Assembly (NCBI GenBank): GCA_003427395.1
Contig: BFEA01000031.1
Coordinates: 2,745,770 to 2,809,769 of the forward strand
DNA: 64,000 bases
Origin: Chara braunii
Taxonomy: Eukaryota > Plantae > Charophyceae
Reading direction: 5' to 3'
Positions 1-64,000 of this stretch are shown piece by piece; within the stretch, counting starts at the first letter, position 1, and each line of letters begins with the position of its first letter. The notes below the pieces were generated by a model. It worked only from the letters and a program-made list of their open reading frames with translations, was not told the origin of the DNA and ran no database searches. The position numbers and the translations under genes were made by a program.

Positions 1-468
1 GGAGCTCCGAAACCAATCCCAAAAACGGTGAAGGGATAAATTACAAGGTCAAGTTAACGCCGTGGTAAGAACCTATTCTGAGGTAAAATGTGATTACTTC
101 TTCTACGTCAATATTAAATTAAGTCGTTTGGCAGATACTTTTTTTTTTTTTTTTTTCATCGTAATAACCTTTCTCTGTTGTACCTCTTCTAGAGACAACC
201 TGATGACTGTGAACCAAGGGTACTCTTTGCGTTCTGTCATTCCTGTTGTAAGGTGTGTAAACCTGTCCCTCGTTGATGTGGGGAGGTATCTGCTCTGTCC
301 TGAGTCAGCAAGTGTATCAGCTCTTGTTGCCCTCTCCCTTGTCCGACCGGGATCCGTTTTGCAGCGTCCATGGAAGACCTAGGTCCCCTCCTCCCAACAC
401 CAATCTTACTCCTCCTTACCTCTCCTCTTGGCTCTCATTCCTGGTGCCTGGTATCCCTTACTCCCTTC

Positions 469-2150
469 TTTTTTTTTTTTCTTTTTTTTTTTTGTGGTGG
501 TAAGAGAACCACCGGGATTGAGGCTTTGCCTGGCGGGCCGTTGGTGGGGAGCAACACCTGCTGGAAACCGGGTCCAGCGTCCCTTAAATACATCATTGCG
601 AAACAGAACATCTTGAAAGTGACGCCATTGTACTGGAAACCGGGTCCAGTGTCCCATATCCGTCCAATCTACTCTTCCGTACCTCTCCTGCAGCAGGGTC
701 GGGTATTGTGGGGAGAAACACTGGGGGGCACCAGTGGGGTCTCCCTCCCTCCCCTAGCCTCTGCCATCCACCTACTTATCCTCATGGCGCCTATTGTGTC
801 TTTGCACTCTGCAGGCATGCATTTTGAAAAATCCAAAGCAACAGAAAAAGGCTGAAATGAGCTGCACTGAAATCAGCTGAGAAGTATACTGAACCTGCTG
901 GAAAACGGGTCCAGCGTCCCTTAAATGCTACTTTATAAACAATCATCTTTTGAAGTGGCGTGTGCCGCATTTTTTTTATTTTTTTTAACTTGTCCAAAGC
1001 CTCTATCGGGCTACTCCATCGGTCTCATGCGACTTGCAGTTTTTCTGCTAAGGACAGCGGGTGGGGTGGGAAAGGGTCTGCAAAGTCCTGAGCAGGTCGT
1101 AGCGGGGTGCCGGGATCAATCGTGGTCCAATCGTGAAAGATCAGCTGGTAGTCTCTGACTATCTCTGTCCGGGGTTCTCCCTGCGATTCCCTTTCAGGTT
1201 GGCGGCCAGTCCATTTAACCTCGGCCACCCATCCCTCCCTCTCTCCACCCAGCCAGTCCTTGCTGAATGTAGAGATGATCCTGTTCATGTCCTCCCAGGT
1301 ATACATCAGGTCGAGCTTGTCTTTAGCTGTCTTCCATTGGGCCGCTATCTCGTGTTGGACCAATGTTCGGATTTGCTCCATGGCCTCGCCGTCTTCCACC
1401 GTCGCCCCCTCTATCGCAAGACAGCATCTTGTCCACCATATAGTCCACAGGACACTCCGTCTGCCTAGGTTGAACATGTTTTCCTCAAATGTCTTCCACC
1501 GGATTGGAGGGTAATACCCCAAGAGTAGGGCCCTCCAGTCCCATGGCCAGACTGCACCAGGCACTATGCGACGCCAGATCCTGTCCCAACTTCTCCATAA
1601 TAGCACTGATGCAGGACATTGGAGGAATATATGTTCGATAGTCTCAACCCTCCTCCTCCCCGGGTAGCTCAGGAGACATTTATGGCACCATGGTAGTGCC
1701 TTCCCCTGTTGTTCCAGGCGGGTATGGTCTATCAGCCAATCGTTGGTTGGTAGACACCTGTGCTCTATTTGCCACTGGACGGCGGAGATTTTAGCGGGTC
1801 TTTTGCTGTAGTGTGCAAACCACCGGATGGGTTTCAGTAGACTGCAGTCTATATTGAGGTGGCGATACCATCTGTCTTCTACCCGGTCACGTAATCTACA
1901 TTTGGGTCTGAGCATTCGATACGCAGATTTAGATTTTAAGTTGCGTAGTGTCAGTGCTTTTGCCTCTCCCTTCCTGGTTGGGATGTTCAGGGTCCATTGC
2001 CACTCATCAGGGTCCAGGGGGAGGTCCTCGATTGGAGTCATTGGGCGATACGCCCTCTGGTGACCTCCCTCGTCAATGACCCTGATGCGATAAACATCCC
2101 TTTGCTCCTTCCATATGAAGGGTTGATGGTTACAACTCAGTCTGTCATCG
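469..2150 (-). mobile_element. 5'-truncated L1/Tx1-like LINE (inner element)
   Basis: Poly-T at about 469-493. Exact 19-bp TSD GGTATCCCTTACTCCCTTC at 450-468 and 2151-2169. Contains ORF2 C-terminus. Confidence 0.9.
1025..2041 (-). pseudogene. LINE ORF2 C-terminal fragment with zf-RVT-like CCHC motif
   Basis: 338-aa open frame with HRCLPTND, WCHKC...ETIEHIFLQC and LWTIWWTRC, typical of the post-RT region of L1-clade ORF2. RT itself is lost by truncation. Confidence 0.85.
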
Positions 2151-2487
2151 GGTATCCCTTACTCCCTTCAACTCAGCTGCCTCTCTGTTGCAGGCACAGT
2201 CTGGGTTCTCCTGCCTGTCTCTGAATTGTGCTAGTCTTTCCAGTAAATCCAGTTGTTCCGTAGCTCAGCCACCTTACCGTCCACTAACCACAGCCTGTTG
2301 AACTTTTTCCTAGTCCTTTCTCGCAGGTCCTCGTCTTTAGGCATCGCCTGCTTTAACTTCTGCCATCTGCAGAGAATTTTAGCCTGTAGCATGGTTCTCG
2401 TCTCCACCCAGACCTTCTCTCTTGGGTTGGACAACCCCTTCGATGGCAGATACTTTGCGGGTTGTTGAAAGAAAACTTAGGAAAGAA

Positions 2488-2662
2488 GGGATGCAGATGG
2501 GATGGGATTGGAATGAAGGGTATAGATGAGGATGGGATAGGAATGGGATGTGCATTACACGAGGCGGGAAGGGGGTGGGGAGGAGGGGGTGCGGAGGGGG
2601 GATAGAAAAGCATGGGAGTGAGAGACTATGGATGGAATGGGATGGAATGGGATGGAGATGGG
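2488..2662. repeat. Degenerate (GGATG)n low-complexity tract; a similar tract lies at about 4460-4752
   Basis: Visible GGGATG/GGAAT repeats. Confidence 0.8.
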
Positions 2663-2689
2663 CTTGGTTTTGTTTGCATCACACTGGAT

Positions 2690-4440
2690 CTACCCTCCAC
2701 AGAAGCGAACTGGCGATCTTGGGCTCAACAGCTAGATGCCTTAACCACCGCAGCAGTGAGCCAATGTTTAGTATTTAAACCGTATGATATCGACCCACCC
2801 CTGCATGTTTGCAGTATTTCAACAGTGATCCAATGTTTAGCATTTAAATCGTATGATATCAACCCACCTCTGCACGTTTGCAGTATTTCCCACATGGCAT
2901 CGTCCGGGACCCTGCTACAGGGCATAGCCCTTAGCACGTAGCCACCAAGTCCAGGTACGATTTCCTGGCCAGTTACGATGCAGCATCAAATCTTGGATCG
3001 ATCCTGCAGGGATTCGAACCCTCGACCTTGATTTTAACATCCAGACGCCTCAACAACTGCAACCATGACAAAGTGCTCAGAAGTCCGACCATATGGCAAA
3101 CGATATCCAACCTACCCTGCATGGTTGCAGTACAAACACACACTTTCCCCACACGGTATTCTCAGAGACCCTCCTACAGGACATAGCCACCAAGTCCAAA
3201 TATGATTTCCTGGCCAGTTACCACGCAGAAGCCTTGTTTTTTTGTCTTTGGTATCACATTTAGATTGACCCTGCAAAGAATAGAAGCGGGGATCTCAGGC
3301 TCAACCACCAGTACGTTTCCCAGCCATTTTTCTCCGAAGCGGCATGCATACAGCCGCAAGTTTTGGGGGCCGGCCTACCGGAGAAAACTGGCTGGCGGCA
3401 CCAGCTAAAGGAAGGCTCGCTCATGCTGGTGTTTTTTTTTATGGTGCCCATTGCAAGTCGAGGCTCAGAAAGGGAAGGGTCAAAAGTACTGGTGATTTAA
3501 CCACTGCAAGTGCCACGAAGTCGCCCAGTGCAAGTCGAGGCTCGGCAAGGGAAGGGTCAAAAGTACTGGTGTTTTAAGCACTGCAAGTGGCGCCACCAGC
3601 TAAAGGAAGGCTCGCTCGTGCTGGTGTTCTTTTTCATGGTGCCCAGTGCAAGTCCAGGCTCAGCAAGGGAAGGGTCGAAAGTACTGGTGTTCAAGAGTGG
3701 AACCATGCCGGTAATGATATCCGCTAGGGTCGAAAGTACTGGTGTTCAAGAGTGGAACCATACCGGTAATGATATCCGCTCCATCCCTGCGAGGTTGCAA
3801 CGCCACAACACACACGGTCCAGACAGCCATGCAAGGAATCGAAGCGGCAATCTGGGACTCAGCAGCCGGACGCCTTAACCGCTGCAACCATCACACAGTG
3901 TCCAAGAGGGCCATACCGGTAATGATATCCACCAATCCCCTGCAAGGTCGAAGCACTTTCCCCACACAGCATCCTCCGAGACCCTGCTAGTGCGTGGCCA
4001 CCAAATCTGTCCGGGTATATTTCCTGGCCAGTTACCATGCATCCTCCCACTTCGTCCAGTCGTTCTCAACATACCTGCACGAAACGGCCCAAACACTTCG
4101 TGTCCGGGGATCGACCATGCAAGGACTCGAACCATTGATCTCGGGCTCAAAAGCTATAAATGCCGTGTATTCAGTACCAGAGCTCTACAACCGTGACTGT
4201 GTATTCAGTACCAGAGCTCTACGGCTACTGATATCAAACACCCCTGCACTTTGCAGTATGAACACACACTTTCCCCACACAGCATCCTCTGAGACCCTCC
4301 TACAAGGCATACCCGTTAGCACGTAGCTACCCAAGTCCAGGTATGATTTCCTGGCCAGTTACCACACAGAAAGCATTGCTTTTTATTTTTTTCGCACACG
4401 GATCGACCCTGCAAGGAATCGAACTGGCAAAAGTGGACCC
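2690..4440 (-). repeat. Degenerate satellite containing tRNA-like modules
   Basis: CCACCAAGTCCAGGTAYGATTTCCTGGCCAGTTAC-like block recurs near 2942, 3188, 3998 and 4329. tRNA-like segments on - near 3007-3066 and 3830-3891 (D-loop-like GGTTAAGGCG and B-box-like GGTTCGAATCC). Confidence 0.7.
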
Positions 4441-5242
4441 ATGCCGTAATGACATCCCCAGGGATGGTAGGGGATGGTCTATGGGAGGGGAGGGGATGGG
4501 GATGGGGATGAGGTGGAAAAGGATGGGGGCGGAAGACGATGGATGGAATGGGGTGGGGTGGGGTGGGGTGGGGAACGATGGATGATATGGGAATCCGATG
4601 GGGATCGGGATCAGGTGGAGAGGGGATGAATAGGGATGAGGATCGGAATTCGAGGGGATGGGGATGGGACGGGAAAGGGATGAGGATGAGAGTGTGATAG
4701 GTTGTAATGGGTTGGGATTGTGATGGGATGGGCTGTAGGGATGGAAGGGGGGCCATGTCAGTGTGGGAGAAAGAGAAAGAGAGAGAGACAGAGAGAGACA
4801 CAGAGAAGAAGAAAGAGGGCTCGCACTTGAGTTTGGCGTGAGCCCTTGGTTGCAGTTCACAATATTGAGAGAGAAAAAAAAAACAGATTCGAATCGGACA
4901 CCCATGGCCTCTGCTACCTTCCCTCTCCCTCCTCTTTTTCCCCGTGCTGAGCATTTGCCCCGTCCCTCTTCTTTTCGTCGTCTTTCATAACCTCCCCCAT
5001 CACCGCTTCCTTCTCGGTCTTCTCCTCTTCATTTTCTTCTCCTCCTTTCTCCTTCCGTTCTGTCGTTCTCTCTCTTCTTCTTTCCCTTCTCTGTACTCCT
5101 GCTTTCCTTGCCCGATGCATTTCTCCTCCTCTTCTTAACCCCTCCTCCTCTCGTTCCTCCTTCTTCTCGTCTATCTCTCTTCTAATGAAGCCCACCTCCT
5201 CGGCCACATTGGACCCTCCTCCTCTCCTTTGACAATTCCGTG

Positions 5243-5244
<2 letters not shown>

Positions 5245-5324
<80 letters not shown>

Positions 5325-5888
5325 GCCACCTCTTCTGCTGCCTGTCCTCAATCTCCATCTCTAGTCCGATCCCTTCGTCTCCCACCTCTGCTCTGCTTCC
5401 TTCCTGCCCACTTCTCTCTACACTCCTTTTCTCCTCTTTCTCCGTTCTTTCTGGTGTCTACACCATCCCTCGATCTCCTCTCCTACATCGATCATCAGCG
5501 TCATCAGCGTCATCAGCGTCCCCTGTGCAGGGACTTTATATATCACCATTATTACTGTATATCACTGTATTATTAAGCTCTCAGGGCTGTTACTACCTCG
5601 CCAACGTCTCTCTCATTCTTGTTCAGTATTTAATCTAGTACTCCTGTTTCTTTTTATTCAGTTCGTAAAGAAACCATCTTTATGCTCATCCCATCATTAT
5701 CACCTAATTTACCATTTCAACAGTATTCACTTGACTGACGCTGGTGCCAAAGCTTTACCTTTCAGCCTCCTCCTCCTCCTCCTCCTCCTCCTCCTCCTCC
5801 TTCTCCTCTGCGGCCGTGTGCAAGTTGACATCCTTATGGCTTACAGATTTTGCCTTAGTTGTCGCCTATGCTTCACTTCCTTATCCCG

Positions 5889-5956
<68 letters not shown>

Positions 5957-6920
5957 GATTGATTGATTGAGTGAGTGAGTGAGTGAGTGAGTGAGTGAGT
6001 GAATGATTGAGTGAGTGAGTGAGTGAGTGAGTGAGTGAGTGAGTGAGTGAGTGAGTGATCTGCTTCTCTGATTGGTTGATCAAACAGGCCAAGATCCCAA
6101 TTGATTAATTTTAGCAGACCGTTCTTGACGCATAGGTAGGCGGGTAATTGATAAGAAAACAGGATGGCTGATGACTAAGGTTGGGTTAGTAGCTGATTAA
6201 TCGGCTTTCCCCACGGCCCTTTCCCCCGGCCTTCAGTTGTCTGATTGATTTAGCCATTGGCTGATTGACTGATTGCTTGATCGATTTCTGATTGTCGACT
6301 TCTGATTGATTTCTGATTCATAGCCTCGTAGGTAGATTTGTTTTGCTAGCTTGATTGATTGGTATGGGACTCCTGTGGCTCACTCCTGGTCGGTTTACTA
6401 CTCGTTGATTGATCAGCTAGTTCATTGATCGAGGATTTGACTTGCTTTGACTGATTGGTTGATTGATCGATGGGTCGAGTGAGCATATGATTGATCGATG
6501 GATCGAGTGAACAGGCGGTTGATTAAGTCAGAGTGCAATTGACGTTTGATCGATTGGTTGATTGATTGGCTGATTGATTGATTGATTGATTGATTGACTA
6601 ATTGATTGATTGCTCGAATCGATCGGTCGATCGATGGTTGATTGGCTAAGTGAGCGATTGATTAGATTGGACTAACTGATTTATCAGTTGGTTATTGATT
6701 GATTAGTTGGCCTCTAAATGCCCGATTGGCCTCAATTAGATCAGTATTATCAGTATACAAAACGACTGCGCAATCAATTGCTTGCATGCTTTCTTGACAG
6801 GTTAAGTATCTGGTTGCCTGTTGATTGGTCGATTGAGTGGCCGAGTCTTTACTGAATTGGTTGATTGGTGGCTCGTTTGATTAGTCATTAATTAGTTCAT
6901 GGGTTCATATTGTTGTTTGA
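5245..6920. repeat. Simple-repeat block: (CT)n 5245-5321 and 5891-5952, (GAGT)n to about 6057, then (GATT)-rich tract
   Basis: Direct inspection. Confidence 0.9.
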
Positions 6921-7408
6921 TTGGGGTCCTCCTCAAGCAAGGACGACAACATCGTTGCCTATGGCTTTGGGACCTTAACTTTTCGGTCGTAAAAAAAGAG
7001 AAGAAAGGAGACATAGCTCCGAGTATTCTGTAACGAACAGGATTCGATCTCCTGATCGAATATCTTTATGTTTCTCAAAGAGGATTCGATGTCCTGATCG
7101 ATCTCCTGATCGAATATCTTTATCGCTTCTCCACATATGTGTACCTCTCAGCCACTACCAGTAGGCTGAGCATTCCGAAGCTGCCTGGTTTTCCTCTTTC
7201 TCAAATGAGGGCTCATTTCACACATGGACTTTTTCCAACTGAATCTGGCCGCGTTTTCCAGATCCATTCGTGCAAAGTCCTTGTGGTAGTACCAGCCAGG
7301 GGGATCGTCATCACGGTGGTCGCCTTCGTCCATGCCTCTCCGTCCTTCATACTTTCTTTCTTCCCCGCCCCCCCACCATTTCCATGCGATGCGAGAACGT
7401 GAGCAAGT

Positions 7409-7443
<35 letters not shown>

Positions 7444-8064
7444 CGCTGTTTAATGTGGACATTTTCTTGCTTGCGTGCACGAGAGCAGCTTGGCCATTGC
7501 TTGTCACTATTCTTTTTCCTTTTCTCTTTTCCCTTTTCTTTTCTTTGTTTCCTTTTCGATTTCGATCTTGTACACGATAAGCCGCGATCGCGATCGATCT
7601 CTATTGGTCGTGGAAATCTCGACGCAAAACGAGGCATCGTGGGGGGGTGGGGGGTGGGGGTGAGGGGGGGGGGAAGAAAAGGAAAGGGGGTGAACAGAAT
7701 GGGGGGGGGGGGGGGGGGGGAGCATTGAGAAAGAGCCTTAGCACTACATACAACTTTCCTCCCTTCGAACTCGAATAGAACGCGTGTGAGCCTCGTTCTA
7801 TACTGCATGTGTCCTGACTTAGAAAATACCGAGCGCGCAAATCCACGACCGCCCGGCTATGCTCAAAATTGAGTTTGAGTTTGAGTTTGTAGTTTTGTGT
7901 TTGACGGCAACATATTGTCTTGGGTGACTTGGGTGACAAGCATGTTGTCTTGGGGTGACAGCACTAACCAGTTATGAAAAAGGGCAGGCAATCGGGCTCA
8001 AATTGAGGTCAGATGCATCCAGGAATCTCCGAGAGTGTGCATCGCGGTGAATGAAAATAGCACG

Positions 8065-8271
8065 CTACGCTTGCAGGGGTCCCCTGTATATCCTTAGGAG
8101 TTGTGGTGGGTAGGTAGTGAAAGGTGACACTGAGAGAAGAATACAGTATAGCTTTTTATAAAAATAAAAACAAGAAGAAAGAAAGAAGAGTGAGGTGCTA
8201 GCGGCGCCTGCTCTTACCAGCACCACTAGCACCAAAAGGGCGTTTCCCCAAAAAAAAAAAAAAAAAAAAAA
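8065..8271 (+). mobile_element. Two adjacent short retroposon 3' tails
   Basis: 8065-8180 carries GTAGGTAGTG...GAGAGAAGAATA plus an A-rich end and matches 25720-25800 in reverse. 8190-8271 (GGTGCTAG...CTGCTCTTACCAGCACCACTAGCAC plus poly-A) matches the LINE tail at 44558-44605 in reverse. Confidence 0.7.
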
Positions 8272-8289
8272 CTTATGCCCTCTGAGTTC

Positions 8290-8355
8290 TTTTTTTTCTT
8301 TTTCTTTTTTAACCATATTCTTCTCTCAATTTCACCTCACACTACCTACCTACCG
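8290..8355 (-). mobile_element. Severely 5'-truncated copy of the adjacent SINE tail
   Basis: T-rich tail plus AACCATATTCTTCTCTCAATTTCACCTCACACTACCTACCTACC. Flanked by TATGCCCTCTGAGTTC at 8274-8289 and 8356-8371. Confidence 0.75.
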
Positions 8356-8371
8356 TATGCCCTCTGAGTTC

Positions 8372-8778
8372 TTTTTTTTTTTTTTTTTTAACCATATTCT
8401 TCTCTCAATTTCACCTCACACTACCTACCTACCACTACTGCTACTTGTACGGGAACCCCGTAGCAGCCAGAACCGTGTTCACGAGAGAACATGCGGGGGC
8501 TGCTACCGACCTGCAGGTGGCCGATACCGGCCAGGGGACAGCCGGTAGCATCAGGGACCATCCCAACAGGACCAATCCCTGTGCCTCCCCTCAGGTCCCC
8601 TCCCCTACGAACATCAGCAGACTCTGCTTTAGTGCCGATAGGGGGATCCAGTGGTCTATCTCTTGGGTAGCGGGTGCCAAGTATGCCCAGGAAGGTGTAC
8701 GTGAGAACAATTGGGATTGAACCCACTACCTCCTGAATGCCACTTGCGAGCCTTACCAACTGAGCTAGGCCGCTGGAT
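8372..8778 (-). mobile_element. Full-length tRNA-derived SINE
   Basis: Head on - has an A box (TAGCTCAGTTGG) and a B box (GGTTCAATCCC) at about 8710-8772. Poly-T at 8372-8389. TSD CCCTCTGAGTTCT at 8360-8372 and 8779-8791. Confidence 0.9.
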
Positions 8779-8970
8779 CCCTCTGAGTTCTCATCCCTCT
8801 GAATTCTTACATGCATGGTGTCCTGAGCTCTCCAAGAAAAGTGACCACCCCCCCCGTGCGTAATAACTGTTGCTACACTGATCGTGAGTTCCGTTCCAAT
8901 CCCCAACTAACTCGAACTCGAATGGATACAATATTGTTCGGAGCTTGGGGGGAGCGGGCAGGGGGGGGGG

Positions 8971-10030
8971 TGTAACAAAAAGAAAGAAGGGTACTAAAAG
9001 GGACAAGGCAGAGATCCGACAGCCCATGACTCTGACAAGGCAGGCTTAGAATCCTTTTTCCTATTGGTCCAGGATCATGGCAGCCGGTTTACGGGGTCTG
9101 ATATTTCTGCTGTTGCCTCCAATTCACCCGGCCCAACTGGGTGACCAGGTTCAGCAGCATAAGCCACGGGAAAATCCGGTAAGGGATTTCCGAGGTCCAA
9201 GGCATCTATGGACCCTTCTGCCGCTAATAGGCCCATTGAGGCCCCCCTTCCAGCAGCAGTCCAGCCAGACTGTGCCCCNCATAGGGGTGGCCAGCATTGG
9301 GCCGTATCGGACGACGGAGGACGAAGGTAAAAATCCAAGGCCTGATAAGGCCTGTCCAGCGATTTACTGAGGCCGGCTATTTCAAGCAACCGTCTGGCAA
9401 GTAGAGTGTAGGTACTTTAGTCGGACGCCTCTTGAGCGTCGCATCCTGTATAAGCCATGCTTTTGTCCGTTTGTTGACGGATGGTATGCATGATTGTCAG
9501 CTTACGTTGACCTGAGTCTTCCTTTGATGTTTAACTTTTGATTGTCTTTGGGAAAAGGGACTAGGATTGATTGAGGTTTTCTTACGCTTGGAATATCACG
9601 TCCTAGTCGACCGACGTCGTTCCGATTCCTGGGAGATCAACGCCCCAGGGACGGGCGGCGTTCGGGTCCACTTGGCGTTTAACCATGCGTACCTATGCTA
9701 CAGCGAACGAGCAAACGCCCTCGGNCGNCNTACCTCTGCANTTGCATTATAAAAGCTTTCGCATGTGGGTCGGTAGCTCGGTAGGGATACGCCCCTAAGG
9801 GTGGTGACAGCCCCTTAGGGAAGGTAAGTTGTGCCCCGCGAGAACCTGTCCTGTCGTAGGGGACCGCGGGATGTACAGCTGGCGCACTTGGCCGGAGCGG
9901 TGAAGGGTTGACGCGGGTTACCGTGTCGTCCCCGAGTTGTCTCTAAAAAGGTGAAAGCCTAAGTTTCTCCTGCGTGACGCGGCCGGGAGGGCCCTCGCTC
10001 GCGCGGGGGCCCACGACTTTTTCGACTTGA
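8971..10030 (+). repeat. LTR-like non-coding repeat containing a conserved structured region; homologous to about 50050-51035 on -
   Basis: Purine tract at about 8947-8970 followed by TGTAAC. Shared blocks with the 50-51 kb copy include GTCCTAGTCGACC and CTGCGTGACGCGGCCGGGAGGG. Confidence 0.6.
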
Positions 10031-11619
10031 TGAGATGCGTTGCCAAGTTCTTTCATTCCACCGCATGCTGACTGCAAGCAAAGAAATGCGGACATCCCAA
10101 CCCTCAAGTAGAGTTAGGATCACACTGTTCTAGCGATGACGTCACTACCTTTCTAACTTTGGTGTGAATGTCATTTGCAAGTAGTCCGGCTACCACTATA
10201 CGAGTCAGTACTCGACTTGAACGACCGAATGTTGAATGCCTCATTAAGGTCAAGGATCCATTTTCAAATTTTGTTGGTCGCTTTGTCCTCCTGAGCAATG
10301 ATTACTTTTTCTGTTTCACGAGTGATGAAATACCAGTCCGCGATATAAAGATATTCCAGGCAATGCTTTAGTTACATTCTTTTGTCAACTAGCCTGATTA
10401 CCCCAGGCTTGCACTTCTTATGGTGCAACCCTATCCACGAGGGTAGTGCCAACACGCACTTTGTCCATAGCTAGTGAAAGCACGAACTGGGCTTCTTATG
10501 GCACCAGTTCTCCATTCGTCCGTGGCTCCTAAAACGGCCACTAGAAGGGTAAACTATAGTGGTCCTTCTTAACGTGAGCCGCCAAGAACTTAACGCCTTC
10601 TGTGAATAGCACACGTCCATCCCCTAGCAGGTGGTCTGGGATACCCCTCGTCCTCGCCCGAGCGAACCTCGGATCTCAGAAGTCGGGCTGGCTCCACCAC
10701 GACAGCATGGTATCCCCCCGCCTAAGCGGTCCACTCCGAGTCATTAACAGGGTCGGCCCCTAAGGCAACGAGCCCCCGCCTCAGATGCCCCGTAGGGAAA
10801 GGAAATGCACTTACTACAGCAGATGGTCAACCCTTTATCGCCTGACATCAAGGGCGAACCTAGACGAAGAAGGAGATCACAGAGAAGAAAAACATTCAGA
10901 TGGAAGGGCATAGACAAAGGGGGTCATTCAAGAAAGAATGAGTAACCTCGGGAAAAATTTATGTCCGATTCACTTCTTCCCCTTTGTGTGATCGCTCCGT
11001 TTCTCGTCGTCTACTGTCTTCCCATCCCTTCAGCACACACATAAGTGAGTGACAAAAAAACCATCATCATCCCTTCGCTTCCGCGCCATGATCAGATCTC
11101 TCCCTTTTTTTTTTTCTTTTTCTTTTTTCTTTTTCAGGCAGTTGTCGTCTTACCTGCACATCGGATCAGACAAACAAATCCAAAACCAACACGATGCAAA
11201 CCCATCCTCAAGTCAGGCTCTCATTCACACGCGCATGCACACATCTCCTCTACCTTTTCAATGAACGCTCAAAGAACAGGGTCAAGCAAGTGCGGGTTCA
11301 CACAGGCGTGAAGAGGACCGGGTCAGGCTAACTGACCTTGAGTGAAGCTGAACCAAAGATAGCAAACGGCCCACTCAAGAAAGCCGTATAAACCACACCC
11401 CAAATGAGAAGATCGTCGCAGTAAGCTGTCAGAAAAGTGATCCACACCACTCCCTCAAGGATCGCCCACTGACACACAACCCCCTCAGTATCTCAGCACT
11501 GTCACCACTTGCGACCAGTACCACTATGCCACCACTGTATCGAAGCATCGCCGCCGCAATATGCGGACAACACAACGTCAACACCACATAAAAACACACC
11601 CCCTCTTAATGACATCCCT

Positions 11620-11955
11620 CAAAATTGTCGTCGCCGCCGCGAAGACCGAACAGCATCTTCACACCGATGCTAAAAAAAATTGCTGCTGCCACAAAATTTT
11701 GGCAGCGCTTCCGCGTCGCCGCCAAAAAAGGTACACCTGCCGCCGCAAAATTTCGGCAGCGCGTCCACGTCACCGTAAAAAAAACAGCTGCCGCCGCAAA
11801 ATTTCTGCAGCGCTTCTGCACTACCGTCGAAAAAAACAGCTGCTGCCGCAAAATTTCGGCAGCGCTTTCGCGTTAGCACCGAAAATGCATAGCCGCCGCC
11901 GCAAAATTTCGGCGGTGCTTCCGCACTACCGTCGATAAACCTGTAGTCGCCGCCG
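11620..11955. repeat. Short tandem repeat with core GCCGCCGCAAAATTTCGGCAGCGCTTC
   Basis: About 6 degenerate copies, roughly 50 bp period. The core AAATTTCGGCAGCGCTTCC also occurs near 51812 and 52349. Confidence 0.8.
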
Positions 11956-12597
11956 TGCTGAACGAACAGCACCTCCCCTGCGCTCCACCTAGTGCAGCGG
12001 CAGCTATGGCTGCCCTCTCTCTCGTGGTCCCTGCAGACCTCCAGCGCTTCCCTCTCTCTCGTGGTCCCTGCAGACCTCCAGCGCTTCCCTCTCTCTCTTT
12101 TCACCTCGCTGAGACGGCGGCTATGGTTGTGTCCCACAGCTATGGCCACCTCCAGCAGTCCTCCCCTCTCCCTTTTGCAGTCCTCCACTCATCTCCACCT
12201 CACTCTCCAGCAGCTCCCTCACAGCAGCAGCCAGCATTCAACCAAGTAGAATGCCAGCAGCACCAGCCACAACTGAATGCTGGTTGGCTGGCTGCTGGTT
12301 GTTTTATAGTTGGCTGGAGGGTGTGGGCAGCAGCTTTGCCCCCAGCCAAAACTCGGAGCGAGGCCTGGCCCTTGATCTCTGACGAGATCAAGGGCTGAGA
12401 AACTCGATGTTCCCCTAGGGGAACCAAGTTTCAGGCTTCGGTAATGCATCTGGCCGCTACCCCCGGCCAGACGCAGCCCCAACCGGTTGTATAGAGCCAG
12501 GTAGAGAAGACTGTTGGAATTCAACAGTCTGCTATAATCTCAGGGTCCAGAAGCTTCCACTGCTGCATCTGGCCCTGCGTCGCAGATAGATTCACGA

Positions 12598-12967
12598 TTT
12601 TTTTTTATTTTTTTTTTTTCTTAATGAGGGGGCAGCTCGTTTTCAAAACGAGAAGCCTCCCTCTCTGTGTCATTTCACAGAGTCGAACTAGAGTCAAGCT
12701 CATCAGGGTCTTCTTTCCTACTGCCCCCATGCGCCCGTACCCGGACGCCTACGGCGCCAGGTGCAGGCGGCGGTCTGCAGCCTGTTCTGGACGAACGGAC
12801 GCAGACCTTTTGGTTGTAAGGCCAAAGTGGGACGACGTATATTTCCATGTTCTAATAGGAGGTTTATTCGATCTTGCTTGTCCTGCTCAGACTGTAGGGG
12901 CGCAGCCTCCTGATGAGTTGGTGAAAGTCCAACGAAACAGTCTGGCACAATCAAGTTTTTCTCCCTC
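12598..12967 (-). mobile_element. Retroposon 3' end carrying a 28S rRNA-derived segment, terminal hairpin and poly-A
   Basis: Poly-T at 12598-12619, hairpin at 12626-12663, rRNA-like piece at 12659-12723. The 5' part runs into the N gap. Confidence 0.6.
12659..12723 (-). pseudogene. 28S (LSU) rRNA fragment, about 60 nt
   Basis: - strand GGAAAGAAGACCCTGATGAGCTTGACTCTAGTTCGACTCTGTGAAATGAC versus conserved eukaryotic LSU GGAAAGAAGACCCTGTTGAGCTTGACTCTAGTCCGACTTTGTGAAATGAC (recalled consensus). Confidence 0.85.
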
Positions 12968-13741
12968 NNNNNNNNNNNNNNNNNNNNNNNNNNNNNNNNN
13001 NNNNNNNNNNNNNNNNNNNNNNNNNNNNNNNNNNNNNNNNNNNNNNNNNNNNNNNNNNNNNNNNNNNNNNNNNNNNNNNNNNNNNNNNNNNNNNNNNNNN
13101 NNNNNNNNNNNNNNNNNNNNNNNNNNNNNNNNNNNNNNNNNNNNNNNNNNNNNNNNNNNNNNNNNNNNNNNNNNNNNNNNNNNNNNNNTCTCTCTCTCTC
13201 TCTCTCCGTGTGGGCATCCCGACAGTCGCAGCCGTTGCCAACTATGGACGAGCTGTCGGGGCAGCCTCAAACGTGCGCAGAGGGACCCTCGTAACTCCAG
13301 TACAAGGTCCAAAACCCACGTCCCGAACTCAGCCGCATTACTGCGGCAGATTCATTCGATTTTGCTCATCCTATTGCTGAGGTGACAGCCCATTCGTCAA
13401 AAACGAACGGGCACTTGCTAATTTTTACTAAAAGAAAAACAAAAACCAACGAAATCTAGAAACAAAAAAATCTAAAACGAATCTAGAAAAAAACAACAAA
13501 AAAATAATAAAATAAACTTGAAAAAACAGTCGCCAATTTTTCAGGGCGCTGTCACGTACAGTGGGGCTGAAGTGCCCCTGATACTTCGCTGTGCGCCATC
13601 TGGCGCTTCATTGTAGTTTGAGTTTTAGTTTGTTTTTTTTTTTACACTCCGTTGGCCTAGCCAACGGTCACGTCGGGGTCACAGTACCCCCACGAACTGT
13701 TGAAATACAGATCCAAGTTCGATCCCTTATGGGATCGAAAG

Positions 13742-13802
13742 AAAAATTTGGACTGTTTCTGGATTTATGCATGTCATCCTTGCACAGGGGCCATGTTAAT
13801 CT
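13742..13802 (-). pseudogene. U6: U6 snRNA 3'-half fragment
   Basis: - strand AGATTAACATGGCCCCTGTGCAAGGATGACATGCATAAATCCAGAAACAGTCCAAATTTTT matches the plant-type U6 ISL and 3' end with several substitutions. The 5' stem-loop and ACAGAGA box are absent. Confidence 0.9.
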
Positions 13803-14899
13803 CAGCGCGGCAGATCTCAGCTGCGAGATTTCAATGATCGCACGACCGAGATCGGTCGTGCCCGTTTGCCTTGGGCTGCTCCAAAAGGAGCTTTGCCCAG
13901 TAGGCTGGCATGTCAGATTCGTTCCCGGTATCTGCCGGGTGAGAGTTTGATGTGGTAACCTACTGAGCTAGCTCCTATCACGACAGTGATAGGAGCAGCT
14001 CTCCTATAAGAAGAGCTTGGCCCAGCCAATGTCCCCTCATTCCGCGGCCTTGCAGGCCCTGCCTGCCCATAGCCTTACAGGCCCGGCCTGCCTGCTTGTG
14101 GCCTTGCCAACCCTGCTTGTCTGCCTGTATGTGACCCTGCCGGCCCCGTCAACACACGGCCCTGCACGCTCAATTGGCCGAGTGATCTTGGCACCGGCCT
14201 TAGAATTAAACTCCCCTTCCTATTCCCCCTGCGTCGCGGCTTCATACCCGGCGCACACCTCTTTTTCGCTTACTTAGGCCCTGAATCGCGTGGCTTAACA
14301 GCCGCACGTCATTATTTTTGGTAAAACAGGTTTAACTTTAGTCTTTTCATGACCGCGCAACATCGCGGCCCTGTCGGAAACCATGGACGACAGGCCGCAC
14401 TGCCGACTCCCACTGTTTCAGACGAACGTCAATGACGTCACACGTCAACGACGTCCTACGTCATCGACGTCAGGCTTTAGGTTTCTTAGTTATTGGGTTG
14501 GTCTGAATAACCTTTGGCAACGTCAATCTCATCAAGTCTTTCAATCCAAGCAAGGGTCGGGCAGTGTCTGACCTTGAAAAACCCGGGCAGAAACCCTTCC
14601 AGGGGTTTCTGTCCCGGCAGCGGCATGCCTTCGTCGGGACGTGTGCTTTCGTCCTTTGCTTGGCCTTCGACTGCGACTGCGGCGCCACTCCGTTCTCCGT
14701 ACCTGCAACATGCGTTTTGCCATTACCACCTGTTAGTCATTTCACCTAGTACGATAACTCCGGATTTCATCTCGAAAAGGAAAGATCACTTTTGTGGCAT
14801 TTTCTCACCTCCATAGCTTTACCGATCAGGTAAGAATCCGTTAACTTTGTCTTACTCCCTTCCACGCTTTCGTACTTTCCTTTTCCTGTCACTCGGGTT

Positions 14900-17800
14900 T
14901 TCTTTGAGTAAGGACGTTTGTTTTCGTTCCGATAGGCTCAAGCTTTGCTTTCTCTCCACTAAAAACCTACCCGGAGCTGTGGCAGGCTGAGTGACTTTCT
15001 GCGCTTTCCTCAGAACCAGGCCCTATCCTCCATACAAGAGACTAACTGTCTCTTCGACTGAACCTTGGCCCTGTTTGTTGCCATAGTCACCTCTCAGCGA
15101 GAAGCCAGGCCTTACCTCCGCTTTCTTCTGCTTGTTCGAAACTTCGGCAGTCGTAGCCTCGGTTTTTCCCTACGTGCAACCTTCACCGGGGTGGCTTCTC
15201 CTAACTTAGTTAACAAGAGTGACTTCACAATTCACGATGCAGACCTCTTTCTGAGACTATGTCAAGTACAAAGCACTAAACGCGAAAAAATTTGGAGAAA
15301 CGCCAACCCGTGTGAACCTCAAAGCAAGGTAAGACTACTTCATGATGAGCTTACTCAAAGCTCTACAGGTATGCTCACAACCCACCGATATCTGATGTTA
15401 CCAATCAATCGTTATTCAATTTTCGCTAAGATCTGTTATATCCTCGCTTTAACCTTCTAGCAGGAGTAGAGCTTAGCGCTTAAGGACTTACATAGGTATA
15501 TGCTTTTACTATTATCACTCGGTCACCTCGCGCCTTTCGCCTAAAAATATAAGAGCGGGAAACAGGTTAAGGCAGGCTTAATCGCTTCGGGTCCTGGAAA
15601 CTGGCTTGAGTCTGGAGTTTTCTGTCCTTTTACTAGTCCCTTCAATCTCTTAAGAAAACTATTTTCCTTTACTCCACAACCATGACGAAGCCTGCTAAGC
15701 CCTGCTTCTTTGGTTATAATCATGATCTTCTCCCTCATGGAGATTGTGATGGACCTTTCTTTCACGAACTTCAATCTAAGTAGTCTAGAGTGTTTTCTGG
15801 TCTCTCTTAGGAGTTTGTGCTTTCTTTCACGAACTTCAATCAAACAGTTTAGGGTGCTTTCTGGTGTCCAAACTTGAACCTGCTTTAGGAACAACCCAAA
15901 CTTACCAATTCTGTTCAGTAATCACAAATTTATATGGCAATCTTGGTAATTCTAAGAGCTCGTAGCAAGTTTTCAATAAGAAATCAGGGTCGTTTCCCTT
16001 GTCCTTTCCATCGAGGTCATGTTCGCATTTTAAAGGATCGATTACCTCCGGTGTGCTTGTTAAGTTTTATCTAGACTTTTACTCCTTACCAATATCTTTA
16101 GTACTCCAACATCAGCCCGTTTTGAGCCTTACCAACTTGTCGAAACATACGCAAGTATCCATCCTGTCTTTCTAACTAGCGTTTTGTCCTAAATCTACCC
16201 CTAACATAGTATTCGTGAAAACCAAACAAACGTAGAAAACCAAACAATCGTTACAGACCGGAGAAAACCAAAATTTTTCCACTTATTTTCACTCCGCTGG
16301 TGCTACTTTTACACGTTGTACGCCGCACCGAGTGATGGAAAACATACCAAATCAAGGCTCCTGTTAGGAGAAGGTGATTAGTGAGACGAAAGCTTGTCCA
16401 CGAAGCCTCATTTTTATCACATACAAAAGCAGGTCAACAAGTGATCCAAAAAACCACTTGTAGTCGAGAAATGAATTCTTTGCTCTGCTGAAACCACGCA
16501 AATATGACAATTCATTCCACAACACTAGATACCACTTACAAACTTAGAGGAAAGTTAAGAAAACTCAGGCAGGATAACGGACACTCCAAAATGTATTGTG
16601 TTGTACGAAAGCAGGACGTTTTGACATATGCACCTTTGGAGTCCTTTCATTAAAGAAGCAGAAAACAGATGCAGTTCAGGCACCCCAAATTTCATTTGTA
16701 GTTCTATAAAGCAAGCGGCAAAGACACACTAGAAAAAAAGAAAACAAAGAAGCACTCCGAAAATGCGCCCTTGCACCGAAACCAGACATCTTGACATTTG
16801 CGTATTTATAGTCTTATAAATTGGAAAGCAAAAAACCATGTCAACTTTGGAATTCTCCATTCGGTTTATGGTTCTATAAACCTTGATGCACAAATATGCG
16901 AGAAAAAAAAAAACAAAGAATCACTCTGAAAATGTGAGCCCTTGTACGAAAGCCAGACATCTTGACATTTGCGTATTTATAGTCCTATAAATTGGAAAGC
17001 AAAAAACCATGTCAGCTTCGGAATTCTCCATTCCGTTTATAGTTCTATAAACCGTGACACACAAACATGCGAGGAAAAAAAAAACAAAGAAGCACTCCGA
17101 AAATGTGCGCCCTTGTACCGAAGTCAAACATCTTGACATTTGCGTATTTATAGTCCTATAGATTGGAACGCAAAAAATCATCTCAGCTTCGAAATTCTTC
17201 ATTCCGTTTATAGTTCTACAAACTGTGATGCACAAAGACGAGAGAAAAAGGCAAATGGTGACACCTTTTCTAACCCGCAAGAACGAGCTAAAAAGTACTA
17301 GAAATTGTTACTTTGAAACCGAGGTCTTAGAAACGCCTAAGGGACAAATCTTTGGAAAATTACATGAATCACTTTGAAATAAATCTCCACAATTGTTGCT
17401 TCTTTAAAAAGAGAGTCTCGCCGATGTTTCTGTGTCGAGCGGAGGGCACACGCGCGAAGCTCGTGAACGGTTGCGAAAACCGAATTCGTGAAAACCTAAC
17501 AAAACCACAAAACCTAACATTTTTTATAGAATGAAAAAGTAAAAGTCAAACTGTTATTTTTGACACATAAAAGAGAGCGTTTTTAACTGTTTTCCAAGAA
17601 AGGAGGCAAAAAAATAGGCAAAAAGTCCAGCGATTCTCAAAATGTGCAAGAAAATCATTTCCAGCAAAGATCATGTTATAGGACTATAAGTCGTTCTCAG
17701 TAGATTGACAAAAAACATAACTCAAATAAGACAATATTTAACGACTACAAGGCGAACCCGAAAGATGTTAAAAAAACAGTTTCAGTGAATACTTATTTAT

Positions 17801-19900
17801 AGAACTATAAGTCGTTTTCAACAGTTTGGTAAAAAAAACAGATTCTGCGAAATCGAGTTTATAGAACTATAAATTAATATAACTTCATTTTTAAGTTAAC
17901 TTTAAAACCCTTGTCAAAAAATAATGTTATGTAAAAGAAAAATTAAAACAACTTTTATCTGGGAGACATCTTCAAATTCCTAGCCAATGATGATTTAAAA
18001 TTAAAAAATATATATATATTTAAAAATACCAGATTCTGCGAAATCGAGTTTATAGAACTATAAATTAATATAACTTCATTTTTAAGTTAACTGTAAAACC
18101 CTTGTCAAAAAATATATGTTGTGTAAAAGAAGAATTAAAACAACTTTTGCCTGGGGGGCATCTTCAAATTCCTAGCCAACGATGATTTAAAATTAAAAAA
18201 TAAAATTTGTCCATGTATGAGAAAACATATCCAAGCGAATGTACTCGTGAATAGGAGAGCATGTGTGCATGTTTGGGAAACCCCCGAATAGGTTCGTCGT
18301 GCTACATACCTTACAGAACTATAAACATGATTTTTTTAGTTTAACAAAATATTGTGATATTTCAGTTCCTGAATTAACGGTGCTTTGCAAGGTACAAATT
18401 TTTTGTTAAAAAACTTGCTTCTCTCCTCATCACTTCTAGTGGTTCTGAAAAAGTAGTAATCTATTCTTTTTTTGCGGTTAATTTACTTCACATAAAATTT
18501 TGTCCATGTAGGAGGCCTGAAAAAAGTATTATCAGAATCTTTAAAAATTTTCGTGCAAACCTAACAATTTATTTTATTAGGTTTTCACGAATTTTATGTT
18601 CCCTAAGTAGCTCGGTTTTGTTAGGCTAAAAACTCTGCTTTCTCTTCTCACTTAAAATCTACCTGGAGTGGTACGCAGACTGAGCGGCTCTCTGTGCTAA
18701 CTGAGCCTACCACCTCCAGACTGAAGTAAAACTGTCTTCGACTGAACTTTGTTCTTGTTTGTGACCATAATCGCCTCTCGGAAAGAAGGCAGGCCGCACT
18801 TCTACTTCCTTTCGCTTGGTTTGAAGCTTCGGCAAATCATCGCCCTGTCTTCGACTCCTCGCAGCCTTCACCGGGACGACGTTTCCTAGATTAGTAAACG
18901 GGAAGGCCCTCACAGGGTCACGACTCGGACCTATTTGTGAGTTTAGATCAGGTGTGCAGCATCCAAGGTAGAACGATTTGAAAAAACTCTAACCTAGGCG
19001 AACCTAAAAGTAAGGTAAGTAAGGTTTATTTCATAAGGATTATACTCGAAACTCTAATGATATGCTCTCAATTTACTGTTGTCGACCTTTTCAATCAATC
19101 GTAGAGTCAATCCTTGCTAAACCCGTTACAACGTTGCTTCAATTCGTTTAATAAGAATGAGCTTAATGCTTGAGGACTTACCTAGGATTATGCTCTACTT
19201 TACCATTCGGTCACCTCGCAACTTTTCACCAAAATGAAAGCAAGAGTGTTAGACAAGTTAAACTTGCTCAATTCGCTTCACTTCCTGTGGGCTGGCATAG
19301 GTTGGGAATGAAGCCTTCTTCTTCGATATTTAATCATGTTCCTCTCTCTCAGGAGTCGGTTCTGGACCTTCCTTTCACGTATTTCAATTAAGTTTTTCCA
19401 TTCTCTGAATATCGTCATTTCGGATCGCCCTACTATAGATTACTGGATCCGCACCTGAACCATCTTAGGACCAACCAAATGATTTACCAATACGGAGTTC
19501 AAGGATCCCAAACTCTTACCCTAATTTGGAAAGTTTTTGCTCACATTTTTCAGGATCTGTTACCTCGAATTGATTACTAGGCCGTAACTCAACTTCTCTA
19601 AATTCAAACACGAGCCCTTGATCTTACAAGAGTCAATTAGCCTTGCTGTTTCAAGAACCTGGTGTTCACCATCACCTACGTTTTCTGCATACTTGATCTC
19701 TCTGTTGCTTTTTTGATCTTGCACCTAGTAATAATCGAATCCTGTAGCTATGTATTGGACACATCTGTAGGCTGGCTTATTAGAATTCTATAGCGTTTGG
19801 CCCAATTTTCCTTTTTCTTAAATCTACGTCCACCTACCTTACTTCTTATCAAGCTTACCGTCTTTAGTATCTGTCCAACGATTTTTGCTTTCAGTGAGTT
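14900..19900. repeat. Diverged tandem duplication of about 1-1.3 kb non-coding unit (about 14900-16202 and 18605-19900), separated by a later DNA transposon
   Basis: Colinear shared motifs: TAGGCT...TGCTTTCTCT (14933, 18622), GAACCT.AAAG.AAGGTAAG (15314, 19000), TCGGTCACCTCGC (15519, 19208). Confidence 0.7.
16203..18600. mobile_element. Non-autonomous TIR DNA transposon, 2.4 kb, 4-bp TSD
   Basis: TIR AACATAGTATTCGTGAAAACC / GGTTTTCACGAATTTTATGTT. TSD CCCT at 16199-16202 and 18601-18604. Internal about 170-bp x4 array (16600-17260) and 191-bp x2 array (17839-18200). Confidence 0.8.
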
Positions 19901-20859
19901 TTGTGTCACCTTTTTGCAGGTTTTTGTCGACAGGACAACTGGGGCAGCTGATTACCTCACTTGCAATCTTGCCGACTACTGAACCAAGATAGGATGTCGA
20001 TTCATCTTTCAAGAGCCCTGATTATTTCATTATTAAATAATCTTACCTCTATCATAATGAGATTTTGATCGAGCACTATTCCTTCAGAATTAGCGTTTAG
20101 AATAGTCGCCTGTCAGACTTCGTCCTACTTCCGGACCATGTTTAACTATCTAATCCGCTCCGAAACCTATTCTTAGATCAATTCAACTTTGCTTGTTACC
20201 GAGTTAGAAGATCCCAAAACTCATGTCTAAAGGTTGTTGCAATTTCAGCAGAGCAGTACTACTTTCTCAAAATCTTTCTAACTCATCTTTTCTTTCTTCC
20301 CGGGTCTCTTTTACTTCGGAGAATATCTTTTGCCATTAGTTAGTTCAGTCAATGGTTCACGATCTTTTTTACCCAAACCAACCGTATTCAGGTAAGTAAT
20401 TAGATTCAGGTATTTTTCGAACTTGTCAGGACTTCCGAAACACCTTTCTGTCAGTAGGCGTTCACCCTGTCCACTTCGCCATTTCTTGGGTCGAATATGC
20501 CTCTTAGACCCGTGCAAATAAGAAAAACCAGAGTTCAACCTCCGCTCAATTGCTTTCGAGTTACTTAATCAGAAGGAAGAACCATCTTATAGATACCTTT
20601 TGTTTTACCATTATCATCATGGCCTACTCGGTACTACTCGTATCTCCTTTATTATCCAAGTAACCACTGCTAGGTACTCACCGACAGTCAAACTGTAGGA
20701 ACTTCAAGAACTAGCTGGAAAAAGGATAAGACCATCTCTGGACTAATAAGATCGTATCACTTTCTTAAAGAGGTAGTAGCATAGTGGTTATCGAATCGCG
20801 AGGTCGGTCTCATGTCCTATTTAAGTCTCGAAACTTTCCTCAAAACAGCTCGTAAAAAA

Positions 20860-20989
20860 GAGGGATTAAGGGCAGGCCCCGCTGTACTTAAAAGACCGGA
20901 AGGGTGAGGCCAGTTATTGATCAGAATGTGAACACTATCTTACTACTTGATTAAACCTCGAACCTCCTTCTACCTAGATGCGTTTTTCC

Positions 20990-21023
<34 letters not shown>

Positions 21024-21771
21024 GAATCTCGGAATCTTAGAAGGCATGAATTACTGCTCCTTTAAGACTATTGGATCGAAGGCATGATCCCGCTATCTAG
21101 TTGAACCCTTACAAGATTCATGAAACCTCACCACAGTACTGACTGTACTTGTACTTACCATAATTTGTTCACGCAGCCAAGAATCTTAGTCGGATAATCA
21201 GTGTTGCTTCTTTGTCAAAGAATCACAAGCACGATCCCACTACTTAGTTAAAGCATTTAAGCACTCACGTAAATTTGGTGTTCATAGTTTTCAAAACGGG
21301 GTTGGTCCCACTGTAAAAATAAAAAAAATAAAATAAAAAAAATGAAAAAATAAAAAGGGATGGCAAGGCGCTGGTACTTACGACAATCTGATGGCGGGAT
21401 TGGTCCCGCTGCAGTGATCATCTCAGAATCTTAGATGGATGGAACAGTGCTCCTTCTATAACTATCGAATAGAAGGCATGGACAGCGTCTTAGTTGAACT
21501 TTTTAAGATGCATGAAACTTGATGATTATTACCGTTCACGGCGGGGTTGGTCCCGCTGTAGTAGTAAAAGCTGACCAAGCGCTGGAACTTACGCAAATTT
21601 GATCGAAAGGTTGGATTCACCACAACTTGCTTCTCTGAATCGTTGTTGGATGAACAACGCTGCGTCTAAGTTGTAGGTTCGCGGGCATAGTCTCGGTACT
21701 TAGTTTCAACGTTAAAACGCTCACTTAAACTTGTTGTTGTTAGTTTCAAAGAGGGGTTGGTCCCGCTGCAG

Positions 21772-21807
<36 letters not shown>

Positions 21808-23800
21808 TGATACTTGCGACTATCCGATCACAGGCTGGTCCCGCAGCAATAAACATCTCTCAATCTTGGATGGATGAAAGGTGCTCCTTTTATGTATGTC
21901 GGACAAAAAACATGTTCACGCTTCTTAATTAAAACTCAAAGGATTCACGGATCTTGGTGATGATAGTTTTCACGGTGGGATTGGTCCCACTGTACTAAGT
22001 GAAGTTGCCAAGGCACGGGTACTTAAGACAAGCGGATCGAGGGAATACTTCCACTACTACTATCTTTTCTAAACCCTCGATGGATCGCAGGCACGGTACC
22101 GCTTTTGGCACTCACATAAACTTGGCATCAGTAGATTTCACAACGGGGTTGGTCCCGCTGTAGTAGCCTAAGCTATTAAGGTTTCAGTTCTTGCAGAAAT
22201 CTGATCGAAGGGTAGCTTCGCTGCAACTGGTATTTCTGAATCTTTGAGGGATAAACTATGCTGCTTCTTCGCTTGAAGGTTCACTGGCTTGGCCCGCTGC
22301 TTAGTTTAAACATTGAAGCGCTCATTTAAACTTGGTGATGATAGCTTGAAAGTGGGGTAAACATTGAAGCGCTCATTTAAACTTGGTGATGATAGCTTGA
22401 AAGTGGGGTTGGTCCCGCGACAGTAAAGGCTGTAAAGGTATTGATAATTGAGAAATCTGATCACGGGGTTGGTCCCACTGCAATGAGCATCCCTGAATCT
22501 TGAATGGAGTGAAGGCGCTCCTGTTATGTATGTCGGACAGAAGTCAGGGTCACGTTACTTAGTCAAAACTTAAAAGATTATAGAAACTTGGTGATGTGGG
22601 TGATGTTAGTCTTGCACGGCGGGGTGGCTCCTGCTGTACTAGAGAAACGGCCAAGGCGCTCGTACTTAAGAAAAGCGGATCAAAGGATCGCTCCCGCTAC
22701 TACTATCTTTTCCGAATCTTCGATGGATGAAGAAGTTGCTTCCACTGGTAGGGTTGCAGGCATGGTCCCACTACATAGTTAAAACTTTTAGCACTCACGT
22801 AAACTTAGTGTTAGTAGCTTTCAAGGCAGGATTGGGAGAGTTGCGCCATAACTTGCATTTCTGAATCTTTCTAAAAAATAAAAATGAAAAAAATGTTGCT
22901 TCTACGTTGGAAGGTTCACTGGCATGACACGCTACTTAATTCAAACATTGAAGCGCTCACTTAAACTTGGTGATGTGGGTGATGTTAGTTTTGCACGGCG
23001 GGGTTGGTCCCGCTGTACTAGAGAAACGACCAAGGCGCTCGTACTTCAAAAAAGCGGATCAAAGGATTGCTCCCGCTACTATTATCTTCTCTGAATCTCC
23101 GATGGATGAAGAAGTTGCTTCCACGTGGTAGGGTTGCAGGCATGGTCCCACAACGAAGTTAAGAACGTAAACTTGGTGTTAGTAGCTTTCAAGGCAAGAT
23201 TGGGATAACTTCGCCGTAACTTGCATTTCTGAAGCTTTCTGGGATTAAAAAAAAAAATAAAAAAAAATTGTTTCCACGTTGGAAGGTTCACTGGCATGAC
23301 CCGATACTCAATTCAAACATTGAAGCGCTCACTTAAACTTGGTACTGGTAGTTTTTTAAGCGGGGTTGGTCCCGCTGCAGTAAAGGTTGTAAAGATGCTG
23401 AGACTTGAGATAATCTGATCACGGGGTTGGTCCCGCTGCAAGGAGCATCTCTGAATCTTGGATTGATGGAGGGTACTCCTTTTATGTATGTCAGACAGAA
23501 GTTAGGATCACGTTACTTAGAGGAAACTTAAAAGATTCACGAAAACTAGGTGATATTGGTGATGTTAGTTTTCACGGCGAGGTTGCTCCCGTTGCACAAG
23601 AGAAACGGCTAAGGCACTCGTACTTAAGACAAGCGGATCAAAGGGTTGCTCCCGCTACTATTATCTTTCTGAATCTTCGTAGGTGGAAAGAAGCTGCTTC
23701 CACGTGATAGGGTTGCAGACATGATCCCGTTAAGTACTTATAACTTTTAAGCACTCACGTAAACTCGGTGTTAGTAGCTTTCAAGACAGGGTTGTATGAC
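20860..23800. repeat. Degenerate higher-order tandem array with recurring GCGGGGTTGGTCCCGC hairpin
   Basis: Motif recurs near 21298, 21394, 21541, 21752, 21976, 22145, 22404, 22464, 22998, 23360 and 23422. Longer blocks repeat (22585-22970 versus 22965-23340). Confidence 0.8.
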
Positions 23801-24449
23801 TATCTGATCGCGGCAGGATCGGCTGGCTTGCTCAGGAAGCTGCAAGCAATAAACTTGATACCTACTCACTAAACACTTTACTCAAGACCCATAGTTACGA
23901 TCGGCAACAAGCAAATGCTTCCCAGACTTCAAAAAAAAAAAAAAAAAAGGGGAAGAAGGGACGATGATGGAGGGAGAATGTTAGGAGAAGGTTTTGAACT
24001 TTTGGAGAGCAAGAAAGGAGGATTGTTAGGCGGCAAAAAAAAAAAAAAAAAAAGGGAAAAAAGGAATGAGACAGACAAGGAGACAACTCACCATTCATCG
24101 TGACCTAATCTTAAAACAAGATCCGTGAAGAGTTTGCAGTAGTTCAACAACCGATCAGTTATCAAGTAATCCCGTCAAAAGACTCAAAACAATTGGTACC
24201 TGATTATGCGACGGATTACTCTACTATCACTTTACATCTGAAAAACTACCTGGTATACCCCTTGACTAACGAGGTTATCAGGTCATTCAAAAACTGCGCG
24301 CCAATTTGGAACTCCACCCCTTCCCTACGGAAGGTCAATTTTGTAACCACCCGCTATGAGGCGGTCTTAGTTCCTCAAGCTAGACTTTGATAAAGTCCCA
24401 AGGCAAAATCACGCTGAATCCAGACCGAAGAACCTCATTAGACGGTAAG

Positions 24450-24497
<48 letters not shown>

Positions 24498-24589
24498 AAA
24501 ACATGTATATAGATGTACGTTATGGTATATATATATTTTATATCTATATGTACGGTAATATACGTACATATACACGTTGATATATATAT

Positions 24590-25640
24590 ATGTATACGAA
24601 TCTAAGATACCAGCAGGGCCGCCCGGGCAACCTTGTTTGCCCGGTCGGGCCGCCGTGCAAGCTGAAGTACGTCGCAGCCAAAACAACAACAACAAAAAAA
24701 AATCAAAAAAATCTGAAAAAAAACAATGTAATGCAAAAAAATATAGTGAACAACTCTTGCCTCAGGGGCCTCGACCCACTAGCCAAGTGTTACGCTTGGA
24801 GGCAGGGCTTTCGATCACCGTGTGGCCCGGGGTGACGCAAAACAGCCGCCGATTGCCCTCCACATCAACTGTGATGATGTTTACGAGTAGGGCGAGTGGT
24901 TTTTCCCGGTTGACGGCCAGTAGGAAGTTTTTTTTTTTTTTTTTTTTTTTTGGTGTTTTTGTTGGCCACTTTCCGTTGGCGCGAAGCTTCAATAACAATA
25001 ATTTTTTACCCATGGGGTGATATCCAAGCTTCGCGGCAACGGATTTTCGCTTGGAAAATCTGCAAAAAATTACGAATGGAAGTAATAACGACGTCGTTTT
25101 TGTGCAGTGCCCACATTTAAGGGCGAGAAATGTGGTGTCAGTGCATTCCTTTCAATCGGATGCACCAAACCTAATACGAGTCTACATTCCGAAAACATGG
25201 TTGTACGTTGCCTACAAAAGTGTCTAGGTGCCGAAACAGACATGAGTACCTCTTGGCCAACCCACGTCCGTACTTTCCCTATCATCACAAGGGCGGGCGC
25301 ACATGCCCGCAGTGTATTGGAATGAAACAGATACCGTGTAATAATGTCGGATGTCAGTCATTACTGTGGGCTCCTTATCAACGGGGGAAAATAAAATGCA
25401 GGAAAAAAGTTATTTCCTATTTCTTAAACACATTTCGCATGCCACACACCGTTTTACGCTTGGCTAGTGGGTCGAGGCCCCAGGGTCACATCGATATTCG
25501 TTACGAAATCAACAATAAAAAATAAAGTTGAAAAATATATTTTTTAGTATTTTTAATTTTGTTTTTCCCCTTTAGCCTGGCCGGGTTGGTATCCTAGATA
25601 CCAATATGTGAACGTCATAATACGTGTATATATACGTGTA
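24590..25640. mobile_element. MITE-like element with imperfect long inverted repeats, embedded in TA-rich microsatellite
   Basis: GGGGCCTCGACCCACTAGCCAAG (about 24765-24787) is inverted at about 25459-25481. ATCTAAGATACCA (24600) versus TGGTATCCTAGAT (25587). Confidence 0.65.
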
Positions 25641-25688
25641 TATATATATATATGTATGTATATGCATGTATTCACAAATGAACATTAT

Positions 25689-25722
<34 letters not shown>

Positions 25723-25949
25723 GATATTCTTCTCTCAACTTTTTTTTCCCCTTTCACTACCTACTCCTAAGGCTATCTAGAGGGGACCCCCGCAAGCATA
25801 GTTTCCTCTCACTGTGAAGGGGAGTTTTCATGTTGCCCATTATGTTGTAGAGCAAGATAAAAGTATATCGAATATATAAATTATGCATTATAATAAATAT
25901 ATTCATTAGATATATACAATGTATTATATATTTATATCCATTATTATAA

Positions 25950-26310
25950 ATACTATATTATATTATGTACAATGTTACCAGAGTGGCCCCGGAGCACTTG
26001 CTCGGCTGGGCGAAAACAGAATAATAAAATAATAAAAAAAAGGTGAAATGTATTCTTTATTTCATATTTTACAAATAAATAGGGTGCGACCCTTACAACT
26101 GTGGCACCCTTGTGAGGGGCACTGGGCCTGTGTACCAGCATTTACTACATTTTGGAGTAAAACAGAAGAAAAAAACAGTTCTCAGTTTTCGAAATTGTAG
26201 GGTTGTTATTTTTCCCTCCACCCACCTTGGTCTTTGGCCGGCCGGGGTGCCCGGGGGAACGAGGTGACCCGTGCGGCCCGGTTCATAACGGTTGGCCAAA
26301 CTCCTCTGTG
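25950..26310. mobile_element. Related MITE-like fragment next to TA/TG/CT microsatellites
   Basis: The reverse complement of 26250-26280 (GGGCCGCACGGGTCACCTCGTT) resembles 24616-24637 (GGGCCGCCCGGGCAACCTTGTT). Confidence 0.45.
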
Positions 26311-26358
26311 TATATGTGTGTGTGTGTGTGTAATGTGTGTGTGAAAGTGTGTGTGTGT

Positions 26359-26432
<74 letters not shown>

Positions 26433-26746
26433 NATATATATATATATATTTATATATTTATATATATATATTTATACATAAATATATATATATATATATC
26501 GTCACAAACTAAACTGACCGGTAATATATTTATATATATAATAATATATATTTATATATATATATATATATATTTTTTTTTTTTTAAAAAGGGGAGGGGG
26601 GTAGTGAATGGTTTTAGGAAGAAGGGACCAGACTCGCTTTTAAGTAACTTGTTGGGTTACCGGATCACTACAATCTTCTCAGAAGTGTAGCAGAACTGGG
26701 ACTCATTCGGAGAATTATGGATTGTGTGTCTTCCGTTGCCTGTGCA

Positions 26747-27796
26747 GATGGTTTCTGCGCCACCAGCTCCGCCAGTAGCCAATTCAGTAGCCCGTTGCAG
26801 CGTGGCAGGAGTCATCAAGAGACTTAGATTGCCAAACTTTGGGGATTCCAAACCAAACCTCTTTCACCACAAATTCGCAAAGTTCTTGGTCTTGGACACG
26901 AAGGAAGCATCACTCGCAGACCCGGGCTCGGCAAATCTCCTTAGATTTGTAAACTGGGAGGCTGTCAACTACTATGCTGCTATAGGAGGCTACAACAACT
27001 CACTATCTGTGGACAAAATGGTCCTACACCTGCAACAGCAGGCCATCGGAAAGGTTAAGAGGGTCGGAGAAGAAGAAACCACAGCCTTCTGACTAGTAGA
27101 TTTAGATGTCTGGGCCTCTGTCCTAAGCAACTGGTATTGGGCGTTGACTCTCACCAACTACTCGACGGATACCACTACTGGCAGAGGCCTGGATCAATTG
27201 CACGCAGACAACTTGTTCAATGCCTTAGCCAGGGACAACCAGTACTCTAATGCCTTAAAACCCCTTAGACAAGCTGCTTTTCTGACCCTGGGTTTCGCAC
27301 TAGCCAAACTCCCTTGCCCATCAAACAGACCCCTTGTCAGACCACTGCTTTGAAACAACCCATCTGCACGTTTGGTTTAACACGGGACCAGCCCAATTGA
27401 TGGCTTCCATCATTGAGGATTGTAGCTTTGTCCTCCCTGCAGACCCGGAGAGTGAAGAATCAAAAGAACAGGAAAACTAGAGTCTTCTGCGAACCCGAAG
27501 GATGAGAATTGGAAACTTTTACTTTGAATAGCACTCAGGAACCGGTTGTATCAGGTCATCTTTAAGCATCAGTTTCCATTACAAGGAGTTAACTACGACT
27601 TTCATTTGGTGTCCTAGAACTACTTATTTCTTTTCGCAACTGTTTTTTCTTTTTACTGCAAACTCAAAACTTTCTTGTCAACTCCTTTGCAGGCACAATT
27701 TCAAAATGTTTTGATCAGAGTCCTGTATGGTTCTTAAAGTATCATATTTGTGTGATACCTTACACCTCTCCAGGTTTTCTTGCCTCTATCTATGTC

Positions 27797-27828
<32 letters not shown>

Positions 27829-29111
27829 GAATAAGATGAAGAAAGGGGAATGGGTTAATAAGGCAAAAGGAGAGGGCAAAAAAAAAAAAAAAAAAAAAAA
27901 AAAGTGGGAAGGAAGCAAGAATTATGAAGGAATGTTTGACTAAAAGAAAAGAGACTCATTTGTTGTAGATTTGGTGGCCTCTCTCGAATCCTACAGTACC
28001 AGATATGAAACAATTAATCTTTGATACCCTCATTGCTCATGGTCCAAAGGCTATTATTGGTTGGCGCATCTTCATGCCATTCATGAACCCTTCCCCAGAG
28101 ATAGTTGAAGCACGAATCACGGAATGCCTCAATCCTCAGGAGAAGAATCCGCAGAGGTCGTGTTACTTAGCCAACCACAATGGCAAACTCTTCCCGGTTC
28201 ATCCTCATATCCTGAGAACTACGGACCCCTTTTTCATCCAGAATTCAATATCGGTTGCTCAGTCAGCGCCCCCTGCGCCTACTTCTAGTGGCAGGACTTC
28301 GGTAAGAACCTTCCCTGGTTCGGCTGTTTCGAATCCGGTTAGGAATCTGTTGTCTAGGGAAGAGGCTGACGAAAGAGAATTCAGGTTCATGGTCAATCAA
28401 GCGGAACTCTCTCGCGTAAGAGAGATTTTCTCGTCGACCATCAGGGAGGTTGGGAAGTGCAAAGCGGCCGAGAACGAGATTAAGGCAGTTCAGTTCATTT
28501 TTGACCAACCTCCTTGGTCAAGGCACTTAGATATCCTGATCCGTGTTCGGCAGATTGAGCTCAACTTCAGGCATGGTGAGAGGGGGAAGACACACGTAGC
28601 AACATTTAAGAATGCGCTAGCCAATCTCCCCAAGAAACTTTGCGACAAGAAGTTCCCTCTAGATGTCAAGCAGTTGCTTAAGGTGCAAGAATTAGAGACA
28701 TCCAGACTGGGTTTGGATGAAATCAATCAAGAATGGGATGAGCAAGAAGTCAAGGCAGCCTCATCAAGGGGAGGGTAAGTTTCCCTCCGGTTTATGCTAC
28801 CCTGTTAATCAAAGATAGCAGTCCTGTTTTAAAGAATTCAATTGCTGAGTTATCACCAGGCCTTTGGGGGCAGTCATGCACTCCCCACACCTTTTAGTGG
28901 TGGCTTGTCATCTACTTGGCTGACATGACCGAAACTTAGATACGCTTAACTGTTGTTTTCTTGCAGGTACTCACTCGGTCAAGATTCAGCCAAGTTCAAA
29001 TACAAGAGTCCTTCCAAGAGGTCTCACCACACGAGGAGCGATAGTGACTCCTCGGACGGCAAGAGGGAATGTAACCGCAAGGCGAAATCTCAGAAGCAAT
29101 CAAGGCACTGA
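26747..29111 (+). pseudogene. ORF1 (gag position) of the YR element, apparently multi-exon; product unknown
   Basis: Coding-like frame 26747-27350 with one internal stop. Open frame 27969-28774. GT-AG intron 28775-28966 whose removal adds 47 in-frame Ser/basic residues ending at TGA 29109-29111. Junctions between 27350 and 27968 are uncertain. Confidence 0.55.
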
Positions 29112-29189
29112 ATTACGCACCGTCAACCAGACAACTTTCACTGGCCTATCCAGCTTTAGAGAGCAAGGACAATTGACTAAAGAACCCAG

Positions 29190-30250
29190 ATGACTTTATT
29201 GCTGCTTCTCTTGTGAATCATCTGGATTCATGGAAAACTCTCCTGGCCTCTTCCTCTTCCAAGTCCTCCAGAGATGTTTTGAACTGGTTGGAGAACGATG
29301 TTAAACTCAAGTTTAATGGCACAAGTCATAATCATCCGTCTAAGATCCAGGAAGTTAGGAGGATGGTCAAACCGATACTCAGAGCTTCGGATTTTAGAAG
29401 GGCAATTAAACTAACTGAGCCAACCATGATCTCCTTACTTAACTATCAACTACCCCCTCTCTATGAGGACTTTGTGAATAACTCTATGACTTCCTTGTTG
29501 AGCCAGGGTGTTATCTCTGCTACAAACACTCCTGCAGTCACAAATCCTGTTTTTGTCATTGAAAGTTCCAGCAAACTCAGACTTATCATCGACCTTAGAT
29601 ATGTGAACCTTTTCATTACTTTTCCTGATTTTCACTACGAAACCATTAATGATGTTGTGTCAGTTATGGATGGTTCAGTTGTCCAAGACTTTGCAGTAAC
29701 TTTCGATGTGAAGAATGGCTACTACCACATTCCTGTCCACCCTAAATCCCGCCCTTTCTTGGCTTTCTCTTGGAATGAAAAAACTTACCATTTCAATACT
29801 TTATGCTTTGGAATATCCTCGGCCTGTTGGATTTTCACAAAGGTCATGCAAGAAGTAATGGTCGTAATCAGAGCAAAGGGTGTCAACATCTTCTGATACA
29901 TTAACGATAGTCTGACCACCCACAAGGAGTTTCCTCTGTGCCTATGGAACTCTTTTCTAATCACGTTTATTTATCACAAACTCGGTTTCTTCCTCAGCCC
30001 AAACAAATGCAGGGTTATTTCTTCTCAATTCAACAGGTTTTTGGGTTTTATTATTGATTCCCACCACAAACGAATTCGGGTACCACAGGACAAGGAAGGA
30101 AAAATCATGGAACTGCTCAAAGAGTCATCAGTTAGAACACACCTAACTACCAGGAACATTGCCTCACTAGCTCAAAAATTAGTCTCACTATCCAAAGTTT
30201 TCCTCCCTGCATCGCTTCACTGTTCTCATTTGCACTCTGCTTTATAAGAT
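29190..30250 (+). pseudogene. Reverse transcriptase, DIRS-type, inactivated
   Basis: NPVFVI, KLRLIIDLRYVN, FDVKNGYYHIPVH, LCFGISSACWIFTKV. Stop at 29894-29896 directly before YIND (degenerate YxDD). Downstream FLGFIIDS. Confidence 0.92.
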
Positions 30251-30268
30251 TGTGACTGGAATGCCAAG

Positions 30269-30735
30269 ATGGAACTTTCAGAACAGTTCAAGGAAGACCT
30301 ACATTGGTGGCTCGATCACCTCCCGAGAATCCCTGATAGACTGTGGACGGTTAGATCACCAACTGTCACCATGCCGACGGATGCTTCAGACTCAGCGGTT
30401 GGAGCCATCATTTCTTTTCAATCTAGAGAATCTTGGAAGATAAGTTTTCCCCTCCCCGCAGATTTATTAGAGACATCTAGCACTCATCGAGAACTTTTCG
30501 TCGTGACAACCGCCCTGTCACTCCTTGCTGAAAGGGCACCGGAAGAACTGCACTCTCGGGCCTTAAGTGTAGTAGGAGACAACCAAGCAGTTTATTTTCT
30601 GCTTATGAAACTAAGCTCATCAGATGTGCTCTTTAACTCTTTCCTCAGGAAGATAACTTCTTTTCTTCTGACCCTAGATTGCCAGCCCTAACCAACATGG
30701 ATCCCTAGGGAACTGAACACATCTGCGGACGAGCT
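30269..30735 (+). pseudogene. RNase H domain, DIRS-type
   Basis: DLHWWL, TDASDSAVGA, SSTHRELF, GDNQAV, then a stop followed by WIPRELNTSADELS. Confidence 0.9.
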
Positions 30736-30749
30736 CTCTAAGAAGATCG

Positions 30750-31195
30750 ATCATTCGGACTGGGGACTCAACAAAAGTATTGCAAGAATGCTCATCTTTA
30801 AATTCGGAGAACCAGCAATAGATCTCTTCGCCTCTAAAGAAAACTTCATCTGTATTCCTTTTGTATCAGAATTTCTTTCTCCAAACTGTCTAGCAACAAC
30901 TGCTCTTTCTTTAGATTGGGACGCTATACCATCTACTCCCTATAGGTGGGTCTTCCCGCCTACTTGTCTGCTGCACAAGGTCTTGGCAAAGATTAAGTTC
31001 TTTGACGGACATTACCTTCTCATTACACCCAGTTCGTCTAGAGCCAACTGGTTCCCTGCATTGAAACCTCTCCCAGCAACCTTCGTTCTCAACCTAGAAA
31101 AAGATTTTGGAACTTGCTTCCCTACTTCAAGGATTCTCATGCATTCCTTCAACCCTGGTAAGACCGGTCTTAAGGTTAGCAGAATCTCCATTTAG
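30750..31195 (+). pseudogene. DNA N6-adenine methyltransferase-like domain
   Basis: IDLFASKEN, ALSLDW, WVFPP, LLITP and WFP motifs directly after RNase H, as in DIRS elements. Confidence 0.8.
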
Positions 31196-31198
31196 ATC

Positions 31199-32272
31199 CT
31201 AGTTGCACCTGTAACCATAGCGCATGAATGAAGAAAAATGTTTCCAGGTACCTTGACCCAGCATCCTCCCCAAACTCCAACCAGCCTGTATCCCAGCTCG
31301 AACTCCTCCCACTCGGAAATCATGACTGCTATCACCAGCGTATATACCAATAGCTTTTAACCTCTCCTTCAGGCGCTTGTTGAATCCACTGAGACTCAGC
31401 GTACCTTTTGTCTACGTACTCCGAAACAAGGGCCCCCCATCACGCAAATCTATAGGCGGATCTAACCGACTATAACACTCGCGCATCTCTTCAACTACCT
31501 CCAAGAAGGAGGTCCCAAAACCCTGTGCCTCTTGAAGTCGGATCACTGCACTCCTCCCTTTCCTCAAGGTCTTAGTGTAACCTGGTTGCACTTGTGATGC
31601 TTCTGCATCCAACTCACTCCCACACAATCGCAGACCCTCGCCTCCTCGCTGCCAACTCTCCCATAAGTAAGTCATTATGCAGAGATCACGAAGGAGTTCA
31701 ACTCGCCTGTAACCACTCTTACTCCTCAAACTCTTGCGTATGCTGTCATAAAGTTTCTGCATTTTTTCGGCTATCATTGCTGGCGCTTGATTCTCTTTCA
31801 CGCCCATTTTTAATGCATAATTTCGGTACGCTCGACGACAATCCCTCACCTTGCTACTATTGCATGGATTCTCTAACCCCTCCCACCCCAATATGAGGAA
31901 GCATCTGTTCAAGCAGCTTAAACTAGATTCAGCTGATCTACAAGAGGGGAAGGGTTGTCCATTATGATCATAAGTCCGACAACGCAACTTCAACTCAGGT
32001 ATCCACTGACCATGAAAAAAGGCAATCACGTCAAAATCCAAGCAATTGCTAGCATCCCTCCCAACCTTGTTTCTAACCAACCATTCACTCAATGATTGCA
32101 TCATCATTTTTCTTTCTCGCTCTCCATTTTTCGGTAAACCATGCTGAGCAATTAACTCTATGAAATCAATCAATCCCTCAACATAAGTGCCTTCAACTCC
32201 TTTTGTCTTCTGCGCTTCGTCTTCCTCTTGACTTCCATTGAGCAACCTACTCAGCCACCGTTTCCTGCACAC
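31199..32272 (-). pseudogene. Tyrosine recombinase
   Basis: WQRGGE (first Arg). Reading through one stop at 31412-31414 gives GDSSHDFRVGG (HxxR), GTW and FMRY (catalytic Tyr), ending at TAG 31199-31201. Confidence 0.9.
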
Positions 32273-33738
32273 AGATCGGATGTAATCAGATCAGGTGTAT
32301 GTAGGTGGGGAACTTGGGCTTGGGTTAGGAGATGCATGGGGGTACCCCCAGGACTTCTCCATTTTCTATGAAGATTGTCAGTGTTTGTTTTGTCGATCTA
32401 TTGCCAATCTGCTTTGAACTCAATACAAATACTTGTCAGAATGTTGTTTATATCNNNNNNNNNNNNNNNNNNNNNNNNNNNNNNNNNNNNNNNNNNNNNN
32501 NNNNNNNNNNNNNNNNNNNNNNNNNNNNNNNNNNNNNNNNNNNNNNNNNNNNNNNNNNNNNNNNNNNNNNNNNNNNNNNNNNNNNNNNNNNNNNNNNNNN
32601 NNNNNNNNNNNNNNNNNNNNNNNNNNNNNNNNNNNNNNNNNNNNNNNNNNNNNNNNNNNNNNNNNNNNNNNNNNNNNNNNNNNNNNNNNNNNNNNNNNNN
32701 NNNNNNNNNNNNNNNNNNNNNNNNNNNNNNNNNNNNNNNNNNNNNNNNNNNNNNNNNNNNNNNNNNNNNNNNNNNNNNNNNNNNNNNNNNNNNNNNNNNN
32801 NNNNNNNNNNNNNNNNNNNNNNNNNNNNNNNNNNNNNNNNNNNNNNNNNNNNNNNNNNNNNNNNNNNNNNNNNNNNNNNNNNNNNNNNNNNNNNNNNNNN
32901 NNNNNNNNNNNNNNNNNNNNNNNNNNNNNNNNNNNNNNNNNNNNNNNNNNNNNNNNNNNNNNNNNNNNNNNNNNNNNNNNNNNNNNNNNNNNNNNNNNNN
33001 NNNNNNNNNNNNNNNNNNNNNNNNNNNNNNNNNNNNNNNNNNNNNNNNNNNNNNNNNNNNNNNNNNNNNNNNNNNNNNNNNNNNNNNNNNNNNNNNNNNN
33101 NNNNNNNNNNNNNNNNNNNNNNNNNNNNNNNNNNNNNNNNNNNNNNNNNNNNNNNNNNNNNNNNNNNNNNNNNNNNNNNNNNNNNNNNNNNNNNNNNNNN
33201 NNNNNNNNNNNNNNNNNNNNNNNNNNNNNNNNNNNNNNNNNNNNNNNNNNNNNNNNNNNNNNNNGTTTTGTCGATCTATTGCCAATCTGCTTTGAACTCA
33301 ATACAAATACTTGTCAGAATGTTGTTTATATCTTGCAACCATTTTTGTCAGTTTGCAGTNTATGATGACTCTTACAACCCCTCTCATTTACCCCTTTATC
33401 CTCTGACGTAAAACAGGCCGCTTGAACACACACACCACACTCGAAATGTGCAAAATGAGAATGAACTTCCCCCTAGAACATGACAAGATTCACCAGCCAC
33501 ATTTTTGTCTTTTTCTTTTTGCTTTTCTTTTTGTTTTTTTGTCTTTTTCACACTTCGAGAGTGGTGTGGCGAGGCCTTCTGAAAAAGAAACAAAAAGGGG
33601 AATGCTGATCTCTCCACTCTGGGGGTGGATTGGAAAGTCTCGACACACCGACCTTTGCAGCTGCTACCCCCATCCTGCAGCAGGCAGTTCGTGGGGGGAC
33701 TCGAGCTCCCGTATGCTTGTGAACACTTGAGGCCTGAC

Positions 33739-35191
33739 CAGAGGTGGCAACTAGGTAGTAACCGTTGCCCGTACCCGACCGTACCCAACTGTAACTGGCA
33801 GGTTATGGGCAGGTATGGGTACCATTCCGGAGAGGGGCATCGGTATAGGCAGGTATAAATTTGATTTGTGGATTTCAGGGCAGGCACGGTTGCACTGCAT
33901 GGAGATCACGGGCAGGCATGGGCGGGTCCTGGCGGTGAAAAGGGAAAAACCAGAGGTATGGGCAGCCAAGAAAAACAAAAGCATGGGTAGAGACGTTATA
34001 GGGTGGTGAAAAAAAGAATCAGATGGGTATGGGTGGGCAAGCAATTCTGTTGGGTAACCGTACGTAATATCCACCTTCCCCCCCCTTCCCCCCCGTTCCC
34101 TTCTTCTCAGGAAATATGCAGACGGACAAGGCTGTTTTTTTCTTAGGCACAATTTTTTTTCCTGGCGTGAACGACGAGAAAAATATTTCAAGAAATAGCC
34201 TTAAAACTTCGAGATTGACCACTTTCGAAATTGGAAGGCTCCAGCCTCACCTCAGGGAGTTTCCCCTTGGAAATTGGCCGCCCGTCATGGTTGTACACCC
34301 CGCCCTTCTGTGTGCTTGCCACTGCACGGACATCGTCCGACCATCGTGGTTGTACCCATTGCCGTTCTGTGTGTGATGCATGGCCNNNNNNNNNNNNNNN
34401 NNNNNNNNNNNNNNNNNNNNNNNNNNNNNNNNNNNNNNNNNNNNNNNNNNNNNNNNNNNNNNNNNNNNNNNNNNNNNNNNNNNNNNNNNNNNNNNNNNNN
34501 NNNNNNNNNNNNNNNNNNNNNNNNNNNNNNNNNNNNNNNNNNNNNNNNNNNNNNNNNNNNNNNNNNNNNNNNNNNNNNNNNNNNNNNNNNNNNNNNNNNN
34601 NNNNNNNNNNNNNNNNNNNNNNNNNNNNNNNNNNNNNNNNNNNNNNNNNNNNNNNNNNNNNNNNNNNNNNNNNNNNNNNNNNNNNNNNNNNNNNNNNNNN
34701 NNNNNNNNNNNNNNNNNNNNNNNNNNNNNNNNNNNNNNNNNNNNNNNNNNNNNNNNNNNNNNNNNNNNNNNNNNNNNNNNNNNNNNNNNNGAGCAGTTAG
34801 GGCCAGTTGGGGACAATTTGGGGTGGTTAGGGGAGGGTGGGTCACAAATGTGGATGGTTATGGGTGGGTGCATACAATTGTGGGTGGGGACGGGTGCGTA
34901 GGGGTGAAAACAAAAATTGGTTGGGTACGGTACAGGTGGTTAACAGAAGGTCTGGGTGTAGGTGGCCATGGGTAGTTTTGAAATAGAAAGTCTAAGGGCA
35001 GTTATGGGCAGTTACAGTCTGAAGGGGTTCAGGTAGGGCAGGTACAAGTACACTTTTTTTTTTTTTGAGCAGATAAGGATGGGTAAAGGTCTGGTAGGCC
35101 ATCTATACAGTGGGTATGGGTGGTTAGTTTTCAAGGAGGGTATGGGTAGGTAAGGTACAGGTATTCCAAAAAATCCCAGTTGCCACCTCTG
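33739..35191. mobile_element. Non-autonomous hAT-like element
   Basis: TIR CAGAGGTGGCAACT / AGTTGCCACCTCTG. 8-bp TSD GGCCTGAC (33731-33738) / GGCATGAC (35192-35199). GGGTA/GGGCA subterminal repeats. Confidence 0.85.
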
Positions 35192-37444
35192 GGCATGACC
35201 ACATCATTGTCGAAAGCCTGGAATTTTCAGCAGCAAAAAAAAAGAAGAAAAAAAAAAGGTTTTAGCAACTGTCAGAAGAAACTTGACAGCCACCCTTTAG
35301 ACAGTTTAACCCCCATTCGCCATGCAGCACTGTTGAGGGCCTGGTTGCACTACTCTCCATACGCCAAGTTTGGCGAGTAGGCGCCTGGTTGCACTTACTT
35401 GCCAAAGTTGGAGAATTTCCTTGGGTAGTAATAAACCCTTCAGCTTCTAAAAAAAAAAAAAAAAAGGTCAGACTGCTCGCCACACCGTAGACACAGGGCC
35501 TCGCTGCACTACTCACGAAATGTGTTTTTTCATGAGCACCGCACCGCTGCACTTAGGGCCTTGTCGGATGGCACAACTAACGAAACCAAACGAGCACCAA
35601 ACTCGCGAGGCCTCGCGAAGCCCGGATCCACCATTTTGCTTCGTTTTTCGCCTCACCGCTCCACAGCACACACGAAAACTCTCGTGAGAACGCCCTGGCG
35701 AGAGTCGTGTGGGATTCGTTTCACTACGGTCTAAATTGTTGGACGCTACGATTTAATTTAGATTCCAAATTTTTGGATGAACCTCGGTTGGAGCGACGTG
35801 GCACACTCGTCAGATTTTGCAGCTCCCCCAGCCGACCAGCAGAGGACCTACGAGTTCGCGAGTGCTACAGGCAGGGAGGACTAGCGCAAGTTGATTACCT
35901 CGCGAACTTGGAGTCTGACAACATTCACGACTTCTCTTCTGACAAAGGTTGTGTGGGTGCTGTGCGGCGACTTGTTCGAGGAACGAAGTCGTTTTTTTTT
36001 TTTCGTTTCGTGCACCGTGCGACGATTCCCTTACTCGTCAACAATGCCGTAGTTTCACGCGTCAAGAGCTGTTAGATGCAACTCTTGCAAACTTCAACGA
36101 GTTGTCGTCGCTGCACTACTCTTGCCTCGTCACTCTTGAAAACGCCTTTCATGAGTTGTCAGGGCGCCGTCAGGCAAAGTCGACTAGAGCGCTCTTGTTC
36201 ACCTGCATGCAACTTCAGGTTTTGCAAGGGAGGTCGGACGGTTTCTTGTAAGGCTGTCGGATTTCAAGAGTGAGTCGGGTCTGGATGGACAAGGCATGTT
36301 GTGGCTGTCGTGTAGTGCTTCTAGAGCACTGGTGAACTGCAACTGTTCACACTACCGTGCGTGGTCCCACTGTGGTGGGATTGCACCGCATGAACGAGCA
36401 TGTACAATTCCATATTTTCAGTTAAAGGGGTGGGGGGACTGGCTGCCGAGTGTGCCCAGTGGCGGAGGGGCGGAAGGTGGCTGATGAACGGGCCTGTAGA
36501 AATCCCATTTTTCGGACCGGGGGGGAGGGGTAGAGGGACTGGCTGCGAGGAAGCGCCATCCTCCACAGTGCGTGTCGTTTTGTGGATGGGAAAATCCTGG
36601 TACTATCGAGTCCCATAACTGCCTAGAGTTCTGCTGTCGCTGCACTGTACTCTAGGAGAACTGTCAGCGCCTCAAGAGTGACTCATGAGGAGGACGATCT
36701 ATAGTAAGTGCAACGACGACCGAACTCTAGGCCGTTTCGGGACTCTGACAACTCTAGACGCACTCTTGATTTTTTTAACGAGTCATGAGTAATGCAGCGA
36801 GGCCCACAAGTTGTGGCGAGTGTTTTCGGTTTCCCCGCCTGTGCACGGTGGTTTGTGGAGGCACTGGAGGGTGAGCCTCGGACCTCTCCACAAAACAACT
36901 TTTTGGAGAGTGCACGGCTTCAGGAGTGGAGATCAGGCAGACATAAAAAATTAACTATTTTGTAGAAGAAATATAGTGGCGAGTAAGTGCAACCCTCCCT
37001 CCACTTCGACACGATTCTCATCTTTTTCACTCTTCACCCATCCGCCACGAAATGTGGCGGATGGCGAGTAGTGCAACTAGGCCCTGAGCCAACTCGTGAA
37101 TGGAAGTCCAGAAAGGGGACGGGTACACCCTGAGAATAGAACAAACATTTGTCTGTCCCAACCTCAGGCCCACTCACGAAATTTGAAGGTGGAGACTGTT
37201 GAAAATGGGCCTTGTACCGATGGGCCCAGCTTAGTTGGTACACCCTTGAACTGTTGAAATACAAACCTGAGTTCCAGCTCCACTGGAAGCAGATGAGTAA
37301 AATATAACACATTGTCACAAAAACAAACAAACAAACAAACAATTACGCTTGTGAATTACCTACGGCTGGTCAATCCGATGATGATAGGTTTTGCTCCAGT
37401 ACTCGAGACTCGAGAAAAAATTTGGAAGTTTATCGAGAGCTGTT

Positions 37445-37592
37445 AGAGAGGAAATGCTCATGAAATTCCCGCCTTCGCTCCACTTACTCTAGAAGAGAGG
37501 AAACACTCATGAAATTCCCCCCTTCGCTCCACTTACTCTACAAGAGAGGAAACACTTATGAAATTCCCGCTTTCGCTCCACTTACTCTAGAA
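37445..37592. repeat. 49-bp tandem repeat x3
   Basis: GAAATTCCC at 37462, 37511 and 37560 with a conserved TTCGCTCCACTTACTCTA. Confidence 0.9.
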
Positions 37593-38219
37593 GGGGGGTC
37601 TCACGAAGTTGAATTCCACCACACCACATCGCTACCCAACAACAAAGCGGTTCGTTGGCAAACTGTGATTCCAAGTCCACTTGTGAAAATTGAGGCTGCA
37701 CCAGGGGCATGGTTGACCACACTAGAAAAATGGAAAGTTGCAGGCTGTGGATTCTCGTCGTTTGGTGAGTTATTTCTGACAAAACGGCTATTTCGTCAAA
37801 ACGGACATTTTATATTTTTTGAACGAAATTGAATTTGGCATTTTCATTATGATTTGGGTGCAAAAAGCATTGGAAATTGACAGTTTGGGGTACGGGACAA
37901 GAGGTATGGGGTTTGGGGTAAGGGATAAGGGGTAAGGGGTACGAGATAAGGGGTAAGGGATCTGGGGTAAGGGATAAGGAATAAGGGATAAGGGATAAGG
38001 GATAAGGGGTAAATGACAAGGGGTGAGTAGTATAGCGTATTGAGCAATGTTTGCTACCTTTTATACATTGTTTCTGTTACAAACCATTTCATGTCAGCTA
38101 CATCTGCCTCCATGTAATCGTAATATTGAATAACACATACACACTACTCACGAGCCACTGTATCCAAAACCCATCGACGAGGTATCGCGGGTATGTCATC
38201 AGCGGTGCATACACACTAC

Positions 38220-38960
38220 TCATGAGAAAGGCGGAAGGTGCCTCCTAGCCAAAAGCGATGCATACGTGAGCATGAAGACCCCGCATTCATTCGTGTCACG
38301 TTGTTTCAGAATGCCCTCTACGTTCCATATGTGATTGAAGGGTTTTGTGTCCACCTCTTTGCTTTGCGATTTCGATCTTTCGAATATGAACTTTGTAAAT
38401 ACGCGGGTCACTTTTCTCGTCCATTCCATGTCGGGGGCGAGAGAGTCATAAAATTCGAATTTCCTCATTTTGAAGTCAGTCACGACGAGGGTTCAGTGGT
38501 CCTTCTGCACGATATAGAAAGAGGCAATTATCAAGTTCATGTCACTTATAATTACGTCTTCGCACCAACGCTTCACCTCTCGGCCTCGATATCTCATTTC
38601 CTTGTCGAAAAGTTTGACGAACAAAAATGAGCTCAGCACCGATATTATAGGAATGCAACCCTTTCATGTTCTAATGACAGTCTCGTTTTCTGCGTCGCAT
38701 TCTATGTGTGCTATTCTACACCGGTTGTCCAATGCGATGAGGTTGAGGTAGAAATTGATGACGTTGTCATTTAACCACTTGCGTTCGACGACGAGTAAAA
38801 ATAAATCGTTTCGAGTGAGTTGCAATACTTCGTCCATGTTAATATCATGTGTGCTGACTATGGGATACCTATTCTCGTATTCGAGGATTATATGCGATCG
38901 TGCTTTCATCTCCCTTTTTGATAAAGAGGAAATTGCGAGACGAATTGTTCACCCTCTTTT
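38220..38960 (-). pseudogene. Ulp1-like (peptidase C48) protease relic, probably transposon-associated
   Basis: WLNDNVINFYL, DH*TLVV (His site, Trp codon now a stop), FYDSL and KQRDTNECGVFM. Frameshifted. Confidence 0.85.
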
Positions 38961-39239
38961 GCACATTCTTGTATTCGTTGTTGTCATTTGCACTGCACAC
39001 TACAAGCATGAGAAAGACGACATTGACGCCAGTGGGAGGGGGGAGGATGGTGAGATCCTTTGTATATGGGCAAGTGCCTCAATGACATGAGATTCGATGC
39101 ATTGAAATCATGTTTTCAACAATTGGAGTAATTTTATACTTACATGGACAACATTCATGTATGCAATCAATCAATCATGAGTCCTGCCCCCTTTGGTACC
39201 CCATGGGATACATGCGCATACATGCATTCACGTCTCGAC

Positions 39240-39297
<58 letters not shown>

Positions 39298-40229
39298 TCT
39301 GTAGAGTTTTCCATCTGGTGTGGGTGAGTGATAGTCTACTTTGATTTTGGNNNNNNNNNNNNNNNNNNNNNNNNNNNNNNNNNNNNNNNNNNNNNNNNNN
39401 NNNNNNNNNNNNNNNNNNNNNNNNNNNNNNNNNNNNNNNNNNNNNNNNNNNNNNNNNNNNNNNNNNNNNNNNNNNNNNNNNNNNNNNNNNNNNNNNNNNN
39501 NNNNNNNNNNNNNNNNNNNNNNNNNNNNNNNNNNNNNNNNNNNNNNNNNNNNNNNNNNNNNNNNNNNNNNNNNNNNNNNNNNNNNNNNNNNNNNNNNNNN
39601 NNNNNNNNNNNNNNNNNNNNNNNNNNNNNNNNNNNNNNNNNNNNNNNNNNNNNNNNNNNNNNNNNNNNNNNNNNNNNNNNNNNNNNNNNNNNNNNNNNNN
39701 NNNNNNNNNNNNNNNNNNNNNNNNNNNNNNNNNNNNNNNNNNNNNNNNNNNNNNNNNNNNNNNNNNNNNNNNNNNNNNNNNNNNNNNNNNNNNNNNNNNN
39801 NNNNNNNNNNNNNNNNNNNNNNNNNNNNNNNNNNNGAGTCGGTGAAACTCCGACGAAACAGTTTGTCACAGCCCCTCGTTTGTTGTCCTCTTCTCTCTCT
39901 CTGCCTACGGTTTTACCGGGCAGTTCTGTTTGTGACGATATATATATATATATATATAGGAGAGAGAGAGAGAGAAGAGAGAGAAAGAGAGACCTACATA
40001 ATTTAACACACTCATGTTGACAACACAATTTTCTTGAGAACAACGAAACGAACAAGTAACCTAAACAACTTAGGTCGAACGTAATGTTCAGAAAACAAAA
40101 CAAAAGAAACGAGTAAAATCATGTAGAATGAGACACAATTTCAAATTAAATGAAAATAAATGAGTTAATAATACATATGTATACAAAGAAGAAAATGAAA
40201 CATTGTAATTTCATCGCTGGATGATTTCC

Positions 40230-43064
40230 CTCTACTTCATTTTCCGCCTCACCCATCATGTTTTCCATGTGCGGTATCGACCACGTTTTTTCCACCTTCG
40301 GCCTCATCATCAATGCTCGTGGTCAAGGTGTCAAGATTGCGAGAATAGAGCAACCTTTCTGTATCCCCCCCCTTTCAACCATCCCCATCGCCCTTTCTTT
40401 GTAGTGTTAGAGATGAGTGTGCATCACCTTTGTCAGTGCATGAGGACAGTTACAACGACATTCCCGCGACGCTCATCCCAACAGCCGACTCGGACTCCAT
40501 CTCTGATCTGCATTCCAATGCAGCATCTGTCAACAAGAGACTCCCGTACGTAGCACCCACATTCGACGGCTCGGTGATTGACATATCCACACGTTCAGGT
40601 GTTTTTGTCGTGGCGACGGAGATGGCAATCACGAACTTTTTCGTTGCAGACGTTATCTCCACCTTCGGAATCAATGCAACCTTCACGTCGGAAGTTGTCC
40701 CGTCATCTTCCCTCTGCTCAGCCTTCGTGTCCCCTGTGGTCGGTGTGGACAAAAGCACGACATCATGAGAGACGTTCACCTTCATGGCCTCGGCGGTGTG
40801 ATCGACCTTCCACTCGATTGACCCGCGTGAGGGGCTCGTGCGCAGGTCGTAAAACTTGCCGCTGTACTCCAACTGTCCATTGTCTCGCAAGACATTGAAC
40901 ACATGTTTCGTCTTTGCTTTGATGACGATCTCACTTTGCCCCAGGTTCTCTCTCTGCACGCGGTCTAGAACTGCATGCTCCGTCGTTTTCAGCCAAGTGC
41001 CCTTTGCCATTCGGTCAAAAGTTCTCCAACCGGGTTTGCACTTCATCGTCATCTTCCACTCCCCACCTTGGATGCATGACTCTAAAATGCCATCATGCCA
41101 GATGATATCATGACCCTATTTGTCCTCACCAATGCGGGCGTATTTGTCCTCCAAAAAATGGATAGTGGTCAGGTCCACACAAAAGTCGGGAGGAATCAGT
41201 TCGTCCGACGTGAGCTTCGATGCTAGGTCACGTATATCAAGCTCATCTTCTTTATCGCCTCGGCACATTCCAGTCTCTGCATCCATATGAGTACACTCGA
41301 CGCGGCCCACCATTGAGGCTACACTGTTCGGTTGCGATCACGGGTTGGAGCATCCCTGTGAACGCGCCGTTCCGTCATCATGTGCCTTTGTCATGAGATG
41401 ACCAGGATCCTGTACGTCGTGGTTCATGGCAACGCACTGTCCACGCCACCCGGTTGCATCAGTGTTGTTTTCGATATCGAGGTCGGAGTCCGATGAGTCT
41501 TTCTCGTAGTCGACGGGGTTAAAACAACAATTTCGTCAAAACGAACATATTTTATTTTTTAAACGAAATTGAAACCTCATAAATTAGTTCGATTTATGTG
41601 AAAATTTTAAGCTCTTGAGGGTCCGACGTCCTTAAAACGCCAGACCTCTTGGATGTATCTTGACTTAGCTGAAGTCTAGGGGGTACGACATTATGAAAAC
41701 GTCATACCCCCCTTAATGTATCTGGACTTAGCTCACATCCAGAGGGTAGGGCGTTTTCAGAACGCTGTACCCTCAGGAGCTGAAAATATCGACCTAAATC
41801 GAACCGATTTTTGAGTTCTCCATTTCGTTAAAAAAATAAAAAATCATTAAAAATGTCCGTTTTGACGAAATTGTTGTTTTAAGTCCTTCAATCGATTTAA
41901 CGAGCTTTGCATAATTCTTGAACGTCGGTTGGTCTTTGTGAATAGCAAACTTCAAGATCTCGCATCGAGCAACGAATATCTCAAAGGCGCCAGTCAGAGC
42001 ACCGTGATAATGTTTGAGGGTCTCTGTCGCCTTTGCTTTCTTATATATATAATTTTCGTTAAGACATCTTTGTGGCGCATCGCGGAATAGGTATTCCTTC
42101 ACCTTCAGTCTCTTCGGTCCCAACTTGTGGTACATATCCCTGTTGTTGCGATGTGTGGAACGCGACTTCTCGACTCGAGAGTCGAATCTGTCATCCTTGA
42201 CAAGTATGTCGATGAACTTTGTCAAGTATGCAATGTCCTTGACCGACTCGTCACAGACAATGACATTATCACCTGCAAGCAAGAACTCTCACACAAGACC
42301 TGTGTGTGCCCTGCCCAACAAAAGCACACCTTCCGCCTCTCCGACGAATGAACCGCACAACGAACGCAACCTGTTAGGTTCTCACTCCCATATGAATATG
42401 TGGCATTTCCGTCGTCGTCGATGCCACCGTGTTTTCCTTGACACTTCCTGAACTTCTCCTCCACAACATGCACTTCTGTGAGGTCATTGAGAAGTTGGGG
42501 TGTGGCAGTGACTTTTTTCAGATCCCCTCCTTCAGCGTGCAGGACAATGACCATCGTGTCCCGACTTGTCGTAGCGATATTACCATACCTTGTGATGTCA
42601 TTCCATGGCTTGTCCACCCGTTGCCAGGTCCCAGGGATGAGTTCGACGCCCTCCCAACGGAACAAGTGACGCAAGACATCGCTTTGCACCTTCTGCGGTG
42701 CAAAGAAGAAGAAGATTCAATTATGGTCACACCACTTGGTAATCATTGTGTGCAACGCATCAAAGTCCTGCGAGGTCCATGCACTGCTGAAATTGGAGGA
42801 CGAGATGTTCACGATGGCGGCCCTGCATACCATTTTTTGCGTTGAGGTGACGATGTCGTCGGGCACTGCCAATACTTCCTTCGACCTCATGCATACAGGA
42901 AGCAATGTCGTTTGTCTACCGAGTTTGTCCCAGACAAGATGACATGCGCTGGAGGCGATTCGTTTCACCCTTGCTCGAAGCAAATCGAGCTTATCGATGA
43001 CTGTGTATATGAACACCTTGAAGTGAAACGGACCCTCCTTGTACATTGCTTCTGTAGGCCCCAA
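40230..43064 (-). pseudogene. Long degenerate ORF of unknown function, likely transposon cargo
   Basis: Colinear - strand coding-like fragments at 42717-43064, 42222-42689, 41883-42282, 41116-41313 and 40450-41052. The frame is restored across the MITE at 41523-41878. Confidence 0.6.
41523..41878. mobile_element. MITE with TTAA TSD (AA...TT termini, Kolobok-like pattern)
   Basis: TIR AACAACAATTTCGTCAAAACG / CGTTTTGACGAAATTGTTGTT. TTAA at 41519-41522 and 41879-41882. Internally palindromic. A related end lies at about 37780-37835. Confidence 0.85.
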
Positions 43065-44538
43065 GCCCGCACCTTGCCACTGTCAACTCTAGACGGGGAT
43101 TTTGTGAGTTCGATTCTAGAGTTAGTGGAGCGGGGCCGAACTCACGAAATTTCGTGAGTCTGGAATAGTGGAGCGAGACACGATATCTCAAGGTCGTCGC
43201 CCTTTTCGAAGAAAGAAAAAGAAAAGGGAGAAGGGAGGGAAAAAGAGAGGAAAACGGGCCTAGTGATTGCTGACCATTTGACGGTAGCTTGTGAAAATAG
43301 TACTAGCTCTCTCATAGAATTATACACGCCATGGGCAAGAAAGGATGGGAAAGTGGACATGTTGAGGGTAGGAGGGAAAAGGGGTTCTGGGGGAGGGTAG
43401 GCTGGTAGATTACACCTCAGAATAGGCATGGAGAGAGGTCGGAGATACATCACAGGCTGGATGCAGAGACAGATGGAAGGGAGGACAAACAGACTAGGAG
43501 GGCTTCGGGGACTGGGAGGAAGGGACCCTCGGCCCCAGACTTGTTCAAACTGTAAAACCGCGATGTATAGAAAAGGGACGCTGTGCTGGTCGGGCGCCTG
43601 TATTCTACAGGTTATTGTGTTACAAGACACAGGTTGTGAGAGCAGGTTAACCGAGCACCCATTTTTCAGGCCCATTTATAAGAAAACCAGACAGTCATTT
43701 TAACAACACTTCACACCAATCTAAATTTCATATACGGCAACCCTATCAAAATGCATATATAGCAAAAACTTGAAATTCCAAAAAAACATGAAATTTGAGC
43801 CCAAAACCCTAATTTCAGAAATTTCAGGCCTGAAAACCAGATGCCCCGTTAACCTCTTGTGCANNNNNNNNNNNNNNNNNNNNNNNNNNNNNNNNNNNNN
43901 NNNNNNNNNNNNNNNNNNNNNNNNNNNNNNNNNNNNNNNNNNNNNNNNNNNNNNNNNNNNNNNNNNNNNNNNNNNNNNNNNNNNNNNNNNNNNNNNNNNN
44001 NNNNNNNNNNNNNNNNNNNNNNNNNNNNNNNNNNNNNNNNNNNNNNNNNNNNNNNNNNNNNNNNNNNNNNNNNNNNNNNNNNNNNNNNNNNNNNNNNNNN
44101 NNNNNNNNNNNNNNNNNNNNNNNNNNNNNNNNNNNNNNNNNNNNNNNNNNNNNNNNNNNNNNNNNNNNNNNNNNNNNNNNNNNNNNNNNNNNNNNNNNNN
44201 NNNNNNNNNNNNNNNNNNNNNNNNNNNNNNNNNNNNNNNNNNNNNNNNNNNNNNNNNNNNNNNNNNNNNNNNNNNNNNNNNNNNNNNNNNNNNNNNNNNN
44301 NNNNNNNNNNNNNNNNNNNNNNNNNNNNNNNNNNNNNNNNNNNNNNNNNNNNNNNNNNNNNNNNNNNNNNNNNNNNNNNNNNNNNNNNNNNNNNNNNNNN
44401 NNNNNNNNNNNNNNNNNNNNNNNNNNNNNNNNNNNNNNNNNNNNNNNNNNNNNNNNNNNNNNNNNNNNNNNNNNNNNNNNNNNNNNNNNNNNNNNNNNNN
44501 NNNNNNNNNNNNNNNNNNNNNNNNNNNNNNNNNNNNNN

Positions 44539-44900
44539 TTTTTTTAAACAACTTCCCCCACTAGTGTTAGTGGTGCTGATAAGAGCAGAGACCACTAGCA
44601 CCTGAGGAGAGGCTCCATCTATTGGTGGGGAGTGTCACCTGCTGGAAACCGGGTCCAGCGTCCCATATACAAAAAGAATTTAGTACTTCAAAGGGGCTAT
44701 TTCTGGATGAATCTGACCAATCATTCGTGCTATATTCAGCTCCACTTAATGGAAAGCAGTTTTCTGGCCAGATTCGCTCCGAAATAGCACTCAGTGATGG
44801 CGCAGCCCCAGTGCTAAAAACAAAAAAGGGTGCTGGTCCTGACATAACGCGCCCTCTTGTTTTTCCATTTTTGAGAAAACTATGGTGCGGTCTGGGTTAC
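44539..44900 (-). mobile_element. LINE 3' UTR fragment
   Basis: T-run at the gap edge and shared hairpin module at 44612-44664. Confidence 0.65.
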
Positions 44901-44994
44901 AGTATGTAAATGCATTTGGAACATGGTTTCTGCAGTCTAGTCACTGCCCAGGTTTGACGTGCAGTTGAGGTTATTACAACGGCGGCAGCACCGG

Positions 44995-45040
44995 TGACGA
45001 CAACAGCGATAACAGAAGCAACTACAGCAATGACAACAAC

Positions 45041-45074
<34 letters not shown>

Positions 45075-45140
45075 ACGACAACAACAACAACAACAACAAC
45101 AACAACAGTCGCAATGGCAACAACAACAACAACAACACTG
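44995..45140. repeat. (ACA)n microsatellite
   Basis: Direct inspection. Confidence 0.95.
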
Positions 45141-45714
45141 GCATCGACAAGGGCCGCCACAACGACATCAGCAAAGATAAAGTCAATAGCAACATCAACA
45201 TCAGCACAGTGGGGGCACTGGGGGGGAATTAGCGGTTTGACTGGGCTGGCGAGGTGGGGCTTGGGGTTGAAGGTGCAATTTACCATTTCCCGCCCTTTCT
45301 ATCCGGTGTTTCTACATCATGTTGATTCGTTCCTCTTTGTCCTGCACCGGGTGGGAGTAGGGTGGATGATCTCCCCCTTGTTGATTGGAGTTGACCGGCC
45401 CTCAACTTCCAATCATGAAGCCTTAGGGGTGTTGATTGCCCCCAAGGGGAGGTAGGTTGTTTAGGGTTTTGAGTAAACTTTGGTTTGATTTCCTTGTTGG
45501 GGTGATCGATGAAGATGCTTTTCATTAGGATTACGATTGATGGGCAGGAGGTCAATCCTTCCCTTGCGCAGGGACGTAATCAACGCCTCTGCTCTTTTCG
45601 GAAATATGGTGGATATGGCGGAAAGGGTTTCCCTGCATGCGACATAGGTTGAGGTACGAACATATACAAACTGTTTTGGATGCATAGCATGATATCTCTA
45701 CACATCATTGTATA

Positions 45715-45913
45715 GGGATGCTGGACCTAATTTCCAGCTCACAGACATCATATCATGGTCAAGGGACGCTGGACCCGATTTCCAGCAAATGTAGCTCCCC
45801 ACCAATAGATGGAGCCTTCAACGATGAGGCCTAATTACCGGGGCTGCTCTTATCACCTCGTTAAGTAGGTTTTCCCATGCATGAAGTTTTTTAAAAAAGA
45901 AAAAGAAAAAAAA
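45715..45913 (+). mobile_element. LINE 3' UTR with two hairpin modules and A-rich tail
   Basis: GGGAYGCTGGACC...TTTCCAGC at about 45715 and 45762, GCTCC...GGAGC, A-run at 45893-45913. Confidence 0.7.
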
Positions 45914-45914
45914 A

Positions 45915-46400
45915 GGCCTGGCAGCTTAGGACATGGGGGTTGGGTTGCAAGGGTGGATTGGGCAGGCAAGGGGCGGGAGGGCGAACAGGAGGAGCTCAAA
46001 AGGGACTACAAACTCTCCTTTAATGATTGGAAAGTAGGCGACGCCACAATCCCGATGCGTCCCCTATCTGATTTTCCCAACCCTTTCCCCGAGCCTTCCC
46101 TTTCCCTGGTTGATAGGCAGTGGTATGGGCAGGACTGAGTGGAGGGGGGTGGGGAATGAGGGGGTAGAAGCAAGTGTGCCAGGGATAATGTGTGCCAGGC
46201 AGACAGCCACAGGAACAGGCGCCCCTACAAAGGGGCGACGAGGCACCTGAGCAATAATTCCCTTTCCCCCCCTCCCCAAATGTTTCCTACGCTGAGATTG
46301 CAATGTTGGCATTTCTTAACGGACGCAGGGCCCGGTTCCCAGCACGTGATGCTCCCCACAAATAGATTGGAGCTTTGTGTTTCAATTTTTTTTTTAAAAA
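45915..46400 (+). mobile_element. 5'-truncated LINE: ORF2 extreme C-terminus plus 3' UTR
   Basis: GWVARVDW...RDYKLSFNDW...PMRPLSDFPNPFP aligns with GWVAEVKW...RDYQLIFHDW...PLRPAQDFADPFP of the 1025-2041 ORF. Hairpin module at 46321-46373. Confidence 0.8.
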
Positions 46401-46404
46401 GAAA

Positions 46405-46760
46405 AGGGTTGGTAGTTTAGTCACGGTTTGAACTTTGGAAGTTTTGGTTGGTAGTTTAGTCACGGTTTGGACTTTGGAAGTTTGGGTTGGCAGTTCAGCT
46501 GGGGTTGCGAGTTAGCACTCTAGTTGCGGCCCGATTTTGACATATGAAGTCGGGCTGCGACTCGGAGCGGACTGTTAACTGATTTTGACATATGAAGTCG
46601 GGCTGCGACTCAGAGCGGACTGCTCACTGAAACTGGTAAGCGTGACTGAACTCCCAACCCTAACTTCGAAACCGTGACTGAACTGCCAAACCTAACCTCA
46701 ACTGCATGTCAAACCTGGGCCGTGATTGGACTGCCAATTTGTTGTTTCGGTTGCATTTAC
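46405..46760. repeat. Fold-back element of direct and inverted subrepeats (MITE-like)
   Basis: GGTAGTTTAGTCACGGTTTG x2 on the left; CGTGACTGAACT x2 inverted on the right; central GATTTTGACATATGAAGTCGGGCTGCGACTC x2. Confidence 0.6.
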
Positions 46761-47164
46761 AAACCTTTTTTGTGACTTGGCACAAAGTTGCCCTTTTTTT
46801 TTTTCTTTTTTTTTTCTTTTTTCCAGTTTATGTGCTTCTGTGGAGCTCCATCTTGGGGCTTTCCTGCCTGCCTTGGTATATTTCCACATCGTTGGCTGGA
46901 CTCCCTCTGCTGGGGCTGGGGTTTTGGCTCGGGGTGCATACTCCCCATCTAGCAGAAGTAACACCACAGAGGATGGGGACTCCCCCATTGGAAAACTTTA
47001 AGGGCAAAAAAAAAAAAAGAAAAAAAAAGGAGGCCCGCAATGTAAAATGAACTTTTTTGTAATTCCAGGATGCGCGCTGCACTTTCTGCAGCCCGAATGC
47101 TAAAATCTCAGTTTTAGACCTCGCCTTTTCCAAAACACGGATACTTTTTTGAAAGGACGGAATT

Positions 47165-48986
47165 TTTATTATTATTATTATTATTTTAATTAAAGACTCA
47201 TCAGTCCGTGGTAGGTGGGGGGTGATATGAGCATCCCCCTCTACTACTGACTGTATTGGTCACTCCATCTATTGGTGGGGAGCTGCACCTGCTGGAAAAC
47301 GGGTCCAACGTCCCAATGAGAACAAAGTTCATAACAAATGAGCATTATTGGGGCCTCTTCACCCAGAGTTGGGCGCCAGATCCTCTTACTATTTCTAGCG
47401 CTTCTATTAGACTCGTTTTCAATATGTTTCTTCATGACCATACCAAGAAATAGGGACCATTGCTCCTTCTGACGGTGGGAAGGGGTCAGGAACTCAGCCA
47501 AGGGACGCAGGGGGATTGAGGGATCCACTTCACGCCGTTAAAAATGATACTGTAGTTTCTTCTGATCTCCTCTCCTCCTGTCTCAGACTGACCATTCCAT
47601 TCCACCTCCGTTAAATTTCCCCCCTGTTTCCCCTCGAGCCAATCACTGCTGAAGTTTTGAATGTGTTACAAAATTTCTCTATTTCTGGAGAGATGTTGGA
47701 TTTTGTTCTTTGTGTGTTCCCATACAGTAATAATGTATGTCTGAATTTGTTGTTTAATGCTTTCTGTAAATTCTGGTCCATAAAGTCTAGCTCCTTCCAA
47801 CTCATAGGTACACCTTCTTCTCCAGATAGGCCGAAGAACTGTTCTTCTTCCCAGGATATAAAGATTTTGTGAGAAAGCATCATAGGGATCAGCTAACCAG
47901 TTTTCTAGCAAAATGGGTTTCCATCCCCATAGCCATTGAAATTTTGAGCCTAGATGATCCCATATGCGGTCCCACCATCTCCACAACCGAATGGACCCAG
48001 GACATTGAACAAAAATGGTGCTCAATGGTCTCAAGGATCTTTTTGCTTGGAAAGGCAGACTTGCAGACTTTACACCATGGTTCCGCTATGCCATTCCTTT
48101 CTAGTGAGGATTTAGCTGTCAGCCAATCATTGGTTGGGAGACATCTATGTGAGAATTGCCATTGAAGTGACGCTATCTTGGCAGGTTTGCATCTTTTAGT
48201 GCTGAACCATTTAATATGCTTCAATTCTCTTTTATGCAGATTGAGTTGATTCATCCATCTGGTTAATTTCCTGTCTTTTAGGTTTATTATGGGTCTTAGC
48301 ATTCTGTATGTGGATTTCACTAAGAGGTTATGTAGGGATCTAGTATCATTTCGTTTACGCTTCGCTTGAGACTCCCACTTCCATCTCCGGATCTAGCGGA
48401 AGGTGGGATATAGGTGGATCAGGCCGGAAAGCAAGCCATGTATTTTTGGTTTGTAGAACCCTGATTCTAAATATTTGGTCCCCTAAAACCCATCGAATTT
48501 TACTTGGTAATACGGGGAATACAGTGTTATCATCCTCGAGGTCGAAAATGATTACTAAAATCTTCCCATTCGGTTCTTTTATCAGAATGCTGCCAACTTC
48601 TTGGGTACAATCCTTGAACACTACCTAGTCATTTACCTTGATGTTACGACCTTGCCTGAGAATATGTATCCAGTTCAAAGGTATGAGCTCTATTATATTT
48701 TTCAGGTCGTCAGGGAATAGAGAACATATAGGAATTGCGTCTTCAAGTATCGATGTCACCTGGATTTTCTTTATATCTCTATTGTGTCTTAAGTTTGAGG
48801 CTATAGCTTCCATTATAATAACAAAACGGAATGGGGTCACTAAGTATCCTTGTCTAACTGATCTTATTAGTTCAATTGGAGGGGCTACATTCCCATTTAT
48901 CATTACTCTGGTTGTTGCCTTTTGATGCATAATCCCAGTCCAAATTTCATTTTTTTCCAAACATATATCGAGGAACATCCAATTAA
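47165..48986 (-). pseudogene. 3' half of a decayed L1/Tx1-like LINE (RT domains, zf-RVT, 3' UTR)
   Basis: RSVRQGYLVTP, SLFPDD, HRCLPTND, WCKVC...ETIEH and hairpin module at 47268-47314. Confidence 0.85.
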
Positions 48987-51900
48987 ACCACCAGTACCTA
49001 CCGGTTGTTAAGGCCCGTGGCTCAGGCTACCGGTAGCCCGGTCATTCCCGAGCCTCGGACTTTATTGCCGAGCCTTGGACAACCGGTAGGACACGACGAA
49101 AAAAAAAAAAACATACAACATTCTGNNNNNNNNNNNNNNNNNNNNNNNNNNNNNNNNNNNNNNNNNNNNNNNNNNNNNNNNNNNNNNNNNNNNNNNNNNN
49201 NNNNNNNNNNNNNNNNNNNNNNNNNNNNNNNNNNNNNNNNNNNNNNNNNNNNNNNNNNNNNNNNNNNNNNNNNNNNNNNNNNNNNNNNNNNNNNNNNNNN
49301 NNNNNNNNNNNNNNNNNNNNNNNNNNNNNNNNNNNNNNNNNNNNNNNNNNNNNNNNNNNNNNNNNNNNNNNNNNNNNNNNNNNNNNNNNNNNNNNNNNNN
49401 NNNNNNNNNNNNNNNNNNNNNNNNNNNNNNNNNNNNNNNNNNNNNNNNNNNNNNNNNNNNNNNNNNNNNNNNNNNNNNNNNNNNNNNNNNNNNNNNNNNN
49501 NNNNNNNNNNNNNNNNNNNNNNNNNNNNNNNNNNNNNNNNNNNNNNNNNNNNNNNNNNNNNNNNNNNNNNNNNNNNNNNNNNNNNNNNNNNNNNNNNNNN
49601 NNNNNNNNNNNNNNNNNNNNNNNNNNNNNNNNNNNNNNNNNNNNNNNNNNNNNNNNNNNNNNNNNNNNNNNNNNNNNNNNNNNNNNNNNNNNNNNNNNNN
49701 NNNNNNNNNNNNNNNNNNNNNNNNNNNNNNNNNNNNNNNNNNNNNNNNNNNNNNNNNNNNNNNNNNNNNNNNNNNNNNNNNNNNNNNNNNNNNNNNNNNN
49801 NNNNNNNNNNNNNNNNNNNNNNNNNNNNNNNNNNNNNNNNNNNNNNNNNNNNTTCTTCCCCCCCTTCCCCCGACCCGCCGCGCCTGTTTGTTTTAGGCTG
49901 TTACTTTTCATTTTCGTCGTCGTATTTTTTTTTTTGTTTTGGGCCCCGTTTTTTTGGGATTACCGATCGCACGCCGGTGGGTACCCCGCGCGACGCGGCG
50001 CGTTAACGGCCGTGTCGATGTCGAGCGCATCGGTCCAGCACCGCACTAGGGCAGCGCGGGACCCTCCCGGCCGCGTCACGCAGTAGTTGGATTTTAAATC
50101 CTTTGTCGCGAATATACATGGAGCTTCCGCAAGCCGCTCCGGCCGAGTGCGCCAGCCATACCTCTCGCGAGCCCCTACGACAGGATAGGGCCTACGCGAG
50201 GCACGACTTACCTCCACTTTACGGGAGTTGTCACCTCCCTTCGGTGGGCGTATCCTTGTCGAGCTACCAATCCACAGTACGAAAGCTAATCAGTTGCAAT
50301 CGCAGAGGGGAACCAGCCGAGGGCGTTTCTCGTTCGTTGTAGCATAGGGGATACGCGCGGTAGTACGCCTCTATCGGACCCGCACGCGAACAAACATCTT
50401 GGGGGGGCTGAGGTACCAAGCGTGGTTCATCGCTGGTCGACTAGGACACATCCCGCACACCACACGCACACCACTTTACAAACACAAAAATAAAACACAC
50501 CCACACACACGAAACGACACAACACAAACAACGCAACAACGCTCCTAGCCCCTCGGTAGCCAACCCATAACTTTCCAATGCGGAAATCAAATAGGCGTCG
50601 CGCGCAAGACTTAGTATAAAACCGCGCGGACGCAGGACTAACTCATATCGATTCGCAAATGCAAGCACTCGCAACGATGGCGTACTATGTAGTACCCATA
50701 CTCATGCGGTCTTCGTTAATCTCGAGGGTCGCATTCGACACTCAAGTGTCGGCTAACACGCGCCTTGAGGGTTAATCTCTCGACGCTGGACAATCGCCAT
50801 GCGCGGTTGAAAACCACACACCCTTTTCTGCACTCTGTGCACGCTGTGCACTCTGTACACAGTGGGTGGTACAGAGGTTCATACTTGTAGTGGCAGTCGT
50901 TTCCTTCGGCCCTGGGGATGAGTCTCACTCCAGGCCGTGGGCGAAAGTCAAGGGGTTTGACTTTGACGGCTGCCACGGACTACAACGTCCAACAATACAA
51001 CTCTAAAAAGCAAGGGTAAAAAGGGAATCCCCCTTTTTTCTCAAACACATAATTTGTTTGACCCTTATGCACAATTACCGTTGGCCTCTCAAACACTCAG
51101 GGCACTCATGAATATATGGGGGTTGGTTATATAGGACGATCACTTCTCACAGTCACAGTGAGGCTCCTCTCAGCCATATATGTATGTAATCGCAGGCAAT
51201 CACATCCAGAACCCGGACCACAATCATACCTGCAATCACAACAGAGATTCAACCAGAAATCCACACGCTACACGAGGTCAACTTCGACCATTTTCTGTAC
51301 TCACACCCCTTGCTTTAGCCGTGCAATCCTCAACCTCAGCGCAACCTCCCCGCAATAAAAATACTCAGTATCTTTGTTAAATGACCATTCAATAAAGTCT
51401 GGGTAAAAACACAACAAAACAAATAAACCACAGGGCTAAAGCTTTTAGGTTGAGTGGCAGGAGTGAATTGGAGTTGAATCGTAAACCGACGAATCGGCAA
51501 CCGACCTGTTATCAGTGATAACAAAAGAAGACTCTTAAGGGGTCAAGCTTAATCTAGTCCAATTCTTGAATCAGATCGATCAAGAAGACCTGTAACACAT
51601 GACAGGTCAATGCCCCAGGCTAAACCTATAAGTCCATGGAGAACAATCTCCATATCATGATCTCACCAAAATCATCCTAGTTAACTATATCTAAGCCTAC
51701 CTCTAAGCAAGTGCCCAAAGAAAGGTAGAGTCATGGCAAAATCTCACCTATTCAGAGTGGACTGCCAGAATCACCACCAGTCAAAATATAATCTATCTCT
51801 TCTAAATTAAAAAAATTTCGGCAGCGCTTCCCGTAGGAAAAGTGTCTTTCAAGAATTTACGTAAGTCAATATATGAAAGCAGAAATAATCTCTAACTCTG

Positions 51901-54900
51901 GAAAGTCAAAATCTGTCTAACTCCCTGAATTGGTAGAAATTTGGGCAGAATTCCCTTTAGAAAGGGAGATTTCCCAGATTTATACTAAGTCGGATATGAA
52001 CTCAGAAGACAACTTGAGTTCAACTCAGACAAGATTTAGCTAACTCCTTAGTTTTGCAGAAATTTTGGCAGCACCCCCTCTAGAAAAGTGTTATTCCAAA
52101 ATTCATACAAGGCTAAGTCAAAATTTGAAAACAACTTTGATTTCTCAAAGTTCAATTTTGTCTAACTCCCTGAATTAGCAAAAAATTGGGTAGCACTCCC
52201 TTTAAAAAATGAGACTTCCTTGATTTTAACTAAGTCAGATATGAGAAAAGACAAAGTTGAGCTTTTGACATGCCAAAAGTCAGATATGAGAAAAGACAAA
52301 GTTGAACTTTTGACATGCCAAAATTCAACTAACTCCTTGGATTTGTAGAAATTTCGGCAGCGCTTCCCGTAGGGATAGTGACTTGCCTAAATTTATACAA
52401 AGCAAAGTATAAGAAAAGATCTCAGAAAATGCAAAAATTGACCTAAGTAAAAAAAGCTACCACAGAAAATGCAGGAATTGACACTAACTCCTATGACTCT
52501 AGCACGTGGCGAGCAATTAAAGCAACTACCTATCAACCTGAAACTCAGACTAAGTAGTGGCCTCACTCAGTCACATGCATGCCATACCACAAAGGTAAGT
52601 ACTCTCACCAATCCCAAGTTAACCTGAACAAACAATAGTTCATGATCTCTCAATGATTTAACCCATTATACCCAGGTTACATAAGACATAGGTCAGGCCG
52701 CCTGAACTTACAAAGCGCACCCAACTTAGTCAGGCCTAGAGTCAGAATACCTAAGCTTATAGAGCGTTCTGACTTGGCCAAATATACACAAACAGAGAGC
52801 ACAACTACTTTTTTCTTCTTTGGGCATATGACTAGACCACTCTAGTCGCCCTGGACTATTTAAAGTATCCAAGTTATATGTACTTATCTTCGCCTTTGTC
52901 TTCTAAGGCTGCATATGGCTGAGCTAACTTAAGTTCAGTCTGCCCCAGTTTACCACCAGTTTTATTCTTAGTTATACTCTCTTCAAGCTGTGATACGGCT
53001 ATAGTCAGACCACCTAAACTTATAGAACAGTCTGATTAGCTCATTCTTAGATAATATAGTAGTAAAGTATAGCCAAGTTATAACCATTGGGTTCCGGCAT
53101 GTGCGAGGCTTTGAGCCAGACCCCCTGAACTTACAAAAAGGTCTAACTCTCTGCCAGATTCGTTTTTATCTGAGCCATTATGTGTGTGGCATCGAGTCAA
53201 ACCCCCTGAACTTACAGAAGGGTCTGCCTCTTTGCCAAGATTATTTCTTCAGAATAAAGAGCAGGAAGGGACAGAGCCACCTGAACTTACAGAACAGCTC
53301 GGTCCCCTCGTTCAAAAATCAAAGAAACAAGTAAAATCCCAATGAAAACAAGGCAACCCAAGGCACCAAAACTTATTGAGTGCCCTGAGTCCCTGAAAAT
53401 CAAGGCCACCTGAACTTACAGAACAGCCTGACCCTCCATGCAGACCATATCACTAGGTCTCCCCAAACTTATGGGGACATCCCAGCCTTCAGAGTAATCA
53501 GACCCCCTAAACTTATAGAAGGGTCTGACTTCTCCATGCAAAACCAAAATAAAACAAAGCACTGGGGTTCCCCAAACTTATGGGGACTCCCCGACCTTAA
53601 TGACCCGGTCAATCATCATATAAATCCTCCCATCATTCTACCCTTCCCTGATGCAGTTCTTTTCAACAATCTGACTTCATACAATCAACAAAACTAAAAT
53701 TGAGACTTAACCAGACATTCCTTTATTTAGTATTGTTCAGTGTCCTGAAAGTCAAACCAAAAATAGAGTAAGGCTGCACGTCATATATTCAGTCAGCGAT
53801 GCAATAGGTATTACCGATAGGGGTTATATCTGGGTTTATAGAGGGGAAAGTAATGATTACCTGTAGGTTCCCTGCCTCCAGAACTCCTCCCGAGTTCCGG
53901 CAGAGCTCCCGCAATCGATGGGTGGACTCCCCACAAAGTCTTGATGCGGACCTACGGGTTGTAATCCCGCCTGCCGCCTTCCTCTCATAACCAGCAGACT
54001 AGACTTAGAGTGAGAAAGGCAGGTAGATATAATTTTAAGACTCTCAGATACAAGAGGGGTGCACTCAGACTCGTGCGAGAGGGTCTTGTTTCCTTCACTC
54101 GCCTGAGGGCCCCGCAATGATGGCAAAAAAATCAGCAGCTCGGTCAAACTTGGATCACCTTGCTGAATCAACTCTCCGTTGGCGACCCTCCAGTTCGTAG
54201 CAACACCCCCCCCCCCTCTTTCAAGCGCGCTCTCTTTTCTAAGTCTCAGTACCTCCCCTCTGCCCGCTCGTGGCCACCCAACATCTTGTAGCAGTCTTTC
54301 AGCCGCAGCAGCGGCAGATGGCGGCGGTCAACAGTAACAGTAGCGGCAGCCAACAGCAGCCGCCCTCAGCCGCAGTCTGTGCCCGGCCAATCAGCGACAG
54401 CAGTTGTGCACGGTAACGATCACCAATGGCAACCAACGCTCTATGGCATCGTACATAGTCCACAATCGTAGTGGCAGCGCACAGGCGAACAACAGTGCCC
54501 AATATGCAGCAGCAGATCGGGCCGCCCACAACAATGAACGGCAATCAGCAGCGGTCAACGGGTAACTCTCCAACTGTTAACTTCCTGGTGATTCTTTCAC
54601 CCGCACCAGGACTCTCCTCCTTCGAGGAGCTCCGCTACTCCGCAGGGCTTTCGAAATCCGAACTATGTCGCCCGTATTCTGAACTATGTCGCCCGTATCC
54701 CAAGGCGCGGGCTGCTTTTCCAATACACGACCCTCTCCCCTTCTGCAACAATGCACCAGTATGGCTCGACTAGCCGCCCGTGTGCAACACGCCAATCCAC
54801 ACCCGACTGACCTCCTAATGCTCTTGTTTCTCCCCTTATTCTTACTCTTTCTCCCCGGCCCGTGCTAGCTCACTGTCAACGGGGTGCTTGAATGAAGTCC

Positions 54901-57900
54901 CCCCCCCCACTTATGTATTCTCCCACCTCACCGTTGTTGTCGACCCTGTGCAGGTAAGTACTCGCTCCCTCTTCCGGCTGCGAACCGCATGCTTCTACTG
55001 CACAGGCTGTAAACAGTCCTCGCCCGCCTTACTGGCCGTGACCGGCTCGCTCTAACTCTCCCGCTCTCTCTAACCCTGTCTCTATGCACTTCTAGCCGTC
55101 GTATCCAGCCATCACTTACCCTCGTAGGACATGACTATCTTGCCGCAGTTACTCCATTCTATCACGAGCCTGTAAACCACCAGTTTCACATAGACACGAA
55201 TTGGGCAGACCGTCCGCGTGCAGAGCAAGGAGCTTGCACAAAGGTCATTTGGAAAAGTACGTACACCATCCTTTGTCGTACTTGCTGCTACGTAGGCCGG
55301 CCTCACAACTTATCACTCAGATTCCAGCCTGACAAATCCTCTCCCCTCTCAGTTGGACTCTCATCGTTAGTTTGGCTTGTTGAATAATCGTCGACCACTA
55401 AGCAAATTGCGACCGTCGCCCGACTGTCGGCTCCTTGACTCGTAGTCCTGCCTGATGAGGTACGTACTTACTCCCCCACTTCTATCATGCCTCTCTCCCT
55501 CACATATAGCAACGGGAGGAAAGGTAACAATATACATATATATATATATAAGAAAACAAAGAATGAATCTTTATGCTAGAACACGGAGAAATACACTTCC
55601 CTCCTGCCGTTTATCCCCTCGCGCAGCTCCTACCGCTCACCCCCGCCACCAGATCCGACCCCGCCATTATGTTCGCATTCTCCCCAAACCCCCATTCGTT
55701 TAGGAAAGAGTAAATTGCGCGTTTCTCTTCTCTCTCTCCAGTCGCCTCCGCCATCTCCAGCGCAAGCTTTCTTCTTCTAACTTCTAGTCCTACTGATCTA
55801 TCGCCAGATCTAACCACGTATTCGGTTGCGCTGGCCCAAAAAAACCCCTCGTAGTATCTGCTCCCGCCCGATTTCATCAAGGGACGGGTGGGATATAGCT
55901 TTTTCCCTTCCTTCCATATCTCCCCGCAGTGGCTCTTTCAACTAACTCCTAATTTACTAACCTATCGGTCGAACTAACCTCTCCATCATCCTCGCGATCC
56001 CCGAAAACCCCGATCTCACTTCTTCCTCCACCCGAACCGGTCCACTGTGGAGCGAACTCCATACCTCCTACTGCGCCCAGCCCTTCGCCTGCCATTGTCG
56101 TTCCTTCCAAATGAACCCGGCGCGGAAACGCGGCCGGGTTCATTCCCTCCGCCACTTCTTCGTCCGGCTCCCTCCGCTGCTGCTCGTCGCCCCCGGTCAG
56201 TGCGCCTATTACTCCCCTGCCTCTCTCCTCTTTACTGCCTCGTCAACCTCGCCCCTACCGTTAGCGTCACACCGACATTGCGTCCGTCATCACTATGGCT
56301 CCCTTCACCGCTGCGCCCCTTCCTCCTGGGCATGCACCCGGCCTGGTCCCAACTCATCTGCCCCTCACCGGCCAGAATCGTTGTCTTCTCCCAGCTGCTA
56401 GCGCAGCAACCAGCCACAGCGGACCTACAACGCCGAGCGCTGTTTTGACGGCGACTTGGCCCGTCCATACTACGATCGCGTTCCTCCCCCTCGCTCAATG
56501 TTAGCACCCGCCACTCCACCCGCTATCATGCTGTGCTGCCCGGCCAGCCCTTCCGCCGCTGCCTACTTCCTCGTAGCCTCTGTTTTCCAACACCGCGCCG
56601 TTCTTGCCCGCATGCATCCTACACCGGATCCCGCCCAGATCCGGCCGCCTGTTTTTACCTCCCCGTCGGCTTCGCTTTCCCCTCTAACATTCCACTCTTC
56701 CGACTACGCTGCCGGGAGGCAGTGCTCGATCGCGGAAGGCCCTGCAGCTTGATCGATCGGCTCTACTCCCTGCCCCGCTGTACCCCGGCTGAGCAGCCCC
56801 CCCCCCCCCTTTTGGAACCCCAACGGGCAGCCCATATACAGGCAATCAGCCACAGAGTCGGGGGCGCGGCCCTACTACAGCCTGTAGCGTGAGCCTTGGT
56901 GACAGGCCGCGTCGCGGATCTTAGTGGTAGTAGCAGTTATCCAAGTAAGAACTTTTGACGACCGAAGGGGGGAAGAGCCCCCGGTGAACAGCCTCCGCGA
57001 CCTTTACTGTTGCGGGCCTCCGCGCGGTGCCCGCCTATGCCCTGATATAGTTCTTGTCTTCCCAGGCCCCAACAGCACGCTCACAATCAAAACTTTCTCA
57101 GTAGATCATGGTTGGCGGGTGGTGCATCTGCAGCCACCCCGCCACTCTACCGCTTTCGCGGGCTAACCATCCATCGGACTACATACACGTCAGAATTCCT
57201 CGGTCCGTATTTCAACGATGGCGGAATAGGGGACTTTCGCCAGCATCCCAAGTATGTAAGAACCCATGGGTCAACCCACGGAAGCGCCCGCTCGAGGTCC
57301 TCGACCGCCGCGACGGCCTCGAAGTCTACCGCCCCGCTTGAGTCAAGGAGCGCCGGAGCAAAAATAATTAATACAACAACAATAAAAATCTATTCATAAA
57401 TTTTTTAAATGTCAGAATACGGTAAACGAGAAAAAGGGACCGCTGGTACCGCTCTGATGTTGCCGATGGTAACACCAAGGGGGATAGCCCTGCCGGACCC
57501 TTCGCGCTATTCTGAAGTTTCTGCGCCGCCGCCACTCGACCTCGATCCCTGAATCTCCGTGACGAAAGTCTGATACCGTAACCAATGGCGCTAAGCCTCA
57601 ATCTGGGTCTAGCTCTGGCGGACGTCTAAATAACCAGCCACCGCGCGACGAGCGGGTCTACCGAAACGCTTTCAGAAGTCACTCTGTTGTCGATGCCGTC
57701 CTCCGTGCGTACGCATGGGTCACAGGTAAGTGCATTAATCAAACGACAAAAAAATATTTAATCTTAGTTTAATCAAAATTTAAAATTTGGTCGGCGCCCA
57801 CGCCGACTCTTCAGTCATCAAAGATAAAAATCACGCGCGCCTCGAGCCTGCGCGCCCACATACTCATTGCTTTAGTCAACTATCTCGCCAATGTAAACCT

Positions 57901-58042
57901 CAGACTCAACCGTGCCTAGCGCGGTATACTTAAACTTTAAACCAAAACTATTTTCTGTCACTTGCAAAAAACAAGGCAGATACCCTTGTAAGGGTATTCG
58001 CACCAACATCGATTTCTTCAAGCAGGGAGAGGTACTGGTGGT
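48987..58042. mobile_element. TTAA-targeted TIR element inserted in LINE RT, expanded by internal insertion(s)
   Basis: 13-bp TIR ACCACCAGTACCT (48987-48999) / AGGTACTGGTGGT (58030-58042). TTAA at 48983-48986 and 58043-58046. Excision restores DFEKTYDHVNWMFLD. Confidence 0.85.
49853..58008. mobile_element. Large non-coding LTR-like / LARD-like segment
   Basis: Ends ...GCACCAACA at 58008. Internal arrays (CTAACTCC, AAATTTCGGCAGCGC, CCTGAACTTAC). Shares a structured region with 9045-10010. No convincing ORF. The other end is probably in the gap. Confidence 0.5.
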
Positions 58043-58046
58043 TTAA

Positions 58047-59720
58047 CATGGTCATATGTTTTTTCAAAGTCGGCAAAGATAAAGGTTGCGTTATGCTTGA
58101 TTGTCTTGTGACATTGATTAATTTATTAATAAAAAGAATGTTATCTTTTATATTTCTTTTTGTGATGAGTATGAGCTGGACAAATGATATCTGAGATTAC
58201 TTTAGTTAGTATATCAACTAGGACTTTAGCTACTATCTTGTCGACTACTGTGAGGAGGGTAATAGGCATGTTGTTACGTTTATTGGTTTTGCCTCCTTTT
58301 TTGTATATCAAGGTAAGTAACCCTTGACTTACTATTTCTCCCATATTACATGAGATCCAATTGCCCAGTAAAAATTCATTAAGTCCTGAGAGAGTATGTC
58401 CCACATGCTTCCCGAAAATTCCTTTGGTAAATCATCTATACCTGTCTTTTTTTTCGTCCTCCATAAGGATCAAGGTCTTTCATACTTCTTATTTCATTAG
58501 TGGCTTCTCCATTTCTTCCTTTTCTAATTCTGAGATATTCTTTATAAGTGGTAGGATAAACTCATCTATTTCAGCTTCACGTTGGAGCCTAGGGATGTTA
58601 ACATTCTCAGATGTGAAAAGTTTTTTGAAAAAATCCCTCGTGATTATTGTGTTCGCAACGGTGAAAGTGTTTAGTGGTCCATCACTATCATTGGGGTCAG
58701 AAAGAGCTTTTATGGTAGTTTTGTCAATCCTAACCCTAACAATAGCAAAATACTTTTCATCCATTACTCCTTCCATTTGATGTCTTATGAGTTGTCCCCT
58801 GATTCTCATTCCTTGCCATCGATACTCCATATGTTTAAGTAGTTGACTCTCTAGGTGCTGAATTTTATTTGCTAAAATCTCTAAATTCAATCTCCACCTA
58901 TTGAAGATCATTAATTTTTTAATGGAGGTGAGCATCTTCTTGATGCCTTTGTTTTACCAGAGTTATGGAGTATTCACTGCATTTACGGTTTAGAAATGCT
59001 AGGTTGTTGTTGAACCACTTAACATCATCATTGATGAGCGGGTTTGGTGGTTTCCATAATTTCAACACATCACTCAGATACTGTATGGAACTCTCCATCT
59101 TGAGGTGAGATATGTTTAATTTATAATATCATTTACCTTGATCATTTTTTTTTTTGAATGAAAAAACCGTCATACATTGCATGATCTAATTCATGTAGAG
59201 GGCTGCATGAGAGGATACTAGCAAATTGTAGTGCTCCTTGCAACGCTTCTGAAACTAGGATGAAATCAATACGTAGTTTAAAACTTTGTCTGGATTGTTT
59301 TTTTGAGGCGAGGAAAGATATGAGAGGAAGGGTTTAAACGCCTGAAGGAGTCAAATAAATTAGCATTTTGACACAAATTAACAATGATGAGTTCATTCGT
59401 CTCAATATAGGTGGGACATTGGAGGGGATATGCCATCTATTCAAGTTGCGATTAGGGGCCGCGTTGAAATCACCAACAAGGGGCCATGTTGAAATCACCA
59501 ATGATGATTATGGGGATCCTAGTTCAAAGATGAGGGATGATTTCCTCAAAGAAATTTTGTTTTTCCCCCACATCACCCGGTCCATATATACAAAGAATGT
59601 TGATTACATCCAGTTCGAGTATTGCAATAATATATACTCATCTACCTTCCTGCTTATCAACATCCTAGTGTATGACGTCGACTTTGGATTCTGGTGGGAT
59701 CCATATTGCAACCTCTATGC
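58047..59720 (-). pseudogene. 5' half of the same LINE ORF2: APE endonuclease and RT N-terminus
   Basis: WPLVGDFNA (about 59460-59486), LRIDFILV (about 59255-59277), GLLTLIYKKG, PITLLTVVDKIVAKVL, IFADFEK. Confidence 0.85.
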
Positions 59721-59729
59721 TACCTGGTC

Positions 59730-61250
59730 TTGAGGCATGAGCCATGTGGTCATATTTCTTTATTGGTATGACTATGGTTATTTCTACTCATTACATGGGT
59801 CTCTTGTATACATGGGACATCATGCCAGGTTCTTCTATCAACCCCTCTGATTTGTTCATAAATAACATTTTTTTTATCTTGTTTGGCAAAGGCTATCCCA
59901 TTGACATTGAGAGACCGAAGGTAAGACCAAAATTAAAACCGTACTTTTCTAAAATTATCCCAATACATATTTATGATAATAAGAAGGAATGGACTCTAGA
60001 ATAGGGGGAGAAAGTCTGAATTTGGATTCACGTGTAAGGTGACGTCTTCTCCGTGGAATAAAATTATGACAACTTGGTACAAACTCAAACCACAACTGTT
60101 AAACGAACCTACAACCAACACTGAAGTGACCAACTATATGTTGTTCGGTAATGATGTTATCAAACAACAATCAAGTAGACCCTTTGAATCCTCTGACAAA
60201 CCCGAGAATTTTGGTTGCAGCTGGATAGAGAAGGATGATATTTTGGTAAAGTATATTTTGGAAACCAGTCTCAGCACTGGCTGTCCTCATAGGACTTGAG
60301 ACACAAACTCCCATGTTAGCACTTCGAGCTTCAAAGTTCAAAGCTTTATAAAAGGCTATACCACAACATTGGTTTCATCTTGTCAAGGAGGATGAAGAAA
60401 ACGCCATGAATACTTGGGTCTAGTCAAGTGCAAATAGCAACTGCATCCTAAGGATTGTGGGTCCCAACCTTAGAGAAGGAACGAAGGTGCAAGACTGGGT
60501 AATAGGACAACTAGTCAAAAAGGGGAGAAAATATTGTTACGAGTCTGAAGATGTCTACGTGTCAACAAGTGAACTCAGGGAAGTCAAAAGTTTGGGAACA
60601 AGAACAGCGGGGAGGAAAACAACTTGTCCCACTCGATATGGCAACTAAGAACTACAAGTTCGACCCCTTGTTATGTGGATGGACTAGGACCGTAGGAAGT
60701 GGTAAGCTCACTCATTTATTCAAGTGTGGTACCAAGGTGGGAGTTACTTGCGGGGATCCCGGAAACAAACTCCGCTTATAACAACAACTGACAGATTTGG
60801 CAGAAACCATGGCGATGAGGTTCCTGCCCAAGACTTCCTGAAGATTTGGAGTTTGATTAGAATAATCCCTTCATAAAGTAAGGCTAACCTAATGCGGACT
60901 CGGTCATTGCAAGTTACTACATCGCCACTATGATTGTCAATATGAGGCATGCATCTTAGTCTTAGTTGTTGTCGTTGGGTTGGAAATCGACGGAACACGT
61001 GTAAAGTTTTTGTCCCCTTGTTGATGAGATATGTGTGTGGTTGAAACACCACTGGCAAACTTTGACAGGTTCCTCCTGGGACTGGTCAAAGGACATGATA
61101 CTCTTTGGTACCCCCCCACAAGGTGCCAAACTCCAAGAAGATTGGGGCTATGCAGCTTTGTTCTATGTAGGTATATGCATGAAGGTTAGGGCTATTTCAA
61201 GAGATGGATTGAAGTTAAAATTAGAGTTGTTTCAAGAGATGGATTGGAGA
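59730..61250 (+). pseudogene. Highly decayed LINE ORF2 C-terminal region of a different family
   Basis: SPWNKIMTTWYKLKP and HHWQTLTGSSWDWSKDMILFG resemble post-RT LINE sequence. Many stops. Confidence 0.5.
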
Positions 61251-61559
61251 TAAATTTTAACTAACTCCTTTGAATTAGTAAAAAAACACAATGCAAGTAA
61301 ACTTGGGACACATTCTGGCACTTACTCAGTTGTCAGATCTAAAGATTCATTTCATGATACTTCTTTTGAGGTAGTATCACGAATCAGCTCTAACTTCAAC
61401 TCTCGGTAAGGCCACCCAACCTTATCCCAAGTTTTCTCTTCCATCCATCACTACTCTACCTATTGCTCAAACACTTGGCGAGCATCTAAGCAACTAGCTA
61501 TCAAAAAATGCCCCCAAAAGACAAACTCACAAAGCACACAAGTGAGCACAACATCTTCT

Positions 61560-62385
61560 CTCACCAACCTCGAGTTATTGTACCTGAACACATAGTTCAT
61601 TAAACTCTCAGTTTATCGAACCCCTTTACTCCTTTCTTACTTGTGGCATAGGATCATGTGCCTCAACTTAGGGATGCGTTTGACCTGCCTAAAGTATATG
61701 GCTAGCCCCCTCCAACTTAGAGGTATGTGTAGTTCGCATAAACAATATACATAAGGCATTTGCCTAAACAATTGACAAAAGAAGTATGGCTAGATCGCCC
61801 AAACTTAGGAATACGAGTACTCGGCCTAAACGATCGACATATGATAGTTGGACTCAGACCGTCCCAACTTCGGGGTGAGTCTTGTTTCTGCCTAAACAAC
61901 GACAAAATGACATAGGACTAGACCACCCCAACTTTTAAGTTAGGGATATGATTAGCCTGCCCACATAACTACATATTGTATAAATCTAAACCACTACAAT
62001 TTAGAGATATGGTTAGTCTGTCTGATAACAAACATACGGCGCAAGACTGGACACCCCAACTTAAGGATATGGATAACTTCCCCAATCACTAACGACATTT
62101 AACATGTAAGTTCATAACTTTTTTTTTTTCTTCCATCAAATGATCAGGCGTACCCATTTTAGGGAGACGTCCAATCTTGTCTTAGTTATATTTAATAAAC
62201 AACTTTTATATTAACTCTCTGCTTTTTATGTTAGTGCAGGCATAAGATTGAGTCACCCCAACTTAGAGGTTCATTCAATCTATCCGGGTTACCATTGAAT
62301 TTATACTATAGATTCACTTCTCTCTGTGTTTTTTTTCTACCTGGCTTATTGACTAGACCTCCCTACTTAGGGTGTCCAGTTTGTC
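61560..62385. repeat. Degenerate tandem array with CCCAACTTAG core
   Basis: Motif variants near 61662, 61711, 61798, 61863, 61927, 62055 and 62257. Confidence 0.65.
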
Positions 62386-62515
62386 AAACTATATATATGA
62401 AATATATATTATATATATATATAATATATAATATATAATATATGTATATATATATAATATAATATATATAATATATATATATAATATACATATAATATAT
62501 TATATATATATACAT

Positions 62516-64000
62516 ACAGGGTCACCAGCCCGTACGTACGGAGGTCCACGGGCCGACCTTTGTACGTACGGCATTCGGGGTCCCGTTCGGGGTCCGAACC
62601 CGAAGGCGTTCTGTGACGGGGCGAAGGTAGAGCAGTGAGTTCGGGGAAGAGAGAGGAAGGAAGTGAGAGCATACACACACACTGACTCAACTCAACACGG
62701 ACTCGACACGACTCGACGGACGCAGACACAAAGTGGCAAAGTGGCAAAGTCGCAAAGTCGCAATCTTGGTTCCGTACACAGTATTGCAGCAAGTCACACT
62801 GAAGCACATGAACTGAGGCTGAAAACTGAGTCTCCGAACTCAGCTTGAGTCTGGTCTTAAGTACCAAACTTGAGTTGAGTCCGAGGGCAAAAGTGCAATT
62901 TGCCTCAGGGCTGAACTGAAAATCGAAGGTCTGAGCCTGGGCGCCAGAATGCCGGATGGTGCCAAGTACGAAATCCGAAAGTGGTAGAGGCGGGATTTGA
63001 GAACGGGCGCCAACTGCAGAGGGCGCCAACAGTCAGGAACCGGAGGTCAAAAACTCCAAAAAAAATAGATAAGCAGCCTGGTAGGTGGTACCCCGCGGAC
63101 CAGGGATCGAGCCGTGGCTGAGTCCGTAACACGTTCGGCCTCCGCCATAAAATATTTCGGGGCTTAAAAATAAATGTTTTTTTCTGAATTGCTTTTTGTG
63201 ACTTCTCTATGAGGAACATGCATGTAAATTTTGAAGTCATTTTGCTTATCCAAAACAAAATTAAAAATTGCCAAAGATGGCGGTGTCGAAACTTGCTCTC
63301 CCACTCACTATTTTGTTTTTTTTCACTTTTTACTTTTTGTTTTCACTTTATTTTGCGGCCTAAAAAAATATATTATTTTTGAAACTTTTTAGCATGGTAA
63401 CCTCGGACCCTTCCGGATTGTTTCCCGGACCTGCGTCTGGACCAGTTCAGACTGTCCGGTGTTCCGGACAACACCAGACACCGGACAACACCGGACAACG
63501 GACTGTCCGGACTTTGCTATCACGGACAAGATGTTCGGGAAAAAAAAAAAAAAAAAGAGCTCACCTGGTTCGCATTTCCCGACTCTCTTCCGCTCGTCCA
63601 CCCCATCTTTCCCGACTCCTCGCCAGTCTCCATCCCTCCCCGAACGTCCTCCCAAACATCCCCGAACCTCCTATCTTCCAGTCCCCATCCTGACCCTCTT
63701 CCGCTCGTCCCCCCCATCTTTCCCGACTCCCCGCCAGTCTCCATCCCTCCCCGAACCTCCTCCCAGACCTCCCCGAACGTCCTACCCACCAGTCCCCATC
63801 TTGACCCTCTTCCGCTCGTCCACCCCATCTTTCCCGACTCCCCTCTGGTCTCCATCCCTCCCCGAACCTCCTCCCAGACCTCCCCGGACGTCCTACCCAC
63901 GAGTCCCCATCTCGACCCTCTTCCGCTCGTCCCCCCCATCTTTCCCGACTCCCCGCCAATCTCCATCCCTCCCCGAACCTCCTCCCAGACCTCCCCGAAC
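62516..64000. mobile_element. Left arm of a probable DNA transposon starting CAGGGTCACCAG at the edge of a TA microsatellite
   Basis: Abrupt start after (TA)n at 62390-62515. Palindromic subterminal motifs (CCGTACGTACGG) and CCGGAC repeats at 63400-63540. The other end is outside the window. Confidence 0.5.
63580..64000. repeat. 111-bp minisatellite, about 4 copies
   Basis: CTCTTCCGCTCGTCC at 63585, 63696, 63807 and 63918. Confidence 0.92.

Follow-up and report, generated by a model that had tools for sequence, protein, structure and literature searches.

What has kept two stretches of non-coding DNA alike when they lie some distance apart, in opposite orientation, in the genome of Chara braunii? 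A preliminary description of the 64,000-nt stretch analysed here (the window) had read the pair as an undescribed large RNA structure of about 1 kb, carried by a mobile element, and had offered a ribozyme, an IRES-like element or a packaging/dimerisation domain as its possible function. The content of the window is eukaryotic, with microsatellites, runs of N and a single U6 fragment, and a profile of the conserved sequence run against it with nhmmer finds two copies only (E 7e-144 for copy 1, 1e-110 for copy 2).

The relationship between the two copies, and their opposite orientation, are borne out by blastn, which matches 9658–9900 (+) to 50387–50134 (−) at 76% identity (E 2e-40) and 9967–9999 to 50086–50053, and by Smith-Waterman alignment, which joins 9528–9999 and 50497–50053 into one path with 327 of 490 columns identical. 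The homology spans 9528–10008 (+) and 50497–50053 (−), with an identity of 67% overall and 76% in the core, and the invariant blocks of the preliminary description appear in these alignments where it had placed them. Its extent of about 1 kb was overstated about two-fold. The best local alignment between 9000–9600 and 51100–50447 has a score of 11, which is at the level of shuffled sequences (12.0 ± 1.6) and below their mean; homology of 9045–9527 to the sequence upstream of copy 2 is rejected on this score, and the segment has no counterpart there. Single Ns occur within or near copy 1, at 9279 and at 9725–9741. Stop codons fall in all six frames of copy 1 and no frame is common to both copies, which rules out a coding explanation and agrees with the earlier view that no open reading frame accounts for the block.

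The identity of the block becomes apparent from a third copy. When metagenome and WGS contigs were scanned for exact matches to one invariant block, eleven loci emerged, of which one is a true relative, contig BFBZ01010409.1 of assembly GCA_003427375.1 (referred to below as L002), and ten are chance matches. These ten metagenome contigs (L001 and L003–L011) share the 21-mer GCTGGCGCACTGGGCCGGAGC within bacterial genes of dehydrogenase type; in 8/10 it lies inside one G+C-rich reading frame (...GKTILVHGVLGSVSSLAAQLAHWAGATVIG...). A scan of viral contigs for further copies gave 0 matches; of two protein word searches with the spurious ORFs over the block as query, one returned only the ORF of L002 itself and the second nothing.

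Positions 351–830 of L002 are 91% identical to 9528–10008 of the window over 482 nt, and the two are assigned to one family (family 1), with copy 2 representing another (family 2). L002 runs on beyond the point where copy 1 stops, through ...CGCGCGGGGCCGATGCGCTCGACA, then GG, then the 19-nt sequence TGGCGCCGTTGCCGGGGAT at 848–866. The LTR terminus of L002, ...GATGCGCTCGACA, is at position 845, its last letters being CTCGACA, with GCGCTCGACA preceding GG and TGGCGCCGTTGCCGGGGAT. The same terminus is found in copy 2: L002 825–845 matches 50039–50019 at 19/21 positions, with full identity over the last 15 nt, CCGATGCGCTCGACA.

The 19-nt sequence is a primer site (PBS) for tRNA-Asp. It is letter for letter the primer site of the Ty3/gypsy element FIDEL, which is described as 'complementary to 3'-end of aspartic tRNA' in an element with a 5' UTR of 1,009 bp (PMC2844528), and it includes the core of the ATHILA PBS (bioRxiv 10.64898/2026.03.20.713144). 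Its reverse complement is the CCA-ended 3' fragment of plant tRNA-Asp, UUCGAUCCCCGGCAACGGCGCCA, a sequence that small-RNA papers name miR8175 and that extends from Arabidopsis and the grasses up to the green alga Coccomyxa. L002 therefore has the ending by which an LTR is recognised, CA followed after two bases (GG) by the PBS, and also the tRNA-Asp (or Asn) primer site TGGCGCCGTTGCC by which Athila/Tat elements are recognised.

From the terminus and the PBS of L002, together with the terminus of copy 2, we conclude that the block forms the 3' end of an LTR, the sense strand of the element RNA being the + strand in copy 1. The order in L002, from LTR end to PBS, gives the same strand that had been favoured on the basis of a single loop, and the assignment to a mobile element also holds. 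In full, our reading is that the block constitutes the 3'-terminal 400–480 nt of the LTR in tRNA-Asp-primed LTR retrotransposons, probably of the Ty3/gypsy Tat/Athila type; we put its probability at roughly 0.78. The part of the LTR concerned is probably R-U5. Two LTR families have kept it in common, although the rest of their LTRs cannot be aligned.

The window itself holds less of such an element. Searched throughout with up to three mismatches, it contains 0 matches to the PBS, at neither copy 1 nor copy 2; it has no paired direct LTRs flanking gag-pol, the two copies lying 40 kb from each other on opposite strands; and the larger ORFs tested carry no gypsy or copia domains. The coding region of the family is absent from the window and from L002. 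The LTR identity therefore rests on one contig outside the window, L002, and, given the lack of a PBS and of gypsy/copia domains, both copies are best taken as solo, 3' or rearranged LTR ends. In L002 about 880 nt follow the PBS with no convincing ORF, and this leader has no counterpart beside copy 1 or copy 2. Within it, at L002 848–900, the 3' half of the PBS together with AACGG pairs with an imperfect downstream repeat, CCGTTGTCCCTGG; the resulting 13–14-bp hairpin, known from this single sequence, would leave part of the primer site masked. A literature search on Chara LTRs found nothing specific.

The inverted arrangement of the two copies could also be that of the terminal repeats of a single DIRS-like element. 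Such repeats start near-identical, whereas the copies are 67–76% identical and 40 kb apart, and DIRS elements do not use a tRNA primer site of the kind present in L002. We reject this idea on divergence, distance and primer site, and regard it as scarcely credible. The features of the two LTR ends and of the sequence adjoining them are collected in Table 1.

Table 1. Features of the two copies, read as LTR ends, and of the adjoining sequence (window positions).
Feature	Position	Strand	Basis
Copy 1, read as the last ~630 nt of the family 1 LTR, without the final 13 nt	9386–10011	+	Aligns with L002 ~142–832, 81–91%
Conserved block common to both families, with invariant blocks of up to 23 nt	9598–10008	+	blastn, Smith-Waterman, nhmmer
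TATAAAAG, possible TATA box	9747–9754	+	Sequence; family 1 (copy 1, L002), absent in copy 2
Hairpin of 9 perfect pairs, CCCTAAGGG / CCCTTAGGG, loop GUGACAG (9804–9810)	9793–9820	+	Read from sequence
Best-supported hairpin, 21 pairs, invariant CCUGUCGUAGGGG at the tip	9824–9884	+	Pair counts, shuffle test
Invariant CTGCGTGACGCGGCCGGGAGGG near the LTR end, probably U5	9970–9991	+	Copy alignment
Segment that in L002 (1–141) lies directly upstream of the block, here inverted and downstream	10012–10152	−	95%, 141 nt
Copy 2, read as the last ~480 nt of the family 2 LTR, to the canonical terminus ...CCGATGCGCTCGACA at 50019	50019–50497	−	Alignments to copy 1 and L002

The surroundings of copy 1 are rearranged. 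In L002 the sequence upstream of the block reads ...GAAAAAGTTGTG/ACAG. In the window copy 1 stops 13 nt short of the terminus, at the 10011/10012 junction, and there meets its own upstream neighbour in inverted form, so that the last ~630 nt of its LTR are inverted relative to both the 10012–10152 segment and the U6 fragment. The junction could have arisen by inversion in place or by recombination between oppositely oriented copies, or it could be a scaffold error. The U6 snRNA match is a partial one (13742–13803 (−); 48.6 bits, 62 nt of the 105-nt model), on the same strand as the 10012–10152 segment and about 4.4 kb from the far edge of the block (~9386). Five tandem units of 51–54 nt, of the AAAATTTCGGCAGCGC... 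type, occupy 11671–11953, a region that may belong to the same LTR.

Other repeats lie nearby. On the minus strand at 8680–8760 is a tRNA-like head, GGCCTAGCTCAGTTGG...GGTTCAATCCC, which by eye has the look of a tRNA-derived SINE; ARAGORN calls no tRNA there, or anywhere in the window. Fragments resembling LINE-type reverse transcriptases are found at 1025–2041 (−) and 47889–48978 (−), the latter immediately beyond the N gap that lies downstream of copy 2; Pfam gives a weak zf-RVT match for 1025–2041 and none for 48625–48978. They appear to be unrelated to the LTR block.

The preliminary description had emphasised stems that change in sequence and keep their pairing, and comparison of copy 1, copy 2 and L002 supports this in part. 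The strongest case is the hairpin at 9824–9884. Of its pairs 16 are invariant, two are compensatory (U-A to C-G and C-G to U-A), three are changed on one side and none is broken in the three sequences, which are ∼70% identical. A different kind of conservation is seen in the hairpin at 9793–9820, in which the two families carry the same 7-nt loop, GUGACAR, on stems of different make-up: the counterpart in copy 2 has the stem GGGAG/CTCCC plus CCAC/GTGG and the loop GUGACAA. RNAalifold applied to the two window copies gives 96 pairs, 11 of them compensatory, on the sense strand, whereas the antisense strand has 88 pairs, of which 5 are compensatory.

Shuffling of alignment columns, which keeps the gap and identity patterns of the three sequences, points to the same strand. 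For the whole block the sense strand has a z value of −1.87 (7/200 shuffles as good) and the antisense strand −0.07. Local tests, made on eight overlapping sub-windows and both strands, with z values uncorrected for multiple testing, single out two regions, 9598–9699 (sense z −3.03, 2/300; antisense +0.4) and 9824–9892 (sense z −2.54, 3/300; antisense −0.55); antisense values across the tested regions lie between −0.6 and +0.9. The folding energies of single sequences vary, with z −2.5 for L002 421–900, which includes the PBS region, and −0.64 for copy 2 (antisense +1.55). Compensatory pairs over the whole block number 7, compared with 5.1 ± 2.1 in the shuffles, and are not above chance. The claim of covariation finds some support in these two sub-regions, one of which includes the hairpin at 9824–9884, on the sense strand only, and the covariation is weaker than had been described. 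Support for a few hairpins on the sense strand is moderate, and falls short of proof for a fold of the entire 400 nt.

These figures bear directly on a reading in which the block is conserved as DNA, as promoter or enhancer motifs, poly(A) signals and integrase ends, with hairpins that are incidental to G+C-rich sequence. The chance-level number of compensatory pairs over the whole block and the ordinary folding energy of copy 2 (z −0.64) are in its favour; the invariant blocks, 13–23 nt long, resemble protein-binding DNA or RNA motifs, and there is a TATA-like motif at 9747–9754. Incidental hairpins, however, do not readily explain a structural signal that is specific to one strand, with G-U pairs accepted on the sense strand alone, nor a hairpin (9824–9884) whose pairs are all unbroken across three sequences that are ∼70% identical, nor the retention of the GUGACAR loop on wholly different stems. 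We consider conservation mainly as DNA unlikely.

The main idea of the preliminary description was a free-standing structured RNA gene or ribozyme, carried as cargo by a mobile element. A size of ∼400 nt, invariant single-stranded blocks between stems and the lack of a match among catalogued RNAs would all suit such a gene. The Rfam comparison that it had proposed was made: at the gathering score the window has no match except the unrelated U6 fragment, and at E ≤ 10 copy 1, copy 2 and L002 have no relevant match to any family, including hammerhead, HDV-like, group I/II, RNase P/MRP and SRP RNAs. Ribozyme families are thus among those that fail to match even at this threshold, and there is no sign of cleavage motifs. 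No pol III terminator is conserved, a T5 run following copy 1 only. The position of the block is fixed at the LTR terminus, adjoining the PBS. Judged by eye, a telomerase RNA was dropped on finding no conserved template-like motif, and group I/II cores and a PBS within the block were likewise weighed by eye only and dropped. An independent RNA gene is, in our view, very improbable: in L002 the block makes up the end of an LTR and abuts a tRNA-Asp PBS. As to the three functions first offered, nothing favours a ribozyme or an IRES, whereas a leader domain of the packaging/dimerisation type comes close to what we consider the best reading.

If the block is the end of an LTR, known retrovirus and Ty biology suggests how its parts might work, and the roles that follow, as promoter, R, U5 and leader, are assigned on that basis. 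A core promoter and start site may lie within the block, with TATAAAAG as a putative TATA box in family 1 only. This would be followed by R, with two or three hairpins, and by a putative U5 of ∼80 nt, the boundaries of both being guessed; the A-rich variable stretch near 9935–9968 is a possible poly(A) site between them. As DNA, the last bases of the block would be the end to which integrase attaches. In the genomic transcript, where it would form the 5' end, the block would aid primer placement and strand transfer as RNA, and it may also take part in dimerisation or packaging.

A more specific role is suggested by the loop at 9804–9810, GUGACAG, which is exactly complementary to the tRNA-Asp(GUC) anticodon loop, CUGUCAC, as taken from human isodecoders (PMC7515703). 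The match is only a lead, because there were several conserved loops and tRNA regions to choose from, and the chance of such a post hoc match is roughly 0.1–0.2. On this tentative and rather improbable proposal, the block would be a docking platform for the primer tRNA, the GUGACAR loop kissing the anticodon loop of tRNA-Asp while the PBS binds its 3' end, and would constitute a portable module exchanged or retained by unrelated LTR families. If docking were true, it would provide a plant-lineage counterpart of the contact between the HIV-1 A-rich loop and tRNA-Lys3.

Structured RNA around R-U5 and the leader is known from retroviruses and LTR retrotransposons, and includes the TAR, poly(A) and U5-PBS hairpins of HIV-1 and the 5' leader structures of Ty1 and Ty3. 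Work on cis-acting RNA structures by the primer site is extensive for retroviruses and for the Ty elements of yeast and, to our knowledge, has hardly touched plant-lineage retrotransposons. The Chara block opens no new RNA class. Its interest is that a 400-nt module kept between LTR families that are otherwise unalignable marks the part of the LTR that is seen by selection, and that it could serve as a seed in searches to annotate LTR ends across the repeat-rich genome of Chara.

Among plant elements the closest likeness is to ATHILA and FIDEL, with which L002 shares an identical tRNA-Asp PBS, a spacer of 2 nt between this site and the LTR terminus, and a long leader that lacks ORFs. The terminus differs, being CTCGACA in L002 and the block compared with TATCA in the ATHILA elements of Brassicaceae, and the likeness to Athila/Tat is known from non-coding sequence alone. 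The sequence of the block is unrelated to that of the retrovirus and Ty leaders and lies outside Rfam; it precedes the PBS, in LTRs that belong to a charophyte alga, and its function is predicted. In its organisation, however, it resembles those leaders: it is placed at the LTR end by a tRNA primer site, it has hairpins on the sense strand and conserved loops, and it is far better conserved than the rest of its LTR. We conclude that, as a retroelement control region, the block is of an ordinary kind.
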